Source of the DNA: an uncultured delta proteobacterium
Lineage (GTDB): Bacteria; Desulfobacterota; Syntrophorhabdia; Syntrophorhabdales; WCHB1-27
Assembly (NCBI GenBank): GCA_963810935.1
Contig: CAWEPK010000001.1
Span: 64,001 to 128,000 of the forward strand
Length of the DNA stretch: 64,000 bases
Direction: 5' to 3'
Positions 1-64,000 of this stretch are shown here, one piece after another (within the stretch, counting starts at the first letter, position 1; each line of letters opens with the position of its first letter). The translations under genes were made by a program, and so were the position numbers. The notes beneath the pieces are model-generated. The model worked only from the letters and a program-made list of their open reading frames with translations, searched no databases and was not told the origin of the DNA.

Positions 1-109
1 AAAGAAGTAGCGGTTTTTTTCCTTCAACCCCCCATTGCCCATCCCCTCCCCAGGCATTAGTTTGTAAATAGACAAGCTGCTCCAAATCAAACTCACGAGG
101 AGGCTGGGG

Positions 110-577
110 ATGAAGGGGAACGCAAAGGTTATCGAGCAACTGAATATACGTCTGGCCGAGGAGCTAACCGCGATCAACCAGTATTTCGTCCACGCGGAAA
201 TGTGCGAGAACTGGAAATTCGGTCGCATCTCCGGCATCATCAAGAAGAGGGCGATCACGGAGATGAAACACGCGGAAAAGCTTATTGAGCGCATCCTTTT
301 TCTTGAGGGCCAGCCGATCGTCAGCAAGCTGAACAAGATCACCATAGGCGGAGCCGTGGCCGATATGCACAAGCTCGACCTGGGCCTGGAGATGGGGGCC
401 GAACGGGGCTACAACGAGACCATCAAGCTGGCCGGCGAGGTGCAGGACGCGGGCACGCGCGATTTGCTGGAGTCTATCCTGAAAGACGAAGAGGACCACA
501 TCGACGACCTGGAAGCGCAGCTCGATCAGATAAAGCAGGTCGGCATCGAGAACTATCTGGCCGATCAGATCGCTTAG
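110..577 (+). CDS. bfr: bacterioferritin
   Basis: MKG start, ELTAINQYFVH, EMKHAEKLIERILFLEG and EEDH ferroxidase motifs; GGAGG RBS. Confidence 0.95.
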   Translation: MKGNAKVIEQLNIRLAEELTAINQYFVHAEMCENWKFGRISGIIKKRAITEMKHAEKLIERILFLEGQPIVSKLNKITIGGAVADMHKLDLGLEMGAERGYNETIKLAGEVQDAGTRDLLESILKDEEDHIDDLEAQLDQIKQVGIENYLADQIA

Positions 578-920
578 GCCCGGACGGTCGGGGCAGGCGT
601 CTTTTCGCTGTTCGCGCGGCCGGTAACGCCGGACAGTGGGGACGTGGTCAACGAGCACCAGATGAGCAGGCCCGGAAGCCCACCACAGGACCGGTCAGGT
701 TCCCCGGTGGCTTCCGGCCGGCTTAAGGCGTATACCCTATCTTTTCTTATCCCGCTTAAACAAAAACCGGCATACTTCGCTTTTCATTTGACTATCGGAT
801 TTGTTATAATACGTCCTTAGCCCGAACGTGGGCCATATGTTCGTTCGCCTCACGCCGGGGTCGTATGTTTGGGCGCACCCCTGCCACCCTGCTTTGAGGC
901 GTGTTCCTCGGGGCGGTTCC

Positions 921-2969
<2,049 letters not shown>

Positions 2970-3044
2970 AGATAGAGAGGGCGGTCGGAGGAAAAATAAT
3001 CGGTTAATGCGGCTCGCCTTTTCGGGCGAGGACGGCGGTCGGCT

Positions 3045-3089
3045 AAAAAGATGGGCGGGCAGCCCCAAAAAAGGCGCCCGCCCATCTTT
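3045..3089 (-). terminator. intrinsic terminator of the atp F0 operon
   Basis: aaagatgggcgggc...gcccgcccatcttt inverted repeat with a U-tract on the minus strand just after the atpE stop. Confidence 0.7.
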
Positions 3090-3094
3090 ATTTG

Positions 3095-3421
3095 CTATAG
3101 CTTGAAGAACAGAAGCAACGAGATAACGAGTGAATATATTACCAGCGATTCGATCATGGCAAGACCGATAATCATCGGGGTGATGATCTTCCCCGAAGCC
3201 CCGGGATTCCTGCCGATGCCGTCCAATGCCGACGCTACGGCGCGGCCCTGGCCGATGCCTCCGCCGGCAGCCGCAATGCCCAAGCCTATGCCTGCAGCGA
3301 TGGCGATCATCGCTTTAACCTGCGGATCGAGTCCCGCAGTCGGCTCCGCCGCCATGGCGATGCCGCAGGAAAAACTCAGGATAACTCCAGTAAGCATAAG
3401 AACCACTAACGTTTTCTTCAT
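3095..3421 (-). CDS. atpE: F0F1 ATP synthase subunit c
   Basis: GGGIGQG, RNP loop, IESLVIY ion-binding Glu; N-terminal signal-like extension. Confidence 0.95.
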   Translation of the reverse strand: MKKTLVVLMLTGVILSFSCGIAMAAEPTAGLDPQVKAMIAIAAGIGLGIAAAGGGIGQGRAVASALDGIGRNPGASGKIITPMIIGLAMIESLVIYSLVISLLLFFKL

Positions 3422-3450
3422 AATGTGTTCACCCCCTTCCAATCGTTACA

Positions 3451-4149
3451 TTAAAGTTCTTCGTGGGCAATAGCCCCCGCAAAATAGGCCATAGACAGAA
3501 GCATAAAGACAAACGCCTGCACAAGTGCGACGAACGTGCCGAGGACCATGCCGAGCAGCGGCACGAAAAGGGGGACGAGCATAAAAAATATGCTCGTCAC
3601 GAGGTGGTCCCCCATGATGTTGCCGAAAAGCCTCAAACCCAGGGAAAGAGGCCTCGCGAGATTGCCGATTATCTCGATTGGGATCATCAGCGGGGCGAGC
3701 CACCAGATAGGTCCCATGAAGTGCTTCACGTACTTTACCCCGTGTTCCCGTATGCCGTAGTAATGGGTCAGGACGAAGACGGTGAGCGAGCAGGCGAACG
3801 TCGTGTTTACGTTGTCGGTAGCGGGCGAAAAGCCGGGCACAAGGCCGGAGAGGTTATTGAAGAGTATGAAGAGGCCGAGGGTGCCGATAATCAGCATAAA
3901 CTCCTTGCCTCTCGGTCCCATCGTGTCCTCGACCAGGCCGGAGATCGCCTCTATTATCAGCTCCGCCACATTCTTGAACGTCAGTTTATCGTCCGGCACT
4001 ATCGAGTCCTTGCGCTTCACCAACTGGGAATAACCCAGGAAGACGATGACCAGCAGGAAAACGGAGACTATGATGCCGTTGGAGACGTGTGTGGGCAGCG
4101 ACCGGAGGCCCGGTATCAGCGACGCCCAGGTAAATTGTTCATGCTCCAT
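3451..4149 (-). CDS. atpB: F0F1 ATP synthase subunit a
   Basis: RPLSLGLRLFGNI and QAFVFMLLSMAY signatures. Confidence 0.95.
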   Translation of the reverse strand: MEHEQFTWASLIPGLRSLPTHVSNGIIVSVFLLVIVFLGYSQLVKRKDSIVPDDKLTFKNVAELIIEAISGLVEDTMGPRGKEFMLIIGTLGLFILFNNLSGLVPGFSPATDNVNTTFACSLTVFVLTHYYGIREHGVKYVKHFMGPIWWLAPLMIPIEIIGNLARPLSLGLRLFGNIMGDHLVTSIFFMLVPLFVPLLGMVLGTFVALVQAFVFMLLSMAYFAGAIAHEEL

Positions 4150-4528
4150 TCTGTTTCCTCCTACCCTCCGGCATGAATGCTGTTATTATCTGGCTGGCGA
4201 GAATTGAGATAACGACCGTGGAAAGCCCGATGAGGAAGAAGAGAAGATTGACGTTGCCCCAGATCACGATGACGGCAACCAGCCCCCCGATCCCGAAAAA
4301 CTTGACGGGCAGCTTGATAAGAAGCTCTTTCTTGTTGATCTTCGATCCGGCGAAAAAGGCTTCCATGATTTTTCTCAGGAAGCGGAAATTGAGCGTCATT
4401 ACTGCGCTTGCAACCCCGAAGCTGAAGACGTAGACGAAATTGCGCATGACGACCATGGAGGCGATCGAGCCCAGGACGAGGATGATCACATTCAGCCGTT
4501 CTATGTCAGTTGTGGTCGTCTCCCTCAT
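4139..4528 (-). CDS. atpI: ATP synthase protein I
   Basis: Small 4-TM protein overlapping the atpB start. Confidence 0.7.
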   Translation of the reverse strand: MRETTTTDIERLNVIILVLGSIASMVVMRNFVYVFSFGVASAVMTLNFRFLRKIMEAFFAGSKINKKELLIKLPVKFFGIGGLVAVIVIWGNVNLLFFLIGLSTVVISILASQIITAFMPEGRRKQNGA

Positions 4529-4748
4529 CTTCCTTTTCCATCTTCTTCCAGAGCGTATAAAGGCGCTTCATTCCCGCAGCAATTCCGAAGCCCATAAATA
4601 TGAGGGTCAGGATCGGCGATGTTCCGAAGAACCGGTCAAGGAAATAGCCTATGGCTAATCCGATGGCCAGCGAGACCCCCATCTCTATGCCCAAGGTGCC
4701 GTAGTTCAGAAGGGAAGAAAGTATCTCCCTCTTGTCGTTCCCCGTCAT
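4506..4748 (-). CDS. atpZ: AtpZ/AtpI family (ATPase gene 1) protein
   Basis: GLAIGYFLDRFFGTSP motif; first gene of the F0 operon; alternative start at 4772. Confidence 0.75.
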   Translation of the reverse strand: MTGNDKREILSSLLNYGTLGIEMGVSLAIGLAIGYFLDRFFGTSPILTLIFMGFGIAAGMKRLYTLWKKMEKEDEGDDHN

Positions 4749-4863
4749 GGCTGGCCTTTCTTCTTCTATCATGCGGGCGCGTAATAGTCAATTGGTTTGT
4801 GAATTTTTTCTCCCAATATGCGAAATAAAGGCCATATTTCGAAGACTTGGGCGGAAATGAACG

Positions 4864-4928
4864 AAAAAGGGCCGGGTAGATTTTCGCTCCGTGTGCGACA
4901 AAGCTACGAGCGAAAATCTACCCGGCCC
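4864..4928 (-). terminator. 21-bp perfect inverted repeat; likely terminator of the cstA-arsA operon, with arms resembling repeat family A
   Basis: gggccgggtagattttcgctc (4869-4889) / gagcgaaaatctacccggccc (4908-4928), then a U-tract on the minus strand. Confidence 0.7.
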
Positions 4929-4936
4929 ATCACCTT

Positions 4937-5935
4937 CTATGCGAAGACGTACTTGCTGGTCCGCTCCAGCATGGCCGCCCCTTTGACTTCCGTCTCGAAG
5001 AGCGGCGCTATCGCCCTCACCTTATCGCCGAAGATGTTCCATATCTCTGCCATGTGCTCTTCCTGCATGGCGATCCTGTTCCGGACGAACTCAACCGTGT
5101 CCGCGTGCGTCTGGTCCTTCTGGATGAGGCCGTTGACGATAACGCCCCCTACCGGTATGCCGAACTCGTAGAACCAGTTTATGAAGCGCGTGATAACGGC
5201 GATGGGCAGGCTTTCCGGCAGGGTCACAAAGAAGAAGGCGGTCAGGGCCTTGTCCGTCAGGACGGTCTGCGCATTAGCCATTCTCTCTTTGAAGCTTAGC
5301 AGGTAGTCCATCAGCGGGTCCTTCTGCACCTTTTTCGTGAAAGACAGGACCTCGCGAAGCGACTTGGCCTCCTCCCTGCTCTTGAGCATCTTCTCCACCC
5401 AGAGGCCGTAAACCTTCGACATGCCGAGGAGGCGTCGGGCGTTTGCCGTAGGCGCAGTGTCGAATACATAGAAGTCGTACTCGTCCTTGAAGATCAGGTC
5501 CATCATGTTCTCGAACATCGCCGATTCCTCGAACGCGGGGTTCATGGTGGCCGACTCGATGAAGTCCTCGGCCTTCGTCGTGATGTCCGCGAATTTGAGG
5601 AACCAGTTTATCTTCTCGCGTATCTCCTGCTTGGAACGCTCGATAGTGTCGCGCGTGTCGATCTCGAACGCGTGGCAGCGTTCCTCGTTGCAGACGACCA
5701 CGGGCTTGCCGAAAACGTCCTGTCCGAAAAGGTTCGAAAGACTGTGCACCGGGTTCGTGGAAGCAAGGAGTGTCCTTTTGCCTTTTTTCGCCGACCAGAG
5801 CGCAGCCGCGCCGGCCATTACCGTCTTGCCCACGCCGCCCTTACCGCCGAAGAAGATGTACTTCAGCTTCGGATTGTCCTCCATAAATTTCTTCATGCTC
5901 AACGTTATGCTGTTATGCACGCTTATTGTATCCAC
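4937..5935 (-). CDS. GET3/TRC40/ArsA family ATPase (copy 2, switch I D->N)
   Basis: GGKGGVGKT P-loop, STNPVHSLS, DTAPT; AGGAGG RBS before GTG. Confidence 0.9.
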   Translation of the reverse strand: MDTISVHNSITLSMKKFMEDNPKLKYIFFGGKGGVGKTVMAGAAALWSAKKGKRTLLASTNPVHSLSNLFGQDVFGKPVVVCNEERCHAFEIDTRDTIERSKQEIREKINWFLKFADITTKAEDFIESATMNPAFEESAMFENMMDLIFKDEYDFYVFDTAPTANARRLLGMSKVYGLWVEKMLKSREEAKSLREVLSFTKKVQKDPLMDYLLSFKERMANAQTVLTDKALTAFFFVTLPESLPIAVITRFINWFYEFGIPVGGVIVNGLIQKDQTHADTVEFVRNRIAMQEEHMAEIWNIFGDKVRAIAPLFETEVKGAAMLERTSKYVFA

Positions 5936-5950
5936 GTCTTCCTCCTTGCG

Positions 5951-6925
5951 CTACCCCTCGAACATGGCTTTGGCGAGCTTCTCGATCATGGCGAGGCCGG
6001 TCACGTCCCTTTCCATCTCCGGTACCTGCGCCAGTATATCGCCCTTGAACGTTTCGTTGATAACGCCCAGGTAGTGGTCCTGCATCGTAAGCCGGTTCTT
6101 CAGGTATTCCGGGATATCCTGTGTCTTGAGATCGTTGGAGAGCACACGGTTGACGATGTAGCCGCTCAGAGGGACATCGAACTTCGCGAAAAGCTCCGCT
6201 GCTTTCACCGTGTCGTTTATCACCATCTGCTCCGCAGTGATTACGAAGAAGAATGCGGTCTTTTCCTTGTCCGTAAGGATGCTGGAAGACTTATTGATGC
6301 GTTCTTTGATGTAGAGCAGCTCGTTCAGGATGGCGTCTTCGTCCATCTCCTTCTCGTGCTTCATGACCGCCGCAACCTGGTCATACTCGCGCATCTGCTC
6401 GCGTAGGTTGGTAATCTTGCCTATCCAGGCGTCGTACACGGACGCCATCGAGAGGTAGTACAGGGCGTGTCCGAGGGGCACGAGATCGTAGATGTAGTAA
6501 TCGTAATTGCCTTTGACGACGATGTCGACCACCTCGTCGAAGATGGCGCTCTCCTCCATGGCCGGCTCCGCAGCCGCAGCCTGGATGTAGCTCTCTATCT
6601 CCTCCGGGATCTTCTCCATGCCGTACATGTCGATGATCTTCTTGCGGATTTCCGCCTGGTACTCCTTGATGCGCCGGTCCGCGTCGATCTCCTGAGCATA
6701 GAGGTTGGGTATTATCTCCGTAGGACCCTTGCCGAAGATATCCTTCTGGAAGATATCGCTCAGAGAAGCCTGGGGATCGACGGAGAAGACGAGCACCTTC
6801 TTTCCATGTGTCGCCAGGTAATATGCGGCTGCGGCTGAAAAGGTCGTTTTGCCCAGCCCGCCTTTCCCGCCGAACATGATGTACCGTCTGTCGGGATATT
6901 GTTCAAATATTTTCGCGAGAGAAAT
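5951..6925 (-). CDS. GET3/TRC40/ArsA family ATPase (copy 1, apparent ATT start)
   Basis: GGKGGLGKTT, SVDPQASLSD, DLVPLGH; frame extends 16 codons upstream of ATG 6877 to an ATT preceded by AAGGAGGT. Confidence 0.88.
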   Translation of the reverse strand: MSLAKIFEQYPDRRYIMFGGKGGLGKTTFSAAAAYYLATHGKKVLVFSVDPQASLSDIFQKDIFGKGPTEIIPNLYAQEIDADRRIKEYQAEIRKKIIDMYGMEKIPEEIESYIQAAAAEPAMEESAIFDEVVDIVVKGNYDYYIYDLVPLGHALYYLSMASVYDAWIGKITNLREQMREYDQVAAVMKHEKEMDEDAILNELLYIKERINKSSSILTDKEKTAFFFVITAEQMVINDTVKAAELFAKFDVPLSGYIVNRVLSNDLKTQDIPEYLKNRLTMQDHYLGVINETFKGDILAQVPEMERDVTGLAMIEKLAKAMFEG

Positions 6926-7085
6926 GGCGCACCTCCTTGCTTATTTCTTTCCGCGGCCCGCCTGCTAAGCCACTTACCGGCTCCTATCCCGGCCCACGCC
7001 TCTTGCTACGCGGGACGTAAGGAATTTTCGGAGCCCTTTGTCGAACAGAAGCAACTTAAGTTTGCGGGCCGTATAGTTCCTTACG

Positions 7086-7352
7086 CTATGCCAAACCGTC
7101 CGTCAGGTCTTTCTCTCTGAGCATACGCCTCTTCCACGTCGCTATCTGGGGGACGACGTACGGCAGCAGCCTCAGGGAGTAATACGGCGGTAGTATGGGG
7201 ACGCCCAGCATATCACCCATCGTTATGAGTATGAAAAGGTGCTCCATGCTCGCCCTTGTCTTAAGCGCGAAGCGTGCGGAATCGTGAGCGGCCACGCCAT
7301 ATACGAAGTCCTTTACTGCTCCGAACAGGCCGCCTTTTTTACCTTCCCCCAT
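7086..7352 (-). CDS. small CstA/ArsA-associated protein (cory-CC-star-like, lacking the C-terminal Cys-Cys)
   Basis: LFILITMGDMLGVPILPPYYSLRLLPY...W..RM resembles small proteins found between cstA and arsA; strong AAGGAGG RBS. Confidence 0.7.
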   Translation of the reverse strand: MGEGKKGGLFGAVKDFVYGVAAHDSARFALKTRASMEHLFILITMGDMLGVPILPPYYSLRLLPYVVPQIATWKRRMLREKDLTDGLA

Positions 7353-7414
7353 GGTTGATGCCTCCTTGTGTCATCCTTAACATAATGAAACAATGCGGGG
7401 CGCCCGAACAGCTT

Positions 7415-9106
7415 TTACGCCTCCGCTGCCTTTCCGCGTCCGGCCTTTCTCGCTCTCCGGTACCTGTTGAATGCCTTTGTACCTTCGACGCCCAGGGCGA
7501 CAGCGGCGATAACCAGGAAAAAGCCCACCAGGCCCATAAGCGTGTTGCCGACGAGCGCCTCGCCCTTGACCGCGCCCATCGCCACCTTGGAGAGCAGGCT
7601 ATATGACGTGTAGCATAGGGCTGCTATAGTCGTTATGAACATGAATATCATCGGATAGAAAGCCCAGGCATAGGACCTGCCTTCCGACATGAGCCATGCA
7701 GTGACAAGCATGAGCGCAAGCGACGCCATGAGCTGGTTCGCCCCGCCGAAGAGTATCCACAGATACTGCCACCACCCCGTCATGACGAGAACGAGCGTGA
7801 GGACGCCCGCTATGAATGTCCCTATGTGGGGGTTCCTGAAAGCGGGGCTTATGTCCGAAAGAAGCTCGGCAGTTGCCACCCTCATAAACCGGATAACGAG
7901 CTGCATGATGGTAATGGCGAGAACGACCATCATGACGCTGCCGTATGATTTGCCGAGCGCTATAGGCATACCGAGTGCGCCCAGGAACTTCGCGACGCCT
8001 GTTGCGAAGATTGCGCCCGGCCCGAGGGCCGCCGCCGCCCCGTACTCGGAGGGGGATGCGTAAATGGTGCCGGCTATGATAAGAGCGAAAAGGGCGAGCA
8101 TCATCTCGACGAACATAACGCCGGCGCCCACGGGCCGCGCATCCATCTCGCTCTCGAGCTGGCGCGCAGTTCCGGAGCTCGAAACTATGCTGTGCCAGCC
8201 GGAGATAGCCCCGCACGCTATGGTGACGAACATGATGGGCCAGACGGGACCGATCTTGATCGAGAAGGAAGTCGTCGCCGGCAGCGTGAACGAGGGGTGC
8301 AGGATGAAGATGCCGATTATCCCGAAAAAGAGTCCCAGGAAAACTATATATGAAGCCACGTAGTTAATCGGCAGGGCAAACCGCCATATCGGCAGGACGG
8401 CCGCGAAATAGCAGAAGACAACGGCGGCCAGGGCCCAGAGGAACCTGCTGTTCGCCAGCCCGGCGCCCAGGACCTTATCGGAAGGCGCAACGGTGCCGAG
8501 CCATATGCCGACAAGGGCGATAATTACGCAGACAACGGTCGTGAGGATGATGTCTTTCTTCCATCTGTATATCATCTGTCCGGCCACGACGCCGCCTATG
8601 GTCAGGAATAGCCACGCCATAGGTGCTGCCTTCAGCGCGATGGCCGTGCTGACGACTACGTTGCCGAAGGCGCCAGCAATAAGGAGCAGGTAAAAATAAA
8701 CGAACGAAAGCAGGATGATGCGGGCTCTTGGGGAGATGAGACGGTGGCTCAGGCCGCCGAATGAAGCACCCTCGTTCCTGACGGCGATCATGGCGCTGGA
8801 ATAATCCTGGACCCAGCCGATAAAGAACGTGCCGGCGAGTATCCAGATCAAAGCGGGCAGCCAGCCCCACTGGATAGCTATGATCGGGCCGATGATGGGT
8901 GCGGCGCCTGCGATGGACTTGAACTGGTAGCCGAAGAGCACGTTCTTGCTCGTCGGCATGAACTCCACCCCGTCCATAAACATTTTGGCGGGCGTGGCCC
9001 TCCTAGGGTCAGCCTTCAAGACGTTTTTTTCTATGTGGCGCGAGTAAAATCGATAACCGATGAAAAAGACTATGAAACCAAGGACCAGAACGAGAACCGC
9101 ATTCAT
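7415..9106 (-). CDS. cstA: carbon starvation protein A family transporter
   Basis: TPA...DG..F.PT, SIAGAAPIIGP, ACGAISGWHS, FGGANQL motifs; many TM segments. Confidence 0.93.
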   Translation of the reverse strand: MNAVLVLVLGFIVFFIGYRFYSRHIEKNVLKADPRRATPAKMFMDGVEFMPTSKNVLFGYQFKSIAGAAPIIGPIIAIQWGWLPALIWILAGTFFIGWVQDYSSAMIAVRNEGASFGGLSHRLISPRARIILLSFVYFYLLLIAGAFGNVVVSTAIALKAAPMAWLFLTIGGVVAGQMIYRWKKDIILTTVVCVIIALVGIWLGTVAPSDKVLGAGLANSRFLWALAAVVFCYFAAVLPIWRFALPINYVASYIVFLGLFFGIIGIFILHPSFTLPATTSFSIKIGPVWPIMFVTIACGAISGWHSIVSSSGTARQLESEMDARPVGAGVMFVEMMLALFALIIAGTIYASPSEYGAAAALGPGAIFATGVAKFLGALGMPIALGKSYGSVMMVVLAITIMQLVIRFMRVATAELLSDISPAFRNPHIGTFIAGVLTLVLVMTGWWQYLWILFGGANQLMASLALMLVTAWLMSEGRSYAWAFYPMIFMFITTIAALCYTSYSLLSKVAMGAVKGEALVGNTLMGLVGFFLVIAAVALGVEGTKAFNRYRRARKAGRGKAAEA

Positions 9107-9325
9107 TTTTGCCCTCCCTTTCACGCCGTGCTGGCCGGGCGCAAAAAACGCCTGTTCTGCTGCCGACTTCCGTCGATACGTTTATCCGCCGGTTGACATT
9201 GAAAACATTATATCATTATATGAACGGAGCGGTAACGTCAAGAAAAAATTGGTAAGGCCGGAAGCCGGCCCGGCACCCGCATATTATTCTTTGAAATCGC
9301 ACGATAATCTGTTATTCATTTAAAG

Positions 9326-9649
9326 ATGGTCAAGCCTCTTTTACTTTGTCTGCTGGCGCTCGCGCCCGCCCTTGTCGGCTGCGCCTCGCGTCCCAACGGC
9401 GCGCCGGCTATGACGCAGACGGAGCGGATAGACTTCGGGCATAAGCTGGAACAACTGATGCAGGAAGACCAGAATACCTTCGATATCCTTACCCGCAAGA
9501 TGGATGATTACCAGAACCTGCTGGCGCTTTGCGAGGGCATCAAGAAGGACAAGGAAGAGGGAAGCATCGCGGCGGGGTGCGGGCCCGGGCTGAAGTCGCT
9601 CAAACAGGAGATCGAAGACCTGAGCGACCTGCTGCGGGGCGGGAAATAA
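9326..9649 (+). CDS. hypothetical lipoprotein
   Basis: Lipobox LVGC, short helical body. Confidence 0.6.
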   Translation: MVKPLLLCLLALAPALVGCASRPNGAPAMTQTERIDFGHKLEQLMQEDQNTFDILTRKMDDYQNLLALCEGIKKDKEEGSIAAGCGPGLKSLKQEIEDLSDLLRGGK

Positions 9650-9754
9650 GGCCGCGGTCCACTCACCGGTCCCGGCCTCCTATCCATTGCTAAGGCCCCC
9701 CGGCCGGTATTAAATTCTACAAGAGAGATACAGGCGCATTAGAGCGCATCGTTT

Positions 9755-11224
9755 ATGCCTTGCTTTGAATCCTTCGCGCTTCTGTTCAGAAAAGAAACAG
9801 AACGGTGCGGGCGGATGCGTCCCCCCGGCAGGGGCGGCACACACGCTCTGCGTATGTTCTTTTCCATGCTTTTCATCTTATGCGGCCTACTGCCCGGTGG
9901 ATGTGTCTCCCTGCCGGACGTCCATCCCCTTTTAGATTCGTATCATAGAAGCGACGCGGTCCCGAAAATAGCCTGCGCGGGGGCGGGTGTTCGGGGCCAG
10001 GACTGCGCTCGCATGTTGGAGCGCCTCCGGGCGGAAGCGGGAGACATGGGCGTGCTCGGCTGCCATCTCAACCTGACTGCGGCAGCAGGCGGCAGCCCCA
10101 TCGTATGTGGAAACAGGGCCACGCTGCTTGTAGACGGAGACGTGACGTTCGCCTCCATGCTCCAGGCCATCGCAGGCGCGACCGATAACATCAATTTCGA
10201 GACCTACATCTTTCACGACGACGAGGTCGGACGGCTTTTTGCGAACGCGCTGATAAAAAAGCGGGCGGAAGGCGTAAGGGTCAACCTCATATATGACGCC
10301 TTCGGGTGTAGGGAGACGTCCAGGTCATTCTTCGAGAGGCTGCGCGAGGCGGGTGTCAGGACCGTCGAATTCAACCCGATCAGCCTCGATCTCCTCGGCC
10401 CGAGCGGGTTGTTTCACCGGACGCACCGAAAACTGCTGGTCGTCGACGGCAAGATCGTTTTTACGGGCGGCATAAACATAGGCAAGGCGTATATCAAGGT
10501 CCGGCGGCCGGGAGACCACTCAGGCGACCCGGAGCAATTCTGGCGCGACACGGATATCATGATAGAGGGGCCGGCCGCAGCCGAATTCCAGAAGCTTTTC
10601 CTCGCGACGTGGGCGCAGCAAAACGGGCAGGCGGAGCCGGGCGCCGTGTACTTTCCGCCAATTGCCCGAGAGGGCGGCGATCTGGTCCAGGCGGTAGGCG
10701 CCGGCTACGGCGTAAGCAACAGGACCAATTATATCATGTATATATCGGCGGTTGCCCAAGCCGAAAAATCGGTCCACATAACACAGTCGTATTTCGCGCC
10801 CGATGTCCGGCTCATGCAGGCCATCACGGAGGCCGCCCGCAGGGGCGTCGATGTGCGGATAATCCTTCCTGAAAGTTCCGACCACGGGATCGTCCGGCAG
10901 GCGGGGCGGTCGCGCTACCGGGAATTGCTCGAATCAGGCGTAAGGGTCTACGAATGCAGGGGGGCGATCCTCCACGCCAAGACGGCCGTGGTGGACGGCG
11001 TCTGGTCAACAGTCGGCTCGACCAATCTGGAGCGCTGGAGCCTCGGGGCGAGCGACGAGATCAATGCGGTCGTGATTGGCCCCGATTTCGGCCGTGATAT
11101 GGAGGTATGCTTTCAAAACGACCTCTCCCGGTCGATTGAGATAGTCCCTGAAGAATGGCGGCAAAGGCCTCTTCTGGAGCGGGTAAAGCAGCTACTCTCC
11201 GGCATGCTCGACCGTTGGCTGTGA
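9755..11224 (+). CDS. cls: cardiolipin synthase / phospholipase D family
   Basis: Two HKD motifs (HRKLLVVDG, HAKTAVVDG), GGINIG, GSTN; true start probably further downstream. Confidence 0.88.
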   Translation: MPCFESFALLFRKETERCGRMRPPGRGGTHALRMFFSMLFILCGLLPGGCVSLPDVHPLLDSYHRSDAVPKIACAGAGVRGQDCARMLERLRAEAGDMGVLGCHLNLTAAAGGSPIVCGNRATLLVDGDVTFASMLQAIAGATDNINFETYIFHDDEVGRLFANALIKKRAEGVRVNLIYDAFGCRETSRSFFERLREAGVRTVEFNPISLDLLGPSGLFHRTHRKLLVVDGKIVFTGGINIGKAYIKVRRPGDHSGDPEQFWRDTDIMIEGPAAAEFQKLFLATWAQQNGQAEPGAVYFPPIAREGGDLVQAVGAGYGVSNRTNYIMYISAVAQAEKSVHITQSYFAPDVRLMQAITEAARRGVDVRIILPESSDHGIVRQAGRSRYRELLESGVRVYECRGAILHAKTAVVDGVWSTVGSTNLERWSLGASDEINAVVIGPDFGRDMEVCFQNDLSRSIEIVPEEWRQRPLLERVKQLLSGMLDRWL

Positions 11225-11342
11225 TGGTCCACCCCCGGCCGGCGGCGCCTGTCTGAAGGGCGGCGCGGACACCTTCGCAAAAAAATACTGTTTGACTAAA
11301 TCCAGGCAAATGTAATACCCTACCCCCACTGGAGCATCAGCT

Positions 11343-12203
11343 TTGATTTGGCGTGCGCATTCAATTGCTTCCGGGAGTGTCGTCCGGCCTTTGCGCCGGT
11401 GCGTGGTGCTGTTGTTCCTCATATCGCTTTCTGCGTGTGCAACCGACAATCACAACCAGGAGCCGGCCGCAGAGATCAAGGCGGAAAAACCCGCCCCCTT
11501 AGCGCGGATTGCCGCCAAACCACCCGAGGTCATCCCTGCCGAGCCGCCCCTGCCCGTTGAAAAAACTCCGCTGGGACTGCGCGGCCGCCACAAGCCGTAC
11601 CATATAAACGGGAAAACGTATTATCCCCTGGTGACGGCGAAGGGCTACGAAGAAAGGGGCATGGCCTGCTGGTACGGCCCGTCCTTCCATGGGCGCAAGA
11701 CGTCGAGCGGAGAAGTGTTCAATATGTATGCGATATCGGCAGCCCATAAAATCCTACCTATGCAGACATGCGTCGAAGTGACAAACCTGGAAAACGGCAA
11801 GTCCATCAAGCTCAAGATAAACGACAGGGGTCCGTTCGTCTCGGGACGTGTCCTCGACCTGTCCTATGGCGCGGCCAAGAACCTTGCGCTGGTAGACAAA
11901 GGACTGGCGAGGGTGCTGATACGCACCTGCGGTCCCATCGAGGGGCAGAGGAAGAACGATATAATGGGAGAGTTCTTCATACATATCGGCGCCTTCGAGC
12001 AGAAAACAGACGCCGCCTGCCTGCTGGATGACATGAAGGCGCTGAGATATAAGCCCGGGCTTCTCAAAGTGATAAGGGCGGACAATTACGGGACGGTGTT
12101 GTGGAGGGTGGAGCTGGGACCGTATAGGTCGATGGCAATGGCGGACAGGGCACATACAAGAGTCATGCAAGACTACCCATCCGCCTTCGTAGTAGCCAAG
12201 TAG
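11343..12203 (+). CDS. rlpA: septal ring lytic transglycosylase RlpA family with SPOR domain
   Basis: Lipobox LSAC, WYGPSFHGRKTSSGE, AAHKILP, INDRGPF, DLSYGAA, C-terminal SPOR; start uncertain. Confidence 0.9.
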   Translation: MIWRAHSIASGSVVRPLRRCVVLLFLISLSACATDNHNQEPAAEIKAEKPAPLARIAAKPPEVIPAEPPLPVEKTPLGLRGRHKPYHINGKTYYPLVTAKGYEERGMACWYGPSFHGRKTSSGEVFNMYAISAAHKILPMQTCVEVTNLENGKSIKLKINDRGPFVSGRVLDLSYGAAKNLALVDKGLARVLIRTCGPIEGQRKNDIMGEFFIHIGAFEQKTDAACLLDDMKALRYKPGLLKVIRADNYGTVLWRVELGPYRSMAMADRAHTRVMQDYPSAFVVAK

Positions 12204-12332
12204 GGGGGCCGGGATCTTTTCGCGGCCTTCGCGTCGTTTCCTCGGGCGCGAGTCCTCACATACACAATACGTATGCTCCGGCTCGCTTCGTCGGAAAGCA
12301 ACGCGAATTCCATCGAAAATCTCCCGGCCCCC
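12204..12332 (+). repeat. REP/MITE-like element, family A
   Basis: ggggccggga...tcccggcccc termini; core nearly identical to the reverse complement of about 57971-58036. Confidence 0.8.
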
Positions 12333-12442
12333 TTCGGTCGTTCAATACGAAAGGCCAAGACTGTTCTACTTCTGCTTGCCGTTTTTTCCTTCGGTGGTAT
12401 AGTGGTATAATAGAGGCTCAGAAAGATGGGGGGAAGGATTCG

Positions 12443-13084
12443 ATGACTAAAGAAGAGCTTGCGGAGTTGTTTCTCGCGCGCCTTAACGAGCTTGCCGAGG
12501 CTGCGCCGCACCCTAATTTCCTGTTTTTCGTTAATGATTTTGTTCCAATGTTCGGGATCACGGACAGGCAGGAGCTTCAGGAGGCCGTAAACTTCCTGGG
12601 GGACGAGGGGCTTATAATCAGCGCAGCGATGGATATTCTGGGCGGCATCAGCGCCGCCATCACGATGGAAGGGAGCATCTACGTTGAGAAAGGTGGCAAC
12701 ACGGGCATCATCGGCCGTTACCAGGAGAACCCCGGCGCCTTCATCGTGACCACCGCCATGGAGGCCGCTTTGTCGGGCCCTGAGGAGCCATCCGGCCCAT
12801 CGCAGCCGCCCCCCGGACGGTCGGAAGCAAGCCCGCCCGCCGCGGGCCGCGCAGCCGAAGCCATTATTGCCGACATGGCGGAGATATTGGAGAGAGACCC
12901 CGCCATCGGGGACGCGGAGCGAAACGACGCTATCGCAGACCTTGCGGCCCTGAAGCTCCAGTTGTCGCGCAGCGCAACCAACACGACTGTGGTCGAGGCC
13001 CTTATGGACGGTCTTTGCCGCCTGGGCCCGATTGCGCCCCTGGCCTCAGCCCTGCGCTCCATCGTCAAGAGCTATAACGCCTAA
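12443..13084 (+). CDS. hypothetical protein
   Basis: 213-aa ORF with RBS; N-terminal globular part, Pro-rich linker, helical C-terminus. Confidence 0.7.
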   Translation: MTKEELAELFLARLNELAEAAPHPNFLFFVNDFVPMFGITDRQELQEAVNFLGDEGLIISAAMDILGGISAAITMEGSIYVEKGGNTGIIGRYQENPGAFIVTTAMEAALSGPEEPSGPSQPPPGRSEASPPAAGRAAEAIIADMAEILERDPAIGDAERNDAIADLAALKLQLSRSATNTTVVEALMDGLCRLGPIAPLASALRSIVKSYNA

Positions 13085-13120
13085 GCAAAACATCCTGCGA
13101 CGAAAAGACATCAGGAACAA

Positions 13121-13149
13121 ATGACCCTGCTGCCTAGCAGCAGGGTCAT
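13121..13149. terminator. hairpin between convergent genes
   Basis: atgaccctgctgc-cta-gcagcagggtcat perfect 13-bp stem. Confidence 0.55.
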
Positions 13150-13171
13150 AAAGCAAGCGTAGCGCCGCGCC

Positions 13172-13251
13172 GAGGGGGGGTGGCTCCATGCGGCCGGGGC
13201 ACCCACCCGAGGTAAGGAGGGAAGGGTCGCCTGGAGGGGGCGCTGAGCCCC
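13172..13251 (+). repeat. REP-like element, family B
   Basis: gagggggggtggctcca...tggagggggcgctgagcccc; same ends as 37613-37662. Confidence 0.6.
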
Positions 13252-14795
13252 TATAATGGCATTTCGATAAGGTGGGGACCGGGCTCGGCCAGGGCCCGCC
13301 GTATTTCTGCCGCAAGGTCCTCTGCGTTTTCCACGCGAACACCCGGAACCCCGAAACCTGACGCCAGGCGCACCCAGTCTATATCGGGAGGCGCCAGGTG
13401 GGTCAGTGCATTTGCCGCAGTCCGGCCCGTATCGACGCCGGTGCGCTCAAGCTCCATCTTGACTATGTTGTAGCTCCTGTTCGAACAGACGAGCGTGGTG
13501 ACATCGACACTCTCCCTTGCCTGCGACCAGAGTGCTTGCAGCGTGTACAGGGCGCTGCCGTCGGCCTGGAAGTTGATGACCTTTCTCTCCGGGCAGGCGA
13601 GGGCTGCGCCGAGGGCGCATGGCATCCCAAGACCTATCGCCCCTCCTGACACTGCCATGAGTGCATGGGGAGGCGCGCCGGCCGATGCAGCGTAATAGGT
13701 AAAGGCGGTCGTCAACCCCTCGTCCACGATGATGGCGTTTTCCGGTTGCAGGGCGGCCAGGACGAGGCAGACCTTCTCCGGGGTGAGCGCGCCCGTGGGC
13801 AGTCCTATAGGGGCAGGCGCCGCCGTCTCCTTCATCCGGGCGCAGGCGGGTGCTCCAAGCTCGTCCGCAAGGGCATTCAGGCAGGTAATCTCGTCCTGGC
13901 CTTCCTGCCATATGGATGCCCGTTTCCGGTCCTGCGGGATTAGTTTGCCCGGCACGCCCGGATAGCCGAAAAACGTCACGGGCTCGCCGGCCCCCGCAAA
14001 CACGACTGCGTCATAAGGCGATAGAAGCTCCAGGCCAAGCTCGGGCAGATAGGGTATGCGCCGCACGGCCGGCAGGTCTGCGCCCCTTTCGACGAAGCCG
14101 GGGAACGTGACGCAGACGAGGTCGCAGCCGGTCATTGCGCTGATGCGGGAGGCCGCAAGCAGGCCGTCGCGCCGAAGCGCCCTTCCGCCGAGGACCATCA
14201 ACGTCTTCTTTCCGGCAGAGAGGAGCCGGGCCGCCTGCACGACGGCATCCGGCGAGACCGGATCGAAGCGGCTTTCCGCTTGCCCGCGCCCGCTGTAAGT
14301 CACCTCCAGCTTCTGTAGGTCGTTCGGCACGATAAGCGTAGAGACATGTCCCCGCAGGGCCGCGCTGATTGCGTCCGAAATATCGTCGGCCAGCTCCTCC
14401 GCGCGGCGGCTCGTCCGGACACGGCCCGATACCGCCCCGGCGAGACTTTCTATATCCATCGCCAGGGGCGGGTCGTTCGGCCGGTGCCAGGATGCGTGCT
14501 CGCCTATAACGTTGACAAGCGGCGTGCGTGCCCTTCTCGCGTTGTGGAGGTTGGCCGTTCCGTTGGCAAGACCCGGGCCGAGGTGGAGCAGGGCCATGGC
14601 GGGCCGCCCGGTCATGCGGCCGTACCCGTCGGCTGCACCCGTGCAGACGCCCTCGAAAACGCAGGGCACGGCCCTTATGCCGCCCACCGAGTCGAGGGCC
14701 GCTACCAGCGGGATCTCGGTTGTCCCCGTATTCGCGAAGCAGAGTGTTATCCCGCTTTCTCCCGCCGCCTTGATAAGGGCTTCCGCGCCTGTCAT
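13251..14795 (-). CDS. acetolactate synthase large subunit-like ThDP-dependent enzyme
   Basis: MTGAEAL...CFANTGTTE, GAADGYGR, LHLGPGLAN, ADGSALYT...N ThDP motif. Confidence 0.88.
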   Translation of the reverse strand: MTGAEALIKAAGESGITLCFANTGTTEIPLVAALDSVGGIRAVPCVFEGVCTGAADGYGRMTGRPAMALLHLGPGLANGTANLHNARRARTPLVNVIGEHASWHRPNDPPLAMDIESLAGAVSGRVRTSRRAEELADDISDAISAALRGHVSTLIVPNDLQKLEVTYSGRGQAESRFDPVSPDAVVQAARLLSAGKKTLMVLGGRALRRDGLLAASRISAMTGCDLVCVTFPGFVERGADLPAVRRIPYLPELGLELLSPYDAVVFAGAGEPVTFFGYPGVPGKLIPQDRKRASIWQEGQDEITCLNALADELGAPACARMKETAAPAPIGLPTGALTPEKVCLVLAALQPENAIIVDEGLTTAFTYYAASAGAPPHALMAVSGGAIGLGMPCALGAALACPERKVINFQADGSALYTLQALWSQARESVDVTTLVCSNRSYNIVKMELERTGVDTGRTAANALTHLAPPDIDWVRLASGFGVPGVRVENAEDLAAEIRRALAEPGPHLIEMPL

Positions 14796-14818
14796 TTGTA
14801 TTTTCTCATCCTCCACGA

Positions 14819-16066
14819 TCAGCTCAATATTCCGACGATGGCGCCCGTCAGGAGGGTCGCAAGCGTTCCGGCGACGATCGACTTTACGCCGAGGCCGATG
14901 ATCTCCGCCCGCCTGCCGGGGACCATCGCTCCCATGCCGCCGATCATAATGCCGAGACTGCCGGGGTTGGCGAACCCGCACAGGGCATATATCATGATCA
15001 ACCTGCTCTTCGGCGAGAGGGCGCCGGCCGGAAGTTTTGCCATGTCGAAATAGGCGATCATCTCGTTGAGTATCGTCTTTGTCCCCATCAGACTGCCCGC
15101 CGTATGCGCCTCCGACCACGGTATGCCGATCAGCCAGACTACGGGCGACATGATGAGCCCGAGGACCCTCTGAAGCGTGATCGCTTCCCCGGCGACGGCG
15201 GGGAAGAGCCCGAGGACCCTGTTTGCCAGATAGACCAGGGCGATAAGCACTACCAGCATGCAGATAATATTGATAAGCAACTCGACACCTTGTATCGTGC
15301 CCTGGGTGATGGCGTCCATAGTGCTCGATGCAGGCTGCGTAACGGACAGGCGGCCCTCCGTAGAGGGCGCTTCTTCCGGCACCATCACCTTCGAGAACAT
15401 GATGGCCGCCGGTATGCTGATGATCGAGACGATCAGGATGTGGCCCATTGCATCGGGGGCGATCGTGCTCAGTATCGAGGCGTAGAGCACCATTACGGTG
15501 CCGGCTATCCCCGCCATCCCGCAGCTCATCGTGATGAAAAGCTCCGTCCTCGTCATCTGCGCCAGGTACGGGCGGACGAAAAGCGGCGCTTCAACCATGC
15601 CCAGAAAGACGTTGGCAGCGGCGGAGAGACCTACGGCGCCGCCCACTCTCATTGTCCTCCTGAAAACCCAGGCGAATGCATGGACGACCACCGGGAGGAT
15701 GCGCCAGTAAAACAGCAGGGATGACAGGGCGCTCACCACAAGCACGACGGGCAGGGCCTGGATGGCGAGGACAAAGCTTGCTCCCGGCCTGCTCTCGTTG
15801 AAAGGGAGCGGTCCTCCCCCGATATAACCGAAGACGAAAGAGGTTCCCGCGCGCGTGGATTCTTCAATCACGGAGACGCATTTGTTGAGGATGTTGAAGA
15901 GACCGCGGAGAAACGGGACTTTGAGCATGAGAAAGGCCATAAGGAAGGTCACGAAGAGGCCGAGAAGGATCTCGCCCACCCTGACCTTCCGCCTGTTCTC
16001 GCTTATTGCCCAGGCGAAGCCGACGAGCACGATTATCCCGAAGATGGCTTGCAGCCGCAACATCAC
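14819..16066 (-). CDS. nupC: NupC/CNT family nucleoside:cation symporter
   Basis: GTSFVFG, ANVFLGMVEAP, LMGTKTILNE, YALCGFAN motifs. Confidence 0.9.
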   Translation of the reverse strand: MMLRLQAIFGIIVLVGFAWAISENRRKVRVGEILLGLFVTFLMAFLMLKVPFLRGLFNILNKCVSVIEESTRAGTSFVFGYIGGGPLPFNESRPGASFVLAIQALPVVLVVSALSSLLFYWRILPVVVHAFAWVFRRTMRVGGAVGLSAAANVFLGMVEAPLFVRPYLAQMTRTELFITMSCGMAGIAGTVMVLYASILSTIAPDAMGHILIVSIISIPAAIMFSKVMVPEEAPSTEGRLSVTQPASSTMDAITQGTIQGVELLINIICMLVVLIALVYLANRVLGLFPAVAGEAITLQRVLGLIMSPVVWLIGIPWSEAHTAGSLMGTKTILNEMIAYFDMAKLPAGALSPKSRLIMIYALCGFANPGSLGIMIGGMGAMVPGRRAEIIGLGVKSIVAGTLATLLTGAIVGILS

Positions 16067-16130
16067 TACCTCAATCCGTTACCTAACATATCATATCTCG
16101 GTGAAAGGGGGCCACCATTCTTGCAGCCTG

Positions 16131-17057
16131 CTATGATTCGGCGGGCGCGCGCGGCGCCTGCCTGACGTTGAAGATCGAAAAAACGCTCAGGAGCACCAGC
16201 ACGGCGCCAAGCACGACCCGCAGCGTGATTTGCTCTCCGAGCAGCGCCCATCCGAGGAAGAGGGCAAGCACAGGGTTAACGTAGGCATAAGTCATCGCTA
16301 TGTTGATCGGCAGCAGCTTCAGGATGATCACGAATGACGTAAAAGCGAAGACCGACCCGAACACAACCAGGTATCCCCATGCGACCCATGCAGAAAGGGT
16401 TGGGTGGGGCGCAGGCTCGCCTAGCAGCAGGGAGACCGCGAGAAAGCCGAAGCCTGCCGCAAGCTGGTGATAGCCCGCCGTCACCTTCGTGTCCAAAGCA
16501 ACGGGCATTCTCGCCTGCACGGCCGAGCCGAGGGCCCAGCCGAACGCGCCGATGAGCAGGGCTGCGATTACCGAGGGACCGGCGCCCCTCATCTGGGCCG
16601 GGGATGACAAGCTCAAGACCGCAATGCCCAAAAAGCCTATGAGCAGCGACACGATCATGGAAACGGACGGACGCTTTTTGTAAATAATCACTTGCAGGAG
16701 CGCCGCCCAGATCGGGACCGTAGACGCCATGAGGCAGACGAAGCCCGAATCGGCATACTGCGCGCCCCAGAGTATCAACCCATGGCCGACCAGCCAGAAT
16801 ATGTTCCCGATGATGCAGAGGGATATCAGCTCCCTGCCCGTCGGTCTCATGTTCAGCCCCTGAAACCGGGCTATCCCCAGCAAGATCAGGGCCGCTAACG
16901 GAAAACGCATCGCGCCGAAAATGAACGGGGGGAAGCCGCTCGAAGGGCCCACGCCTACTCGCATGCCCATATAAGTGGTGCTCCAGAGCACGTAGACCAC
17001 GCATAGATGAAAAAGTCCCCTGCTCGGCAGCTTTTGGTCCACCGGCGCTCCTTTCAA
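16131..17057 (-). CDS. EamA/DMT family transporter
   Basis: VLWSTTY, YLVVFGS, TYAYVNPVLALFLG; about 10 TM. Confidence 0.88.
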   Translation of the reverse strand: MKGAPVDQKLPSRGLFHLCVVYVLWSTTYMGMRVGVGPSSGFPPFIFGAMRFPLAALILLGIARFQGLNMRPTGRELISLCIIGNIFWLVGHGLILWGAQYADSGFVCLMASTVPIWAALLQVIIYKKRPSVSMIVSLLIGFLGIAVLSLSSPAQMRGAGPSVIAALLIGAFGWALGSAVQARMPVALDTKVTAGYHQLAAGFGFLAVSLLLGEPAPHPTLSAWVAWGYLVVFGSVFAFTSFVIILKLLPINIAMTYAYVNPVLALFLGWALLGEQITLRVVLGAVLVLLSVFSIFNVRQAPRAPAES

Positions 17058-17210
17058 AAAGGCCCTTTCGGATGTTTGCGGGGCCAGGGGGAGATTATAT
17101 CAGACAAAGGGGTATAACGTACAAAGGGGAACGAAAAGGACGAGCCGATTTGTCTGGCCTCGGATAGACGGGACTGGTAGACTTGAAGAGCGAGATAAGG
17201 AGGACTGGGA

Positions 17211-18473
17211 ATGGCTGAGAGGACCACCGTCATAAGCTGCCCTCACTGCGGAAAGGAAATAGCGCTCGACGAGGCACTGTCGCAGCGGATCAGGCAGGAA
17301 CTCACGCGTGAAATCGACGTGGAGCTTGCCCAGAGGAAGGCAGCGCTTGCGCAGGCAGAGGCGCGAATCGAGCAGGAGAAGCGGAATGTCGAGGAGCGGC
17401 AGAAAGGCATAGACGCGCAGGTAGCCGACCGCATGAGTAGGGAGCGGACCCGTCTGGCCGCCGATGTGCGGAAGGAGATAGAGGAGAAAAGCGCCCTCGA
17501 CGTGGCTGCGCTCCGGGAGCAGCTCGACGAGAGCAAAAAGAAGATAGCCGTCTTCCGTGAAGAAGAGCTGAGGCTGCGCAAGGAGAAGGCCGACCTCGAA
17601 GAGGCGAGGGAAGCGCTGCGGCTGGAAGTCGCCAGGCGGATCGACGAGGAGAGGAAGGCCATACAGAGCGACACGGAAAAGAGGGTTGCCGAGCAATACC
17701 GGCTCCGTGAGGCGGAGAAGGACAAGGTAATAGAAGACTTGAAGCGGAAGGCGGAGGACCTTCAGCGGAAGGCAGAGTCGGGCTCGCAGCAATTACAGGG
17801 CGAGGTGGCGGAGCTTTCCCTTGAAGAAGTGCTGGCAGCCTCTTTCCCCACGGACTCCATCGAAGAGGTGGCGAAGGGGGTGCGCGGCGCAGACGTCATC
17901 CAGAGGGTGTGCGGCCCGGCCGGGCGCGACTGCGGCACGCTGATATGGGAATCAAAGCGCACCAAGGCGTGGAGCGACGGCTGGCTGGATAAGCTGAAAG
18001 AGGACCAGAGGGACGCGAAAGCGGAGATCGCCGTCCTGGTATCGTCCGTGCTGCCCAAGGGCGTGCGGGGCTTCGGGAGGGTGGAAGGCGTCTGGGTCTG
18101 CGAGCATGAGCTTGCCGCTTGCCTGGCCCATGCGCTCCGGACCGGCCTTATCGAGGTGGCGGCCGCCAAGCTGTCCGTCATGGGCAAGAACGAAAAAATG
18201 GAGATGCTCTACGAGTATCTTTCGGGGCCTGCCTTCAGGCAGCAGATAGAGGCGATGGTCGAGGCGTTCACGACGATGCAGCAGGACCTGAAGAAAGAAA
18301 AGACCGCCATGGAGAAGATCTGGGCAAAACGGGAGAAGCAGATCGAGAGGGTGGTCAGGAACATAACAAGGATGTACGGAGGCATGGAAGGAATCATAGG
18401 CCGGTCCATGCCGGAGATCGCAATGATGGAGCTGAAGGCGCTGTCGGAGGCGGACGGGATCGAAGAGGGATAG
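17211..18473 (+). CDS. DUF2130 domain coiled-coil protein
   Basis: N-terminal CPHC, long coiled coil, GSQQLQGE, KGVRGAD, WESKRTKAWS. Confidence 0.85.
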   Translation: MAERTTVISCPHCGKEIALDEALSQRIRQELTREIDVELAQRKAALAQAEARIEQEKRNVEERQKGIDAQVADRMSRERTRLAADVRKEIEEKSALDVAALREQLDESKKKIAVFREEELRLRKEKADLEEAREALRLEVARRIDEERKAIQSDTEKRVAEQYRLREAEKDKVIEDLKRKAEDLQRKAESGSQQLQGEVAELSLEEVLAASFPTDSIEEVAKGVRGADVIQRVCGPAGRDCGTLIWESKRTKAWSDGWLDKLKEDQRDAKAEIAVLVSSVLPKGVRGFGRVEGVWVCEHELAACLAHALRTGLIEVAAAKLSVMGKNEKMEMLYEYLSGPAFRQQIEAMVEAFTTMQQDLKKEKTAMEKIWAKREKQIERVVRNITRMYGGMEGIIGRSMPEIAMMELKALSEADGIEEG

Positions 18474-18788
18474 CGATGGGGGTAAGGGACTATAGGTGGA
18501 TAAATACTCCTGGGTTCAAGAGTACACCTAAAAGGGTTGGAAGGTGCACTATTACCCGAAAATGCAGATAACCACAAAAAAGAAACACCAAGAGGCAATA
18601 GTGGAGGGAGACGGCAACGAGCAACGGCGTGGATGCATCAGGGGAGAAGCGCGGGAAGACACCCCCTACGGAGGACCGACTCCAGCAAGCTCTTGCATCG
18701 GCTGCTGCTTTTCAGCAATAATATACTCTGCGGGGAACGGCGGAACCCTCAGAAACACGCCATTGCCGTAAAGGAGCCTCATCACACC

Positions 18789-19589
18789 ATGAAAGTCAGA
18801 ACTTTTTTCCTCTTTCTTCTCGTCATCGCCCTTGCAGGCTGCGCGACTGGACCCACCGGACCGACCGTTTCCGTCATACCTGCCCCCGGTAAGCCTTTCG
18901 AGGTCTTCCAGGCGGAAGACGCCGGCTGCAGGCAGTGGGCCGAGCAGCAGATAAACGGCATGAACCCTGCCCAGACGGCCAATCAAAAGACTGCCGCAGG
19001 TGCAGCAATAGGCACGGGCGCGGGCGCGGCCCTCGGCGCGCTCGTCGGGTCTGCCTCGGGACACGCCGGAGCAGGAGCAGCCATAGGAGGAGCGACGGGC
19101 CTCGTCGGTGGTGCGGCTGTGGGCAGCAATGCGGGCGCAGCCTCCGCATATGAGCTCCAGAGGCGCTACAACACCGCCTACACGCAGTGCATGTACTCTA
19201 AAGGCAACCAGGTGCCCGGTGCCTACAGGCCCGTGTCAGCTACCCCGCCTCCTCCGGTCGTCCAGGAAGGACCTCCGCCCTTAGCCTTCGCTTCTCCCCC
19301 GGATGTCGCCCTCATCCCCGGCACCTATGCCTACTTCATCCCTGGGATAGGGGAGGACATCGCCTTCTACGGCGGCTACTGGTACCGGCCATGGCACGGC
19401 CATTGGTACCGGTCTGTATCGTATGCGGGCCCATGGGGCTTCGTCGCCATCGGGGCTGTCCCCTCCGTCATCGTTTCACTGCCTGCAGGATGGCGCAGCA
19501 CCTACCATGGGTACCGCCCTATCCCTCACGCCGAGTTCCACAACAACTGGCAGCGCTGGGAAAGGGAAAGGCACTGGGAGAGGCACTGA
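18789..19589 (+). CDS. glycine-zipper lipoprotein with W/Y-rich C-terminal tail
   Basis: LAGC lipobox, PAPGKPFEVF..ED..C, glycine zipper, QRRYNTAYTQCMYSKGNQVP. Confidence 0.8.
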   Translation: MKVRTFFLFLLVIALAGCATGPTGPTVSVIPAPGKPFEVFQAEDAGCRQWAEQQINGMNPAQTANQKTAAGAAIGTGAGAALGALVGSASGHAGAGAAIGGATGLVGGAAVGSNAGAASAYELQRRYNTAYTQCMYSKGNQVPGAYRPVSATPPPPVVQEGPPPLAFASPPDVALIPGTYAYFIPGIGEDIAFYGGYWYRPWHGHWYRSVSYAGPWGFVAIGAVPSVIVSLPAGWRSTYHGYRPIPHAEFHNNWQRWERERHWERH

Positions 19590-19674
19590 AAGGGTAACCG
19601 TTGTCACGGGGAGGTTGGGAGGAATGGACAAATGGAAAAGAGAGGCTAAAGGATAGATTGAAGGAGTCATATCA

Positions 19675-20366
19675 ATGAACAGGACCGCCTTGCAGCAGTG
19701 CAGCTATGGAGTCTATATCATCTCGGCCCAGAAGGACGGGAAGCCGAACGGGCAGATCGCCATACGGTCTGCCAGATCACGTCGGAGCCGGCGACTGTTT
19801 CGGTCTGCATCAACAAGCAGAATCTTACCCATGACTTCATAATAAGCAGTTGGGCTTTTACCGTCTCCATATTATCAGAAGAGGCCCCCATGCAGTTTAT
19901 CGGCCGCTTCGGGTTCAAGTCCGGAAGGGACGGCGAGAAGTTCCAGGGGATCAATTACAAGCTCGGTCAGACCAAGGCCCCCATTGTCCTTGACCACACG
20001 GTAAGCTATATGGACTGCGAGCTTACGGAGAGCATGGACGCAGGCTCCCACACTATATTCCTCGGCCGGGTAGTAGATGCCTACGTGGTAAGCTCCGCTA
20101 ATCCCATGACCTACGCTTACTATCACCAGGTAAAGGGCGGGAAATCGCCGAAGACAGCTCCCACGTACATAGCTCTGGAATCGAGAAAACCAGAAAAGGA
20201 GAAGAAAATGGAGAAGTACACGTGTTCAATATGCGGATACGTCTACGATCCGGAAGAAGGCGCTCCCGATGTAGGGATCGCAGCAGGTACCGCTTTCGAG
20301 GACCTGCCCGATTCATGGGAATGCCCGATCTGCGGGGCATCGAAAAAGGAGTTCAGCAAGACGTAA
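19675..20366 (+). CDS. flavin reductase-rubredoxin fusion (high-molecular-weight rubredoxin, Hrb-like); 1-nt frameshift near 19761
   Basis: [17 protein letters not shown]...NGQIA joins TVCQITSEP if one base is restored; C-terminal [10 protein letters not shown]...CPICG rubredoxin. Confidence 0.85.
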
Positions 20367-20395
20367 CTGTGACTCCGGCTCCGCGCTGTTTGCTT

Positions 20396-20680
20396 TCATT
20401 TACCTATCACCCTTCGCTTAGCCATAATGTCGAGGTAGATGATATAGACGATCATAAAGACTGATGAAACGGTGGCGGGCATCGCGCTCTGCCTGCTTGA
20501 CAGAGTCAGGGCCAGCCCGCCCGCCAGACCGAAGTTCTTCAAAGTGCCAAGCAGAACCAATGGCACAATAACATCCCGTTCTAAACCAAGGAGCCTACCG
20601 CATACATTTATCAGCCATCCGAGGGGCATGGTAGTTACAAAAGCGACTAAAGCAATGATCAGGGACAGGCAGTCGGGAAA
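20396..20680 (-). pseudogene. C-terminal remnant of a bile acid:Na+ symporter/Acr3-like membrane protein
   Basis: LGTLKNFGLAGGLAL...MPATVSSVFMIVYIIYL with no N-terminal portion or credible start. Confidence 0.5.
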
Positions 20681-20824
20681 TAAATCTTCATCGGCAGGCT
20701 GACGGACCCGACGAAAAATAAGGATTGAGGGGAAAGGGGGAACCAGCTTGGAAGATGGCGACGGGCGCCGGTAAAGAACCTCAATCGTTGCCTTTTAAGG
20801 TGCCGTCCTTCCAAATGCCTGAGC

Positions 20825-21082
20825 TTATTGAAGACTCTTTTTGCCTATGAGCTCTTTGTACCTATCGGGGTGGTAGCCAGTTACGACGTCCCTCCCGATC
20901 TTCACTACAGGAAAACCGCCTGCTCCGATATCATGCATGTCTTGTTCGATGCTCTGCTGCTTTTGATCGTCGGCGAGGTCGTAGTCGGTGTAGTCATAGG
21001 CCACGCCCTGCTCCTCGAAGTATCTCTTGGCTTTCCTACACCAGGGACACGTGCTGAGAGAATATATCGTCACCCTTCTCAT
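20825..21082 (-). CDS. glutaredoxin family protein
   Basis: YSLSTCPWC active site, FPVVKIG; AAGGAG RBS. Confidence 0.88.
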   Translation of the reverse strand: MRRVTIYSLSTCPWCRKAKRYFEEQGVAYDYTDYDLADDQKQQSIEQDMHDIGAGGFPVVKIGRDVVTGYHPDRYKELIGKKSLQ

Positions 21083-21382
21083 TGAAAACTCCTTTTTGAT
21101 TGCCGAATCCAACGGGGCAACTGCAGCCCGACCGATTTGATTATCTGTGAAGAATATAGGATCTTTCTGCTACACCGCAAGGGGAAAGCAAAGATTAGGA
21201 GGAGGGGTAGGACAGACATCGTACGAGAATATTGTCAATGGCTGTGGGCCTGTGGTCATCGCCGCGTTCACTATTATTCCACGTAAGATTCTGATTGCGG
21301 TCCGCCTTGTATCAATGGTATATAAAAAAAGCTTGACGTATCATCACTGTTAATCAGAAATAATCCAACGTGCGAGGTTTCC

Positions 21383-22759
21383 ATGTTATCGATAGGGAAA
21401 ATCTCGGCTGTAACTCTCTTGCTGTGCCTTGCAGCTCTTATGCTTGGCGGTTGCGGCGGCAGCGATAGTCTGCCAGCAGCCCCAGCCCCCGCCCCTCAAG
21501 CCCCGTCCGGCCCGGTATCGGTCAACCTGTGGACCTGGGTCTCGGGCAGCAAAACGGGAAACCAGGGAACCACTTACGGCGTATCAACGAATACTGTCGG
21601 CACATTGGGGGGCAGAGAGGCTGGCGTCTCTTGGACCGATTCGGCCGGCAATTTCTGGTTTTTCGGGGGTGACGGCTACGATTCGAGCGCTAACTATGGC
21701 GTGTTCAACGACCTATGGAAATTCAACGGGACGAACTGGATCTGGTTCGCAGGCAGTAATGCGACGAACCAACCAGGCACATACACATCGATCGGCTCGA
21801 CCGGCACTCCCGGGGCCAGGGTCCAGGCCGTTTCCTGGATAGATACGGCGGGCAATCTCTGGCTCTTCGGCGGCTCCGGCAATGATGGGGTGGGCGGCGG
21901 CGGCTTGCTGAACGACCTCTGGAAATTCTCCGGGGGGAGCTGGACCTGGATGGCCGGGAGCAACGCAAGCGGTAAGTCAGGCACTTACAGCGGCGCATCG
22001 CCCGTGCCGGGAGGGCGTTGCAATTCTGCAACTTGGACCGATTCGGCCGGCCACCTCTGGCTTTTTGGCGGCTTTGGCCTCGATTCGACCACCAATAGTG
22101 GCTACCTCAACGACCTCTGGGAATTCGATGGGACCTACTGGACGTGGGTCTCAGGCAGCAATGCCAGAAACCAGGCAGGCATATACACATCGATAGGCTC
22201 GACAGGCACGCCAGGGGGCAGGCAGGCTCCTTCCTTCTGGATCGACTCGTCGGGTGACCTCTGGCTCTTCGGCGGCTACGGGTACGATTGTAACGATTCT
22301 TTCAGTAGGCTCAACGACCTATGGAAATTCGACACAACTGCCAAGACATGGACCTGGGTGTCAGGTAGCAGTGCGGGGAACCAATGGGGCACATACGGCG
22401 CATCTACAGGCACGACCGGCACCCCTGGCGGCAGGTGGGCTGCTGTCTCCTGGACCGACTCAAACAACAACCTCTGGCTTTTTGGCGGCCAGGGCTACGA
22501 TTCTGTCGGTGCTTTCAACGTCCTCAACGACCTCTGGAAGTTCGACGGGACGACCTGGACCTGGGTCTCGGGCAGCAAGACCGCAGCGCAGTCAGGCACA
22601 TTCGGGGCCGCGACAGGCACAACCGGCATGCCGGGGGCAAGACAAAATTCCGTCTCCTGGATCGACTCGTCGGGTGATCTCTGGCTCTTCGGCGGCTACG
22701 GCAGGGATTCGGCCGGCACCGGTAGCTTTCTCAACGACCTGTGGAAGTACCAGCCGTGA
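21383..22759 (+). CDS. Kelch/galactose-oxidase-like beta-propeller lipoprotein
   Basis: LGGC lipobox, then six ~68-aa repeats WTWVSGS...PGGR...WTDS.G.LWLFGG.G...LNDLWKF. Confidence 0.8.
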   Translation: MLSIGKISAVTLLLCLAALMLGGCGGSDSLPAAPAPAPQAPSGPVSVNLWTWVSGSKTGNQGTTYGVSTNTVGTLGGREAGVSWTDSAGNFWFFGGDGYDSSANYGVFNDLWKFNGTNWIWFAGSNATNQPGTYTSIGSTGTPGARVQAVSWIDTAGNLWLFGGSGNDGVGGGGLLNDLWKFSGGSWTWMAGSNASGKSGTYSGASPVPGGRCNSATWTDSAGHLWLFGGFGLDSTTNSGYLNDLWEFDGTYWTWVSGSNARNQAGIYTSIGSTGTPGGRQAPSFWIDSSGDLWLFGGYGYDCNDSFSRLNDLWKFDTTAKTWTWVSGSSAGNQWGTYGASTGTTGTPGGRWAAVSWTDSNNNLWLFGGQGYDSVGAFNVLNDLWKFDGTTWTWVSGSKTAAQSGTFGAATGTTGMPGARQNSVSWIDSSGDLWLFGGYGRDSAGTGSFLNDLWKYQP

Positions 22760-23035
22760 TTTGAAGGGCTGCCTTAAATTTCGCATGACCTAATGGGCCG
22801 CTGGGTTCGTGGGATTACTCGGCGGTCCATCTTCATATGTGGACTGCACGTCAGTCTTTCTATATGCGCCAGAGGCTCATGATTTCCCCTTATAATCTCG
22901 ATTGTTGCTGATTGTCGTCAGGTTGAGGATTTGAGGAAGGAGGCCACGAGCGTGGAGCGATGACGGCCGGTGTGGATTACAAGCCCTCGCGATGGCCGTA
23001 ATTGTGCCGGTAGGGGCGGGGACAGTCGGCTGAAA

Positions 23036-23678
23036 TCAGTTCGACAGGTGGTAGACGAGGTTGTCGAGGGCCGACGTGAAGAAAACGTTTCTGACTACCA
23101 CGCTCGCCGGCACCCTTATCTGGGTAGGGGCGAAGTTCATGATCCCTTTGACGTTTGCTTCCACGAAGAGGTTTGCGACAGCCTGGGCCTCTGACGGCGG
23201 GGTCGTGATCATGCCGATCTCGACGTTCCTCACCTTCACCACTTCTTTGAGCCTGTCGATGTGGAGGATCTCGATGGGTTTGCCTATCTTTTCCGATATG
23301 TGACCAATGACCTTCATGGGGTCCTGGTCGAAGGCGGCAACGATCTTGTAGCTCTGTTTCAGGAAATCCTTGTACATCAAAAGTGCGCTGCCCAGGTTGC
23401 CTATTCCGACGACGGCAATACGCCACTCGCGGTTCGTCCCCAGTATCTCCCTTATATGAAACTTCAGACTCCTTGACGCTGTAGCCCATGCCCCTTATGC
23501 CGAATTCGCCGAAATAGGCGAAATCTTTCCGCACCTGGGCGGCATTCACGCTGCATATCATGGCGATGAGTGCGCTTGACGCCACCTTCTCGCCCTTTTG
23601 CTCAAGGTCTTCGAGGCACTTCATATAGTTCGAGAGCCTTCTTACCGTCGCTTCGGGTATCTTAGGATATTTCGCCAT
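23036..23678 (-). CDS. rex: redox-sensing transcriptional repressor Rex; +1 frameshift near 23468
   Basis: [34 protein letters not shown], then in the shifted frame [11 protein letters not shown]...GIMNFAP. Confidence 0.9.
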
Positions 23679-23853
23679 TGTTTCACCTTACTGCGCGGAT
23701 AATATATCCGCAAGAGAAAAATTTATCAAGCTAGATGTTTGATGCGGCAGCTATCAGGTGCACTAAGTTTTGCACGCATCCGCTCATACTTACGTGCACC
23801 TACGCGAAAACCCTCGATTATCGGTCAGGTTTTCCTGCCTTCCGGCCCCTTTC

Positions 23854-24234
23854 TCAGAACATGCTGTTCGGGTTGGCGGAAGTAGCCGGGATGTCCTGTA
23901 TGACGTCCCAGTGCTCGTCTATCTTGCCGTTCTCGAGCCTGAATATCTCTATTATGGCCCTTTGCACTTGCGGCGAGCGGACGGAATGCACGTGCAGGAT
24001 GACGTAATTGCCATCGGCGAAGACGTACTTTATCTCGCTCCTGGCTTCGGGGTAGTTCGTTTTAAGAAAGGTTATGAATTCCCTAAGCCCCTCCGGGCCG
24101 TCCTTGACGAGCGGGTTGTGCTGCTTGTAACGGTCGCCCATGAAGCGGCGGGCCGATTCGAAATCTTTTTTGTTGATGATAAGATCGTAGAATTCGGCGA
24201 CGTTTTTTTTGTTTGTTTCAAGTACGCTGTCCAT
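23854..24234 (-). CDS. SnoaL-like / NTF2 family protein
   Basis: YKQHNPLVKDG, IFRLENGKIDEHWDVIQ. Confidence 0.85.
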   Translation of the reverse strand: MDSVLETNKKNVAEFYDLIINKKDFESARRFMGDRYKQHNPLVKDGPEGLREFITFLKTNYPEARSEIKYVFADGNYVILHVHSVRSPQVQRAIIEIFRLENGKIDEHWDVIQDIPATSANPNSMF

Positions 24235-24369
24235 CTGTTCCTCCTGGTGAACGGTGAAGGACAAATCGGTTCGGTCTGCCCTCCGAGATAGCTTAAAGTC
24301 AGACCGGTGGGTGCGTCAAGTGTAAAAGTATCCGGCCATTCGCACCGGCCTCGCAGCCGGGCGTTTTGT

Positions 24370-25776
24370 TTATGCGCCGCCGCCCAGCACCTTGTACATC
24401 GTGACGAGGTAGCTGAGCCTGGCCAGGCGGAGCGTGATAAGCCCCTGCTGGGCGCTGTAAAGGGAGCGCTGGGCATCGAGAACGTTCAGGAAGCTGTCGA
24501 TCCCCTTCATATACCGGGCGTTGGAGAGCCGGTAGGTCTCCTCGGACGCCTTGACGAGCGCCTCCTGCGCGGCAAGCTGGCTTGTGATGGTGCCCCGCTG
24601 GGCGAGGGAGTCCGCCACTTCCCGAAACGCGGCCTGTATGGACTTCTCGTACGCCGCTATGTATATGTCGCGGGTGGCCTTCGATACGGCTAAGGTTGCG
24701 AACCTGGAGCCTGCGTCGAAGATCGGCAGCGTGATCTGCGGTGTGAAAGACCAGACGCCGGAGCCTGCTTCCCACAGTCCGGCGAGCTGCGAGCTGCTCG
24801 CCCCTACCGTGCTGGTAAGGAGCACCCGGGGGAAGAAGTTGGCCCTTGCAGCGCCGATATTGGCGTTGGCCGATTTAAGCAGGCTTTCGGCCTGTAAGAT
24901 ATCGGGCCTGTTCAGCAGCACATCCGAAGAGAGGCCGGGGGATACGTCCCTGGGAGGCGCTATTACGGCCAGCTCCTCCGCCAGCAGCTCGGCAGGCACG
25001 GGGGCGCCGACAACCAGATTGAGTGCGTTCTCGTCGAGGGCCACGACGCGGGTAAAAGCGATTACGTCGGCGCGCGCCGACTCAAGGAGCGTCTGGGCCT
25101 GCCGCACATCGAGCGCCGATGACGAGCCGACCTTGAACCGCCGCTCGATCAGGTCGAAAGAGGACTGCCGGGCGACAAACGTCGCCCTGGAGAGCTTCAG
25201 GTTGTCGCGGTCGGCAGCAAGCGTCATGTAGGCGTATGCTACCTCAGCCATGAGCGATATCTGCGCTGCGCGCAGCGCCTGCTCGGTCGCGAGGTACTGC
25301 TGCAGGGCGCTCTGTTTAAGGCTGCGGATGCGGCCGAAAAAGTCGATCTCCCAGGAGCTGACGCCGACCCCTACATCGAATTGTTTAACGGTTTGTGCCT
25401 TCTGCAGGACCGAAAGGCTCGACGGGACCCTCTCCTGGATCGTGTCCCCGAAGGCGGAGACAGTGGGAAAGAGCTGGGCTCTCTGTATCCTGTACTGGCC
25501 CCTCGCGACTTCTATGTTCAACGCAGCTATGCGCAGGTCCCTATTGTTTACCAGCGCCGCGAGGATGACCTTTTGCATCCGCTCGTCCGTGTAGAAATCA
25601 CGCCAGCCTACGTCTGCGGCAGGCGGGGCCGCCTGGATTCCCCGGTTGCCCTCGTATGCCGGGCCAGTCGGCCAGCCGGCGGGCACGGGCGGCGCGGGGC
25701 GGGAATATTCGGGTATCATCGTGCAGGCGGACAGGCAGACGGCCGCAAAGGCGATCGTGAAGGCCCTTCGGGTCAT
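24370..25776 (-). CDS. RND efflux outer-membrane lipoprotein (OprM/NodT family)
   Basis: LSAC lipobox, NNRDLR, WEIDFFG, RPDI..AE..L..ANANIGAARA, YKVLGGG; ATGA overlap with acrB. Confidence 0.92.
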   Translation of the reverse strand: MTRRAFTIAFAAVCLSACTMIPEYSRPAPPVPAGWPTGPAYEGNRGIQAAPPAADVGWRDFYTDERMQKVILAALVNNRDLRIAALNIEVARGQYRIQRAQLFPTVSAFGDTIQERVPSSLSVLQKAQTVKQFDVGVGVSSWEIDFFGRIRSLKQSALQQYLATEQALRAAQISLMAEVAYAYMTLAADRDNLKLSRATFVARQSSFDLIERRFKVGSSSALDVRQAQTLLESARADVIAFTRVVALDENALNLVVGAPVPAELLAEELAVIAPPRDVSPGLSSDVLLNRPDILQAESLLKSANANIGAARANFFPRVLLTSTVGASSSQLAGLWEAGSGVWSFTPQITLPIFDAGSRFATLAVSKATRDIYIAAYEKSIQAAFREVADSLAQRGTITSQLAAQEALVKASEETYRLSNARYMKGIDSFLNVLDAQRSLYSAQQGLITLRLARLSYLVTMYKVLGGGA

Positions 25777-28700
25777 GGCCGCCCTCCTTCGGAAGGGGAG
25801 ACAGGCCCGGCGGCCTGCCCGGCAGGAGCTGCTGCCTGCTTCGGCTTCCGTGCGCCGTAAACGATTACGAAGAAGAGCGGGATATAGAAGAGGTCTATGA
25901 AGGTAGCGGAGAGCATGCCGCCGGTAACGGCGGTGCCTATGGCTTTCATGGCGCCTGCGCCCGCACCGGTCGCGAGCGCGAGAGGGAGCACGCCGAAGAA
26001 GAACGCCATCGAGGTCATGATGACGGGTCGCAGCCTCAGCCGGGCGGCCTCGAGCGTCGCTTCGACCAGCCCCGCCCCGTGTGCGATCCTGTCGCGGGCG
26101 AACTGGATGATAAGGATCGCGTTCTTGGTCGTCAGGCCGAGCGTGGTAAGGAAGCCGATCTGAAAGTAGACGTCGTTCGGCATACCGCGCAGCCAGGTCG
26201 CAGCCGCAGCTCCAAAGAGGCCCAGGGGTAGCATGAACAGGTTGGCAAAAGGAATACGCCAGCTTTCGTAGAGGGCCGCTACGCACAGGAAGATGACCAG
26301 GACGGAAAATGTATAAAGGAGCGGCGCCTGGGAGCTTGCCATCCGCTCCTGGTAGGAAAGCTCCGTCCAATCGTTACCGATCCCGGCAGGCAGCTTCGCA
26401 GTGAGCTCTTCCATCGCCCGCATCGCCTCTCCCGAGCTTCTGCCGGGGGCCGCCTCGCCCCAGATACTCATAGCGGAAGAGCCGTTATAGCGCTCCAGCC
26501 TCGGCGAGCCGTAGGCCCAGCGGCCGGTGGTGATGGCGGAGAAGGGCACCATTTTCCCGGCCGTGTTGCGCACGTATAGCCGCTCGATGTCTCCGGGGAG
26601 CATACGGTAGGGGGCGTCTGCCTGGGCGTAAACACGCTTGATCCGGCCGCTCTCCACAAAATTGTTGACGTAGGCGCTTCCGAACGCCTCGGAGATGGTG
26701 TTATGTATCGAGGTTATGGGAATGCCGAGCGAACCGGCCTTGGCCCAGTCCACATCGACCCTGTACTGCGGCACGTCCTCCATGCCGTTCGGCCTTATGT
26801 AAGCCAGCCTCTTGTCCTTGGAAGCCATGAACAAAAGCTGGTTGCGGGCAGCCAGCAGCTTGTCATGGCCCACGCCGCCCCGGTCAAGCAGCTCGTACGA
26901 GAAGCCCCTGGCGCTGCCCAGCTCGACCACCGGGGGCGGCGGAAAAACGAAGACAAGGGCGTTGCGCATGCCCGCGAAGGCCTTCGAAGCCCGCTCCGCT
27001 ATGGCTTTTGCCCTCATGGATGAGCTTTTTCGTAGCTTCCAGTCTTTGAGCATAACGAATACCATGCCGTTCGTCTGGCCCGTTCCCGAAAAGCCGTAGC
27101 CGGCGACGTTCATACAGGACTTCACCGCTGCCCCTTCTTTCTTCTCGAAGTACGATTGTATCTCGTCCAGGACTGTTTGCGTCTGCTCACGCGTCGAGCC
27201 CGTGGGCATCATCACCTGCGCGAACAACACCCCCTGGTCTTCATCGGGCAGAAAGCCCGTCGGCAGGCGCAGAAAGATGAGGCCTACGCCTACGACGATA
27301 AGGCCGTAAACTATCAGATAGCGGAATTTGTTGGATAGAGAGCGTTGTACGGTATTTACATACTTGTCCCTTGTGCGGAAGAAGAACCGGTCGAACCGTG
27401 TGAAGATGGGACGCAGGAAAAAGATCGCGTTCTGCCCCGGCTCGTAGCCCGGTTCCACGGGCTTGAGCAGGGAGGCGCAAAGAACAGGCGTCAGGATCAG
27501 TGCGACGACCACTGAAAGCAGCATGGACGCGATTATCGTCACGGAAAACTGGCGGTAGATAACCCCCGTAGAACCGCCGAAAAAGGCCATGGGCCCAAAA
27601 ACCGCCGCGAGCACCAGCCCGATCCCTATCAGGGCGCTCGTGATCTGCTCCATCGACTTGGCGGTGGCCTCTGCGGGGGAGAGGCCCTCCTCGCGCATTA
27701 TCCTTTCGACGTTTTCGACCACTACTATAGCGTCGTCCACGAGCAGGCCGATGGCGAGCACCATGGCGAACATGGTCAGCATGTTGATGGAGAAACCGAA
27801 GATCCCCAGCACGGCGAAGGTGCCGAGGATTACGACCGGCACTGCAATGGTCGGTATAAGGGTCGCCCGGAAGCTCCCCATGAAAAGCCACATGATCAGA
27901 AAGACGAGCAGGATGGCCTCGAGCAGGGTTATGACAACCTCTTTGATGGCCACCTTGATAAACGGAGTCGTGTCATACGGATAAACTACCTTCACCCCCT
28001 TCGGGAAATAGCGGCTCATCTCGTCCAGCTTTGCCTTGACGTTATTCGCTGTTTCCAGGGCGTTCGCTCCCGCGATCTGCCGTATGGCCATGCCCGCTGC
28101 GGGGCTCCCGTTGTAGAGGACGTCGACGTCGTACAACTCCGTGCCAAGCTCGGTCCGTCCTACGTCTTTGACGCGGATTACGGAGCCGTCCGGGTTCATC
28201 CTGATGGGGATGGAGGCGAACTGCTCCGGGGTTTTTAGCAGGTTCTGAACTATGATGGAGGCATTGAGGCGCTGCCCTTTTACAGAGGGCATCCCGCCGA
28301 ACTGGCCGGCGGAGACTTCGACGTTGTACGCCTGAAGGGAGGCGACGACGTCGTCCACGGTGAGGGAGTAGTTGGTCAGCTTGTCGGGGTTGAGCCAGAC
28401 GCGCATCGCGTACTGGGTCCCGAACTCCTCCACCTCGCCTACGCCGGGCACGCGGGCAAGCACTTTTTCGAGGCTCGACTGGGCGTAATCCCTGAGGTCA
28501 TTGCCGTCCATGCTGCCGTCTTCCGATATCAGGCCGACGACCATCAGGTAATTTCGCGTTGCCTTGCCTACGCTGATTCCCTGCAACTGCACGACCTGCG
28601 GCAAGCTGGCCATGGCAAGCTGCAGCTTATTCTGGACTTTGGCCCATGCGAGGTCCGGGTCCATTCCCGGCGCGAAGGTCAGCTCCGTACGGGATACGCC

Positions 28701-28961
28701 GGACGAGTCGCTTGTGGCCGTAAGGTAGATCATCTTGTCGATGCCGGTCATCTTTTGCTCGATGATCTGGGTTACGGTGTTCTCCACGGTTTCCGCGGAC
28801 GCGCCGGGATAGAAGGCCTGAATATATATCGAGGGGGGCGCGACGGGAGGATATTGGGCTACGGGCAGCCTGTAAATGGCCAGAGTGCCCGCAAGCATGA
28901 TTATGATGGCTATGACCCAGGCGAATACCGGGCGGTCAAGGAAGAATTTCGACAGCATCAT
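25773..28961 (-). CDS. acrB: HAE1 family RND efflux permease
   Basis: FFLDRPVFAWV, IGLLVDDAIVVVENVER, KNAILI, RLRPVIMTS. Confidence 0.95.
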   Translation of the reverse strand: MMLSKFFLDRPVFAWVIAIIIMLAGTLAIYRLPVAQYPPVAPPSIYIQAFYPGASAETVENTVTQIIEQKMTGIDKMIYLTATSDSSGVSRTELTFAPGMDPDLAWAKVQNKLQLAMASLPQVVQLQGISVGKATRNYLMVVGLISEDGSMDGNDLRDYAQSSLEKVLARVPGVGEVEEFGTQYAMRVWLNPDKLTNYSLTVDDVVASLQAYNVEVSAGQFGGMPSVKGQRLNASIIVQNLLKTPEQFASIPIRMNPDGSVIRVKDVGRTELGTELYDVDVLYNGSPAAGMAIRQIAGANALETANNVKAKLDEMSRYFPKGVKVVYPYDTTPFIKVAIKEVVITLLEAILLVFLIMWLFMGSFRATLIPTIAVPVVILGTFAVLGIFGFSINMLTMFAMVLAIGLLVDDAIVVVENVERIMREEGLSPAEATAKSMEQITSALIGIGLVLAAVFGPMAFFGGSTGVIYRQFSVTIIASMLLSVVVALILTPVLCASLLKPVEPGYEPGQNAIFFLRPIFTRFDRFFFRTRDKYVNTVQRSLSNKFRYLIVYGLIVVGVGLIFLRLPTGFLPDEDQGVLFAQVMMPTGSTREQTQTVLDEIQSYFEKKEGAAVKSCMNVAGYGFSGTGQTNGMVFVMLKDWKLRKSSSMRAKAIAERASKAFAGMRNALVFVFPPPPVVELGSARGFSYELLDRGGVGHDKLLAARNQLLFMASKDKRLAYIRPNGMEDVPQYRVDVDWAKAGSLGIPITSIHNTISEAFGSAYVNNFVESGRIKRVYAQADAPYRMLPGDIERLYVRNTAGKMVPFSAITTGRWAYGSPRLERYNGSSAMSIWGEAAPGRSSGEAMRAMEELTAKLPAGIGNDWTELSYQERMASSQAPLLYTFSVLVIFLCVAALYESWRIPFANLFMLPLGLFGAAAATWLRGMPNDVYFQIGFLTTLGLTTKNAILIIQFARDRIAHGAGLVEATLEAARLRLRPVIMTSMAFFFGVLPLALATGAGAGAMKAIGTAVTGGMLSATFIDLFYIPLFFVIVYGARKPKQAAAPAGQAAGPVSPSEGGRP

Positions 28962-28971
28962 GCACCCCCGG

Positions 28972-30162
28972 TCAATTCGTCGCAGGCGGCCCGGCGGCCT
29001 TCCCTGCTTGGGGCGCAGCCCCGAAAGGGACGGCTTTTGCCGGGGCCCCAGGCCGAACTTTCTGCGTACCCTCTACAATCACCCTGTCGCCGGCCGCCAG
29101 ACCCGATGCGACTAGCCATTTTTCGCCGATAGCCCGGTCGACCGCGATCACGCGCTGCTGGACTTTGTTGTCGGGGCCGAGAACCAGCGCCACCGCATTG
29201 CCCTTGCGGTCGCGGGTGACCCCCTGCTGGGGCGCGAGGATCGCATTCTCGACTACCCCGTCCTGGATGAGGGCGCGCACGTACATGCCGGGCAAAAGAA
29301 CATGCCTGGGATTGGGAAAGGAGATGCGGAGGATGAACGACCCGGTGCTCTGGTCCACTGTGATATCCGAAAATTTGAGGGTGCCCTCGGACGGGTAGGG
29401 CGTGCCGTCTTCCAGAAGCAGCTTAACGCGCGCCCGATCGGGGCCGCCGTCCCTTATCCGCCCCGCTTCGATGCTGCGCCGCAAGCGCAGCAGATTCGCG
29501 CTGGACTGGGTGACGTCGACGAAAATAGGGTCGAGCTGCTGGATTGTGGCGAAGGGCACTATCTGGCCTGCCGTTGCAAGCGCGCCCACGGTGGTCATAG
29601 ACCTGCCTATACGGCCGGTGATAGGGGCTGTGACCCGCGTATACGCCAGGTTGATGCGGGCCGTATCTTTCGCTGCCTTGTTTGCCTCGATATCGGCGAA
29701 CGCCTGCTGGAGGGCAGAGGCGGAATCGTCATATTCCTGCTTGCTTACTGCATCGATCTTCACCAGGTCTTTGTACCGCTCCATCCTCGACCGGATTGCG
29801 GTCACGTTTGCCTCGGCCCTGGCCAGGCCCGCGCTTGCGTTCGCGTATGCGGCCTCGTACATCGCCGGGTCTATCTGGTAAAGAAGCTCGCCCGCCTTCA
29901 CGTCTGCGCCTTCCTCAAAGTGACGCTTAGTAACGATGCCGCTCACTTGCGGCCGCACCTCAGCGACAAGCTGCGAGACGGTCCTTCCGGGCAACTCGGT
30001 GGTGATGGTCACGCGCTCGGGACGCATGACGACTATGCCTACTTCAGGGGTGCCTGCCTGCGGGGGCCCGCCGGCCCCGGATTTCCCGCAACCGGCAGCG
30101 ATGAAACAAGCGATAATTATTCCGGCCGCCCGGACTGCTATTTGTCTGTATTCACTCCGCAT
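28972..30162 (-). CDS. acrA: RND efflux periplasmic adaptor
   Basis: AAGC lipobox, ELPGRT, AEVRPQVSGI, APITGRIG, LLPGMYV. Confidence 0.93.
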   Translation of the reverse strand: MRSEYRQIAVRAAGIIIACFIAAGCGKSGAGGPPQAGTPEVGIVVMRPERVTITTELPGRTVSQLVAEVRPQVSGIVTKRHFEEGADVKAGELLYQIDPAMYEAAYANASAGLARAEANVTAIRSRMERYKDLVKIDAVSKQEYDDSASALQQAFADIEANKAAKDTARINLAYTRVTAPITGRIGRSMTTVGALATAGQIVPFATIQQLDPIFVDVTQSSANLLRLRRSIEAGRIRDGGPDRARVKLLLEDGTPYPSEGTLKFSDITVDQSTGSFILRISFPNPRHVLLPGMYVRALIQDGVVENAILAPQQGVTRDRKGNAVALVLGPDNKVQQRVIAVDRAIGEKWLVASGLAAGDRVIVEGTQKVRPGAPAKAVPFGAAPQAGKAAGPPATN

Positions 30163-30844
30163 ACGTGCCCCTTTGGCGCGGTCTAGCCCGGCCCGCTTTC
30201 GTCTTATGACCCACTGCGTCTATCCCGGCGAGGGAAAAGGCTATTACGTGCTCGGCGTAGGCCTCGATATCCTGCTCATTCAGGCGCCAGAAGGCAAGAT
30301 CGACGCCCTTGGTAGCTTTATCAACCCGCGTGATGATGGCCGGGAAAACGCACTGGCTCATAACGCTCAAGGCGCAGAAACGGGCCTGTTTTGCCGGTGC
30401 TTTCCCGCCAAGGACCTCGCTTATGACCGCCTCCACTCTGGTGCGCAGCGGCTCCAGCTCCTCACGCATGACTTCCTCGAGAAGTCCCGTTGGGTTTACC
30501 ACCTCTCTGTGACTTATGCCGAACTCACGGTTCTCCTCGTCGCTGATTCTCTCCAGATGCGCCCTGATCTGCCCTCGCAGCCGCTGCTCGGCGGGCGCGT
30601 CCGCAGGGACGCCGCCGTCCGCCGGATGGCGGTCGATCGAATCCCGGAAAGACTGCCGCCACGCCTCCCTGTATAGCGTTTCCTTGTCGCCGAAGTGGTA
30701 ATTGACCGCCGCAATGTTCGCGCCGGCAGTCTCGCAGATCTCGGCTATCGTCGCGTCGCGGTAGCCCTTTTCTGCGAATATCCTCCCCGCTGCGGCCAGC
30801 AGCCCTTTTCGGGTTTTCACGGAATCCTGTCTGGGCACCTTCAT
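30152..30844 (-). CDS. TetR/CerR family regulator (DUF1956-type C-terminus)
   Basis: FAEKGY...TIAEICETAGANIAAVNYHFGDKE HTH; heads the efflux operon. Confidence 0.88.
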   Translation of the reverse strand: MKVPRQDSVKTRKGLLAAAGRIFAEKGYRDATIAEICETAGANIAAVNYHFGDKETLYREAWRQSFRDSIDRHPADGGVPADAPAEQRLRGQIRAHLERISDEENREFGISHREVVNPTGLLEEVMREELEPLRTRVEAVISEVLGGKAPAKQARFCALSVMSQCVFPAIITRVDKATKGVDLAFWRLNEQDIEAYAEHVIAFSLAGIDAVGHKTKAGRARPRQRGTYAE

Positions 30845-30971
30845 CGCAGACCTCCCGCGGTCAGAACTAATTGTAATTGTACCTGCCCCTTGCGGCAAAA
30901 CACCATTCCAGGTCTTAACGGTTTTCTGCACGGTCCGCCTCGCAACCCACATTATAGCGCCTTCGCCGATT

Positions 30972-31000
30972 ATTTTCAAATGAATATTTTAATTAGTCAA
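30972..31000 (-). promoter_or_regulatory. sigma70-type promoter with overlapping palindromic operator for tetR-acrAB-oprM
   Basis: Minus strand TTGACT-N17-GAAAAT; palindrome TTCAAAT-N4-ATTTTAA at 30975-30992. Confidence 0.5.
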
Positions 31001-31160
31001 TAAAAGTCTTCATTACATTTCCTCAAAGACGTAGCTGACGAGGGGTGGGCCATTTGTCCGTAGGGGCGTTCATTAGCCAGCGGACTCTATATTTTGTGGC
31101 GTATAACAGCCAGTAAATACTAATAAAACAAAAAAAGAGCATCTATCCGAAAAAAACCGC

Positions 31161-31193
31161 TTGACGCTGCGTTATATTTAATGATATATAACG
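31161..31193 (+). promoter_or_regulatory. promoter overlapped by a ModE-like operator
   Basis: TTGACG at 31161; CGTTATATT-N6-TATATAACG at 31170-31193, one mismatch from the ModE-type palindrome. Confidence 0.55.
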
Positions 31194-31248
31194 GGTAGCG
31201 TTATTGTTATTATGAGATATCGCTTGTCCTGTAGACGATGACAGATGG

Positions 31249-31348
31249 CAGGGCGGTTCCGGATGCCTCTCCTTACCGCCTTAGCCTTGCCCCCGTCAGC
31301 GTGGCGGGCGGATGGACTGACGGCCTCTCTCCTTCCGGCCCGCCCCTG
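31249..31348 (+). ncRNA. candidate structured RNA with two anti-SD-like motifs
   Basis: Nested stems cagggcgg/ccgcccctg, ccgga/tccgg, ccgtcag/ctgacgg; CTCTCCTT twice, largely unpaired. Confidence 0.25.
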
Positions 31349-31469
31349 ACACTTTAAGAACTGCACAAAATCGAATAAATCCACGTCACGGAATCAGGTT
31401 GTGTTACAATAGGCGCTAAAAGCGGCCGGGCAGGTATTTGGTTAAGGCCGCTTTTCGAAAGGACCTATA

Positions 31470-33158
31470 GTGGCGCCGGAGCGCAGCAGGAAAGCGAGAA
31501 TAGTCTATCTAACGGCCATCCTTGCCGTTGCCTACGCGGTCTTCTTTTACAACCTGGGCGCCTATTCATTAAAGGAGCCGGACGAGGGCAGGTACGCGGA
31601 GATACCGCGTGAGATGGTCGAGCAGGGCGATTACCTCGTACCGCACCTGGATTACGTCCGGTACTTCGAAAAGCCGCCGCTGCTGTACTGGGCCTGTGCG
31701 GCATCGTACAAAGTTTTCGGCATCAATGAATGGTCATTCAGGCTTCCGAACGCGGCTTCTGCGCTGGTGTGCGCCTTTGCGACCTATCTTTTTGCAGCCC
31801 GCCTATTCTCGGCGCAAGCCGGTTTTATGTCCGCCCTCATATTAATGACCTCTTTCGGCTTTTTCGGCATGGCCCGCATCGGGACGATAGACATGCTTCT
31901 CTCCTTTCTCCTATCGGCTGCCGTTTTCTCATTCTATGAATTCTACAGGACGGAGAGAAGGCGTTTTCTCTATCTGTTTTCGGCGGCCCTCGCCCTTGCC
32001 GCACTTGCCAAAGGCCCCGTAGCCGTTATCCTGCCGGCAGTTACGGTCGTCATTTTCCTGTGCCTTGAAAAACGGATTTCGTTCCTGAAGAAACTGGCGT
32101 CCGCGAGGGCGCTTCTCCTTTTCGCCGCTGTCTGTGTCCCCTGGTTTATCGCCATCTGCATGAGGGAAAAGGAGTTCTTTCAGTTCTTCTTCATCGACCA
32201 GAACTTACTCAGGTTCGTAACCACGAAGCATCACAGGAGCGGCCCCATTTATTATTTCCTGCCGGTTATTTTCGGCGGTCTGTTCCCCTGGTCGCTCTTT
32301 ATCCCCAGGGCCGTGGCCTGCCTCTGGAGAAGGAGGGAGTTGCGGCTCCTCTGGATCTGGTGCTGTGTCGTCTTCATTTTTTTCAGCCTTTCCGGTTCCA
32401 AGCTGCCGCCCTACATCCTCCCGCTGTTTCCTGCCGCATGTGTCATCCTCGGCTGCCTTTTTCAGGAAATGCGCCGGGGGAGCGTCCGGCCGGGGGCCGA
32501 GAACATATGTTTCGCGCTCTTCTTTGCGGTGGTTGCGGCTGCCGGCTTATACGTTTCGTCGGGGCGCGCCGACAGGCTCCTTTCCGACATGGCCGAATTG
32601 ACTGCCATGCCGGCAGGTGCGCACGGCCTTGCCCTATGGATATCGTCGGCTTCCCTGGTTGCCCTTGCCGCCCTTGCGTCGAAGAAGGCGCGCCGGCCGG
32701 CCGGGCTGTTCGTCCTCCTGGCGGCCTTTTCTTTATCGATATGCGTGGGGATCATGGTCCAAGTGCGGATGATCGACGGCCTCAACACTACGAAGGAGCT
32801 GGCGCGGGAAGCGCAGACGTTGCGGACAGTGAATACTGCCATAGTCAATTACGGGGTCTTCGATGAAACCCTGCCTTTCTACGTGGCAGGAAGAACTTAC
32901 ATAGCCGACTACAAGGGCGAGCTCGAGATGGGATCGAAGTACCCGGACTCGAAAGGGACGTTCCTGGGCACGGACGCGTTCTTGCGGATGTTCCGGTCCG
33001 ACCGGCCGGTCCTTGTCGTATTCAAGGAAAGCCGGATCAACCGGCTGCGCAGGCTGGGCATCGATGAAGCGCCCGTTATGTGCCATGCGGACCGGTGCCT
33101 CATTGCCAACCTGGCCGCATCGGCCGGCGCGGCGGGAATAATAGATGGAAGAAAGTAA
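31470..33158 (+). CDS. glycosyltransferase family 39 (ArnT-like)
   Basis: PDEGRYAEIPREM, YFEKPPLLYW, LAKGP, SKLPPYILP. Confidence 0.9.
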   Translation: MAPERSRKARIVYLTAILAVAYAVFFYNLGAYSLKEPDEGRYAEIPREMVEQGDYLVPHLDYVRYFEKPPLLYWACAASYKVFGINEWSFRLPNAASALVCAFATYLFAARLFSAQAGFMSALILMTSFGFFGMARIGTIDMLLSFLLSAAVFSFYEFYRTERRRFLYLFSAALALAALAKGPVAVILPAVTVVIFLCLEKRISFLKKLASARALLLFAAVCVPWFIAICMREKEFFQFFFIDQNLLRFVTTKHHRSGPIYYFLPVIFGGLFPWSLFIPRAVACLWRRRELRLLWIWCCVVFIFFSLSGSKLPPYILPLFPAACVILGCLFQEMRRGSVRPGAENICFALFFAVVAAAGLYVSSGRADRLLSDMAELTAMPAGAHGLALWISSASLVALAALASKKARRPAGLFVLLAAFSLSICVGIMVQVRMIDGLNTTKELAREAQTLRTVNTAIVNYGVFDETLPFYVAGRTYIADYKGELEMGSKYPDSKGTFLGTDAFLRMFRSDRPVLVVFKESRINRLRRLGIDEAPVMCHADRCLIANLAASAGAAGIIDGRK

Positions 33159-33831
33159 AAGCGAGCTTTTCGACGACTGGCCGGAACGATACGACCGGTG
33201 GTTTGAAACGCCCATCGGGTCGCAGGTCAAAGCGTGCGAGGAGGCGCTCGTCATGGAGATGCTTACCCCGGAGCCCAGGGAGGCCATCCTGGATGCGGGC
33301 AGCGGCACGGGCGTCTTCACCTTGCCGATTATAGCGGCGGGCGCCCTTGTCACGGGCCTGGACATCTCGCTGCCTATGGTCCGGTCTTCGGTCCGCAAGC
33401 TGGGGCGTGCCTCCTTCAGCCCGGTGGTGGCAGATATGGCCTCACTACCCTTCCGCGACGCTGTCTTCGACAAATCCGTATCGATAACGGCCCTGGAGTT
33501 CGTAGAGGACGGGGCGTGGGCTGTCGCAGAGCTTTTACGGGTCACGAAGGCGGGCGGCCTGGTGGTCGCGGCAACGCTCAACAGCGAGAGCCCCTGGGCA
33601 GCCCGCAGGAGAAAAGAGGCGGGGGAAAAAGAAAGCATCTTCAGGAAGGCCGTTTTCAGGTCTGAAGCCGACATGCGCGCACTCGCGCCGTTCCCGGCGG
33701 AAGTAGCGACTGCCGTGCATTTCGATAAGGAGACAGACCCTGCGTCGGCCGTCCCGCTTGAGCGGGCAGGGCGGCAAAAAAACCTCATGACAGGGGCGTT
33801 CATCGCCGCCCGCTGGCGCAAGCCTCTGTAA
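33145..33831 (+). CDS. class I SAM-dependent methyltransferase
   Basis: ILDAGSGTG, GLDIS, LPFRDAVFD motifs. Confidence 0.88.
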   Translation: MEESKSELFDDWPERYDRWFETPIGSQVKACEEALVMEMLTPEPREAILDAGSGTGVFTLPIIAAGALVTGLDISLPMVRSSVRKLGRASFSPVVADMASLPFRDAVFDKSVSITALEFVEDGAWAVAELLRVTKAGGLVVAATLNSESPWAARRRKEAGEKESIFRKAVFRSEADMRALAPFPAEVATAVHFDKETDPASAVPLERAGRQKNLMTGAFIAARWRKPL

Positions 33832-33855
33832 ACGGGGCGAGCGCTTCGCGCCCTT

Positions 33856-34671
33856 TTAGAGCGCTTCGGCCTGGAACCGGGGAATGCTGCCCTTCTCCAG
33901 GTTTTCCTCGTAAACCTTGACGAATAAAAACGAGGTCGCTATAAGATAGGCTGCCGACAGCAGAGCGCCGGCTGTCAGGTCGAAGGCATAGCCTGCCGGC
34001 AGGCTTCCTGTCGCGAGGACGGCGCGGCAACCCTCGAAGACGTACGACGGCGGGATCGCCTTTGCAATGATCTGCAGGGAGGAGGGCAGGGTCGAGATGG
34101 GGTAATATACGCCCGCAAAGATCGAGAGCACCATCGGTATAGGCCAGCCGAGCCACTCCGCCGAGGGGCCCAGCCGGAAGATGATGGCAGAGATGAATAT
34201 GCCCATAGATATGCCGAACAGCAGGAGTATCAGGAGAAAAGGAAAAAGAAGAGACCCTATTTTAAGCATATTGTAGCCGAAAGCGACTGAGGCCAAAGCG
34301 ATCATGGCCACAAACCCGACCGCGCCGCTCGCGACGCTCGTCATTATGAGGCCGCCGAGATATTCCCTTATCTTAAGGGGCGAGGCGAAAAAGTTAATGA
34401 AGTTCTGGCTCCAGATGTCTTCGAGGAAGGCCATCATGATCCCCTGCTCGATCCTTACCATGAACTCCCATAGAATAATCGCGCCGAGGATGACCGTAAT
34501 GAACCCGAAAGTATCCTGCCCCAGGGACCCCAGATATTTGCTGATGAACCCCCACTGGACGATGTCGATGAGGAGCCACAGAAAAATACTTACCATACGG
34601 GTGGGGTTGCTTTTGTAAAGGAAAAATTGCCGGACGAAGATCGCCAGCATCCTGTGAAGGCTCATTCGCAT
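33856..34671 (-). CDS. ABC-2 type transporter permease
   Basis: 6 TM, GVYYPISTLP; coupled to the upstream ATPase. Confidence 0.85.
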   Translation of the reverse strand: MRMSLHRMLAIFVRQFFLYKSNPTRMVSIFLWLLIDIVQWGFISKYLGSLGQDTFGFITVILGAIILWEFMVRIEQGIMMAFLEDIWSQNFINFFASPLKIREYLGGLIMTSVASGAVGFVAMIALASVAFGYNMLKIGSLLFPFLLILLLFGISMGIFISAIIFRLGPSAEWLGWPIPMVLSIFAGVYYPISTLPSSLQIIAKAIPPSYVFEGCRAVLATGSLPAGYAFDLTAGALLSAAYLIATSFLFVKVYEENLEKGSIPRFQAEAL

Positions 34672-35438
34672 TACTCCTTAAAGGAGACGGGCTCCCGGGC
34701 GACCGCTATGAAGAGCTCTTCGAGGTCTTTCTTTCCGTGCTCGGCCGGTAGCCTGGCCGGATGGCCCTCGAGGAGGACCTGCCCGCGAGACAGGAAAAGC
34801 ACCTTATCGCAAACCTCCGCGATCTCGGTCATATTGTGGGAGGTCCAGAGTATGCCCGCATTGAGGACGCGGACATACTCTTTTATCTTCTCCCGTACCA
34901 GCAGCGAGATGCTGGGGTCCAGCGAGGCTGTAGGCTCGTCCAGAAGCAGGAGCCTCGGGCTGTTCATTACCGCCTTTGCGAGGTTAAGGCGGCTCATCTC
35001 GCCGGAAGAGAGAAGGCCCGCTTTCTTGTCCGCGAAGCGTTCCAGGTCGAACTCGCGCATAAGGGCGGCCAGCTTCTTCTTTATCTTTCTCACCCCGTAG
35101 AGAAGGGCAAAGACGAAGAGGTTCTGCCGGACGGTAAGGTTGGCGGGCACCTGGGCGTATACGGCAGCGAAGTTGACGTAGCGGCCTATATCGGAGCGGC
35201 GCTTGTTCAGGTTCTTCCCCATCACTTCGATCGTGCCCTCCGTCGACTTCAGGATGCCGAGGACCATGTTGATCGTAGTGGTCTTGCCCGCCCCGTTCGG
35301 ACCGAGCAGCCCCACTATCTCACCCTGTCCGACCGAAAAGGAAATATGGTCCAACGCCCTGAAGCCGCCGTAGTCCTTTGTCAGTCCGGTGATTTTCAGG
35401 ATGGGCTCTCCGCTTGTAGTCTGAACGGGATCCTTCAT
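34671..35438 (-). CDS. ABC transporter ATP-binding protein
   Basis: GPNGAGKTT, LSSGE, LLLDEP, TSH. Confidence 0.9.
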   Translation of the reverse strand: MKDPVQTTSGEPILKITGLTKDYGGFRALDHISFSVGQGEIVGLLGPNGAGKTTTINMVLGILKSTEGTIEVMGKNLNKRRSDIGRYVNFAAVYAQVPANLTVRQNLFVFALLYGVRKIKKKLAALMREFDLERFADKKAGLLSSGEMSRLNLAKAVMNSPRLLLLDEPTASLDPSISLLVREKIKEYVRVLNAGILWTSHNMTEIAEVCDKVLFLSRGQVLLEGHPARLPAEHGKKDLEELFIAVAREPVSFKE

Positions 35439-35577
35439 ACACCGTAGGATAAGGCAGAACCGGGCGGATTGCAAAAGAGAGCGCAGGATGGGGGCATCGG
35501 CGAGAATGCCCCCGGCCGGCTGCGGATCAAAAGGCCCCTTTCCGTGAGGCCATCGACTTTTCGTGCGTGAGGATATG

Positions 35578-35973
35578 CTACCTTGCTATCACTACAATCT
35601 GACCCTTCATGCCGTGCATCTTATCCATGAACTTGTTGCTGTAAAACTTGTATATTCCTGACTTCTCGAAGAGGAGCTTTGCGTCAAGCGTCTTGTTGGC
35701 CGGGATATCCACTCCCTGGAATAGTTCTCCATTGGGTTTATTGATGGTGAAGTTGTGGTTCTTGGAGGTCATGTTCTCCAGCTTTAGAATAAGCGTCTCC
35801 CCCTGGTATATTTGGAAGTTGTTCGGATCGAACTTGTGATCCAGTATCTTAACGTTGACGACGTAGTCCATTTTAGCTTCCAGGACGACCGGTTTTTGAA
35901 GACCGCTGCATGCCGCAATCGCTACCACCAATCCGAAAACAAGCACAGCCGACCAGACGATCCGCCTTTTCAT
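35578..35973 (-). CDS. cupredoxin-domain lipoprotein
   Basis: IAAC lipobox, FDPN, HNFTI, G.YKFY...GMKGQIVV. Confidence 0.7.
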   Translation of the reverse strand: MKRRIVWSAVLVFGLVVAIAACSGLQKPVVLEAKMDYVVNVKILDHKFDPNNFQIYQGETLILKLENMTSKNHNFTINKPNGELFQGVDIPANKTLDAKLLFEKSGIYKFYSNKFMDKMHGMKGQIVVIAR

Positions 35974-36098
35974 GGCATCCTCCTTGTGAGTGGTTAGCAA
36001 ATGGGCGTATCAATGGATCACGGCACTGCACCGTCGCCCTTATTCCAATATAAGACTGCCTTTTTTCGTTTCAATCGGGTTGCTGCGGTATGCTGCGA

Positions 36099-36581
36099 TT
36101 ATATTTCCGGATGGGAGCGGAGGGCCTTCAGAAAGTCTTCGGGTATGGGTACGACACGCCGCGTCCGGTAGTTGAGGATCAACACGGACGTCTCGGCAAG
36201 GGCAATTACTTTCCCATCTCTCACAATCCTTTGATAAATGCAGAAGCCCTTTCGCGTGAACGCGTCGAAATGCGTATCCACGACGATCTCGTCCGAGACA
36301 AGACCTTCGGCCATGAAGCTCACCGCAAGATCTACTATAATGATGCCCGTGGCCCCGTCGCCCAGGTCCGACTCCAGGAGGCCCATGGAGTGAAATACAT
36401 GCGCGCGGGCTCGGCTTAGAAGCAGGACGATGTTATCCGTGCCGAGGTGGTGCCCGCCTTCGCTTAAGTCTTCCGGACGGACCGTCACCGGGTAGTGGAA
36501 CGTATATGACTTCTGCTCGGCAAGCTTAACCGGGCCGGCCGACCGCCTGCGGCAAAGCCGGCGCACTGCCGTATCAGCCAT
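36099..36581 (-). CDS. thioesterase family (hot-dog fold) protein
   Basis: VTVRPEDL..GGHHLG, IIIVDLAVSF, VVPIPEDF; start uncertain. Confidence 0.75.
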   Translation of the reverse strand: MADTAVRRLCRRRSAGPVKLAEQKSYTFHYPVTVRPEDLSEGGHHLGTDNIVLLLSRARAHVFHSMGLLESDLGDGATGIIIVDLAVSFMAEGLVSDEIVVDTHFDAFTRKGFCIYQRIVRDGKVIALAETSVLILNYRTRRVVPIPEDFLKALRSHPEI

Positions 36582-36701
36582 CGCTTCGAACCCCTCATTT
36601 TTCGATTTTGAAAGAAGGTATCACGCAGCCGGCTGCCTGTCAATAAAACGCCTTTGGCCTGCTGTGCGACGAAGAAAAAGTGTATATTAGATCAGGCGGC
36701 C

Positions 36702-37529
36702 ATGATAGAGATCAGGGACCTGACAAAAACCTACGGGGCAGTGACGGCCGTGAACCGTGTGAGCCTCACGGTGGAGACGGGGGAGGTCTTCGGCCTCCTC
36801 GGCCCCAACGGGGCGGGAAAGACTACGCTCATAAAAATGCTCACCCTGCTTTCGAGGCCCGATTCGGGCGGCTTCACGATAGCGGGTCTCGATGCGTCGC
36901 GCCCTTCAGCGATCAAGCGGCTGATCGGCGTCATGCCCCAGGAGAATAACCTTGAGCGGGAGCTGACCGCGGGCGAGAATTTGCTCGTCTACGGAATGCT
37001 CCACGGCCTGGACAGTCTCTCCGAAAATATAGAACATACCCTTTCGACCATCGGCCTGCTGGACCGGAAGGGGTCGTTCGTCTCCGAGTTTTCAGGAGGC
37101 ATGCAGAGGAGGCTCCTCCTCGGCAGGGCGCTCATGACGCAGCCTGCCGTCGTCTTTCTCGACGAGCCTTCCATCGGCCTCGATCCGCAGATAAGGCGGC
37201 AGATGTGGGACCTGATACGTAAGGCCAGGATCGAGGGGCGGACGGTCGTCATCACGACGCATTACATCGAGGAGGCGGAGGCCCTGTGCGACAGAGTCGG
37301 CATACTTGCCAAAGGGAGCCTGGTCGCCCTGGGGGCCCCGGCCGAGCTTAAGACGCAGGTGGGGGATTACGTAGTCGAGTACGTCGATGACGACGGCCGG
37401 CTGATACAGCACATGTGCAAGAGCAGGGCGGAGGCCCAACAAGCGGCCGGTAGTGTGGAGAACGGCGTCACTATAAGGCGTTCCAACCTGGAAGACGTCT
37501 TCATCAAGATTACCGGGGAGCGGCTGTAA
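36702..37529 (+). CDS. ABC transporter ATP-binding protein (DrrA/NodI-like)
   Basis: GPNGAGKTT, FSGGMQRR, FLDEP, TTHYIEEA. Confidence 0.9.
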   Translation: MIEIRDLTKTYGAVTAVNRVSLTVETGEVFGLLGPNGAGKTTLIKMLTLLSRPDSGGFTIAGLDASRPSAIKRLIGVMPQENNLERELTAGENLLVYGMLHGLDSLSENIEHTLSTIGLLDRKGSFVSEFSGGMQRRLLLGRALMTQPAVVFLDEPSIGLDPQIRRQMWDLIRKARIEGRTVVITTHYIEEAEALCDRVGILAKGSLVALGAPAELKTQVGDYVVEYVDDDGRLIQHMCKSRAEAQQAAGSVENGVTIRRSNLEDVFIKITGERL

Positions 37530-37684
37530 TGACAAACATAGCTGGATGGTACTTGATCTATCTCAAAGATGAAGGAAACGATCCAGGCAGGTTCCCGTAT
37601 CATCCTTTTTATGAGGGGGTGGCTCCACGAGCTTCGCTCGTGGAGGGGGCGACGCGAGCCCCGGTAATTGGGGAGCGGCTCTAA
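37529..37684 (+). other. 51-aa linker ORF formed by a duplicated gene junction plus a family B repeat
   Basis: TAATG overlap at both ends; begins like the permease (MT...WY.IYLK) and ends like the ATPase (GERL*). Confidence 0.45.
37608..37671 (+). repeat. REP-like element, family B
   Basis: tttatgagggggtggctccacgagcttcgctcgtggagggggcgacgcgagccccggtaattgg. Confidence 0.65.
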
Positions 37685-38433
37685 TGACGCGGCTGACCGA
37701 ATGGTACCCCATATATCTTAAAGAGATGCTCATCTTCAAGAGGAAGCTCTTCAAGCTGGGCTATCTTTTCTCCGCCATGGTCATACCCGTGATGTACCTC
37801 GTTGCCTTCGGACTCGGCCTCGGCAAGAGCGTCCAGACGGGCCACGGCACCTACCTCGACTTCCTTATCCCCGGCCTCGTCGCCATGAGCTCGATGACGA
37901 ACTCATATGCCTGGCTTGCCGGCGCCATCGCCATCAACAGGCTCTATTTCAAGTCTTTCCAGGTACTCGTGCAGGCCCCTATCAGTCCATCTTCCATTAT
38001 GGTCGGCGAGGTGCTGGCGGGTATGACGAAAGGGGTCTTCGCTTCCATTCTTATACTGTTGGTCGGTTTCGGCATATCGGCGCATTTCCGCGTGACGCTG
38101 CTTTTTATCGGGACCCTGTTGCTCAATTGCTTTCTCTTCGCCTGCATGGGCATCGTCACGGGGTTAGCGGCCAAGTCCCATGAGGACACCTCGACCTACT
38201 CGAACTTATTCATCCTGCCCATGGCCTTTTTCAGCGGCACCTTTTTTCCTGTGGACAGGGCGCCCATTGTCATCAAGTGGATCATCTACATTATGCCCCT
38301 CACGCATACGAACATCCTGATTCGGGCGTCGCGTTTCGACGGCAGTGTTATGGTCTCCCTCACCGTGCTCCTTGCCTACTCCATGGCCCTCTTCGCGTAC
38401 GGGTCACGTCAAATAAGACGATACAGCGAGTAA
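37684..38433 (+). CDS. ABC-2 type transporter permease
   Basis: YLDFLIPG, LPMAFFSGTFFP, MPLTH. Confidence 0.88.
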   Translation: MTRLTEWYPIYLKEMLIFKRKLFKLGYLFSAMVIPVMYLVAFGLGLGKSVQTGHGTYLDFLIPGLVAMSSMTNSYAWLAGAIAINRLYFKSFQVLVQAPISPSSIMVGEVLAGMTKGVFASILILLVGFGISAHFRVTLLFIGTLLLNCFLFACMGIVTGLAAKSHEDTSTYSNLFILPMAFFSGTFFPVDRAPIVIKWIIYIMPLTHTNILIRASRFDGSVMVSLTVLLAYSMALFAYGSRQIRRYSE

Positions 38434-38470
38434 AAATATCCTGGAATGAGCGAGGTCCGCGCGGCGAGTT

Positions 38471-40066
38471 TTACGGGACTGGCGGGGACTGCGCATCCGG
38501 GGGAGCGGCGGACGGCGCGGCCATCCGGTCCCTGTCCCTGTCGATGTCGTGCGACAGGCGGTAAGCGATGTAATAGCGGTTCACATTGGCCACGTACCGT
38601 ACTGTTTCCTCGCCTATCTTGTCGAGGACGACGCGCTCCACGTGGTCAAACCAGAGGTTGGGGTTGAGGCCCCGCCTCTTTGCCTCGCGCCGCATTGCCT
38701 GAATGCGCATCGGCCCTGCGTTGTATGCGGCGAGACTGAAATCGACCTTTGAGTCAGGGGGGATATCTTCCTCGTTGAAATAATTGCTCCTTATCCAGCC
38801 GATATAGGCGACGCCAGCGGCTATATTGCTGTGCGCGTTGGTGATGTCCCTGTAACCCATGCTCCTGCCGGTCGAGGGAAGGAGCTGCATGATGCCGATG
38901 GCGCCCTTGCGGCTCCTGACTTTCTGATCGAGCTGCGATTCCTGATATCCCTGCGCCATCATCATGAGCCAGTCGAGCTTGTTCTTCTCCCCCGCTTCCT
39001 TGAAATGCGGGCCCACCTGCTTTACCCTGGCGGAAAGCTCGCCCGCCAGCGGGTTCTCTATGAACTTCGTGTCCTTGAAGTAGCGCTTCATGGCAACGGC
39101 GTACCGGCGCCGCATGTTCCTGTTCGTGCTCGCGTAGTCGATGAAATCGTTCAGGCTCTTCAGGAATTCGACATTTTCCGGCCGCACGGCCCAGGCTATG
39201 TCGCCGCCCTTGGTCAGGGCGACATCGGGCACTATAGTGATATTAGGAAGCACCTGCGCCCATAGGCGGGCGATAAAATCGTCCGCGACGGTCAGGTCCA
39301 GGATGCCCGCATTGACCATCTCCAGTATGTCGTCGGCGTTCGCGCTCGCAGGCATCTCCACTATGTCGGCCGGTGTAAGCCCGGCGGTCTTCAACCGGTC
39401 GTTAAGCTCATGCAAGTGCTGGGCGAAGCTGCTGCCGCGCAATACGTAGACCTTCCTGCCCGAAAGCTCGTTCAGGTTCTTCGGCAGCTCGACTCCCGTA
39501 TGGGCTACAAAGACTTCGGAGACATTGTCTATGTACGAGTCGGTGAATGCCGCCCGGCGCCGCCTCTCGGGCGTCGCAGTGATGAAGCCCGCCGCGATAT
39601 CGCCCTTGCCCTGGATAAGAAAAGGGATCAGCTCCTCGAAGCGGACCGGTATGAACGTTATGCTTATCTTCGGCTTCTTCTTCCGCGTCAACCTATTGAG
39701 GAACTTCTCATACTCCATGAACGCCTCGCATTCGAACCCGTAGGGCCTGCCGTTGGCAACGAAGAACTCTGTGCGGCCGTAATGGACCAGAATGCGTATG
39801 TTGCGCGTCCCGGGGCCGAGGTCCGATGTCTTCTTGACGACGGGCCTGTACAGGACAGCGGCCTCCAGCTCGCCGCCTGTTGGGTCCAGTAAAGAGACCT
39901 TCTCGTCGGGAACGGCATCGCGGGCGGGCGTCCGGCCTGCAGGCGACCGGGAAACAGCCGGGGAGGGCAGGCAGAGAACGAGGGCGACGCAAAGCGCCGC
40001 AGCGACGGCGGCCCCTATCACCCGGGCGGCCGCGTTCCTGCTTCGTTTTTTGTTCAAGCCCCGCAT
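38471..40066 (-). CDS. MltF-like lytic transglycosylase (SBP family 3 + SLT domain)
   Basis: GKGDIAAG.IT.TPER; QGYQES, GAIGIMQL, AAYNAG, ETVRYV. Confidence 0.88.
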   Translation of the reverse strand: MRGLNKKRSRNAAARVIGAAVAAALCVALVLCLPSPAVSRSPAGRTPARDAVPDEKVSLLDPTGGELEAAVLYRPVVKKTSDLGPGTRNIRILVHYGRTEFFVANGRPYGFECEAFMEYEKFLNRLTRKKKPKISITFIPVRFEELIPFLIQGKGDIAAGFITATPERRRRAAFTDSYIDNVSEVFVAHTGVELPKNLNELSGRKVYVLRGSSFAQHLHELNDRLKTAGLTPADIVEMPASANADDILEMVNAGILDLTVADDFIARLWAQVLPNITIVPDVALTKGGDIAWAVRPENVEFLKSLNDFIDYASTNRNMRRRYAVAMKRYFKDTKFIENPLAGELSARVKQVGPHFKEAGEKNKLDWLMMMAQGYQESQLDQKVRSRKGAIGIMQLLPSTGRSMGYRDITNAHSNIAAGVAYIGWIRSNYFNEEDIPPDSKVDFSLAAYNAGPMRIQAMRREAKRRGLNPNLWFDHVERVVLDKIGEETVRYVANVNRYYIAYRLSHDIDRDRDRMAAPSAAPPDAQSPPVP

Positions 40067-40166
40067 GGTCTTACATTCTACAATTTTAGTGCGTAACTTG
40101 TTAAGGACTTTTATCTGTACACATTGACAGTCATGATACAATAGAAGAAAAAAGCAGGAGGTTCTA

Positions 40167-40730
40167 ATGGCAAGAATCGAGGTCGGTACCGAAGGCATCT
40201 GCTATCCCATGCCATGCTCGCTGGTCGGGTGCAACGTGGAAGGCAAACCAACGTTTCTCACGGTCGCGTGGTTCAGTATGGTGAATCCCAAGCCGCCTTA
40301 CATAATGATCTCCCTGGGCAAGCATTATTCGAACCCGGGTATCATCGGGAACGGTACGTTCAGCGTAAACATCCCCTCCGTGTCGATGGTCGAGGAGACC
40401 GATTATTGCGGCATAGCGTCGGGGAAGAAATACGACAAGTCCGGCCTTTTCAAGGTCTTTTACGGGAAACTGGGGAGTGCGCCCATGATCGACGACTGCC
40501 CTTACAGCATGGAGTGCAAGCTCGTAAAGAGGGTCGAATTACCGGCGGAGGAAATGTTCATCGGCGAGATCGTCGCGGCCTATGCCGACGAGCGTTTCCT
40601 TACGAATGGGGTGCCTGACCTTGCGAAGACGCAGCCCTTTGTGCTCTCCATCGCAGACCGCAGGTACCTGGGCCTCGGAGCGGAAGTGGGAAAGGCATGG
40701 GAAGCAGGTAAAAAACTGATGGGCAAATGA
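40167..40730 (+). CDS. flavin reductase family protein (flavoredoxin-like)
   Basis: YPMP..LVG, FSVNIPS, DYCGIASG, APMI, FIGEI. Confidence 0.88.
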   Translation: MARIEVGTEGICYPMPCSLVGCNVEGKPTFLTVAWFSMVNPKPPYIMISLGKHYSNPGIIGNGTFSVNIPSVSMVEETDYCGIASGKKYDKSGLFKVFYGKLGSAPMIDDCPYSMECKLVKRVELPAEEMFIGEIVAAYADERFLTNGVPDLAKTQPFVLSIADRRYLGLGAEVGKAWEAGKKLMGK

Positions 40731-40915
40731 CGGCCCTATTCGTCAGCGGGTGGCCCCCTGTTCACAGGGTTGAATCGTTCCGTTTCCTATAGCGATCAAT
40801 ATTAGCATCAAAGGCGATGAGACGTTTATCATGAAAATGTTTTAATGACAAGAGTTTTTTCTTGACATGCCTACCACCATAGTGGTAAATAGATTTGTAT
40901 AGAAAACGTGTAGGC

Positions 40916-41773
40916 ATGTATAACGCACCTGTTTTAAAGAAAGGCATCGAGATACTCCGTCTCATAACGGGCACGAGCGAGCTGCTCGGCGTGAGCGAGA
41001 TATCACGCAGGCTTTCCATCGTGAAGAGCACCACGTTGGGCATATTGAAGGCACTCGAGGAAGAAGGTTTGCTCGCCCAAGACCCCGTTACAAAGAAATA
41101 CGTGCCGGGATCCTCCCTTTTCGATCTGTCTAAAAGCGTGCTGCGCAGCATGGACTTGCCTTTTGTGGCCAAGCCTTTTCTGGAGAGGCTGGCGGAGCAG
41201 GTCGGCGAGACGGCTATTTTGGCCGCGTGGGAGATGGATGGGTCGTTCAGGGTACTAGAAGTCGGCGAGCCCAAGCGGGAGATGAAGATCACGGTCCCCG
41301 TCGGTACGCGCCTTCCGCTCCATACTGCGGCCCTGATGAAGGTGTTTCTGAGCCGGATGACGGAGGAGGAGATCGGCCGCATCGTTGGAGATAAGCCCCT
41401 GCCCAAGTATACGGAGCATACCATCACTAGCCGCGAAAAGTTGCTTGAGGAGTTGGAGCGGGTCCGCACCGAGGGCTATGCCATTGACTGCGAGGAGTAC
41501 CGTAGGGGCGTGCGCGCCCTTACCGTTCCCGTCTTCAAGGGGGACCACTCCACAACGGCTATTTCCATCTTCGGCCTTGCCGGCTCGATGGATGACAGGC
41601 ACATCCCCGAGATGGTAACAGCAATGAAGAATACCGCCCATGCGATAGGCAGGAAGATGCTGCTTATGACGGGTGGTTACGATGAGTCGGACAGTGTAAT
41701 CGGCGGTCCCGGCCTGGAGGATAGACCGGGCCATAGGCCCCTGCGTAAATCAGGTGCACAAGCGCCCGGTTGA
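40916..41773 (+). CDS. IclR family transcriptional regulator
   Basis: N-terminal HTH GVSEISRRL..VKST; VGTRLPLHTAA, YTEHTIT, GYAIDCEE. Confidence 0.9.
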   Translation: MYNAPVLKKGIEILRLITGTSELLGVSEISRRLSIVKSTTLGILKALEEEGLLAQDPVTKKYVPGSSLFDLSKSVLRSMDLPFVAKPFLERLAEQVGETAILAAWEMDGSFRVLEVGEPKREMKITVPVGTRLPLHTAALMKVFLSRMTEEEIGRIVGDKPLPKYTEHTITSREKLLEELERVRTEGYAIDCEEYRRGVRALTVPVFKGDHSTTAISIFGLAGSMDDRHIPEMVTAMKNTAHAIGRKMLLMTGGYDESDSVIGGPGLEDRPGHRPLRKSGAQAPG

Positions 41774-41825
41774 CGCTTTAGACGGAAGCACGTTAGCTCT
41801 TAACCTTTATTTTGAAGGGGGTACA

Positions 41826-43284
41826 ATGCAAAACCAGGAGCAGTTGGAAAAAATCGTAGGAAAGAGGAACATGAGCGACGCGCCGGAGACCCTCTCGCGG
41901 TATTCGAGCGATTATAGCTTGGTTCCCTCGGGGATGCCCGACGTAGTCGTGCAGCCTAAGGACAACGAAGAAGTATCGGCAGTGGTGAAATGGGCCAACG
42001 AGAATGACGTGCCGGTAATCCCGGTCAGCTCGCCGGTCCATTTTTACGGCTGCACGATACCCAAGCAGGGCGGAGTGGTCGTCGATCTGGCCAAAATGAA
42101 CAAGATTTTTGAGATCGACACATACAACCGCAGGGTAAGGATAGAGCCGGGCGTAACCTGGAAGCAGTTGACGGACGAGCTGAGCAAGAAAGGCATGAGG
42201 ATGATCATGCCCTTACTGCCTCTGGCCGAGCGGTCCGTGCTTACCGATTACCTCGAGCGCGAAGTGCCGACCAATACCGTATACGACTACGGCGAGCCGA
42301 CCCAGAGCTTCGAGTCTGGTTTGGCCGACAGGCGAGATATTCAGGCTCGGCTCCGCGAGCGTCAACGGCTACCCCGACTCGCAATCGAAGGGCGCCAACC
42401 CTTCGGGCCCGGGCCTCGACTTCTACCGCTTCCTGCAGGGCGCCCAGGGCACGATGGGCATCGTCACGTGGATGAACCTCAAGATCGAGTTCGAGACGAC
42501 GATCGACAAGATTTACTGCGCGCCCGTCGAAGACCTCGCGTACGTCCAGGAATTCCTGTACAGGCTCCTGCCGAGGAGAATAGGGCAGGAAGTCGTCCTC
42601 CTGAACAACGTCGATATGGCTGCAATCCTGGCCGAAAAGTGGCCGGACGATTTCGAGAAGCTGCGTGCGGCTCTGCCGCCGTGGTCCCTCGTCATGATAA
42701 TCAGCGGACTCAAGAGACGGCCGGAAGAGAAGGTGGCTTACGAAGAGAAGTACCTCAACAACCTTATCAAGACCGAGTTCCAGAAGATCAAGCTGTCCGA
42801 CAGCCTCGCGGGCTTCCCGGGAGCGGGCCGTAAGCTCCTCTCGATGCTGCGCAAGCCGTGGCCTTCCAACAAGCCTTACTGGAAAAACGCTTGGAAGGGC
42901 GGCAGCCAGAGCCTCTTCTTCATCGGCAGGCCGAACGTAACGCCGCTCTACGTCGAGATCGTAGAGGAAGTGGCGGCGAGATACGGCTATCCTATGGCGG
43001 ACATCGGCATGTATATCCAGCCCATAGAGCACAACCGCGCGGCTCATGTCGAGTTTACGTTCTTCCACGACCCGGACGACGCCGAGCAAAAGGCGGCCGT
43101 CGGCGCCCTCTATATAGAGGCGGCGAAGGCCCTGATGGCCGAAGGCGGCTTCTTCTCGCGGCCTTACGGTGACCTGGCCCCCATCGTGTACGAAAGGGCG
43201 GCGGGTTACACGACGGCCCTCAAGCGGGTAAAGAAGGTCTTCGACCCGAAGAACGTCCTGAACCCCGGAAATCTCTGTTTCTAA
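41826..43284 (+). CDS. FAD-binding oxidoreductase (GlcD/VAO family); +1 frameshift at about 42315
   Basis: PDVVVQP, GGVVVDL..MN, EPGVTW, then GAQGTMGIVT and C-terminal FDPKNVLNPG. Confidence 0.88.
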
Positions 43285-43294
43285 GGAGGATACG

Positions 43295-44611
43295 ATGCCA
43301 AAAGATCGCTTCGATACACCTAAAAAGCCGGTCGCCCTGGACGTGACCGCCCTTGATAACTTTGCATACGACATGAGTCGCTGCATCAAGTGCAAAGGCT
43401 GCTACTGGGTAGAACATACCTATATGCCCGGCGTCCGGTTCAGCACCCGGTGCCCGAGTAACGTTTGGAACGATTTCGATTCTTATGGCGCTTTCGGCAA
43501 ATGTAGGATCGGTCTGGCCGTCCTTGACGGCAAGCTGAAGTGGACGCCGAAGCTCCTGGAGATCATTTACGCAGACCCCCTGTGCGGCGCTTGCGACGTG
43601 GGCTGCAAGAGGAACCTCGACCTCGAGATAGAGCTTACACTGGAGGCGCTCCGTGTAAGGGCCGTCCAGGACGGCGCGGGCCCCATGCCTGCCCACAAGA
43701 AGATAGCCGAGAACATCGATAAGAAGCAGAACCAGTTCGGCGCGCCCGCCGCTAACCGCAAGAAATGGGTCACCAAAGACATCAAGGTTGCGCCGAAGGC
43801 GGACGTCCTTTATTTCGCGGGCTGCTCCTCGTCCTACGTCAACCCGGAGATCGCCCAGGCGACTGCCAAGATCCTGAACGGGTCCGGCACGCCTTTCATG
43901 ATGCTCGCAAACGAGTCGTGCTGCGGCAACACGGTTTATTCCGTCGGCATGGTCAAAGAGACCAAGAAGATCGCCAAGGCCAACATAGATAAGGTCAAGG
44001 CGAGCGGGGCGAAGGTGCTCCTGACGAGCTGCGCCGAGTGCTACAGGACGTGGAAGGTCGATTATCCGAAAGTCCTTAATATATCGACGGACGACCTCGG
44101 GTTTAAGGTTGTCCACCTCATAGAGTTTGCCGACGACCTGATGAAGGCCGGCAAGCTGAAACTCAAGAAAGCCCAGGACATCAGGATGACCTACCATGAC
44201 TCGTGCGGCGTCAGCAGGCTTTGCGACCCGTGGACACCCTGGAAAGGCGAGAGGGGCTGGATGGGTATGGTGGAGCCCAGGCTGAAAAGGCGCCGGGGTA
44301 CGACCGGCCTGTACGCCCAGCCGAGGAACCTCCTGTCCGCCATTCCGGGCGCGCAGTTGGTCGAGATGCCGCGCATAAGAGAGAACGCATTTTGCTGCGC
44401 GGCCGGCCGCGGCACAAAAGCCGCCTTCCCGGACCTCGCCAACTCCTCCGCCAGACTGCGGCTGGAAGAAGTGAGGGAAGTGGGAGCAGAGGTGCTCGTC
44501 TCAGCCTGCCCGTGGTGCAAGCAGAACTTCAGCCAGGCGGTCAGGGAGAACGGCGATGGCGTCAAGGTCATGGACATCGCCGAAGTTATCGCTGCCTCGA
44601 TGAAGGCTTAA
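43295..44611 (+). CDS. (Fe-S)-binding oxidoreductase subunit (GlcF/HdrD-like, CCG domains)
   Basis: CIKCKGC, LCGACDVGC, FAGC, ESCCG, SCAEC, YHDSC, FCCAAG, SACPWC. Confidence 0.9.
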   Translation: MPKDRFDTPKKPVALDVTALDNFAYDMSRCIKCKGCYWVEHTYMPGVRFSTRCPSNVWNDFDSYGAFGKCRIGLAVLDGKLKWTPKLLEIIYADPLCGACDVGCKRNLDLEIELTLEALRVRAVQDGAGPMPAHKKIAENIDKKQNQFGAPAANRKKWVTKDIKVAPKADVLYFAGCSSSYVNPEIAQATAKILNGSGTPFMMLANESCCGNTVYSVGMVKETKKIAKANIDKVKASGAKVLLTSCAECYRTWKVDYPKVLNISTDDLGFKVVHLIEFADDLMKAGKLKLKKAQDIRMTYHDSCGVSRLCDPWTPWKGERGWMGMVEPRLKRRRGTTGLYAQPRNLLSAIPGAQLVEMPRIRENAFCCAAGRGTKAAFPDLANSSARLRLEEVREVGAEVLVSACPWCKQNFSQAVRENGDGVKVMDIAEVIAASMKA

Positions 44612-44621
44612 GGAGGGAGTC

Positions 44622-46233
44622 ATGCCTATATCTAAACAAGCATTCAACGCGCTGAACTCCGTCGTCGGCGAGAAATATATCTCCGATGACCCCGCTATCT
44701 GCGAGGGATACAGGTCGGGACCGGGTGGGTATGAGGCCGGCTGCGGCTACGAGCGGGTCATGTGTACGATCCCCGCGGTCGTGATACTGCCCCGGACCAC
44801 GGAAGAAGTGCAGAAGATCGTTAGGATCTGCAACCGCTACAAGGTGCCCTATGTTCCTTACAGCACCGGGTTTTACGGGCCGCGCTCCCATTGCCACGTG
44901 GAGAACGAGCTCCTTATCGACCTGAAGCGGCTTAACGATTATGAGATCGACGAGAAGCACCTGTACGCGGTCGTCGGGACGGGCGTTATTTACTCGCCCT
45001 TCCAGCAGGAGGCGTTCAACCACGGCGGCTACGGCATCATCGGCGGCGGCGGCGCGCAGGCGTCCGTTATCGCCAACCTGATCGGCGACGGCTGGTCGCC
45101 CCTGTCGCACAGGGTCGGGCTGCCGCACAGGAGGATCCTCGGAACGGGAGCTGGTCCTTCCCGATGGAGAGATAGTGAAGATGGGCTCCCTCGCAGTCGG
45201 CGACGACCCGTTCTGGGGCGACGGCCCCGGCCCGGACCTCAGGGGCTTGCTCAGGGGCTTCACGGGCCTGCGCGGCTGCCTCGGCATCGTCACGAAAATG
45301 GCCGTGAAGCTGTTGCCCTTCCAGCCGGAAAGGCTCGAGCCGACGGGCATCGCGCCGAATACGGGCCTGAGCTTGCCTGAGAAGCGTGTGAAGTGGATTA
45401 ATTTCCAGATGCCGACAAAAGAAGCCCAGGTGAAGGGCATGCTCGCGATAGGCCATGCGGAGGTGGCCGGCGCCGTGACGAAGGTGCCCCTCTTCTGGAG
45501 GGCGATTGCCAAGGCGGAGTGCAAGGAAGAGTTCTGGGACATCTGGGGTAAGGAGAACGAGGATACCATCAAAAACTTTTTCATCCTGCGGGTCCTGCTC
45601 ATCGGCTTTACCTCCGAAGAGCAGATGGAGTATGACGAAAAGGTGGTCAACGACATCATGGCGGAGTTGGGCGGCATCCCGAGACCGACCAAGCCGACCG
45701 ACGAGTCATGGCTCAAGAACGCGGACTCGGCGGGCATGTGGCTCATGACCGGCTCCTATATGTCGGTGGACTACATCATCGAGTCGATGTCGCAGGCGAC
45801 CGTCCACGGCGAGAGCTACGCGAAGGTTAAAAAAGGCTACACGCCTCCACTGATGCCCGACTACGGCGACCCGGGATGGTTCCAGAGCTTCGAGCTGGGC
45901 CACCAGGGCTACTCGGAATTCCTCATTTACTGGGACCACGACGAGGACACGAACGGCGTAGACCAGTTCTACATCGATACGTCGAAGATGAACATAAAAG
46001 AGCGGTATTACACATCGCTCCTCGGCCCTCACCAGCCGCTGTTCCTCACCGGGCCGAAGTACGGTCCGAACTACCACATATTCATGCTCAAGGTGAAGGA
46101 CGAATTCGACCCCATGTGGGTATGCCACCCGCCTGTACCGCTTGCGCACGACGAGTTCGTGGACAGGGCGCCGTGGATGAAGAAGATGAAGGATTGGGAG
46201 AGCCCCAAGAAGCTGCCCATGCCGAAGTGGTAA
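44622..46233 (+). CDS. FAD-binding oxidoreductase (GlcD/VAO family); +1 frameshift at about 45147
   Basis: PAVVILPRTTEEVQKIV.ICN, IDLKRLN, then ELVLPDGEIV, GPGPDLRG, LGIVTKMAVKL, FDP. Confidence 0.88.
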
Positions 46234-46289
46234 GACTGGCGGGATAGCGACAGAAGGCCGCCCGAGCGGGCGCCATCCGAAAGAACAGG

Positions 46290-46323
46290 CAGGCCGGGCC
46301 GTCATGGTCCGGCCTGTTTTTTT
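46290..46323 (+). terminator. intrinsic terminator
   Basis: caggccgggcc-gtcat-ggtccggcctg followed by T7. Confidence 0.8.
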
Positions 46324-46340
46324 GGTGAGCGGGGTAACCG

Positions 46341-48201
46341 ATGGAAAAGAATAGGGCCTTTTCGGTGGAAGAAATCGCCTCCTACCTGGCTGGCCGCCTG
46401 GAACGGCGCCGGAAAGGGGTAGGGGGCAAAGCGGCCGCTCTCAGGCCGCCCGGCAGACAGGGCGGGAGAGCGGCGGGCCGGATAAAAGCCCCGCGCGACG
46501 GCGCCACGGCTGCGGTGGTTGCAGACAGGCTCGCCGGCCTTGTCCTGGAGAAGCAGGACCTTAATAGGCAGGTCATCGCCGACGAGCGCGCCTGCGCGGG
46601 GAAAGAGCGCTCGATAGGGCAGGGCGCACTCCTCGCTGCGATCGGTGCGCCGGAGGGCGCAGACCTGAAAGGCGCCGACCTTAAGGCGCTGGTCGCCCGC
46701 ATCGGCATCAGCCAGGGAGTGGAGAGGCTCGATTGAAGGGGCGAAAAAGCGGCTGGCCGATATCGACAGGGAGACGGCCGCGATGCTGGCCGACCCGGAG
46801 GTAGCGGAGGCCTACCGGAAGAAGACGGCGGACAGGATAGCCGTCATCCGTGCGGCCAGGGACGCCGAGAGCCTGCAAAAACTGATAGAGAAATCGGAGC
46901 TTGCACGGCTGCACCTCGTCGCCCACAGAAACGGGGCGGACCTCGTGCTGTCAGCGGCGGACGAGGAGACGGTAAGAAAGTACGCCGCAGTCTGCGGTGC
47001 TGCGCGCGAGAGGATCGAGCGCCTGATAGGGCGCGAGGACGTCTACTACGAGGCGAAGAGGCGCACCCTCCTCGAATACCGCCGCCAGCTCATGACGGGC
47101 GGGTTCGTGAGGACGGAAAGCGTGAAGGCGCAGATCATGCGGATCTTAAGCCACGTGCGACTGGGCATCCCCGTGTTCCTGCGGGGCCACCTGGGGGTCG
47201 GCAAGACGGAGACGGCGCTCCACGTATCGCGCGCCTACCTCGGGTTCGAGCCCGAGTTCATTTCAGGCTCCGAAGAGGCGACGAAGTACGATATCTACGG
47301 CCGGACGCAGATAGGCATAGGCAGCGACGAAGAGCGGCTTCAAGAGTACGCAAGGAGAATGGAAGAATACCGCCGCCTCCACCCGTCCGCCTCCGGCGCC
47401 GAATTGGGCGACGTCGAGCGCAGCTACTATCGGGCCATTGTCGTCCAGCGGCAGGCGACCAGCTTTTTCCAGTACGGCCCGCTCGTTCAGGCAATGAGAC
47501 AGGGCAAGCCGCTCATCATCGACGAGATGGACGGCATACCGCACTCGATACTGATGCGCATCAACCACGTCCTCACGAGAAGGGCGGGGGACCGCATCAA
47601 GGTGCAGGAGAACGGCGGCGAGGAAATAGCCGTAGAAAAGGGCTTCTGCGTGCTTGCGACAGGCAACGTGAAATCGGCCCGGTACAAGCGTGAGGAGCTC
47701 GATGCGGCCTTCCTGTCCAGATGGTGGTCCGAGGACGTGAGATATCCGCCGCAGGGCGAGGCTTACGAAATCCTTTTGGCCGCGCTGATAGACAAAAGGG
47801 GCGAGCTTCGGATGCGTGCGCCCGGCGGCCTCGAAGACCTCAAACGGCTTACGGAGGCGGCCGCCGAGATACAGCGTATTTTTACAGGCGAGCGGATCGA
47901 TTTCCTGGGCGAAGGTGCGGACGCGACAAGGGGTACGCCCGCGGGCTTAAAGAAAAGTGTCCTTTCCCTGCGCCACCTGTGGAACATCGTCAAGCCGTGG
48001 AAGGCGCACAATTACGACCGCCCGATAGACGACTATATCCTGAACGAGTTCATCAAGCCCGCAGTGGCCGAAGACCAGGTATACCTCGTGCAGTTGTTCT
48101 GCCGCTTCCGTTTTTTCAAGGACTGGACGGCAGACCGTTTCGAGATGCCCGGCCTTACGCCCGACAAGCTGGCTGCGTTCCAGGGAAGACAGGCACACTG
48201 A
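46341..48201 (+). CDS. MoxR/dynein-related AAA+ ATPase with long helical N-terminus (probable +1 frameshift near 46710; alternatively two ORFs)
   Basis: Walker A GHLGVGKT, Walker B LIIDEMD, ATGN sensor, LDAAFLSRW Arg finger; the 46783 frame is open upstream and overlaps ORF 46341-46736. Confidence 0.8.
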
Positions 48202-48202
48202 G

Positions 48203-49633
48203 TTGACATCAACCAAAGACCCGGCACCCGCTATATCCTCACGGCGCATCGTCGATGCCCTCTACGGCCGGCCGGGCGCCGGCAGGGGCGCAAAAAGCAT
48301 CGAGGCCTTCAGGAAAAAAGGCATAGCCAAGCCTGCCCCGTTCGAGGCCCCTGTCTACGCGGGCGACGACCGGGAGTACGTCGTGGACCTTTCCGGGTTC
48401 GATGTAGTCAACGACCCTAGGGACGCAGGGGGCCGCATTGTTTTCCGGGCGACGCAGGGGGCAAAGGAATTCGTAGTCAACGAGAAGGGGGAAAAAGTCG
48501 GAGGCGAATTCGACGAGGCGAGCGACCCGCAGGTCATCGGCGACCGGTTTGCTTTCAGGGCCAGGCGCAGGGACAAGACGTTCATCGTCGGGGCGGACGG
48601 CGAGCGGGTAGGAGGGAAGTACGACGCAGTCGGCCTGCCCCGGTCCATAGGCGGTCATATCGCCTTCCGTGCGCGGCTCGGGGATAACTGCTTTATCGTG
48701 AGCGAGGACGGATCTCCGGCGGGCGGTGAATACGATAGCGTCGGCGACCCGCAGAACATAGGCGGCCGTATCGCATTCCGGGCGGTGCGGGGCGGCAGGG
48801 CGTTCATCGTGGACGGCAATGAGGTGGCGGGCGGTGAATACGATAGCGCAGGCGACCCGCAGAACGTGGAAGGGCGCGTCGTCTTCCAGGCGGCGGCAGG
48901 CGGAAGGCATTTTGTAATGGACGACGCAGGCCGCAGGATAGGAGGGGAATACGACTACGTAAGCCTGCCCCGGTCCATAGGCGGCCGCATCGCCTTCTGG
49001 GCGCGCCTCGGCACGCGATATTTCGTCGTAAGCGAAGACGCCGGCCGCGTGGGCGGAGAGTACGACTCAATCGGCGACCCGCAGGACATGGGCGGGCGCA
49101 TCGCATTCCGCGCGATGGAGCGGATGAAGTGGTTCATCGTCAACGAGAAAGGCGAGCGGGTAGGCGGCCTTTACGATTCCGTGCGCGACCCGGCTTACGT
49201 CTGCGACAGATGCGTCTTCTGGGCCATGCTCAGCCACCGCTACTTTATCGTCGATGAAAACGGCGCAAGGATTGGAGGGGAGTACGACATAGTGAGCGGC
49301 CCGCGCGCTATCGGCGGCCAGGTGGTCTTCAAGGCGGTGGACCGCTTCAGGCAGTTCATCGTGGGCGAGAAGGCGGAGCGGATGGGCGGCGACTACGCTT
49401 ACGTGAGCGCGCCCTATGACATCCACGGCAGGGTCATGTTCCGGGCGCGCTTCGATGCTGGTTTCTTTATCGCCGACGGAGCGGGCAGGAGAACCAGGCG
49501 CGAATACGACGCGATCCACACGCTGCGGCCGCTTGCCGGGGACCGGATGTATATCATCGCGAAAAAGCGGAACGCCTACATGAAAGAAACGTTTGCCATA
49601 GAGAAAGACATGGCCCGTATGGGGGCCGGGTGA
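48203..49633 (+). CDS. tandem beta-repeat protein (11 x ~37 aa)
   Basis: Repeats GGEYDxVxxPxxIGGRIAFRAxxxxxxFIVxExGxRV; no signal peptide. Confidence 0.8.
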   Translation: MTSTKDPAPAISSRRIVDALYGRPGAGRGAKSIEAFRKKGIAKPAPFEAPVYAGDDREYVVDLSGFDVVNDPRDAGGRIVFRATQGAKEFVVNEKGEKVGGEFDEASDPQVIGDRFAFRARRRDKTFIVGADGERVGGKYDAVGLPRSIGGHIAFRARLGDNCFIVSEDGSPAGGEYDSVGDPQNIGGRIAFRAVRGGRAFIVDGNEVAGGEYDSAGDPQNVEGRVVFQAAAGGRHFVMDDAGRRIGGEYDYVSLPRSIGGRIAFWARLGTRYFVVSEDAGRVGGEYDSIGDPQDMGGRIAFRAMERMKWFIVNEKGERVGGLYDSVRDPAYVCDRCVFWAMLSHRYFIVDENGARIGGEYDIVSGPRAIGGQVVFKAVDRFRQFIVGEKAERMGGDYAYVSAPYDIHGRVMFRARFDAGFFIADGAGRRTRREYDAIHTLRPLAGDRMYIIAKKRNAYMKETFAIEKDMARMGAG

Positions 49634-51480
49634 TGAAGAAAATGTCGCGCGCCGTGGAGGCGCAGACTATAGAGGCGGCGGAAAGGTTCTTTGCCGATAA
49701 CAGGCAGGCCATCGCCGACTACGCGGAGTCCGCCGGCCTCGTCTTCGCTCCGGGGGAGCGCTGGTCGATAGACATGGCGGCCGGGCGCGGCACTTACGAG
49801 CCTGTTTTTTTCACGCGCCGAGGCTTCACGGCGGCAGAGAGCATGTGGGCGGTCTGCCACGAGATCGAGCACTTCAGGGACTGGCGCGCCGACCCGGAAG
49901 CCTACGCTGCGCTCTATAAAAGAATAGGCAGAGGGGGCAGGAGACTCGACCTCCTCTACCACGAGATCAACGACATCCTCGCGAACCGCGAGGAAGACCG
50001 CAGGTTCCCGGCCCACATCGAAACGCGCACCATGCTTTACGCGCGGAGGCTGATGCCCCAGACGGACTACACGAGAAGGCCCCGGCATCTGGCGTTCGTC
50101 GATGCTATCCTCAGGGAAAAGGTGCTGCCCGATGAAGAGGTTGCGTGTGTCCCGGAAGTGCGGGCGGAGCTGGACAGGCTGAGGAATATCGACGGCGAGG
50201 GGACGGACCTGATAGAGCTTGTATGTGACGCGGCGAGCCGCGCGGCGGACCGCTTCGATCTGATCAAGGACTACATCGAGCCTATATACGAGAGGTTCTT
50301 TCACCAGGACGTGGAGGAACGGGAGAGGGCGAAGCGGAAGAAGAAAAACGTCGCCGACGGTGACTCGGCAGAGCTGAGCATCGACGGCGCAAAGTCGGGG
50401 ACCGGCAAGGCCGAGGCCGAGGTGGACCCCATGTCTGCGGAGGAATTATTCGCAGGCGAGTACGATGAGGCGGAGCAAAGGCTTTCCAGGGCGCTCTCCC
50501 CTAAAGAGGTCAGAGAGGCCGTGGCTGCCGAGATAGAGCGCCGCAAGGAAGAGCTGAGAACGCCGGAAGAGATGGCCAGGCGCCAGTTCAGGGCGCTCCA
50601 CGGCGTGCCGGTGGAAGAGGTCGAAGACTACGCGGAGCAGTACGCGAAGGTGAGGGAGCATATCCTGCCCCTGCGGGCCGTCTTCGAGCGGGTAATAGCC
50701 AGGCGCAAGGAAGTGAGGCGGCGGCTCAAGGAGCGCACGGACCAGGGGGTCATCACCGACCCTTCGCTTCTCGCCCAGGCCTACATCGACAGTCTGAGCG
50801 GCATCGTCGATTCCCGCACGCAACTGGGCATCAGAATAGAGGAGCTTGACGAGCAACGGCCCCTCGATTTCGAGTTCACGCTGATCTGCGACGTCTCCGG
50901 CTCCATGAGCGAGAACTCACCCGGAGGCAAGAGCTACGAGCAGTGCCTTTGCGCCATTTTGATAACCGAAGCCCTCGACGAGTTCGAGAAGAAGCTCTAT
51001 GAACAGAGGCGCGAGCTGCTGGTCGATCTGCGCGTCTTCACGGAGGTGCGCGGCTTCGGCGCAGAGGACGAAGAGCTGAAAGGCATGAGCAACGCAATCG
51101 ACTACCGGACGCGCGTGGCCGTAAGCAGGCGGTTAGAGGCGTGCACGGGCAGGCGGACGGCCGATTACAAGTCGCTCGCCCACGTGGCCGCCGCCTTGGG
51201 CGGCGTGGCCGCGACTCCGGCAGAGGGCAGGGACCTGAAGAAAGCGGTTGTCCTTATCACGGACGGCGGCAGCGACGACCCGGCGCTGACGAAAGAGGCG
51301 AAAGGCAGGCTCGATACGCTGGGCGTCACGGTGAAGGCGATCCAGATAGGCGAACCGTCGAGCGAAGACATCGAAAAATTCAGGTACGTATGGGGAGACG
51401 ACGGCCTGCCATGCAAAGACGTCTCGCAACTGGCGGCGACGTTGGAGAAGTTGCTGGAAGGGTTGTTGGAAGATTTGTAG
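49630..51480 (+). CDS. VWA domain protein with N-terminal HExxH metallopeptidase-like motif
   Basis: HEIEH; charged linker; MIDAS DVSGSMS...T...ITDG; overlaps the upstream stop. Confidence 0.85.
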   Translation: MMKKMSRAVEAQTIEAAERFFADNRQAIADYAESAGLVFAPGERWSIDMAAGRGTYEPVFFTRRGFTAAESMWAVCHEIEHFRDWRADPEAYAALYKRIGRGGRRLDLLYHEINDILANREEDRRFPAHIETRTMLYARRLMPQTDYTRRPRHLAFVDAILREKVLPDEEVACVPEVRAELDRLRNIDGEGTDLIELVCDAASRAADRFDLIKDYIEPIYERFFHQDVEERERAKRKKKNVADGDSAELSIDGAKSGTGKAEAEVDPMSAEELFAGEYDEAEQRLSRALSPKEVREAVAAEIERRKEELRTPEEMARRQFRALHGVPVEEVEDYAEQYAKVREHILPLRAVFERVIARRKEVRRRLKERTDQGVITDPSLLAQAYIDSLSGIVDSRTQLGIRIEELDEQRPLDFEFTLICDVSGSMSENSPGGKSYEQCLCAILITEALDEFEKKLYEQRRELLVDLRVFTEVRGFGAEDEELKGMSNAIDYRTRVAVSRRLEACTGRRTADYKSLAHVAAALGGVAATPAEGRDLKKAVVLITDGGSDDPALTKEAKGRLDTLGVTVKAIQIGEPSSEDIEKFRYVWGDDGLPCKDVSQLAATLEKLLEGLLEDL

Positions 51481-51712
51481 ATTCCGGGTGGTCTGACTCG
51501 AAAAATACGTGATCGTTTCTCGCGTCCATTGGTTCTAAAATAGCTTTTGCCCGTCGCCCAAGGGAAGGCGCAGAATGCTTTGTTCGCGGCGGCAGCGGCT
51601 GAGAGTGGAAAAATACTGAATGATTTATTCGGCACTCCAATACGGGAAATTAAGGGTGCTTTGTGCTATAATGGACCGAGGTGGGGTGCCGGACTGAGAC
51701 GCGGGGTGGATA

Positions 51713-52057
51713 ATGAAGAAGGAATATGTTGAGATTCTTTTTGAAGACGTAAAAGAGAAATTTGAATTGATCCTCGAAGGTCATGAAGGCCTGCGTCATG
51801 AAATCAGGGACGTGCGCCAAGAGATGAATGAGAAGTTCGAATTGGTTGACGTGAAGATTGGCGCGCTTAATAAGAAGATCGATCACGTGGCAGCCGATCT
51901 CAACGCGAAAATAGATCACGTAGCCGCTGATCTCGGTAGCAGAATAGATCACGTAGCCGCTGATCTCGGTAGCAAAATAGATAACGTAGCGGCTGACCTC
52001 TCCTCCCATCGGGCCGATACGGAAAGTCACCATAGAGGGTACAAAGTCTCGGAATAG
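51713..52057 (+). CDS. small coiled-coil protein with 11-residue repeats
   Basis: (I)D[HN]VAADL repeated four times with an 11-aa period. Confidence 0.7.
   Translation: MKKEYVEILFEDVKEKFELILEGHEGLRHEIRDVRQEMNEKFELVDVKIGALNKKIDHVAADLNAKIDHVAADLGSRIDHVAADLGSKIDNVAADLSSHRADTESHHRGYKVSE
51878..52009 (+). repeat. 33-bp coding tandem repeat x4
   Basis: atagatcacgtagccgctgatctcggtagcaRa-type units at 51878, 51911, 51944, 51977. Confidence 0.85.
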
Positions 52058-52071
52058 CTTCAGCCTTTATC

Positions 52072-54849
52072 TTACTTGCTTAAAGTCTTGCTCAACTCCC
52101 CCATCGCCTTGCCGAATTCTGCCCAGTCGCCTTTTTTCAATGCGTCCTCTGCCTGGCGTAGCTCTTTGCGCGCGCGGCCGAGGTAGTCTTCGGATGGACG
52201 GGCTGCGGGTGTGGCCGCTACCGTTCTCGCGGTTGCCCCGACCTCGGCCACAGTGGGAATACCGCTGAAAACGGACCGGATCGCGCCTTCCAAGGTCGGC
52301 TGCATCGCCACGCGGGTGCCATAGGCCGCGATTACCCGGATCAACTGCGGAATATTCACATCCTCGGCGATCAGGTAGACGGGCTCGACATAGAGAAAGG
52401 AGTTTTCGATGGGGATCACTAGGAGGTTACCCCGGATTACCCTGGAGCCCCTCTGGTCCCACAGCGAGAACTGCTGGGATATGGTCGGTTCCTGGTCGAT
52501 CATCGCCTCGACCTGCATGGGGCCATAAATGAGCCTTTCCTTGGGCAGCCTGTAGACGATGAGTCGGCCGTAGTCGGGCCGGTCGCAGACTGCGGCCATC
52601 CATGCCACCATGTTCTCCCTCTTGAATGGGGTCATGGGCAGCATGACGAGGAACTGTAGGTTCTGCTGGCCGGGCAGCCTGATGAGGGCGTAGTACGGGT
52701 CCATCGGTGAGACTTTGCCCGCGTACTTCTGGGTGGGCAGGGCCCAGACGTCTTCCCTGTTGTAGAAGACCCTCGGGTCCGTCATGTGGTAGATAACGAG
52801 CCTGTCCGTCTGGATGCGGAATATATCTTCGGGATACCGTATGTGCGCGGCCAATTCTTCGGGCATCTTCGACGCAGGCATGAAGGTGCCGGGGAATGCG
52901 CGGGCGTATGCCGCAAGCACAGGGTCGGCCGGGTCGCTTATGTATAACGTGACGGAGCCGTTGTATGCGTCAACGATCGCCTTCACCGAGTTGCGGATAT
53001 AGTTGAGCCTGCTGCTATAAGGGTCCGAGTACGGGTAGCGGGAGGAAGTCGTGTAGCAGTCCTGAATCCAGAAAAGTTTGCCGCCCGCAACGACCAGGTA
53101 TGGGTCCGGGTCGAGGGAGAGAAAGGGGACGATGCGGCTGACCCGCTCGCGCACCGTCCTGTAAAGCTGTACCCTGGAATCAGGCTTGATGTAGCCCGAT
53201 ATGAGGATATTGGAATCCATCAGCTCCCAGGCGAAGAGCAGCCTTTTCCAGAAACCGCCTATGGGGATGCCGCCCGTGCCAGCGTAGCTCGTGTAAACGT
53301 TCTTGTCCCCTTTGGGGTAGTCGAACTCCTCGACGCCCGTCTTCACTATGGAGTAGCCGCTCATATTTTCGCCGTAGTAGATGGACGGCCGGTCGATCTT
53401 GATGAGGGTCGATTCGGGCGGGACGTCTTTAACGATCATGCGGGGAAAGCCTTCCGGCGTGATCTCCGATACGTAGCTCATAGCGAGGCCGTAACCGTGG
53501 GTGAACTCGAGGTGCTGGTTGACCCACGTCTGGGCCTGCTGTAACACCTGGTCGGAGAGCTCCCTGGCGGATATCATCACCTGCCTGTAGCCCTCGCCCG
53601 GCAGTTGGTAGCGGTCTACGTCCACCTGGGAGAAGCGGTAATAGAGCCGCATCTCCTGCGTCTGCCTGTAAGTCTGGAGCACGGGCCTCCAGTCCCAGAG
53701 GCGGATATTTTTCAGCGTGTCCGAGTTGCGGGCGACAGAGGCGGTGGAAAGGTCGTCGCGTGCCGAAAAGGGTCGCTCCTCTACCTTGTCGAGCTGGTAT
53801 GCCTGCCTGGTCAAGGCGATGTTGTGCTCAAGGAAAGGCTTTTCCAGGGACAGCTCATTCGGCTGCACCACGTAAGACTGGATAATGGCCGGCAGGATGC
53901 CGAGGACGATCACCATCATGACGATGTAGCCGCCTACCCCCACCAGCACGGTCTTGATTGCCCTTTGCTTCAGGTTCCACAGGACGAGCGCAGCCAGGAG
54001 CGCGGTTGCGCCTACCATGATCCAGAGGCAGACCCGCACCACGTGGTAGTCCGTATAGCCCGCCCCGAAAACCGCCCCCCGCTTTTCATAGAGAAGGCCG
54101 AATATGGAGAGGTAGTGGCCCGTGCCCCAGACGGCCAGGAAGATGACGAAAAGGGCCGACAGGTGGACGAACATGCGGGTGTTCTTGAGCGAGTCGGGGG
54201 CGAGCCTTACCTGCCTGTACAGAAGGTAACCGACGAAGGTGATGGGGATGGCGAGAAACGTTATGCCTGAAAGGCTGCCCTGTATCGCCTCGTAGGCCGG
54301 CAGCTTGAAGATATAGAAGCCGATATCGCGCCCGAAAAGCGGGTCCACGCGGCCGAAAGCGCCTCCCCATAGGTATCTTAGGAAGGTGTCCCACGCGGAA
54401 GATATGCCCAGGGCGAAGATAAGGGCCGGAACGACCGCCATGACTATGGCGATGATGCCCGCCGGCCGGGCCCCCACGCGGAGCTCGTAGACGTCGGCCA
54501 TGTCTTCGCCCTGATACTGAATGAAGCCGCCCTTTTGCCTGCCCGCCGCGATCTTGAGGTTGATCCAGAGGTAGAGGAATACGAACGCCGCTGCGACGGC
54601 GAACAGCAGGACCTTAATCCAGATGAGGCCCAGGAAGAGGGGGCTGTAGCCCAGCTCGATCATCCAGAGCCAGTCCACCAGCCCGCCGGATGCTTTCGAC
54701 AGTATGGCCAGCAGGACGAAGAAGAGGATGAAGGCAACGAAGAACTTGATAACCCGTGGGTTCGGCATATTAACGCCGACCCCGCCCGTCCCGCCGCCGT
54801 GCACATCGCCACCATTACCCCGTTGCGAGAACGCCACCTTATCCTCCAA
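52072..54849 (-). CDS. UPF0182 family membrane protein
   Basis: DWLW..ELGY, DPLFGRDIGFYIF.LP, NIRLWD, NYIRNSVK, VIRGNLLVIP; alternative start at 54768. Confidence 0.92.
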   Translation of the reverse strand: MEDKVAFSQRGNGGDVHGGGTGGVGVNMPNPRVIKFFVAFILFFVLLAILSKASGGLVDWLWMIELGYSPLFLGLIWIKVLLFAVAAAFVFLYLWINLKIAAGRQKGGFIQYQGEDMADVYELRVGARPAGIIAIVMAVVPALIFALGISSAWDTFLRYLWGGAFGRVDPLFGRDIGFYIFKLPAYEAIQGSLSGITFLAIPITFVGYLLYRQVRLAPDSLKNTRMFVHLSALFVIFLAVWGTGHYLSIFGLLYEKRGAVFGAGYTDYHVVRVCLWIMVGATALLAALVLWNLKQRAIKTVLVGVGGYIVMMVIVLGILPAIIQSYVVQPNELSLEKPFLEHNIALTRQAYQLDKVEERPFSARDDLSTASVARNSDTLKNIRLWDWRPVLQTYRQTQEMRLYYRFSQVDVDRYQLPGEGYRQVMISARELSDQVLQQAQTWVNQHLEFTHGYGLAMSYVSEITPEGFPRMIVKDVPPESTLIKIDRPSIYYGENMSGYSIVKTGVEEFDYPKGDKNVYTSYAGTGGIPIGGFWKRLLFAWELMDSNILISGYIKPDSRVQLYRTVRERVSRIVPFLSLDPDPYLVVAGGKLFWIQDCYTTSSRYPYSDPYSSRLNYIRNSVKAIVDAYNGSVTLYISDPADPVLAAYARAFPGTFMPASKMPEELAAHIRYPEDIFRIQTDRLVIYHMTDPRVFYNREDVWALPTQKYAGKVSPMDPYYALIRLPGQQNLQFLVMLPMTPFKRENMVAWMAAVCDRPDYGRLIVYRLPKERLIYGPMQVEAMIDQEPTISQQFSLWDQRGSRVIRGNLLVIPIENSFLYVEPVYLIAEDVNIPQLIRVIAAYGTRVAMQPTLEGAIRSVFSGIPTVAEVGATARTVAATPAARPSEDYLGRARKELRQAEDALKKGDWAEFGKAMGELSKTLSK

Positions 54850-54922
54850 TGTTACGGCGAATTTGTTTCCTGTTGAATATTACGCCCTTACCGAATGCTT
54901 TGCAAGCATTCGGTAATTGGGG

Positions 54923-55045
54923 GCTTAGGCTCTTTTCGCGCCTAATGCGGGCGACCCTTCGGTGCAGCGTGCTCACGTACAACAGAAGTACGCTCCGCCG
55001 CGCGCCTTCAGGGTCTACGCATTATTCATCGAAAATAGCCTAAGC
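54923..55045 (+). repeat. REP/MITE-like element, family A (diverged)
   Basis: gcttaggct...agcctaagc termini; shared cttttcgcg, ctcacgtac-N6-gtacgctccg, catcgaaaat. Confidence 0.65.
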
Positions 55046-56307
55046 ACTTCTCACCTTTGCCCATACTTACTTTCGCGGACGAGCGCGCTTTCCTGACGTC
55101 CTCGCAGGTAGGCGCCCCGTCCTTGGGTGAAACCGTGTAGATGTCTGTAGCTATAAGAAAGTCCTTATATTCCGGTACCTTGGTCGTTACACCGGCGAAC
55201 GTGGGGAGAAGCACCTGGTGGTCGCATGCCCGCAGCTCCAGGCGGCCCGCCGGCGTCTTCTCCAACACCATGCCTTCAAGGGCATCGACGAACTTCTCGT
55301 TGTTATATTTCCCGCCCAGCTTTTCGAGCGCCTTTATGATGAACTGGCCGGCCACGTAGCCGTTGAAGGACGGCATGGTCGGGTACTTGCCGAAGAGCTT
55401 GTTATATTCCGCCGCGAATGCTTTGTTCTCCGGCGTCTGCGGGAAATAGAAAAGGTAATTCGCCGTCCCGAGCACGCCCTCAGGGGCCTCCAGGCCGTTG
55501 GCCGCGAGCATCGTGTGGTCGATGGCCGTGTGGATGTAAATCGGGATCGCCTTCGCGAGCCCCGTCGCCTTGGCCGCTTTCAGGAAACCTATGATGCTCG
55601 ACCCGGCGCAGCCGAGAATGATGAAATCGGGCTTGGCCGACATCCACTGGGTTATATAAGGGCCGAAATCAGGCTCTCCGACCTTCCACCACGTCGTGCC
55701 CATCAGTTGCACGTTCGGCTTCTGGGCCTTCAGGTAGGTCCATACGGCGCTTGTTATGGCGTGGCCGTACTCCATGTCGTCGCCGGCGATCCAGTACTTG
55801 ACGTAAGGCTTCTTCGCCAGGACGTGGGCCGCCGCCTTGCCGGCCATGGTGCTGTTCTCGTCTATCTCGAAGACGTAGCGGTGGCCTTTCTCGCCCGTGA
55901 TCTTTTCGCTCTTCGCCCCCGTGTTCAGAAAAGGCGCCTTCTCTCTTTTTGCGAACTCGGAGACGGCGAGGGTCGACGCGCTGCTGATGGTGCCGAGCAG
56001 TATGTCCACCCGCTCCTTCATGACCAGCTCTTTCGCCATCGCCAGCGAGATGTCCGGCTTGAACTTGTCGTCCCTGGTCACGAACTCGATCTTCGTGCCG
56101 TTGACGCCGCCTTTCGCGTTCACCGCGTTGATAGCCATCTTGAAGCCGTTCAGGTTATCGATGCTCATCGGCGCAGCGCCGCCGCTGTATGCGTCTATGA
56201 TCCCCACCTTCAATACGCCCGGCGCGGCCTGGCCCGTCCCGCACATCACAAAGAGTACCCGCCAGGACGAACGTCGCAATTACAAGCCAACCTCTCCATT
56301 GCCTCAT
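55026..56307 (-). CDS. branched-chain amino acid (LivJ/K-type) ABC substrate-binding protein; +1 frameshift at about 56259
   Basis: Signal peptide MRQWRGWLVIATFVLA from ATG 56307 joins VLFVMCG; LKVG, NAKGGVNG, RDDKFKP, GTISS, RACDHQ. Confidence 0.85.
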
Positions 56308-56793
56308 AAAACACCCCCTTTAAGCTGCTATGTGCCTCATGTGGTTATGGTGTCAGGAAGATAAATGGAAAAAACCCCGATGGATGCCGTCTTGATCCCC
56401 CTTACCGCAAACCGCGATCCCCGTCAGCCACCATGACCGATGGCGCATGAGCGATTGTACCACTGAAGGGGGCGGGGAGGCGAGGGAAATTTGGGGATGG
56501 GCGGCCGGATGACTACCGAATTAGCGGAAGGGCTATGGGCCGAAACCGACACATCCTTGAGTGGCCGTACTTCACGCGCCACACGCTCGGACAATGCGTC
56601 CTCAGCAATATCCATATCATACCGGATCATACCGGCTTAACAGCAACGCGGGCGCGCCATTTGTCGTTAATGCGCCTTGCATACCCCATCACGTAGATTT
56701 ATGAGAAAAGCAGCCTGTCCCCTTTTCGTTCCCTTTTCATCCCCGGGCAATAAGTTACAGAAGTTACCTTCGTCCACCATCTGCCTTAGCAGC

Positions 56794-57630
56794 CTATTTA
56801 GGCGTCTCGGGCAATTGTTCTATCGTCTCCTTTATAAAGATGGCAGGGACGACTCCGGCAAGTCCTAACATATGCCGCTCCAGGCGCTTTTCTCTGAGGC
56901 TTTCAACTTGTTCTTCGGCGAATCTTTGTTCTGAGACGAGCCCCATAATAGCTTGTATGGGGCCCAACTGCATCGCATCCTGATAGCCTCTAATCGACTC
57001 AGCAAAATAGACTGGACCACCACTGTTGCCCTCAAAAACATTAAAATCAAACAGAAAGGTTTTGACTGATTTCATTGGAATGAGAGGAAAACTGGCGATT
57101 TGTCCACTTCTCAAAATCGGAAAACCAGCGTCATTAGCCGCATTTAACAGTGGAAAACCCAAGCAGGATAGGCGGTCTCCTGGATGAATCTGCCATCGTT
57201 GGAGTAATTCGTCAGTTGCAAGATAACTCATGCCAATCAGTTGGAGATCAATTTCGCGTGGCAGAGAAACATACATTACCGCCACATCCATGCTCGAATG
57301 CTGGACCCAAAGCGGGGTCGAACCGCGACGAATCTGGATCGGGTGCAGCACTTTAAGAAAAGAGTCGCCTGTACGTTTTCGGAGAACAAGTGTGGCCGTG
57401 TCTCCTTTCATTCTGTTCAAGACATGGGCCGCAGTAACCAAAACGGCGTAGCTCCGACCCTTGGCCTCTTTTGTCGGTTTCCCGATGATGAACGCAGTGC
57501 CCGTTGAATTCTCTCCTGTCAGCATGAAGGTTGACAGCATCAAAGTCGTATTAATATCTGGAGTCTCCTCAGAACAGGCAAGAACGGGACTACATAGAAC
57601 GACAATGATGAGTAGCACCCATTGTTTCAT
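56794..57630 (-). CDS. trypsin-like (S1) serine protease
   Basis: VTAAHV, DVAVM, EGNSGGPV catalytic triad motifs; signal/lipobox VLAC. Confidence 0.85.
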   Translation of the reverse strand: MKQWVLLIIVVLCSPVLACSEETPDINTTLMLSTFMLTGENSTGTAFIIGKPTKEAKGRSYAVLVTAAHVLNRMKGDTATLVLRKRTGDSFLKVLHPIQIRRGSTPLWVQHSSMDVAVMYVSLPREIDLQLIGMSYLATDELLQRWQIHPGDRLSCLGFPLLNAANDAGFPILRSGQIASFPLIPMKSVKTFLFDFNVFEGNSGGPVYFAESIRGYQDAMQLGPIQAIMGLVSEQRFAEEQVESLREKRLERHMLGLAGVVPAIFIKETIEQLPETPK

Positions 57631-57943
57631 TGAACTCCCCCATGCTAACAACTCTTAATTTACCTCTTAAAGAGTAACAATAGAGAGAAGAGACGCTCTT
57701 AAGAAAACAATAAATAACTTGCCTCTCAGCCCTTTCTCCAGTAACTCATACTCCCCGTTCTCGCAATCATAACCGATTGTAGCACCTGTTATCGGTTCGG
57801 TCGAGCAAAATATTGCTCTTCAAGAATAACCGGGTGAGCATCATGGCCGTAAACGGAGACCTTACCGATATAACTGACGTAATCTAACAGGCCGGAAGGA
57901 TTATTGGAAACCCGATGCGCCCGTAGTCGGCAAACCGTCGAAC

Positions 57944-58092
57944 GGGGCCGGGGTGGGCCGGAGGAAATTGCGATGGATTTCGCGTTGCTTTTCGAAGAAG
58001 CGAGCCGCAGCATACGTATCGTGTATGTGAGGACTCGTGCCGAGAAAACGGCGCGAAAGGCGCGCAATTAACCCGGTCCACCCCGGCCCCCC
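57944..58092 (-). repeat. REP/MITE-like element, family A
   Basis: ggggccggggtgg...ccaccccggcccc termini; core is the reverse complement of the 12204 copy; directly after the pstB stop. Confidence 0.8.
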
Positions 58093-58094
58093 TG

Positions 58095-58862
58095 TTAGCC
58101 GAAGCGTCCTGTGATGTACTCCTCGGTTTTTTCATGCCTGGGTGACGTAAATACGTCTGCTGTTTTTCCGAATTCCAGCAGCTCTCCCAGCAGCATGAAG
58201 CCTGTATAGTCGGAGGCGCGTGCGGCTTGCTGCATGTTGTGTGTCACTATCAGTATCGTATAATCCTTCTTCAGCTCTTCCATCAGCTCTTCGACGCGCA
58301 TCGTCGCTATCGGGTCGAGGGCCGAGCACGGCTCGTCGAGTAGGATTATCTCAGGCTCTATCGTTAGGAGCCGCGCTATGCAGAGCCTCTGTTTCGTCTC
58401 TTCGGATAGAAGGAGCGCAGGCTGCTTCATACTGTCTTTCAGGTCGTCCCACAGGCCAACCGCCTGCAGGCACCGCTCCACCACCTCGTGCCGCCTCTTC
58501 CTTATGCCGTGGACGGCCAGGCCGTAGACCATGTTTTCCCATATGGAGAAGGGGAAGGGGTTCGGCCTCTGGAAGACCATGCCTACCCTGCGCCGCAGGT
58601 CGATGATGTCCATCGTCTCGATAGATGCGCCGTCGATCGTGATGTCGCCCTCTATGGTGACGCCGTCCACCAGGTCGTTCATCCTGTTGAAGCAGCGCAG
58701 GAGCGTCGATTTCCCGCAGCCCGACGGGCCTATAAGAGAGGTGATGGAGTTCTTATACACCTGGAAATCGACGCCTTTGAGCGCGTGAAAGAGGCCGTAA
58801 TGCAGGTTCAGCCCTTTCGTGCGCAGCGCAGTCTGCAAGCCTGTTGAAAAGTCTTCTCTCAT
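58095..58862 (-). CDS. pstB: phosphate ABC transporter ATP-binding protein
   Basis: GPSGCGKST, NRMND, VGMVFQRPNPFP, DEPCSALDP, VTHNMQQA, YITGRFG. Confidence 0.93.
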   Translation of the reverse strand: MREDFSTGLQTALRTKGLNLHYGLFHALKGVDFQVYKNSITSLIGPSGCGKSTLLRCFNRMNDLVDGVTIEGDITIDGASIETMDIIDLRRRVGMVFQRPNPFPFSIWENMVYGLAVHGIRKRRHEVVERCLQAVGLWDDLKDSMKQPALLLSEETKQRLCIARLLTIEPEIILLDEPCSALDPIATMRVEELMEELKKDYTILIVTHNMQQAARASDYTGFMLLGELLEFGKTADVFTSPRHEKTEEYITGRFG

Positions 58863-59620
58863 CCGAATTTCCCCAGCACGTAATCCTCGGTCAGCTTGTG
58901 CTCCGGCTTCGTGAAGACGTTAACGGCCCGGCCGAACTCGATGAGCTTGCCCATATAGAAAAAGGCGACGAAATCGGACGCCCTGGCAATCTGCTTCGTG
59001 TTGTTCGAGACGAGGATGATGGTATGGTACGTCTTAAGCTCCGATATGGCCTCTTCGATCTTGGCCGTGGAGATGGGGTCGAGGCCGGAGCACGGCTCGT
59101 CGAGCAGGATGATCTCCGGCTGCAAAGCCAGCGTGCGCGCCAGGCAGAGCCTTTGCTGCTGGCCGCCCGAAAGCTTAAGGGCCGATTCGCTCAGCCTGTT
59201 TTTCACCTCATCCCATAGGAACGCTTTCTTGAGGCTTTCCTCGACGATGGCGTGAAGCTCCGAGCGCTTGTTGACGCCCTTCAGGCGCGACCCGAAGGCG
59301 ACGTTCTCGAAAATGGAGCGGGGCAGGGGGATGGGCGTGGCGAAGACGGTGCCCACCTTTTTCCGCAGGGCCGTGTCATCGGTCTTGTCAGAGAGCAACC
59401 CGAAGCCCTCGACATAGACCTCGCCTTCGAAGCTGCCGTTGTCCTCGAAGTTTATCAGGCCGTTGATGACAGAGATAAAGGACGATTTGCCGCTCGCGGA
59501 CGGCCCCATGAGGCCGAGCACGGATTTCTCGTAGACGTCGAGGTCTACCGATTTGAGCGCCTCCTTTTTGTCGAAGCGGACGCTCAGGTTTCTGACCCGT
59601 ATCTTCGTATTGTGCTGCAT
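58859..59620 (-). CDS. pstB: phosphate ABC transporter ATP-binding protein (second copy)
   Basis: GPSASGKS, LSGGQQQRLC, DEPCSGLDP, YVLGKFG. Confidence 0.9.
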   Translation of the reverse strand: MQHNTKIRVRNLSVRFDKKEALKSVDLDVYEKSVLGLMGPSASGKSSFISVINGLINFEDNGSFEGEVYVEGFGLLSDKTDDTALRKKVGTVFATPIPLPRSIFENVAFGSRLKGVNKRSELHAIVEESLKKAFLWDEVKNRLSESALKLSGGQQQRLCLARTLALQPEIILLDEPCSGLDPISTAKIEEAISELKTYHTIILVSNNTKQIARASDFVAFFYMGKLIEFGRAVNVFTKPEHKLTEDYVLGKFG

Positions 59621-60456
59621 CAGGAATACCTGGCTATCATCCTGTGCATGATCCAGTACGCCAGGACGTTGATGATGAGAATGGAGAAGACGAGGACGAG
59701 GGCGGTAGCGTAAGCTTTTTCCATGGAGATGCCCTCTCTGGCGAGGATGTAAAAGTGGACGGCCATCGTCCTGCCCGAGTCCATTATGCTCGCGGGCAGC
59801 CGGAGCGAGCTGCCCATAGTGAAGATGACTGCGGCCGTCTCGCTCACCGCCCTGCCTATGCTCAGCATTATGCCCGTGAGGATGCCGGGGGCCGCGGAAG
59901 GCAGTATGACGCGGGTCACCGTCTCCCACTTCGTCGCGCCGAGAGAGAAACTGACCGTGCGCAGGTTCTTCGGGACCGCTTTAATGGCCTCCTCGCTTGT
60001 CCTGATGATCGTCGGCAGCACCATTATCGCGATGGTCAGGGTGCCCGACAGAAGCGACCAGCCCATCTTGAGCTTGATGACGAAAAATATGAAGCCGAAC
60101 AGGCCGTAAATGATCGAAGGTATGCCTGCAAGCGATTCTACGCCGAAGCGGATCACGCGGGTCAGGTTAGATTCCCTCGTGTACTCGGTGAGATATATCG
60201 CAGTGCCGATGCCGAGAGGCGTGGCGAAGGCTATCGAAAGGACGCCGAGGAAGAGCGTGCCCACGATGGAGGGGAAAATGCCGCCGAGCCTGCCCATATC
60301 TTCCGGGTAGGAGAAGATGAATTCCGTCGTGACGTAAGGGAAGCCCTTGACGAAGATGACAAGGACTATCGCGACCAGGATGGCAACAGTGAAGATAGCC
60401 TGGGCGCTGAAAGCCACCCGCATCGCCTTGTCGGTAATCCTCGGAGGCACCCTCAC
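59620..60456 (-). CDS. pstA: phosphate ABC transporter permease
   Basis: GGIFPSIVGT, LAGIPSIIYGLFG, RAVSETAA; GTGA overlap with pstC. Confidence 0.92.
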   Translation of the reverse strand: MRVPPRITDKAMRVAFSAQAIFTVAILVAIVLVIFVKGFPYVTTEFIFSYPEDMGRLGGIFPSIVGTLFLGVLSIAFATPLGIGTAIYLTEYTRESNLTRVIRFGVESLAGIPSIIYGLFGFIFFVIKLKMGWSLLSGTLTIAIMVLPTIIRTSEEAIKAVPKNLRTVSFSLGATKWETVTRVILPSAAPGILTGIMLSIGRAVSETAAVIFTMGSSLRLPASIMDSGRTMAVHFYILAREGISMEKAYATALVLVFSILIINVLAYWIMHRMIARYS

Positions 60457-61316
60457 TTTGCGACCCTCCTCTTCACCCAGAAATTTGCGAGAAGGTTCAG
60501 GCTCATGATGATCACGAGGAGGACGACGCCGGTGGAGAAGAGGGACTCCCTGTGGTCTCCCGTTGCATATGCCAGCTCGAGGGCGATATTGCTCGTGAGG
60601 GTGCGCAGCGGGTCGGTAAGGCTCGTGGGTATCTTGAGGGCGTTGCCGGCGACCATGATAACTGCCATCGTTTCCCCGACTGCCCGTCCCATGCCGAGTA
60701 TGAAGCTTGCGAGGATGCCGGAGCGCGCGGCCGGCAGCACGATCCTGTAAACCGTCTGCCATTTCGTCGCTCCCATGGCGAAGGAGCCCTCCCGGAAAGC
60801 AGGCGGGACGGTCATGAGCGAGTCGAAGGAGATGCTCGTAATCGTGGGGAGTATCATGATCCCGAGGACTACCGAGGTGGAGAGTATCGAGAAACCGGAA
60901 CCTCCGAGGTATTCACGGATAAGCGGCACGATATAGATGACTCCCAGAAAGCCGTAGACGACCGAGGGTATGCCGGCGAGCAGCTCCAGAGACGGCTTCA
61001 GCACTATTTTTGTTTTCTTCCCGGCGTATTCCGAAAGGTAGACTGCGCACGCAAGGGCGAGGGGGGCGCCCACGATGAGCGCGCCGAAGGTGACCATGAA
61101 TGATGAGATGATCATGGGGAAAATGCCGAAGAACCCCTTGGTCGGCGCCCACTTCATGCCGAACACGATATTTCTGACCCCTACCTTATAAAAAAGCGGC
61201 AGCCCTTCCGTCAGGATGAAGAGGAAAATTATAAAAAGAAAAAGCAGGGACGAGAGGGCGAAGAGGATAAGCACGAGCCTGATGAAGTTTTCCTTGCCGA
61301 ACGCTTTCTTATTCAT
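60453..61316 (-). CDS. pstC: phosphate ABC transporter permease
   Basis: W.P....FGI.P, ELLAGIPSVVYG, GRAVGETMAVIMVAGN. Confidence 0.93.
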   Translation of the reverse strand: MNKKAFGKENFIRLVLILFALSSLLFLFIIFLFILTEGLPLFYKVGVRNIVFGMKWAPTKGFFGIFPMIISSFMVTFGALIVGAPLALACAVYLSEYAGKKTKIVLKPSLELLAGIPSVVYGFLGVIYIVPLIREYLGGSGFSILSTSVVLGIMILPTITSISFDSLMTVPPAFREGSFAMGATKWQTVYRIVLPAARSGILASFILGMGRAVGETMAVIMVAGNALKIPTSLTDPLRTLTSNIALELAYATGDHRESLFSTGVVLLVIIMSLNLLANFWVKRRVAK

Positions 61317-62124
61317 TAATCGGAATGAGACCTTCCTTTTTCAGTATCTGCTGCCCTTCTCTGGAAAGCACATAAGCCATAAAAAAACCCGCCGCCGCGC
61401 CGGGCTCTCCTTTTGTCAGGTAGAGGAACGGCCTGACGATGCGGTATTTCCCGCTCATTATATTGGCGGCCGTTGCGTCCACACGATCGACGGCGACAGC
61501 CTTCACCTTGCTGTCTAATACCCCCAAAGAGATATACCCGATGGCGTAGGGGTCGGTTGCGACGACCTCCTTGACCGAGCCGTTCGAGTCCTGCACCATC
61601 GTGCTGTCGTCGATGCCCGTCTTGCCCATCACCAGCTCTTCGAAAGCGCCCCGCGTGCCGGACCCTTCTTCCCTGGTCACGGTGTCTATGTTCCTGTCTA
61701 TCCAGCCCAGAGATTTCCAGTTTTTGAGCTTCCCGCTGTAAAGGTCCCTTATCTGCTCTAAGGTTATGTTCCTCATCGGGTTTGCCGGATTAACGACGAT
61801 GGCTATCCCGTCGTGGCATATGACCGTTTGCTTCAGAATCAGCTCGTCGCCTTTCAGCTCCCTGGAAGACATGCCGATACCCACGGTTCCGTTGACGCAG
61901 GCCTGGATGCCTGCCGACGAGCCCCCGCCCTGTACGTTGACCGTTATGCGCGGGTGCTCGATCTTGAAGTGCTCGGCCAGTTTTTCGGTGAAAGGCATGA
62001 CTGACGTCGAGCCTGCTACAGTGACCGTGCTGCGGGCTTTTGAGGCGCCCTCCGCCTGGCCGTTGCAGGCGAGCAGACAGGGCACGAGTAAGAGAAGAAG
62101 CAGACTGCCGAACGCAATTCTCAT
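61309..62124 (-). CDS. pstS: phosphate ABC transporter substrate-binding lipoprotein
   Basis: LLAC lipobox, AGSTSV, GGGSSAG, MSSR, REEGSGTR. Confidence 0.92.
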   Translation of the reverse strand: MRIAFGSLLLLLLVPCLLACNGQAEGASKARSTVTVAGSTSVMPFTEKLAEHFKIEHPRITVNVQGGGSSAGIQACVNGTVGIGMSSRELKGDELILKQTVICHDGIAIVVNPANPMRNITLEQIRDLYSGKLKNWKSLGWIDRNIDTVTREEGSGTRGAFEELVMGKTGIDDSTMVQDSNGSVKEVVATDPYAIGYISLGVLDSKVKAVAVDRVDATAANIMSGKYRIVRPFLYLTKGEPGAAAGFFMAYVLSREGQQILKKEGLIPINE

Positions 62125-62809
62125 AAGGAGTCTGACGGGTTGCTTCAGGTGCCTGATTATCTTTCCGTCCACCAGGAATATGACCAGCTCGGCGATGTTG
62201 ACCGCGTGATCGGCCAGTCTTTCGAGATATTTGCCTATGAAGAGCAGCCTGGTGGCGCGTGAGATGGTCTTCAGGTCCTCTGACATATAGGTCAGCAGGC
62301 TCGCGGAAGACCTGCTCTGTAACATGGTCCACCTTCTCGTCGTCGCTCATGACCTTCGACGCCAGACGCGTGTCTTCCTTCACGAACGCCTCAAGCGATT
62401 CTTTCACCATAGTCTGGGCGATCTCGGCCACGTGAGGCAGGTCGATATACGGCTTCAACTGGGGCTCCAGGTTCAGGTCGAGCACCCGCTCGCAAACGTT
62501 GACCGCCATGTCCCCCATGCGCTCAAGGTCGTAGTTGATCTTTATAGCAGTCGTGATGAATCGAAGGTCCTTTGCCGCAGGCTGCCTGAGGGCGAGCAGC
62601 TTCAGGCAAAACTCCTCTATCTCGACCTCGTTCCTGTTTATGTCGTCATCGTCAGCGATTACGCGTCTCGCCAGCTCGGAGTCCCTGTTTTGCAGGGCAT
62701 CGATGGCATTGCGCACTGCCTTCTCGACAAGCGACCCTTCAAAAAGGATCTTTGCCTTCAGCTCCCTAAGCTCTTCATCGAAAAGCTTGTAAATATGTCC
62801 CTCGATCAA
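62121..62809 (-). CDS. phoU: phosphate signalling protein PhoU; +1 frameshift at about 62299 and probably another near 62138
   Basis: LALRQPAAKDLR, DLERMGD, then YLERLADHAVNIAE in the shifted frame. Confidence 0.9.
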
Positions 62810-62931
62810 TAGTTATGCCCTCCCCACCCAATTATAGAATGTTTTCGTACGGGACACAATAGCGCCGATAACCGGGCTGGGCTGACCCACCGATCTAATC
62901 GTGAAAAACCGTGCCGCCGTGTCCCTTTCTC

Positions 62932-62979
62932 TTTATGAGGGGGCGACCGGGTACCCGCTGCGGGTGTCCCGGTAATTGG
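62932..62979 (+). repeat. REP-like element, family B (short)
   Basis: tttatgagggggcgaccgggtacccgctgcgggtgtcccggtaattgg; both ends shared with the 37608 copy. Confidence 0.55.
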
Positions 62980-62993
62980 CCCGTTCACATCGC

Positions 62994-63022
62994 TTGACAC
63001 AACGGCGCCAATTTTGTATACA
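62994..63022 (+). promoter_or_regulatory. sigma70-type promoter
   Basis: TTGACA-N17-TATACA. Confidence 0.65.
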
Positions 63023-63064
63023 TATACGGCAACATTGAACGTGCAGACAGGAGAGGAGCTTAAA

Positions 63065-63121
63065 GTGACGACGCACAACTATTCCTTTTTCTTTTTTAGG
63101 AGGGCTCATCCTTGCCCCTGA
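63065..63121 (+). CDS. Phe-rich attenuator leader peptide MTTHNYSFFFFRRAHPCP
   Basis: AGGAGAGGAG RBS, GTG start, Tyr-Ser followed by four consecutive Phe codons. Confidence 0.75.
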   Translation: MTTHNYSFFFFRRAHPCP

Positions 63122-63177
63122 CGTGAGATAGCGACAGGAGCCGTGGGTGAGCCCTTTGCGCGCCCGCGGCTTTTTTG
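63101..63177 (+). promoter_or_regulatory. transcription attenuator (antiterminator/terminator)
   Basis: Antiterminator agggctcatcc (63101-63111) pairs with gggtgagccct (63145-63155); this excludes terminator gagccgtgggtg (63138-63149)/cgcccgcggctt (63161-63172) + U-tract. Confidence 0.75.
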
Positions 63178-63266
63178 TTTCGATTGAAAGGCCGTGGGAC
63201 CAAAAGTCTCACGGCCTTTCGGCTTGTTCGGGCACCATCAGACCATCGATAAGGAGGACGTTTTAA

Positions 63267-64000
63267 ATGGCCGTCAACATCCAGAAACCAATCCGGCTGA
63301 CCGGGCACCTTTTCCAGTTGGGGACCCCTGCCTTTCCCGTCTATCTCTCGATAGGGAAGGAAGCGATGCTCGTGGAGGGCGGAACAGGCGCCACGTTCCG
63401 GATGATCGTCGACCAAATCGATTATCTCGGGATCGACCCGGAAACGATCAAGTATATAGTCCTGACCCATTCCCACCCCGACCATATAGGCGCCGTCCCG
63501 CACCTTCAGCGCGCCTGGCCGCATATGCGGCTCCTCACGAGCGCGACGGGCAAAGAGGTGCTGGGCAAGACCACGCTCTTCAAGCAGTTCCAGATCGTAG
63601 ACCTGGGGATAGCGCAACTCATGAAGGCAAAGGGAGAGATAGACGCGCTGCCCGACCCGATAAAATATTACGCCTTCCAGGTAGACTCCGTCGTGAAAGA
63701 GGGAGACAGGATCGATTTGGGGGGAGGCATCGTATGGCGCGTTTACGAGACGCCCGGCCATTCACCCTGCCATATCTCGCTTTTTGAGGAGCGGGAGAAA
63801 ACCCTGGCCCTGGGGGACGCGGGCGGCTTTTACGTGCCCGGAAAGTGCGCCTTCTGGCCCAACTATTTCGAGTCCCTCGACAAGTACTGCGCGAGCCTCA
63901 GAAAGCTCGCCTCTCTTCCCGCCTGCCGGGCCGTCCTTAGCCACAACGGCATGATCGATGGCGACGTATCGGGTCACCTGCAAAAAGCCATGAAAGCGGC
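63267..64000 (+). CDS. MBL-fold metallo-hydrolase (truncated by window end)
   Basis: AAGGAGG RBS; THSHPDHIG, ETPGHS, GDA, SHNG motifs (absent from the ORF track because it has no stop in the window). Confidence 0.9.
   Translation, partial: MAVNIQKPIRLTGHLFQLGTPAFPVYLSIGKEAMLVEGGTGATFRMIVDQIDYLGIDPETIKYIVLTHSHPDHIGAVPHLQRAWPHMRLLTSATGKEVLGKTTLFKQFQIVDLGIAQLMKAKGEIDALPDPIKYYAFQVDSVVKEGDRIDLGGGIVWRVYETPGHSPCHISLFEEREKTLALGDAGGFYVPGKCAFWPNYFESLDKYCASLRKLASLPACRAVLSHNGMIDGDVSGHLQKAMKA

Follow-up and report, generated by a model that had tools for sequence, protein, structure and literature searches.

A probable retroelement-free relative of the Patescibacteria DGR-AAA target systems, with a predicted beta-propeller in the sensor slot, in Syntrophorhabdales

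A system in which targets of diversity-generating retroelements (DGRs) are linked to AAA+ ATPases in Patescibacteria (CPR) was reportedly the subject of a 2017 study (cited in PMC10907252). DGR targets of CPR bacteria mostly lack recognizable domains (PMC8144416), and the DGR-AAA targets include a class described as 'g1/UVR4, Midasin-like' (PMC5758913). For AAA-fused targets in CPR, one account suggests that the ATPase transduces a signal (PMC10907252). Here we describe three genes, encoding an ATPase, a repeat protein and a vWA protein, in a 64,000-nucleotide stretch of DNA (the window) from a member of the order Syntrophorhabdales. The host is a free-living soil bacterium, and the machine is otherwise found in tiny parasitic Patescibacteria. 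The explanation towards which we lean, with little more than even confidence, is that the trio is a retroelement-free Patescibacteria recognition-remodelling machine, transferred horizontally, that carries a fixed sensor and serves accessory surveillance.

As the preliminary description of this locus had claimed, the three genes abut or overlap (Table 1): the TGA of the ATPase gene ends at 48201 and the TTG of the next gene lies at 48203, while a GTGA overlap (49630-49633) joins the stop of the repeat-protein gene to the start of the vWA-protein gene. The terminator said to precede them was also recovered, as a terminator-like hairpin with a T-run just 5' of the ATG at 46341, where it closes the upstream FAD-oxidase / Fe-S operon; the count of terminator-like sites in the whole region is by itself not above chance (8 observed versus 5.5 in shuffles). 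Since no 19-mer in the trio proteins exceeds a Kyte-Doolittle hydrophobicity of 1.08, all three are predicted to lack a transmembrane segment. The GC3 of the trio (0.78-0.81) falls within the 5-95% range of the genome (0.55-0.82), and composition therefore gives no signal of recent transfer.

Table 1. Positions of the module, its predicted motifs and its upstream neighbours in the window
Feature	Position	Strand	Evidence or remark
FAD-oxidase / CCG Fe-S / FAD-oxidase operon, native	41826..46233	+	Context; trio usually inserted behind
Intrinsic-terminator-like hairpin	46287..46325	+	15-pair stem and T-run; consensus match only
MoxR/midasin-type AAA+ ATPase, 619 aa when intact	46341..48201	+	Pfam AAA_5, E 1e-14
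Extra base causing frameshift	46724..46727	+	Absent in close relative L013 and in short-read contig of run X3
Walker A, GHLGVGKT	47185..47208	+	G135, G140, K141, T142 invariant in 74/74 aligned homologues
Walker B, IIDE	47515..47526	+	D247, E248 invariant in 74/74 homologues
Arginine finger R313	47719-47721	+	R313 and sensor-1 N295 invariant in 74/74; both after Walker B
Putative cytoplasmic sensor/adaptor, 476 aa, handle and beta-propeller	48203..49633	+	AlphaFold2 mean pLDDT 89.5
Predicted two-helix N-terminal handle, ~40 aa	48233..48337	+	Alignment; helices 13-21 and 27-38 in AlphaFold2 model
Predicted beta-propeller, ~11 blades, 37-aa PD40/WD40-like repeats	48371..49597	+	Fold matches
Partner, 616 aa, zincin-like head and vWA/MIDAS	49630..51480	+	Model pLDDT 84.6
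HEIEH motif, aa 77-81	49858..49872	+	Intact in window copy
D115, probable third metal ligand	49972-49974	+	Downstream acidic residue
MIDAS, DVSGS	50890..50904	+	D421-S423-S425, completed by T510 and D545

As assembled, the ATPase is split into two ORFs, 46341-46736 (131 aa) and 46783-48201 (472 aa), each of which matches single homologues of ~600 aa. The extra base near 46726 is missing from the short-read contigs of one of four runs, with a matching loose end in a second run, and one-base errors of the same type occur in two neighbouring metabolic genes. Judged from these comparisons, an assembly error most likely accounts for the break at ~46726. Because both halves match ~600-aa homologues and the extra base is absent in the relative and the reads, the start given in the preliminary description is right for the intact 619-aa gene. 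A profile search for solved relatives returned only midasin (E 7e-23), and the sequence features of the MoxR/dynein-midasin clade are present: AAA_5, Walker A and B, sensor 1, the arginine finger and a helix-2 insert, together with a linked vWA protein with an intact MIDAS, as in the pairs of this clade. The roles of sensor-1 N295, arginine finger R313 and the other residues we take to be those established for AAA+ proteins. Both the long helical N-terminus and the insert between Walker A and B described earlier are there; the insert is helical and spans ~50 aa, and several fused CPR relatives are without it.

The second protein was described as a 37-aa beta-repeat protein, and indeed consists of ten GGxYD-anchored units at 37-aa spacing (one at 36) with one further unit in front. 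It models as a ~11-blade beta-propeller: the top fold matches of the model are all propellers (best Z 12.6, rmsd 9.5, 255 residues aligned), and the Atlas leads are PD40 families with scores under 0.9. Orthologues are 41-57% identical, and the nearest outside relative of the propeller is P0202. A first search with a single match had suggested a hypervariable slot for this protein, an idea discarded when tblastn and genome searches found conserved orthologues. Seven weak propeller matches in the order do not belong to the module: they are PD40-like proteins not linked to it, and most of them have signal-peptide-like N-termini.

The third protein, hereafter the partner, is predicted to comprise a head (aa ~10-240), a flexible charged linker (241-265), a helical stalk with a finger, and a vWA/MIDAS domain (410-616). 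Modelled residues 320-616 superimpose on the MIDAS of MDN1/Rea1 (Z 22.6, rmsd 2.9, 215 aligned) and on NorD (Z 17.4, rmsd 3.0, 197 aligned). An HEIEH motif and a MIDAS vWA domain are joined in one protein, in line with the preliminary description, and the window copy has both the HExxH residues and a downstream acidic residue (H77, E78, H81, D115); D115 we presume to be a metal ligand from an N-x-x-x-D-x-x-x-N pattern. Among 88 homologues, MIDAS residues D421, S425, T510 and D545 are present in all and S423 in 87. The H77/E78/H81/D115 set is intact in 27/27 CPR-like and 39/57 recipient-clade homologues, and is broken in the other 18 recipient-clade proteins, which are otherwise full-length, through at least six independent changes on the tree. 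On these alignments, the peptidase motif is relaxed in the recipients, with the MIDAS and ATPase motifs kept.

This pattern bears on the version put forward in the preliminary description, a triggered protease in which the propeller would sense a ligand and the motor would unmask the HExxH head, so that the target is cleaved. The conservation of the set in the CPR-like proteins, in many recipients and in the window copy speaks for such a protease, and a jumbo-phage MoxR pair with a metallopeptidase-vWA partner has been proposed to process proteins (PMC7824862). Repeated breakage of the motif in full-length genes argues against it, however, as does the equivalent CobST head, which is described as a ring-edge binder and possibly a scaffold. 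Nor did fold searches confirm a zincin: they were filled by vWA matches, and the head's single lead was an Atlas cluster (score 0.94) in which 15% of members have CobT. We consider the triggered protease decidedly unlikely.

Where did the module come from? Its nearest relatives outside Syntrophorhabdales are in Patescibacteria, at ~50% identity; the window ATPase shares 50% identity with split CPR forms and 24-30% with fused ones. In Patescibacteria, a DGR lies between these same two genes, for the ATPase and the vWA protein, and its target carries at its start the ~40-aa handle seen on the window propeller. A DGR-type reverse transcriptase (RT) is found at 14/19 CPR-type vWA loci versus 0/17 trio-type loci, and adenine-specific TR/VR pairs at 8 CPR-type loci. 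One CPR locus (L061) has the order ATPase, handle-bearing target, TR, Avd, RT, vWA, which is the window order with a retroelement inserted. The VRs lie at the C-termini of the donor target domains, for which neither Pfam nor the solved structures gave a match; 'CLec-like' is a working label for them. Since the donor counterpart is a DGR-diversified target, the repeat protein is, as read from sequence, in the sensor slot. Of the sensor-motor-peptidase machine proposed earlier, the sensor part is supported and the peptidase part is weakened.

In trees of the vWA protein and the ATPase, the recipient clade forms one branch inside CPR diversity (SH-aLRT 100 and 99, respectively, from quick searches rooted at the midpoint or with long-branch outgroups). 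The split-type CPR ATPases are the sister group of the recipient clade (87), not paraphyletic as drawn. Horizontal acquisition by Syntrophorhabdales, from Patescibacteria, is the most likely origin, and this nesting in both trees agrees with the acquisition and the donor guessed in the preliminary description, whose reading included neither the retroelement link nor the shared N-terminal handle. With the queries used, neither the locus nor its own genome yielded an RT, Avd or TR/VR pair acting on the sensor, and the genome gave no RT match at all. RT matches occur in 24/96 Syntrophorhabdales genomes, the three strongest of which are without the trio.

The handle (consensus V-D-x-x-YG-x-P ... 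F-x-K-K-x-I-x-KP) is common to the propeller, the Patescibacteria DGR targets and other binders. Besides the 37-aa propeller, it bears DGR-type domains, helical repeats and a 31-aa beta repeat, at least four types of binder in all. A search of 1.84 billion representatives gave 18 matches, 16 of them credible. Some CPR genomes have two or three handle genes, and each of 17 Syntrophorhabdales genomes has one; among 401 CPR genomes, a sample in which the split form is therefore rare, the handle matched only the centre genome. In four CPR relatives, a handle-like segment forms the ATPase's own tail, the best handle-profile window lying at the same place, directly after the lid domain; one of these tails beats 200/200 shuffles and the other three are not significant individually. 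The tail was absent from two further CPR ATPases examined. Against our preferred explanation, the handle showed no significant similarity to the linker of six distant fused ATPases when profiles of the two were compared. A position-specific scan ranked the linker 1 to 18 of ~145-190 windows only with a post-hoc gap, and we give it little weight.

Within Syntrophorhabdales, the ATPase is present in 19/96 genomes, and the only two genomes with the module among 401 sampled across the host phylum are from this order. Co-occurrence of the trio was borne out: 14 of the 19 repeat-gene loci hold all three genes side by side, and the remaining five run into contig ends. The distribution is patchy, 9/30 loci examined being clean empty sites, and the usual site lies inside a catabolic gene cluster. 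In one alternative, the transferred machine would have been domesticated as a chaperone, like CoxD/CoxE or NorQ/NorD, for the maturation or repair of an adjacent FAD/Fe-S or molybdenum enzyme, with the propeller as client adaptor. The ATPase gene sits directly behind the FAD-oxidase gene in 12/19 genomes, spanning both large families, and CoxM/S/L/G-like genes often lie 3' of the trio; the conserved sensor, and a peptidase motif that decays with the MIDAS kept, would also suit this role. Yet the FAD gene occurs in 55/96 genomes and the ATPase in only 19, and the nine empty sites run from the FAD gene straight to Cox-like genes. Moreover, several trio copies are at other sites, and the terminator-like hairpin separates operon from trio. 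We consider a chaperone unlikely.

For each trio gene, dN/dS is 0.11-0.21 (three close pairs), and by this measure the propeller is under purifying, not diversifying, selection. These values, together with the invariant ATPase and MIDAS residues and a break that looks like an assembly error, largely refute the notion of neutral or decaying cargo without current function, which the patchy distribution and the broken frame in the assembly might suggest and which we hold to be extremely improbable. The same selection result weighs against the surveillance reading, as an arms-race sensor would be expected to vary faster than the propeller does. In addition, a PADLOC search (2023 library) with a cut-off as loose as E 1 matched none of the trio proteins, neither query found a relative among viral contigs, and no defence genes were recognised near the trio. 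The possibly defensive role suggested in the preliminary description gains no support from the missing PADLOC match, the catabolic-cluster site and the purifying selection on the propeller. A more particular conflict role, in which the module was captured from a Patescibacterium attached to the host and senses epibiont-delivered proteins, is very unlikely. In its favour are the parasitic lifestyle of the donors and Esr, an unrelated MoxR-vWA-propeller pathway that is reported to defend Actinomycetota against Saccharibacteria (PMC13622651); against it, a literature search on Syntrophorhabdaceae-Patescibacteria gene transfer found nothing, and the surface filaments, kinases and FHA proteins of Esr are all absent here.

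Under the accessory-surveillance explanation, a CPR machine would have entered Syntrophorhabdales horizontally, to be later kept, lost and occasionally passed on; it would have lost its retroelement and gained a fixed propeller on the handle in place of the hypermutated binder. By analogy with NorQD, CobST and Rea1, the ATPase would form a ring, with the partner's finger entering the pore and its head binding the ring edge, and the MIDAS would grip an acidic residue of the target. The fusion evidence suggests that the propeller attaches to the ring via the handle and selects the target, which ATP-driven twisting would pull apart or inactivate, with cutting by the head optional. Because the binder here is a fixed propeller and that in CPR a hypermutated domain, a single conserved protein of the cytoplasm is the probable target. 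It would most likely come from an invader (phage or mobile element) or be an infection signal, the weakest step, and it is this assignment that would make the module accessory surveillance.

At the sequence level, the case documents gene flow from Patescibacteria into a free-living order, two families of which have kept the module while its mutator was lost and its peptidase motif became relaxed. A bolder view, possible but in our estimate probably wrong, is that the commonest Patescibacteria DGR-target class is a plug-and-play midasin-like immune motor, which a free-living syntroph captured from its parasites, dropping the mutator and fixing the target. If true, a ~40-aa handle derived from the tail of the ATPase itself would allow one ATP-driven machine to be programmed by any binding domain, be it a hypermutated one, a propeller or a helical repeat, and the syntroph would have fixed this motor on one conserved foreign protein. 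It would then be a natural programmable unfoldase, and its retention a rare instance of a host lineage keeping a conflict module of a parasite. The handle offers a precise, cheap entry to the motor's modularity. A copy whose sensor is fixed and conserved should bind a single ligand that can be found, and could therefore answer what a hypervariable version cannot; a fixed propeller on a short handle may ease finding what the machine grabs.

Among known systems, NorQ/NorD, CobS/CobT and midasin (Rea1) share the head, linker, finger and vWA (PMC13036017; bioRxiv 10.64898/2026.10.09.757910), whereas in the trio the ATPase is extended by a long helical N-terminus, the binder is a dedicated protein that can be exchanged, and a cognate client gene is absent. 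The trio does not match curated family models of CobST, NorQD or RavA-ViaA: NCBIfam gives only a sub-threshold GvpN match, and the flanking genes scanned include no cob, nor or rav neighbours. The ternary system of Kaur et al. (2020; PMC7159879) likewise has a MoxR ATPase, a vWA protein, a propeller-repeat third protein and a patchy distribution. Unlike it, the window vWA protein carries an HExxH head and ends with the vWA domain, with no fused propeller behind; the third protein has a conserved N-terminal handle where that system has a variable N-terminus, no membrane segment and, in its model, no TPR; and Walker A is GHLGVGKT, with G-K-T invariant in 74/74, where the P-loop of that system is often GxxxTAKS. 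No bpMoxR match to the window ATPase was found at E 0.01, and the trio is thus distinct from the described bpX ternary system, as first supposed. The MoxR and metallopeptidase-vWA pair of group 2.2 jumbo phages has the same two-domain partner architecture (PMC7824862), but the window module is chromosomal and has a third component. Esr of oral Actinomycetota (PMC13622651) also places a beta-propeller sensor upstream of a MoxR-vWA pair in conflict, yet with surface filaments, a kinase/phosphatase pair and FHA proteins, as against three cytoplasmic proteins here. Literature searches found nothing on MoxR in Syntrophorhabdus, only the Esr preprint on MoxR with vWA in Patescibacteria, and, on DGR/AAA/CPR, not this combination, although Paul et al. 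(2017) may describe partners. Closest is the CPR DGR-AAA target system, with a homologous ATPase family and the same sensor slot. The trio differs in its host, outside CPR, in having no RT, Avd or TR, and in a sensor that is a separate protein and a beta-propeller rather than a variable CLec-type domain; the portions consulted of the CPR descriptions do not mention an HExxH-vWA partner or a handle. The trio is therefore best read as a retroelement-free relative of this known CPR DGR-AAA kind, with a fixed propeller sensor.

All three genes of the module proposed in the preliminary description, encoding a MoxR/midasin-type ATPase, a repeat protein and an HExxH-vWA protein, were found as described there, and none of the three products has a membrane-length hydrophobic stretch. 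In this assembly the ATPase is spread over two frames, each piece of which matches single proteins of ~600 residues, and comparison with a close relative revealed one surplus base near position 46726 of the window. This base is missing from a short-read contig in one of four runs, all from one study and possibly including the source sample, and another run has a matching loose end. Both FAD-oxidase genes upstream of the trio are likewise broken by extra bases, missing in 3/4 runs for one gene and 4/4 for the other. Since a short-read contig lacks the surplus base and the FAD-oxidase genes are broken alike, we ascribe the ATPase break to faulty assembly and take the intact protein to have 619 residues; the contigs without the FAD-oxidase extra bases thus call for caution over broken genes in this assembly. 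The coiled-coil gene in the lower-GC stretch immediately after the trio encodes a protein with only weak matches, to coiled-coil families.

Coordinates of the trio junctions, neighbouring genes and related loci (window positions unless a locus, L, is named)
Feature	Location	Remark
Long hairpin with T-run	46287-46325	directly before trio
ATPase gene stop	ends 48201	gene junction read from sequence
Repeat gene start	48203	gene junction read from sequence
Repeat gene/last gene overlap	49630-49633	GTGA
FAD-oxidase genes	41826-43284; 44622-46233	single-base frameshifts at about 42315 and 45146
FAD-oxidase/CCG Fe-S/FAD-oxidase operon	41826-46233; L007 2241-16920	identity mostly 80-98%; 55/96 genomes
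Coiled-coil gene	51713-52057	114 aa; 11-aa tandem repeats; low GC3 (0.51)
Relocated trio copies	L017 5990-6583; L009 2071-4221	
Stand-alone target and fused ATPase	L030 300-1205; 2003-4546	identical terminal variable region
Paralogous gene arrays	L180 7503-12080; L181 10020-11057; L178 3301-10852	common N-termini
CCA-adding/poly(A) polymerase-HD protein beside vWA protein	L063 396-2108; 2401-4341	first ~20 residues nearly identical

The ATPase matches Pfam AAA_5, has midasin as its sole solved relative by profile, and keeps Walker A, Walker B, sensor 1 and the arginine finger invariant in 74/74 aligned homologues. In the model of the repeat protein (pLDDT 89.5) two short helices lead into about 11 blades, each 37 residues long, and all its top fold matches are beta-propellers, with middling scores. 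Judged by length, the number of blades ranges from about 9 to 12 among ten orthologues, a spread that may partly reflect repeat misassembly. The HExxH-vWA model runs from a helical head bearing HEIEH through a disordered charged linker and a stalk to the vWA domain, and residues 320-616 align with the MIDAS region of Rea1/MDN1 (Z 22.6, rmsd 2.9, 215 aligned) and with NorD (Z 17.4, rmsd 3.0, 197 aligned). Syntrophorhabdales also possess a separate PD40-like propeller family with related repeats and mostly signal-peptide-like starts (L111-L117), a possible source of the trio's sensor domain.

Close homologues with named sources assign the host of the window to Syntrophorhabdales. The ATPase and a strong repeat-gene match were each found in 19/96 Syntrophorhabdales genomes, 18 of them shared; seven further weak repeat-gene matches in this order are unrelated paralogues and were excluded. 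The coupling of the genes holds across genomes: all three stand in order at 14 of the 19 repeat-gene loci, and contig ends cut the other five. The module occurs in 2/401 genomes of a phylum sample (both Syntrophorhabdales). Beyond this order it turns up sporadically, in one of 41 genomes sampled from another family and in one spirochaete-labelled genome (1/101 in the order of that genome); a second spirochaete-labelled contig carries the repeat and vWA genes. The ATPase lies directly 3' of the same FAD-oxidase gene in 12/19 genomes. This gene is present in 55/96 Syntrophorhabdales genomes, and at 9 of 30 loci examined the trio is missing and the FAD-oxidase gene adjoins the next native genes; therefore, the trio is an accessory insert. 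The highly conserved FAD-oxidase/CCG Fe-S/FAD-oxidase operon, behind which CoxM/S/L/G-like molybdenum hydroxylase genes frequently lie, possibly serves aromatic catabolism. Relocated trios sit beside what are presumably a resolvase-like gene or regulators of prophage type, a hint of spread by a mobile route. For all three trio genes dN/dS is 0.11-0.21 in three close pairs, which come from three related genomes, pairs further apart being mostly saturated; neutrality comes last among the readings of function that we considered.

A genome scan with a vWA alignment returned 36 loci, 17 of trio type and 19 of CPR (Patescibacteria) type, the latter assigned by label or gene content; one CPR-type locus labelled Gammaproteobacteria falls within a Patescibacteria class. 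A reverse transcriptase (RT) of the diversity-generating retroelement (DGR) type is encoded at 14/19 CPR-type but 0/17 trio-type loci, and at eight CPR-type loci the template (TR) and variable region (VR) differ almost only at adenines. At distant CPR loci the ATPase carries the VR at its own end, a class reported, in the available portions of two papers, as the commonest CPR DGR target (PMC10907252, citing Paul et al. 2017; PMC5758913). The nearest CPR loci (about 50% identity) encode the target in a gene of its own, and the separate CPR target is 40% identical to the tail of one fused CPR ATPase. The order at the CPR locus L061 (ATPase, target, TR, Avd, RT, vWA) is that of the window with the retroelement in place. 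In two quick trees, both weakly rooted, recipient sequences form a single branch (support 100 and 99) within CPR diversity; CPR carriers cover several candidate groups and non-CPR carriers one order plus strays. The simplest reading of these sequences is transfer out of CPR, in line with the horizontal acquisition from Patescibacteria suspected earlier. At L030 a gene pair, which we take to be HEPN/nucleotidyltransferase-like, lies between the stand-alone target and the fused ATPase. Three trio-less Syntrophorhabdales genomes (L154-L156; G031, G048, G057) have strong matches to a CPR DGR reverse transcriptase.

The window propeller and the CPR targets have their first ~40 residues in common, a two-helix "handle", and are otherwise unlike. 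Among 1.84 billion proteins a handle profile found 18 matches, two of them low-complexity noise; the remaining 16 carry DGR-type domains, the 37-residue propeller, helical repeats or a 31-residue beta repeat. Three of five CPR genomes checked have two to three handle genes each, and the locus L063 has two with unlike tails; 17/96 Syntrophorhabdales genomes have one each, every time within the operon. In 4/6 further CPR ATPases the top handle-profile window is the same segment, directly after the lid domain. When these four tails, from ATPases related to one another, were shuffled, one was significant alone (0/200) and three were not (16, 39 and 60 of 200 shuffles), nor were tests of the handle against more distant fused ATPases. 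These likenesses suggest that the handle may be a piece of ATPase tail, now docking the binder back onto the ring. Paralogous arrays adjoining related CPR ATPase/vWA pairs (L178, L180, L181) suggest other handle types, and several L063 proteins open with a similar M-x-x-F-E pattern.

By analogy with NorQD and CobST, the ATPase ring would take its partner's finger into the pore and the MIDAS would grip the target; the propeller, held by the handle, would select that target, which ATP-driven twisting would then remodel. Since the binder is randomised in the donors, the machine probably served originally for recognition in a conflict; a propeller that is fixed and conserved implies a single conserved ligand. 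The reading ranked first is surveillance of an invader protein, and as a whole account we put it slightly above an even chance. A PADLOC check of the defence role previously thought possible gave no match for the trio, and no direct sign of defence was found. A domesticated chaperone ranks second and is unlikely.

A third reading, a triggered protease, depends on the head. The 88 vWA homologues form two groups by similarity, separated on the tree by one change. H77/E78/H81/D115 is complete in 27/27 CPR-like proteins, so called by tree position, and in 39/57 recipient-clade proteins (four gapped sequences left out), with at least six changes needed on the tree to account for the broken motif; the MIDAS is almost invariant. 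The proposed peptidase machine thus keeps its motif in the window copy but not throughout the recipient clade, where cutting by the head does not look essential, and we consider the protease somewhat less probable again than the chaperone. Anti-epibiont use follows it in our list. In CobST the head of the partner is reported to attach to the edge of the ring (bioRxiv 10.64898/2026.10.09.757910), and in NorQD the head and the finger reportedly serve as two points of grip for the motor (PMC13036017).

Literature searches found no description of the module, nor do the accessible parts of PMC8144416, PMC11661182 and PMC12455944 describe it. The trio is real, and is a variant within the known MoxR-vWA class that has apparently not been described before. 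The beta-propeller ternary system of Kaur et al. 2020 (PMC7159879) is a different one, and the trio lacks the three features stated for it. The jumbo-phage pair (PMC7824862) and Esr (PMC13622651) are analogues, as far as the accessible sections go. The CPR DGR-AAA system is the probable ancestor of the trio, which lacks the retroelement that defines that system. In the way it would work, the trio resembles NorQD, CobST and midasin.

Follow-up and report, generated by a model that had tools for sequence, protein, structure and literature searches.

Leader peptides rich in phenylalanine codons are known from the enterobacterial attenuators pheL-pheA and pheM-pheST, and the hisL attenuator is known for a multi-step relay through six pairing segments. 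The leader analysed here, found near the end of a 64,000-nucleotide stretch of DNA from an uncultured delta proteobacterium (the window), shares with the pheL/pheM type the run of Phe codons in a short upstream ORF (uORF), the competition of an antiterminator with an intrinsic terminator and a predicted expression under starvation, and it resembles hisL in a chain of alternative pairings that would pass the position of the ribosome on to a distal terminator. It differs from the pheL/pheM type in its target, which is a lone uncharacterised hydrolase of the MBL fold, in an extra hairpin with its relay and in having no Rfam match, while the leader family occurs, unlike the enterobacterial attenuators, in Desulfobacterota-type and Chloroflexota-type anaerobes. 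Unlike those of hisL, its hairpins are near-copies of each other; U-rich tails stand on both of them in 13 of the 19 type-1 leaders, so that a single switch governs two terminators in tandem. According to the accessible part of one report, the same kind of Phe-codon uORF attenuator, uORFC-13-1, precedes aroF in Acholeplasma (PMC8632094). The openly searchable literature yielded no description of the leader or of the route proposed below, and older attenuation surveys in subscription journals may list the leader; the attenuation principle is known, and what is new here is the target gene, the lineage and the relay through tandem hairpins.

Two further systems bear on the function of the regulated gene. 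The enzyme is like PqsE (PDB 2q0i, 5hio) in its MBL fold of about 300 aa, its HxHxDH motif with distal His, Asp and His and its aromatic acyl-CoA context, and unlike PqsE in that the inspected neighbour clusters contain no pqs genes, in a Phe at the position of Glu182, in its Phe attenuation and in its GNAT fusions. The pathway in which we place it has the proposed intermediates and the dehydratase/activator family of the 3-aryllactate pathway of Clostridium sporogenes (FldABC/FldI), from which it would differ, as far as the available text of PMC5897657 describes that pathway, by running in reverse, by a thioesterase replacing the CoA-transferase and by an FAD/FeS dehydrogenase.

The features of the locus are collected in Table 1. 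The promoter, RBS, 18-aa ORF, antiterminator and terminator claimed in the earlier note were all found in the sequence, and hairpin 2 had been missed there. Within the leader ORF a Tyr codon starts at 63080, and four Phe codons span 63086-63097. The promoter is absent from the list of a consensus promoter scan; of 48 leaders, 46 have TTGAC[A/T/C] no more than 110 nt upstream, versus 5% of random 110-nt windows. Folding of the region 63025-63270 gave z = -3.64, with none of 200 shuffles equalling the real leader, and the comparison with Rfam gave no family match, only chance-level ones far below gathering scores. Because the next genes 3' of the MBL gene, of the HpaB/4-hydroxybutyryl-CoA-dehydratase and GntR families, lie on the opposite strand facing it, the gene is monocistronic. 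The co-regulated downstream genes that had been supposed past position 64000, with paaK or iorAB among them, thus do not follow the MBL gene in the window genome (G000).

Table 1. Features of the attenuated locus (window positions)
Feature	Position	Strand	Details
Sigma70-type promoter	62994..63022	+	-35 TTGACA 62994-62999, 17-nt spacer, -10-like TATACA 63017-63022; read from sequence
Leader RBS GGAGAGGAG	63050..63058	+	read from sequence
Leader ORF (MTTHNYSFFFFRRAHPCP)	63065..63121	+	GTG start, 18 codons
Antiterminator A:B	63099..63157	+	63099-63111 with 63145-63157; inner hairpin 63114-63141; constrained folding
Terminator 1, B:C	63139..63176	+	63139-63149 with 63161-63171; six T 63171-63176
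Relay helix C:D	63163..63198	+	63163-63175 with 63186-63198; blocks hairpin 2; constrained folding
Hairpin 2, D:E	63186..63220	+	15 bp; U-tail degenerate in window
MBL gene RBS	63251..63257	+	
MBL-fold PqsE-like hydrolase gene	63267..64000 in window	+	311 aa, monocistronic; ends at window-equivalent 64202, 202 nt past window

Several features around the locus were noted in passing. A repeat of about 90 nt stands in several tandem copies between iorB and a CoA ligase gene (G000:C10:27170-27570), and a related element occupies window positions 62928-62980, immediately 5' of the leader promoter. On the minus strand at 61309-62809 the phoU and pstS frames seem mutually shifted near 62320, with phoU extending into an unrelated tail, which suggests a frameshift or an assembly error. 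Two tandem PRK06836-like aminotransferase genes (G000:C1:135699-138060, minus strand) lie 7.5 kb downstream and are 46-49% identical to the aminotransferase of the L109 operon described below.

The MBL enzyme belongs to an unannotated family with 553 homologues at E <= 1e-30, whose hosts are named Syntrophorhabdaceae, Desulfatiglans or 'delta proteobacterium' and whose Atlas clusters are mainly from Thermodesulfobacteriota and Chloroflexota. Nine of the order's 61 genomes, counting G000, have orthologues, as do 18 of 401 in a phylum sample, and at least 377 MBL loci were confirmed on metagenome contigs, 79 of them being kept. In all eight carrier relatives and in two more genomes the orthologue has a Phe-rich leader in front of it. 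Among 108 loci in total, 12 had too little upstream DNA; in 57 of the 96 assessable ones (49 distinct peptides, near-duplicates counted) a Phe/Tyr-rich uORF is followed by a hairpin and U-run, as judged by a filter that included motifs drawn from these same loci, and 39 are without leader. The cores of the 57 leaders hold 215 Phe and 55 Tyr. When the whole of G000 was scanned with a filter for such leaders, a single Phe-run leader appeared, the one before the MBL gene, and a paralogue of 28% identity (L003) has no leader. A search of 18 loci, mostly leaderless or dehydratase-linked, found no T-box or riboswitch by Rfam.

Other upstream elements were seen as well. A conserved non-coding motif capable of forming a stem-loop, about 110 nt 5' of the MBL start, marks leaderless copies of a Chloroflexota-like clade (L109, L110, L112, L096, L097, L115, L116) and had no Rfam match in the loci searched; L083, L088 and L105 share a different upstream motif. 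Tandem MBL duplicates that include the upstream region occur at L110:4863-6918, L115 and L096/L097 and are possibly Phe- and Tyr-specific paralogues. At L168:3782 (minus strand) a short ORF with YYFRF, then a hairpin and T-run, precedes a fused glcD-glcF gene; it is missing from sister loci and may be a product of chance.

The predicted switch would work as follows. With plentiful Phe-tRNA the ribosome would reach the leader stop and cover segment A, B:C and D:E would form, and transcription would end; with Phe scarce it would stall on the Phe run, A would pair with B before C is synthesised, the freed C would capture D, and as no terminator forms the lone MBL gene would be transcribed. We folded 42 leaders of types 1 to 3 (L090 and 41 of the 57, the other 16 being ten of other type and six duplicates), taking away the part under the ribosome and truncating the transcript stepwise. 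A:B formed before C emerged in the stalled state of all 42; that it is missing when the ribosome stands at the leader stop is given by construction and is not an independent result. In 37 of the 42 the duplex was stronger than in shuffled leader ends, and its letters differ in a compensating manner between type 1 and type 2 (163/180 and 55/55 cells paired). Terminator 1 is paired in 236 of 257 cells across 26 leaders. In 16 of 19 type-1 and 7 of 8 type-2 leaders the relay helix C:D was present with a stalled ribosome and absent with one at the stop. Its cells are paired in 220 of 230 cases, yet covariation is weak: a single pair shows changes in both partners, and 12-13 of 500 shuffles score equally high. 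The complementarity of C and D also arises because D resembles B: the 5' arms of the two hairpins are near-identical, and therefore C, once released by A:B, can capture D. Hairpin 2 is a full terminator or the sole terminator in relatives, and as the U-tract stands on it alone in each of the 8 type-2 leaders, in L010 and at 6 of 9 loci with a stand-alone GNAT gene, the relay is there the one evident way in which the ribosome could act on a terminator.

When full transcripts were folded to equilibrium, with a crude automatic picking of helices, the switch was not reproduced. The median equilibrium probability of B:C under a mid-run stall was 0.59, 0.95 and 1.0 for types 1, 2 and 3 (0.41 for the window), and D:E beats C:D. 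Since the terminator often wins at equilibrium once C has been transcribed, and D:E over C:D, the switch must be kinetic. Conservation and computation together make it very probable that this is a ribosome-mediated attenuator turned on by starvation, and the features of the sequence point to transcription termination as the level at which the MBL gene would be controlled. The earlier note had read a pheL-type, starvation-on attenuator here and had named leader conservation and stem covariation as checks; the conserved leader, the folding under the ribosome footprint and the compensatory differences in A:B all agree with that reading.

Examination of the protein placed it closest to PqsE: PqsE variants fill the first twelve places among PDB sequences (E 1.6e-20 to 3.3e-19), ahead of another family at 1.8e-11. 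The HxHxDH binuclear site and the distal His, Asp and His are present and aligned to PqsE, and in 44 homologues H70, D72, H73, H165, D184 and H226 are invariant and H68 nearly so. None of the NCBIfam models among those shown passes its cut-off, and assignment to subclass B3 metallo-beta-lactamases was rejected (NF033105 at 74 bits versus a cut-off of 240). An alkylquinolone (pqsABCD) operon context was not found, the gene being monocistronic here and adjoined by other genes in the 108 loci. In a quick tree from which 16 duplicate or truncated loci were left out, the window protein falls in a clade of 58 rows (SH-aLRT 99) without any dehydratase-adjacent member, and attenuated copies occur in three of the five top-level clades, one of which has dehydratase-linked copies too. 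As the dehydratase-linked copies are in other clades, the function proposed below is transferred across 50-59% identity.

The commonest neighbours of the MBL gene in the 108 loci are HGD-D proteins (18), BadF/HgdC-type ATPases (15), aroF, enoyl-CoA hydratase and hotdog thioesterase genes (7 each) and FAD-linked D-2-hydroxyacid dehydrogenases (6). In 20 of the 108 the MBL gene is followed, in the same orientation, by an HGD-D gene, an activator gene or both; only one of these 20 has a leader. Locus L109 has the order aroF, MBL, HGD-D, activator, FAD oxidase, aminotransferase, although aroF may be transcribed separately because the MBL gene there has a TTGACA of its own. In L113 an MBL-HGD-D-HGD-D-activator array, encoding a two-subunit HGD-D enzyme, stands under a Tyr-rich leader. 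In G017 and G019 the attenuated MBL gene comes after the aro operon, and in G226 an MBL gene comes after aroF; in G029 leader and MBL gene come directly after iorAB, with pheA divergent, and in L060 iorAB is divergent from the MBL gene, so that a link to arylpyruvate metabolism is real. Directly 5' of the attenuated gene, pheA and aroC are fragmented in G017 (C3:1161910-1163674), as is aroC in G019 (C26:548331-549268), which suggests frameshifts from decay or sequencing error.

Placing these results into one scheme, a reversed 3-aryllactate pathway fits starvation induction, CoA-ester neighbours and thioesterase homology, and we give a probability of roughly one half to the reading that the enzyme is an aryllactyl-CoA thioesterase in Phe salvage. 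The enzyme would be an acyl-CoA thioesterase of the PqsE kind with (R)-3-aryllactyl-CoA as its specific substrate; activity, substrate and direction are inferred. Aryllactyl-CoA dehydration is reversible with the forward direction favoured, according to the available text of PMC5897657, and therefore the hydration of cinnamoyl-CoA needs a pull. The thioesterase would provide it, drawing a normally catabolic radical dehydratase in reverse from cinnamoyl-CoA (or 4-coumaroyl-CoA) to phenyllactyl-CoA, which it would hydrolyse to phenyllactate; an FAD/FeS D-2-hydroxyacid dehydrogenase would then give phenylpyruvate, and an aminotransferase Phe (or Tyr). Hydrolysis of phenyllactyl-CoA would be the irreversible, committing step, which would explain why the MBL gene alone is attenuated and the dehydratase operon is not. 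Unlinked dehydratase operons, which comprise HGD-D, activator and ligase genes, often with thiolase and an FAD dehydrogenase gene nearby, have no leader (none convincing in 21 regions); this is expected if they are catabolic and an attenuated thioesterase flips or short-circuits their flux. Against the scheme, a leader stands at only one of the 20 dehydratase-linked loci and is missing from 39 of the 96 assessable ones, the clade of the window protein is free of dehydratase-adjacent members, the HGD-D pair of G000 is nearest to BzdO and BzdN, two carriers have neither dehydratase type, and the phylum-sample carriers retain pheA and aroC.

The window genome is consistent with such a salvage role. 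G000 (93.5% complete, 7% contamination) has no detected aroF, aroA, aroC, pheA, tyrA or trpA, its PF00793 and PF00275 matches resembling KdsA and MurA, and the MBL gene would be its sole Phe-attenuated gene, serving an optional salvage. An aroD-aroE remnant lies mid-contig among unrelated genes (G000:C4:2030-3657), with an aroE frame of 325 aa versus 434 in relatives. Contig C10 carries iorA-iorB-ligase-glcD-glcF-ligase-HGD-D-HGD-D without a leader. The role in Phe supply suspected in the earlier note is thus strengthened both by this loss of the shikimate pathway and by the homologues that adjoin aro and pheA genes.

Across the phylum sample (400 genomes; G271, at 32% identity, was dropped from the carriers) one or other of the two linked dehydratase types occurs in 14 of 16 carriers versus 100 of 384 non-carriers (Fisher p 9e-7, kin not being independent); the carriers G182 and G327 (93% complete) lack both dehydratase types. 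Within the order such co-occurrence is uninformative because 51 of the 61 genomes have the dehydratase. None of the 16 phylum-sample carriers lacks pheA or aroC, 5 of the 9 carriers in the order lack both genes, and 28 of the 33 pheA-less genomes of the order have no MBL gene. A general replacement of the shikimate pathway by the MBL route is ruled out by the carriers that retain pheA and aroC and by the pheA-less genomes without MBL; because most carriers keep pheA, the route would be an optional salvage.

A wider version of the scheme, which we regard as doubtful, is that anaerobic aromatic degraders make Phe (and Tyr) without shikimate, from benzoyl-CoA (4-hydroxybenzoyl-CoA) and acetyl-CoA, with the double-terminator relay attenuator as the gate. 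Reverse beta-oxidation would lead from benzoyl-CoA and acetyl-CoA to cinnamoyl-CoA, the reversed radical dehydratase to aryllactyl-CoA, and the MBL thioesterase to aryllactate, followed by arylpyruvate and the amino acid. It fits because of the enzymes of beta-oxidation type found nearby, namely the enoyl-CoA hydratase-MBL-HGD-D-activator operons of L028, L029, L092 and L098 and the thiolase, hydratase and hydroxyacyl-CoA dehydrogenase genes beside the MBL gene in L054 and beside the HGD-D pair on contig C8 of G000.

Among the other explanations, an unlikely one is a catabolic brake, in which the starvation-induced thioesterase would undo the ligase step from phenyllactate to phenyllactyl-CoA and so spare Phe, without net synthesis, and a fused or co-regulated GNAT might acetylate the ligase. 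The catabolic look of the leaderless, unlinked dehydratase operons and the retention of pheA by most carriers agree with it. So does the GNAT partner: in 23 of the 108 loci the MBL protein carries a fused GNAT-like part some 530 aa long, and stand-alone GNAT-like genes of that length carry the type-2 relay leader at 6 of 9 loci (L179, L180, L183, L185, L186, L187). Within the order there are nine GNAT genomes and nine MBL genomes, with no overlap. The partner has no Pfam, NCBIfam or PDB assignment, only an Atlas lead to Acetyltransf_1, and a gene like an ADP-forming acyl-CoA ligase, read by eye, lies 3' of the stand-alone GNAT gene in three loci. Against a brake, however, the dehydratase itself is under the Tyr leader in L113, in L109 it stands together with aroF and an aminotransferase and without a ligase, no GNAT homologue was found in G000, and repression of the catabolic operon would be the simpler brake.

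Whether the enzyme acts on CoA esters at all also has to be considered. It is quite unlikely that it is instead an amidase or esterase freeing Phe, Tyr or an aryl acid from conjugates (the GNAT partner's product, for example), or that it regulates without catalysis, as PqsE does with RhlR. The similarity to PqsE is confined to residues 5-238 at E 1e-20, the position of PqsE Glu182 is occupied by an invariant Phe188, GNAT fusions are common, and PqsE itself hydrolyses 2-aminobenzoylacetyl-CoA, yet the consulted part of PMC12077149 describes this activity as dispensable for PQS in vivo. Overwhelmingly, though, the neighbours are CoA-ester enzymes, and the complete metal site is conserved, both of which speak for the thioesterase.

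The function that the earlier note had put under this regulation, phenylacetate reductive carboxylation, is not supported: the PaaK-like and iorA-like genes lie elsewhere in the genome, leaderless, and that route needs no hydrolase. The gene neighbourhoods favour the aryllactate pathway with its radical dehydratase. As an explanation of Phe supply, with the hydrolase releasing an aryl acid or recycling CoA, the phenylacetate route is very unlikely. The PaaK-like ligases (5 PF14535 matches) and IorAB of G000, which has five iorA-like genes, could yield phenylpyruvate from phenylacetate, and iorAB adjoins the MBL gene in G029 and L060; nevertheless the route consumes aryl-CoA, so that a thioesterase works against it, the scan of G000 found no paaK or ior gene with a Phe leader, and iorA is a neighbour in 2 of the 108 loci versus 18 for HGD-D. 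Very unlikely, too, is a partner resembling benzoyl-CoA reductase, at least for the two-subunit, two-ATPase type of G000, with mandelyl-CoA, benzoylacetyl-CoA or another aromatic as substrate of the thioesterase: the HGD-D pair is nearest to BzdO and BzdN (E 3e-24 and 7e-46), two unlike ATPases accompany this type and the PqsE substrate is a benzoylacetyl-CoA derivative, but the scores are far under the Bzd cut-offs (108 versus 449; 164 versus 454, no HGD-D subunit of either type passing a curated family cut-off), the single-subunit type, which occupies the same operon slot, has HadB as its nearest match (E 3e-55), and D-2-hydroxyacid dehydrogenases occur with both types.

The leader ties an unannotated enzyme family to the supply of Phe and Tyr. 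If the thioesterase scheme is true, a radical dehydratase known from amino-acid fermentation would also work biosynthetically, and the apparent aromatic-amino-acid auxotrophy of syntrophs without the shikimate pathway (28 of the 61 genomes of the order lack aroC) would need re-reading. With one terminator, two, or the distal one only, the leader family is a natural series for how attenuators gain relay steps.
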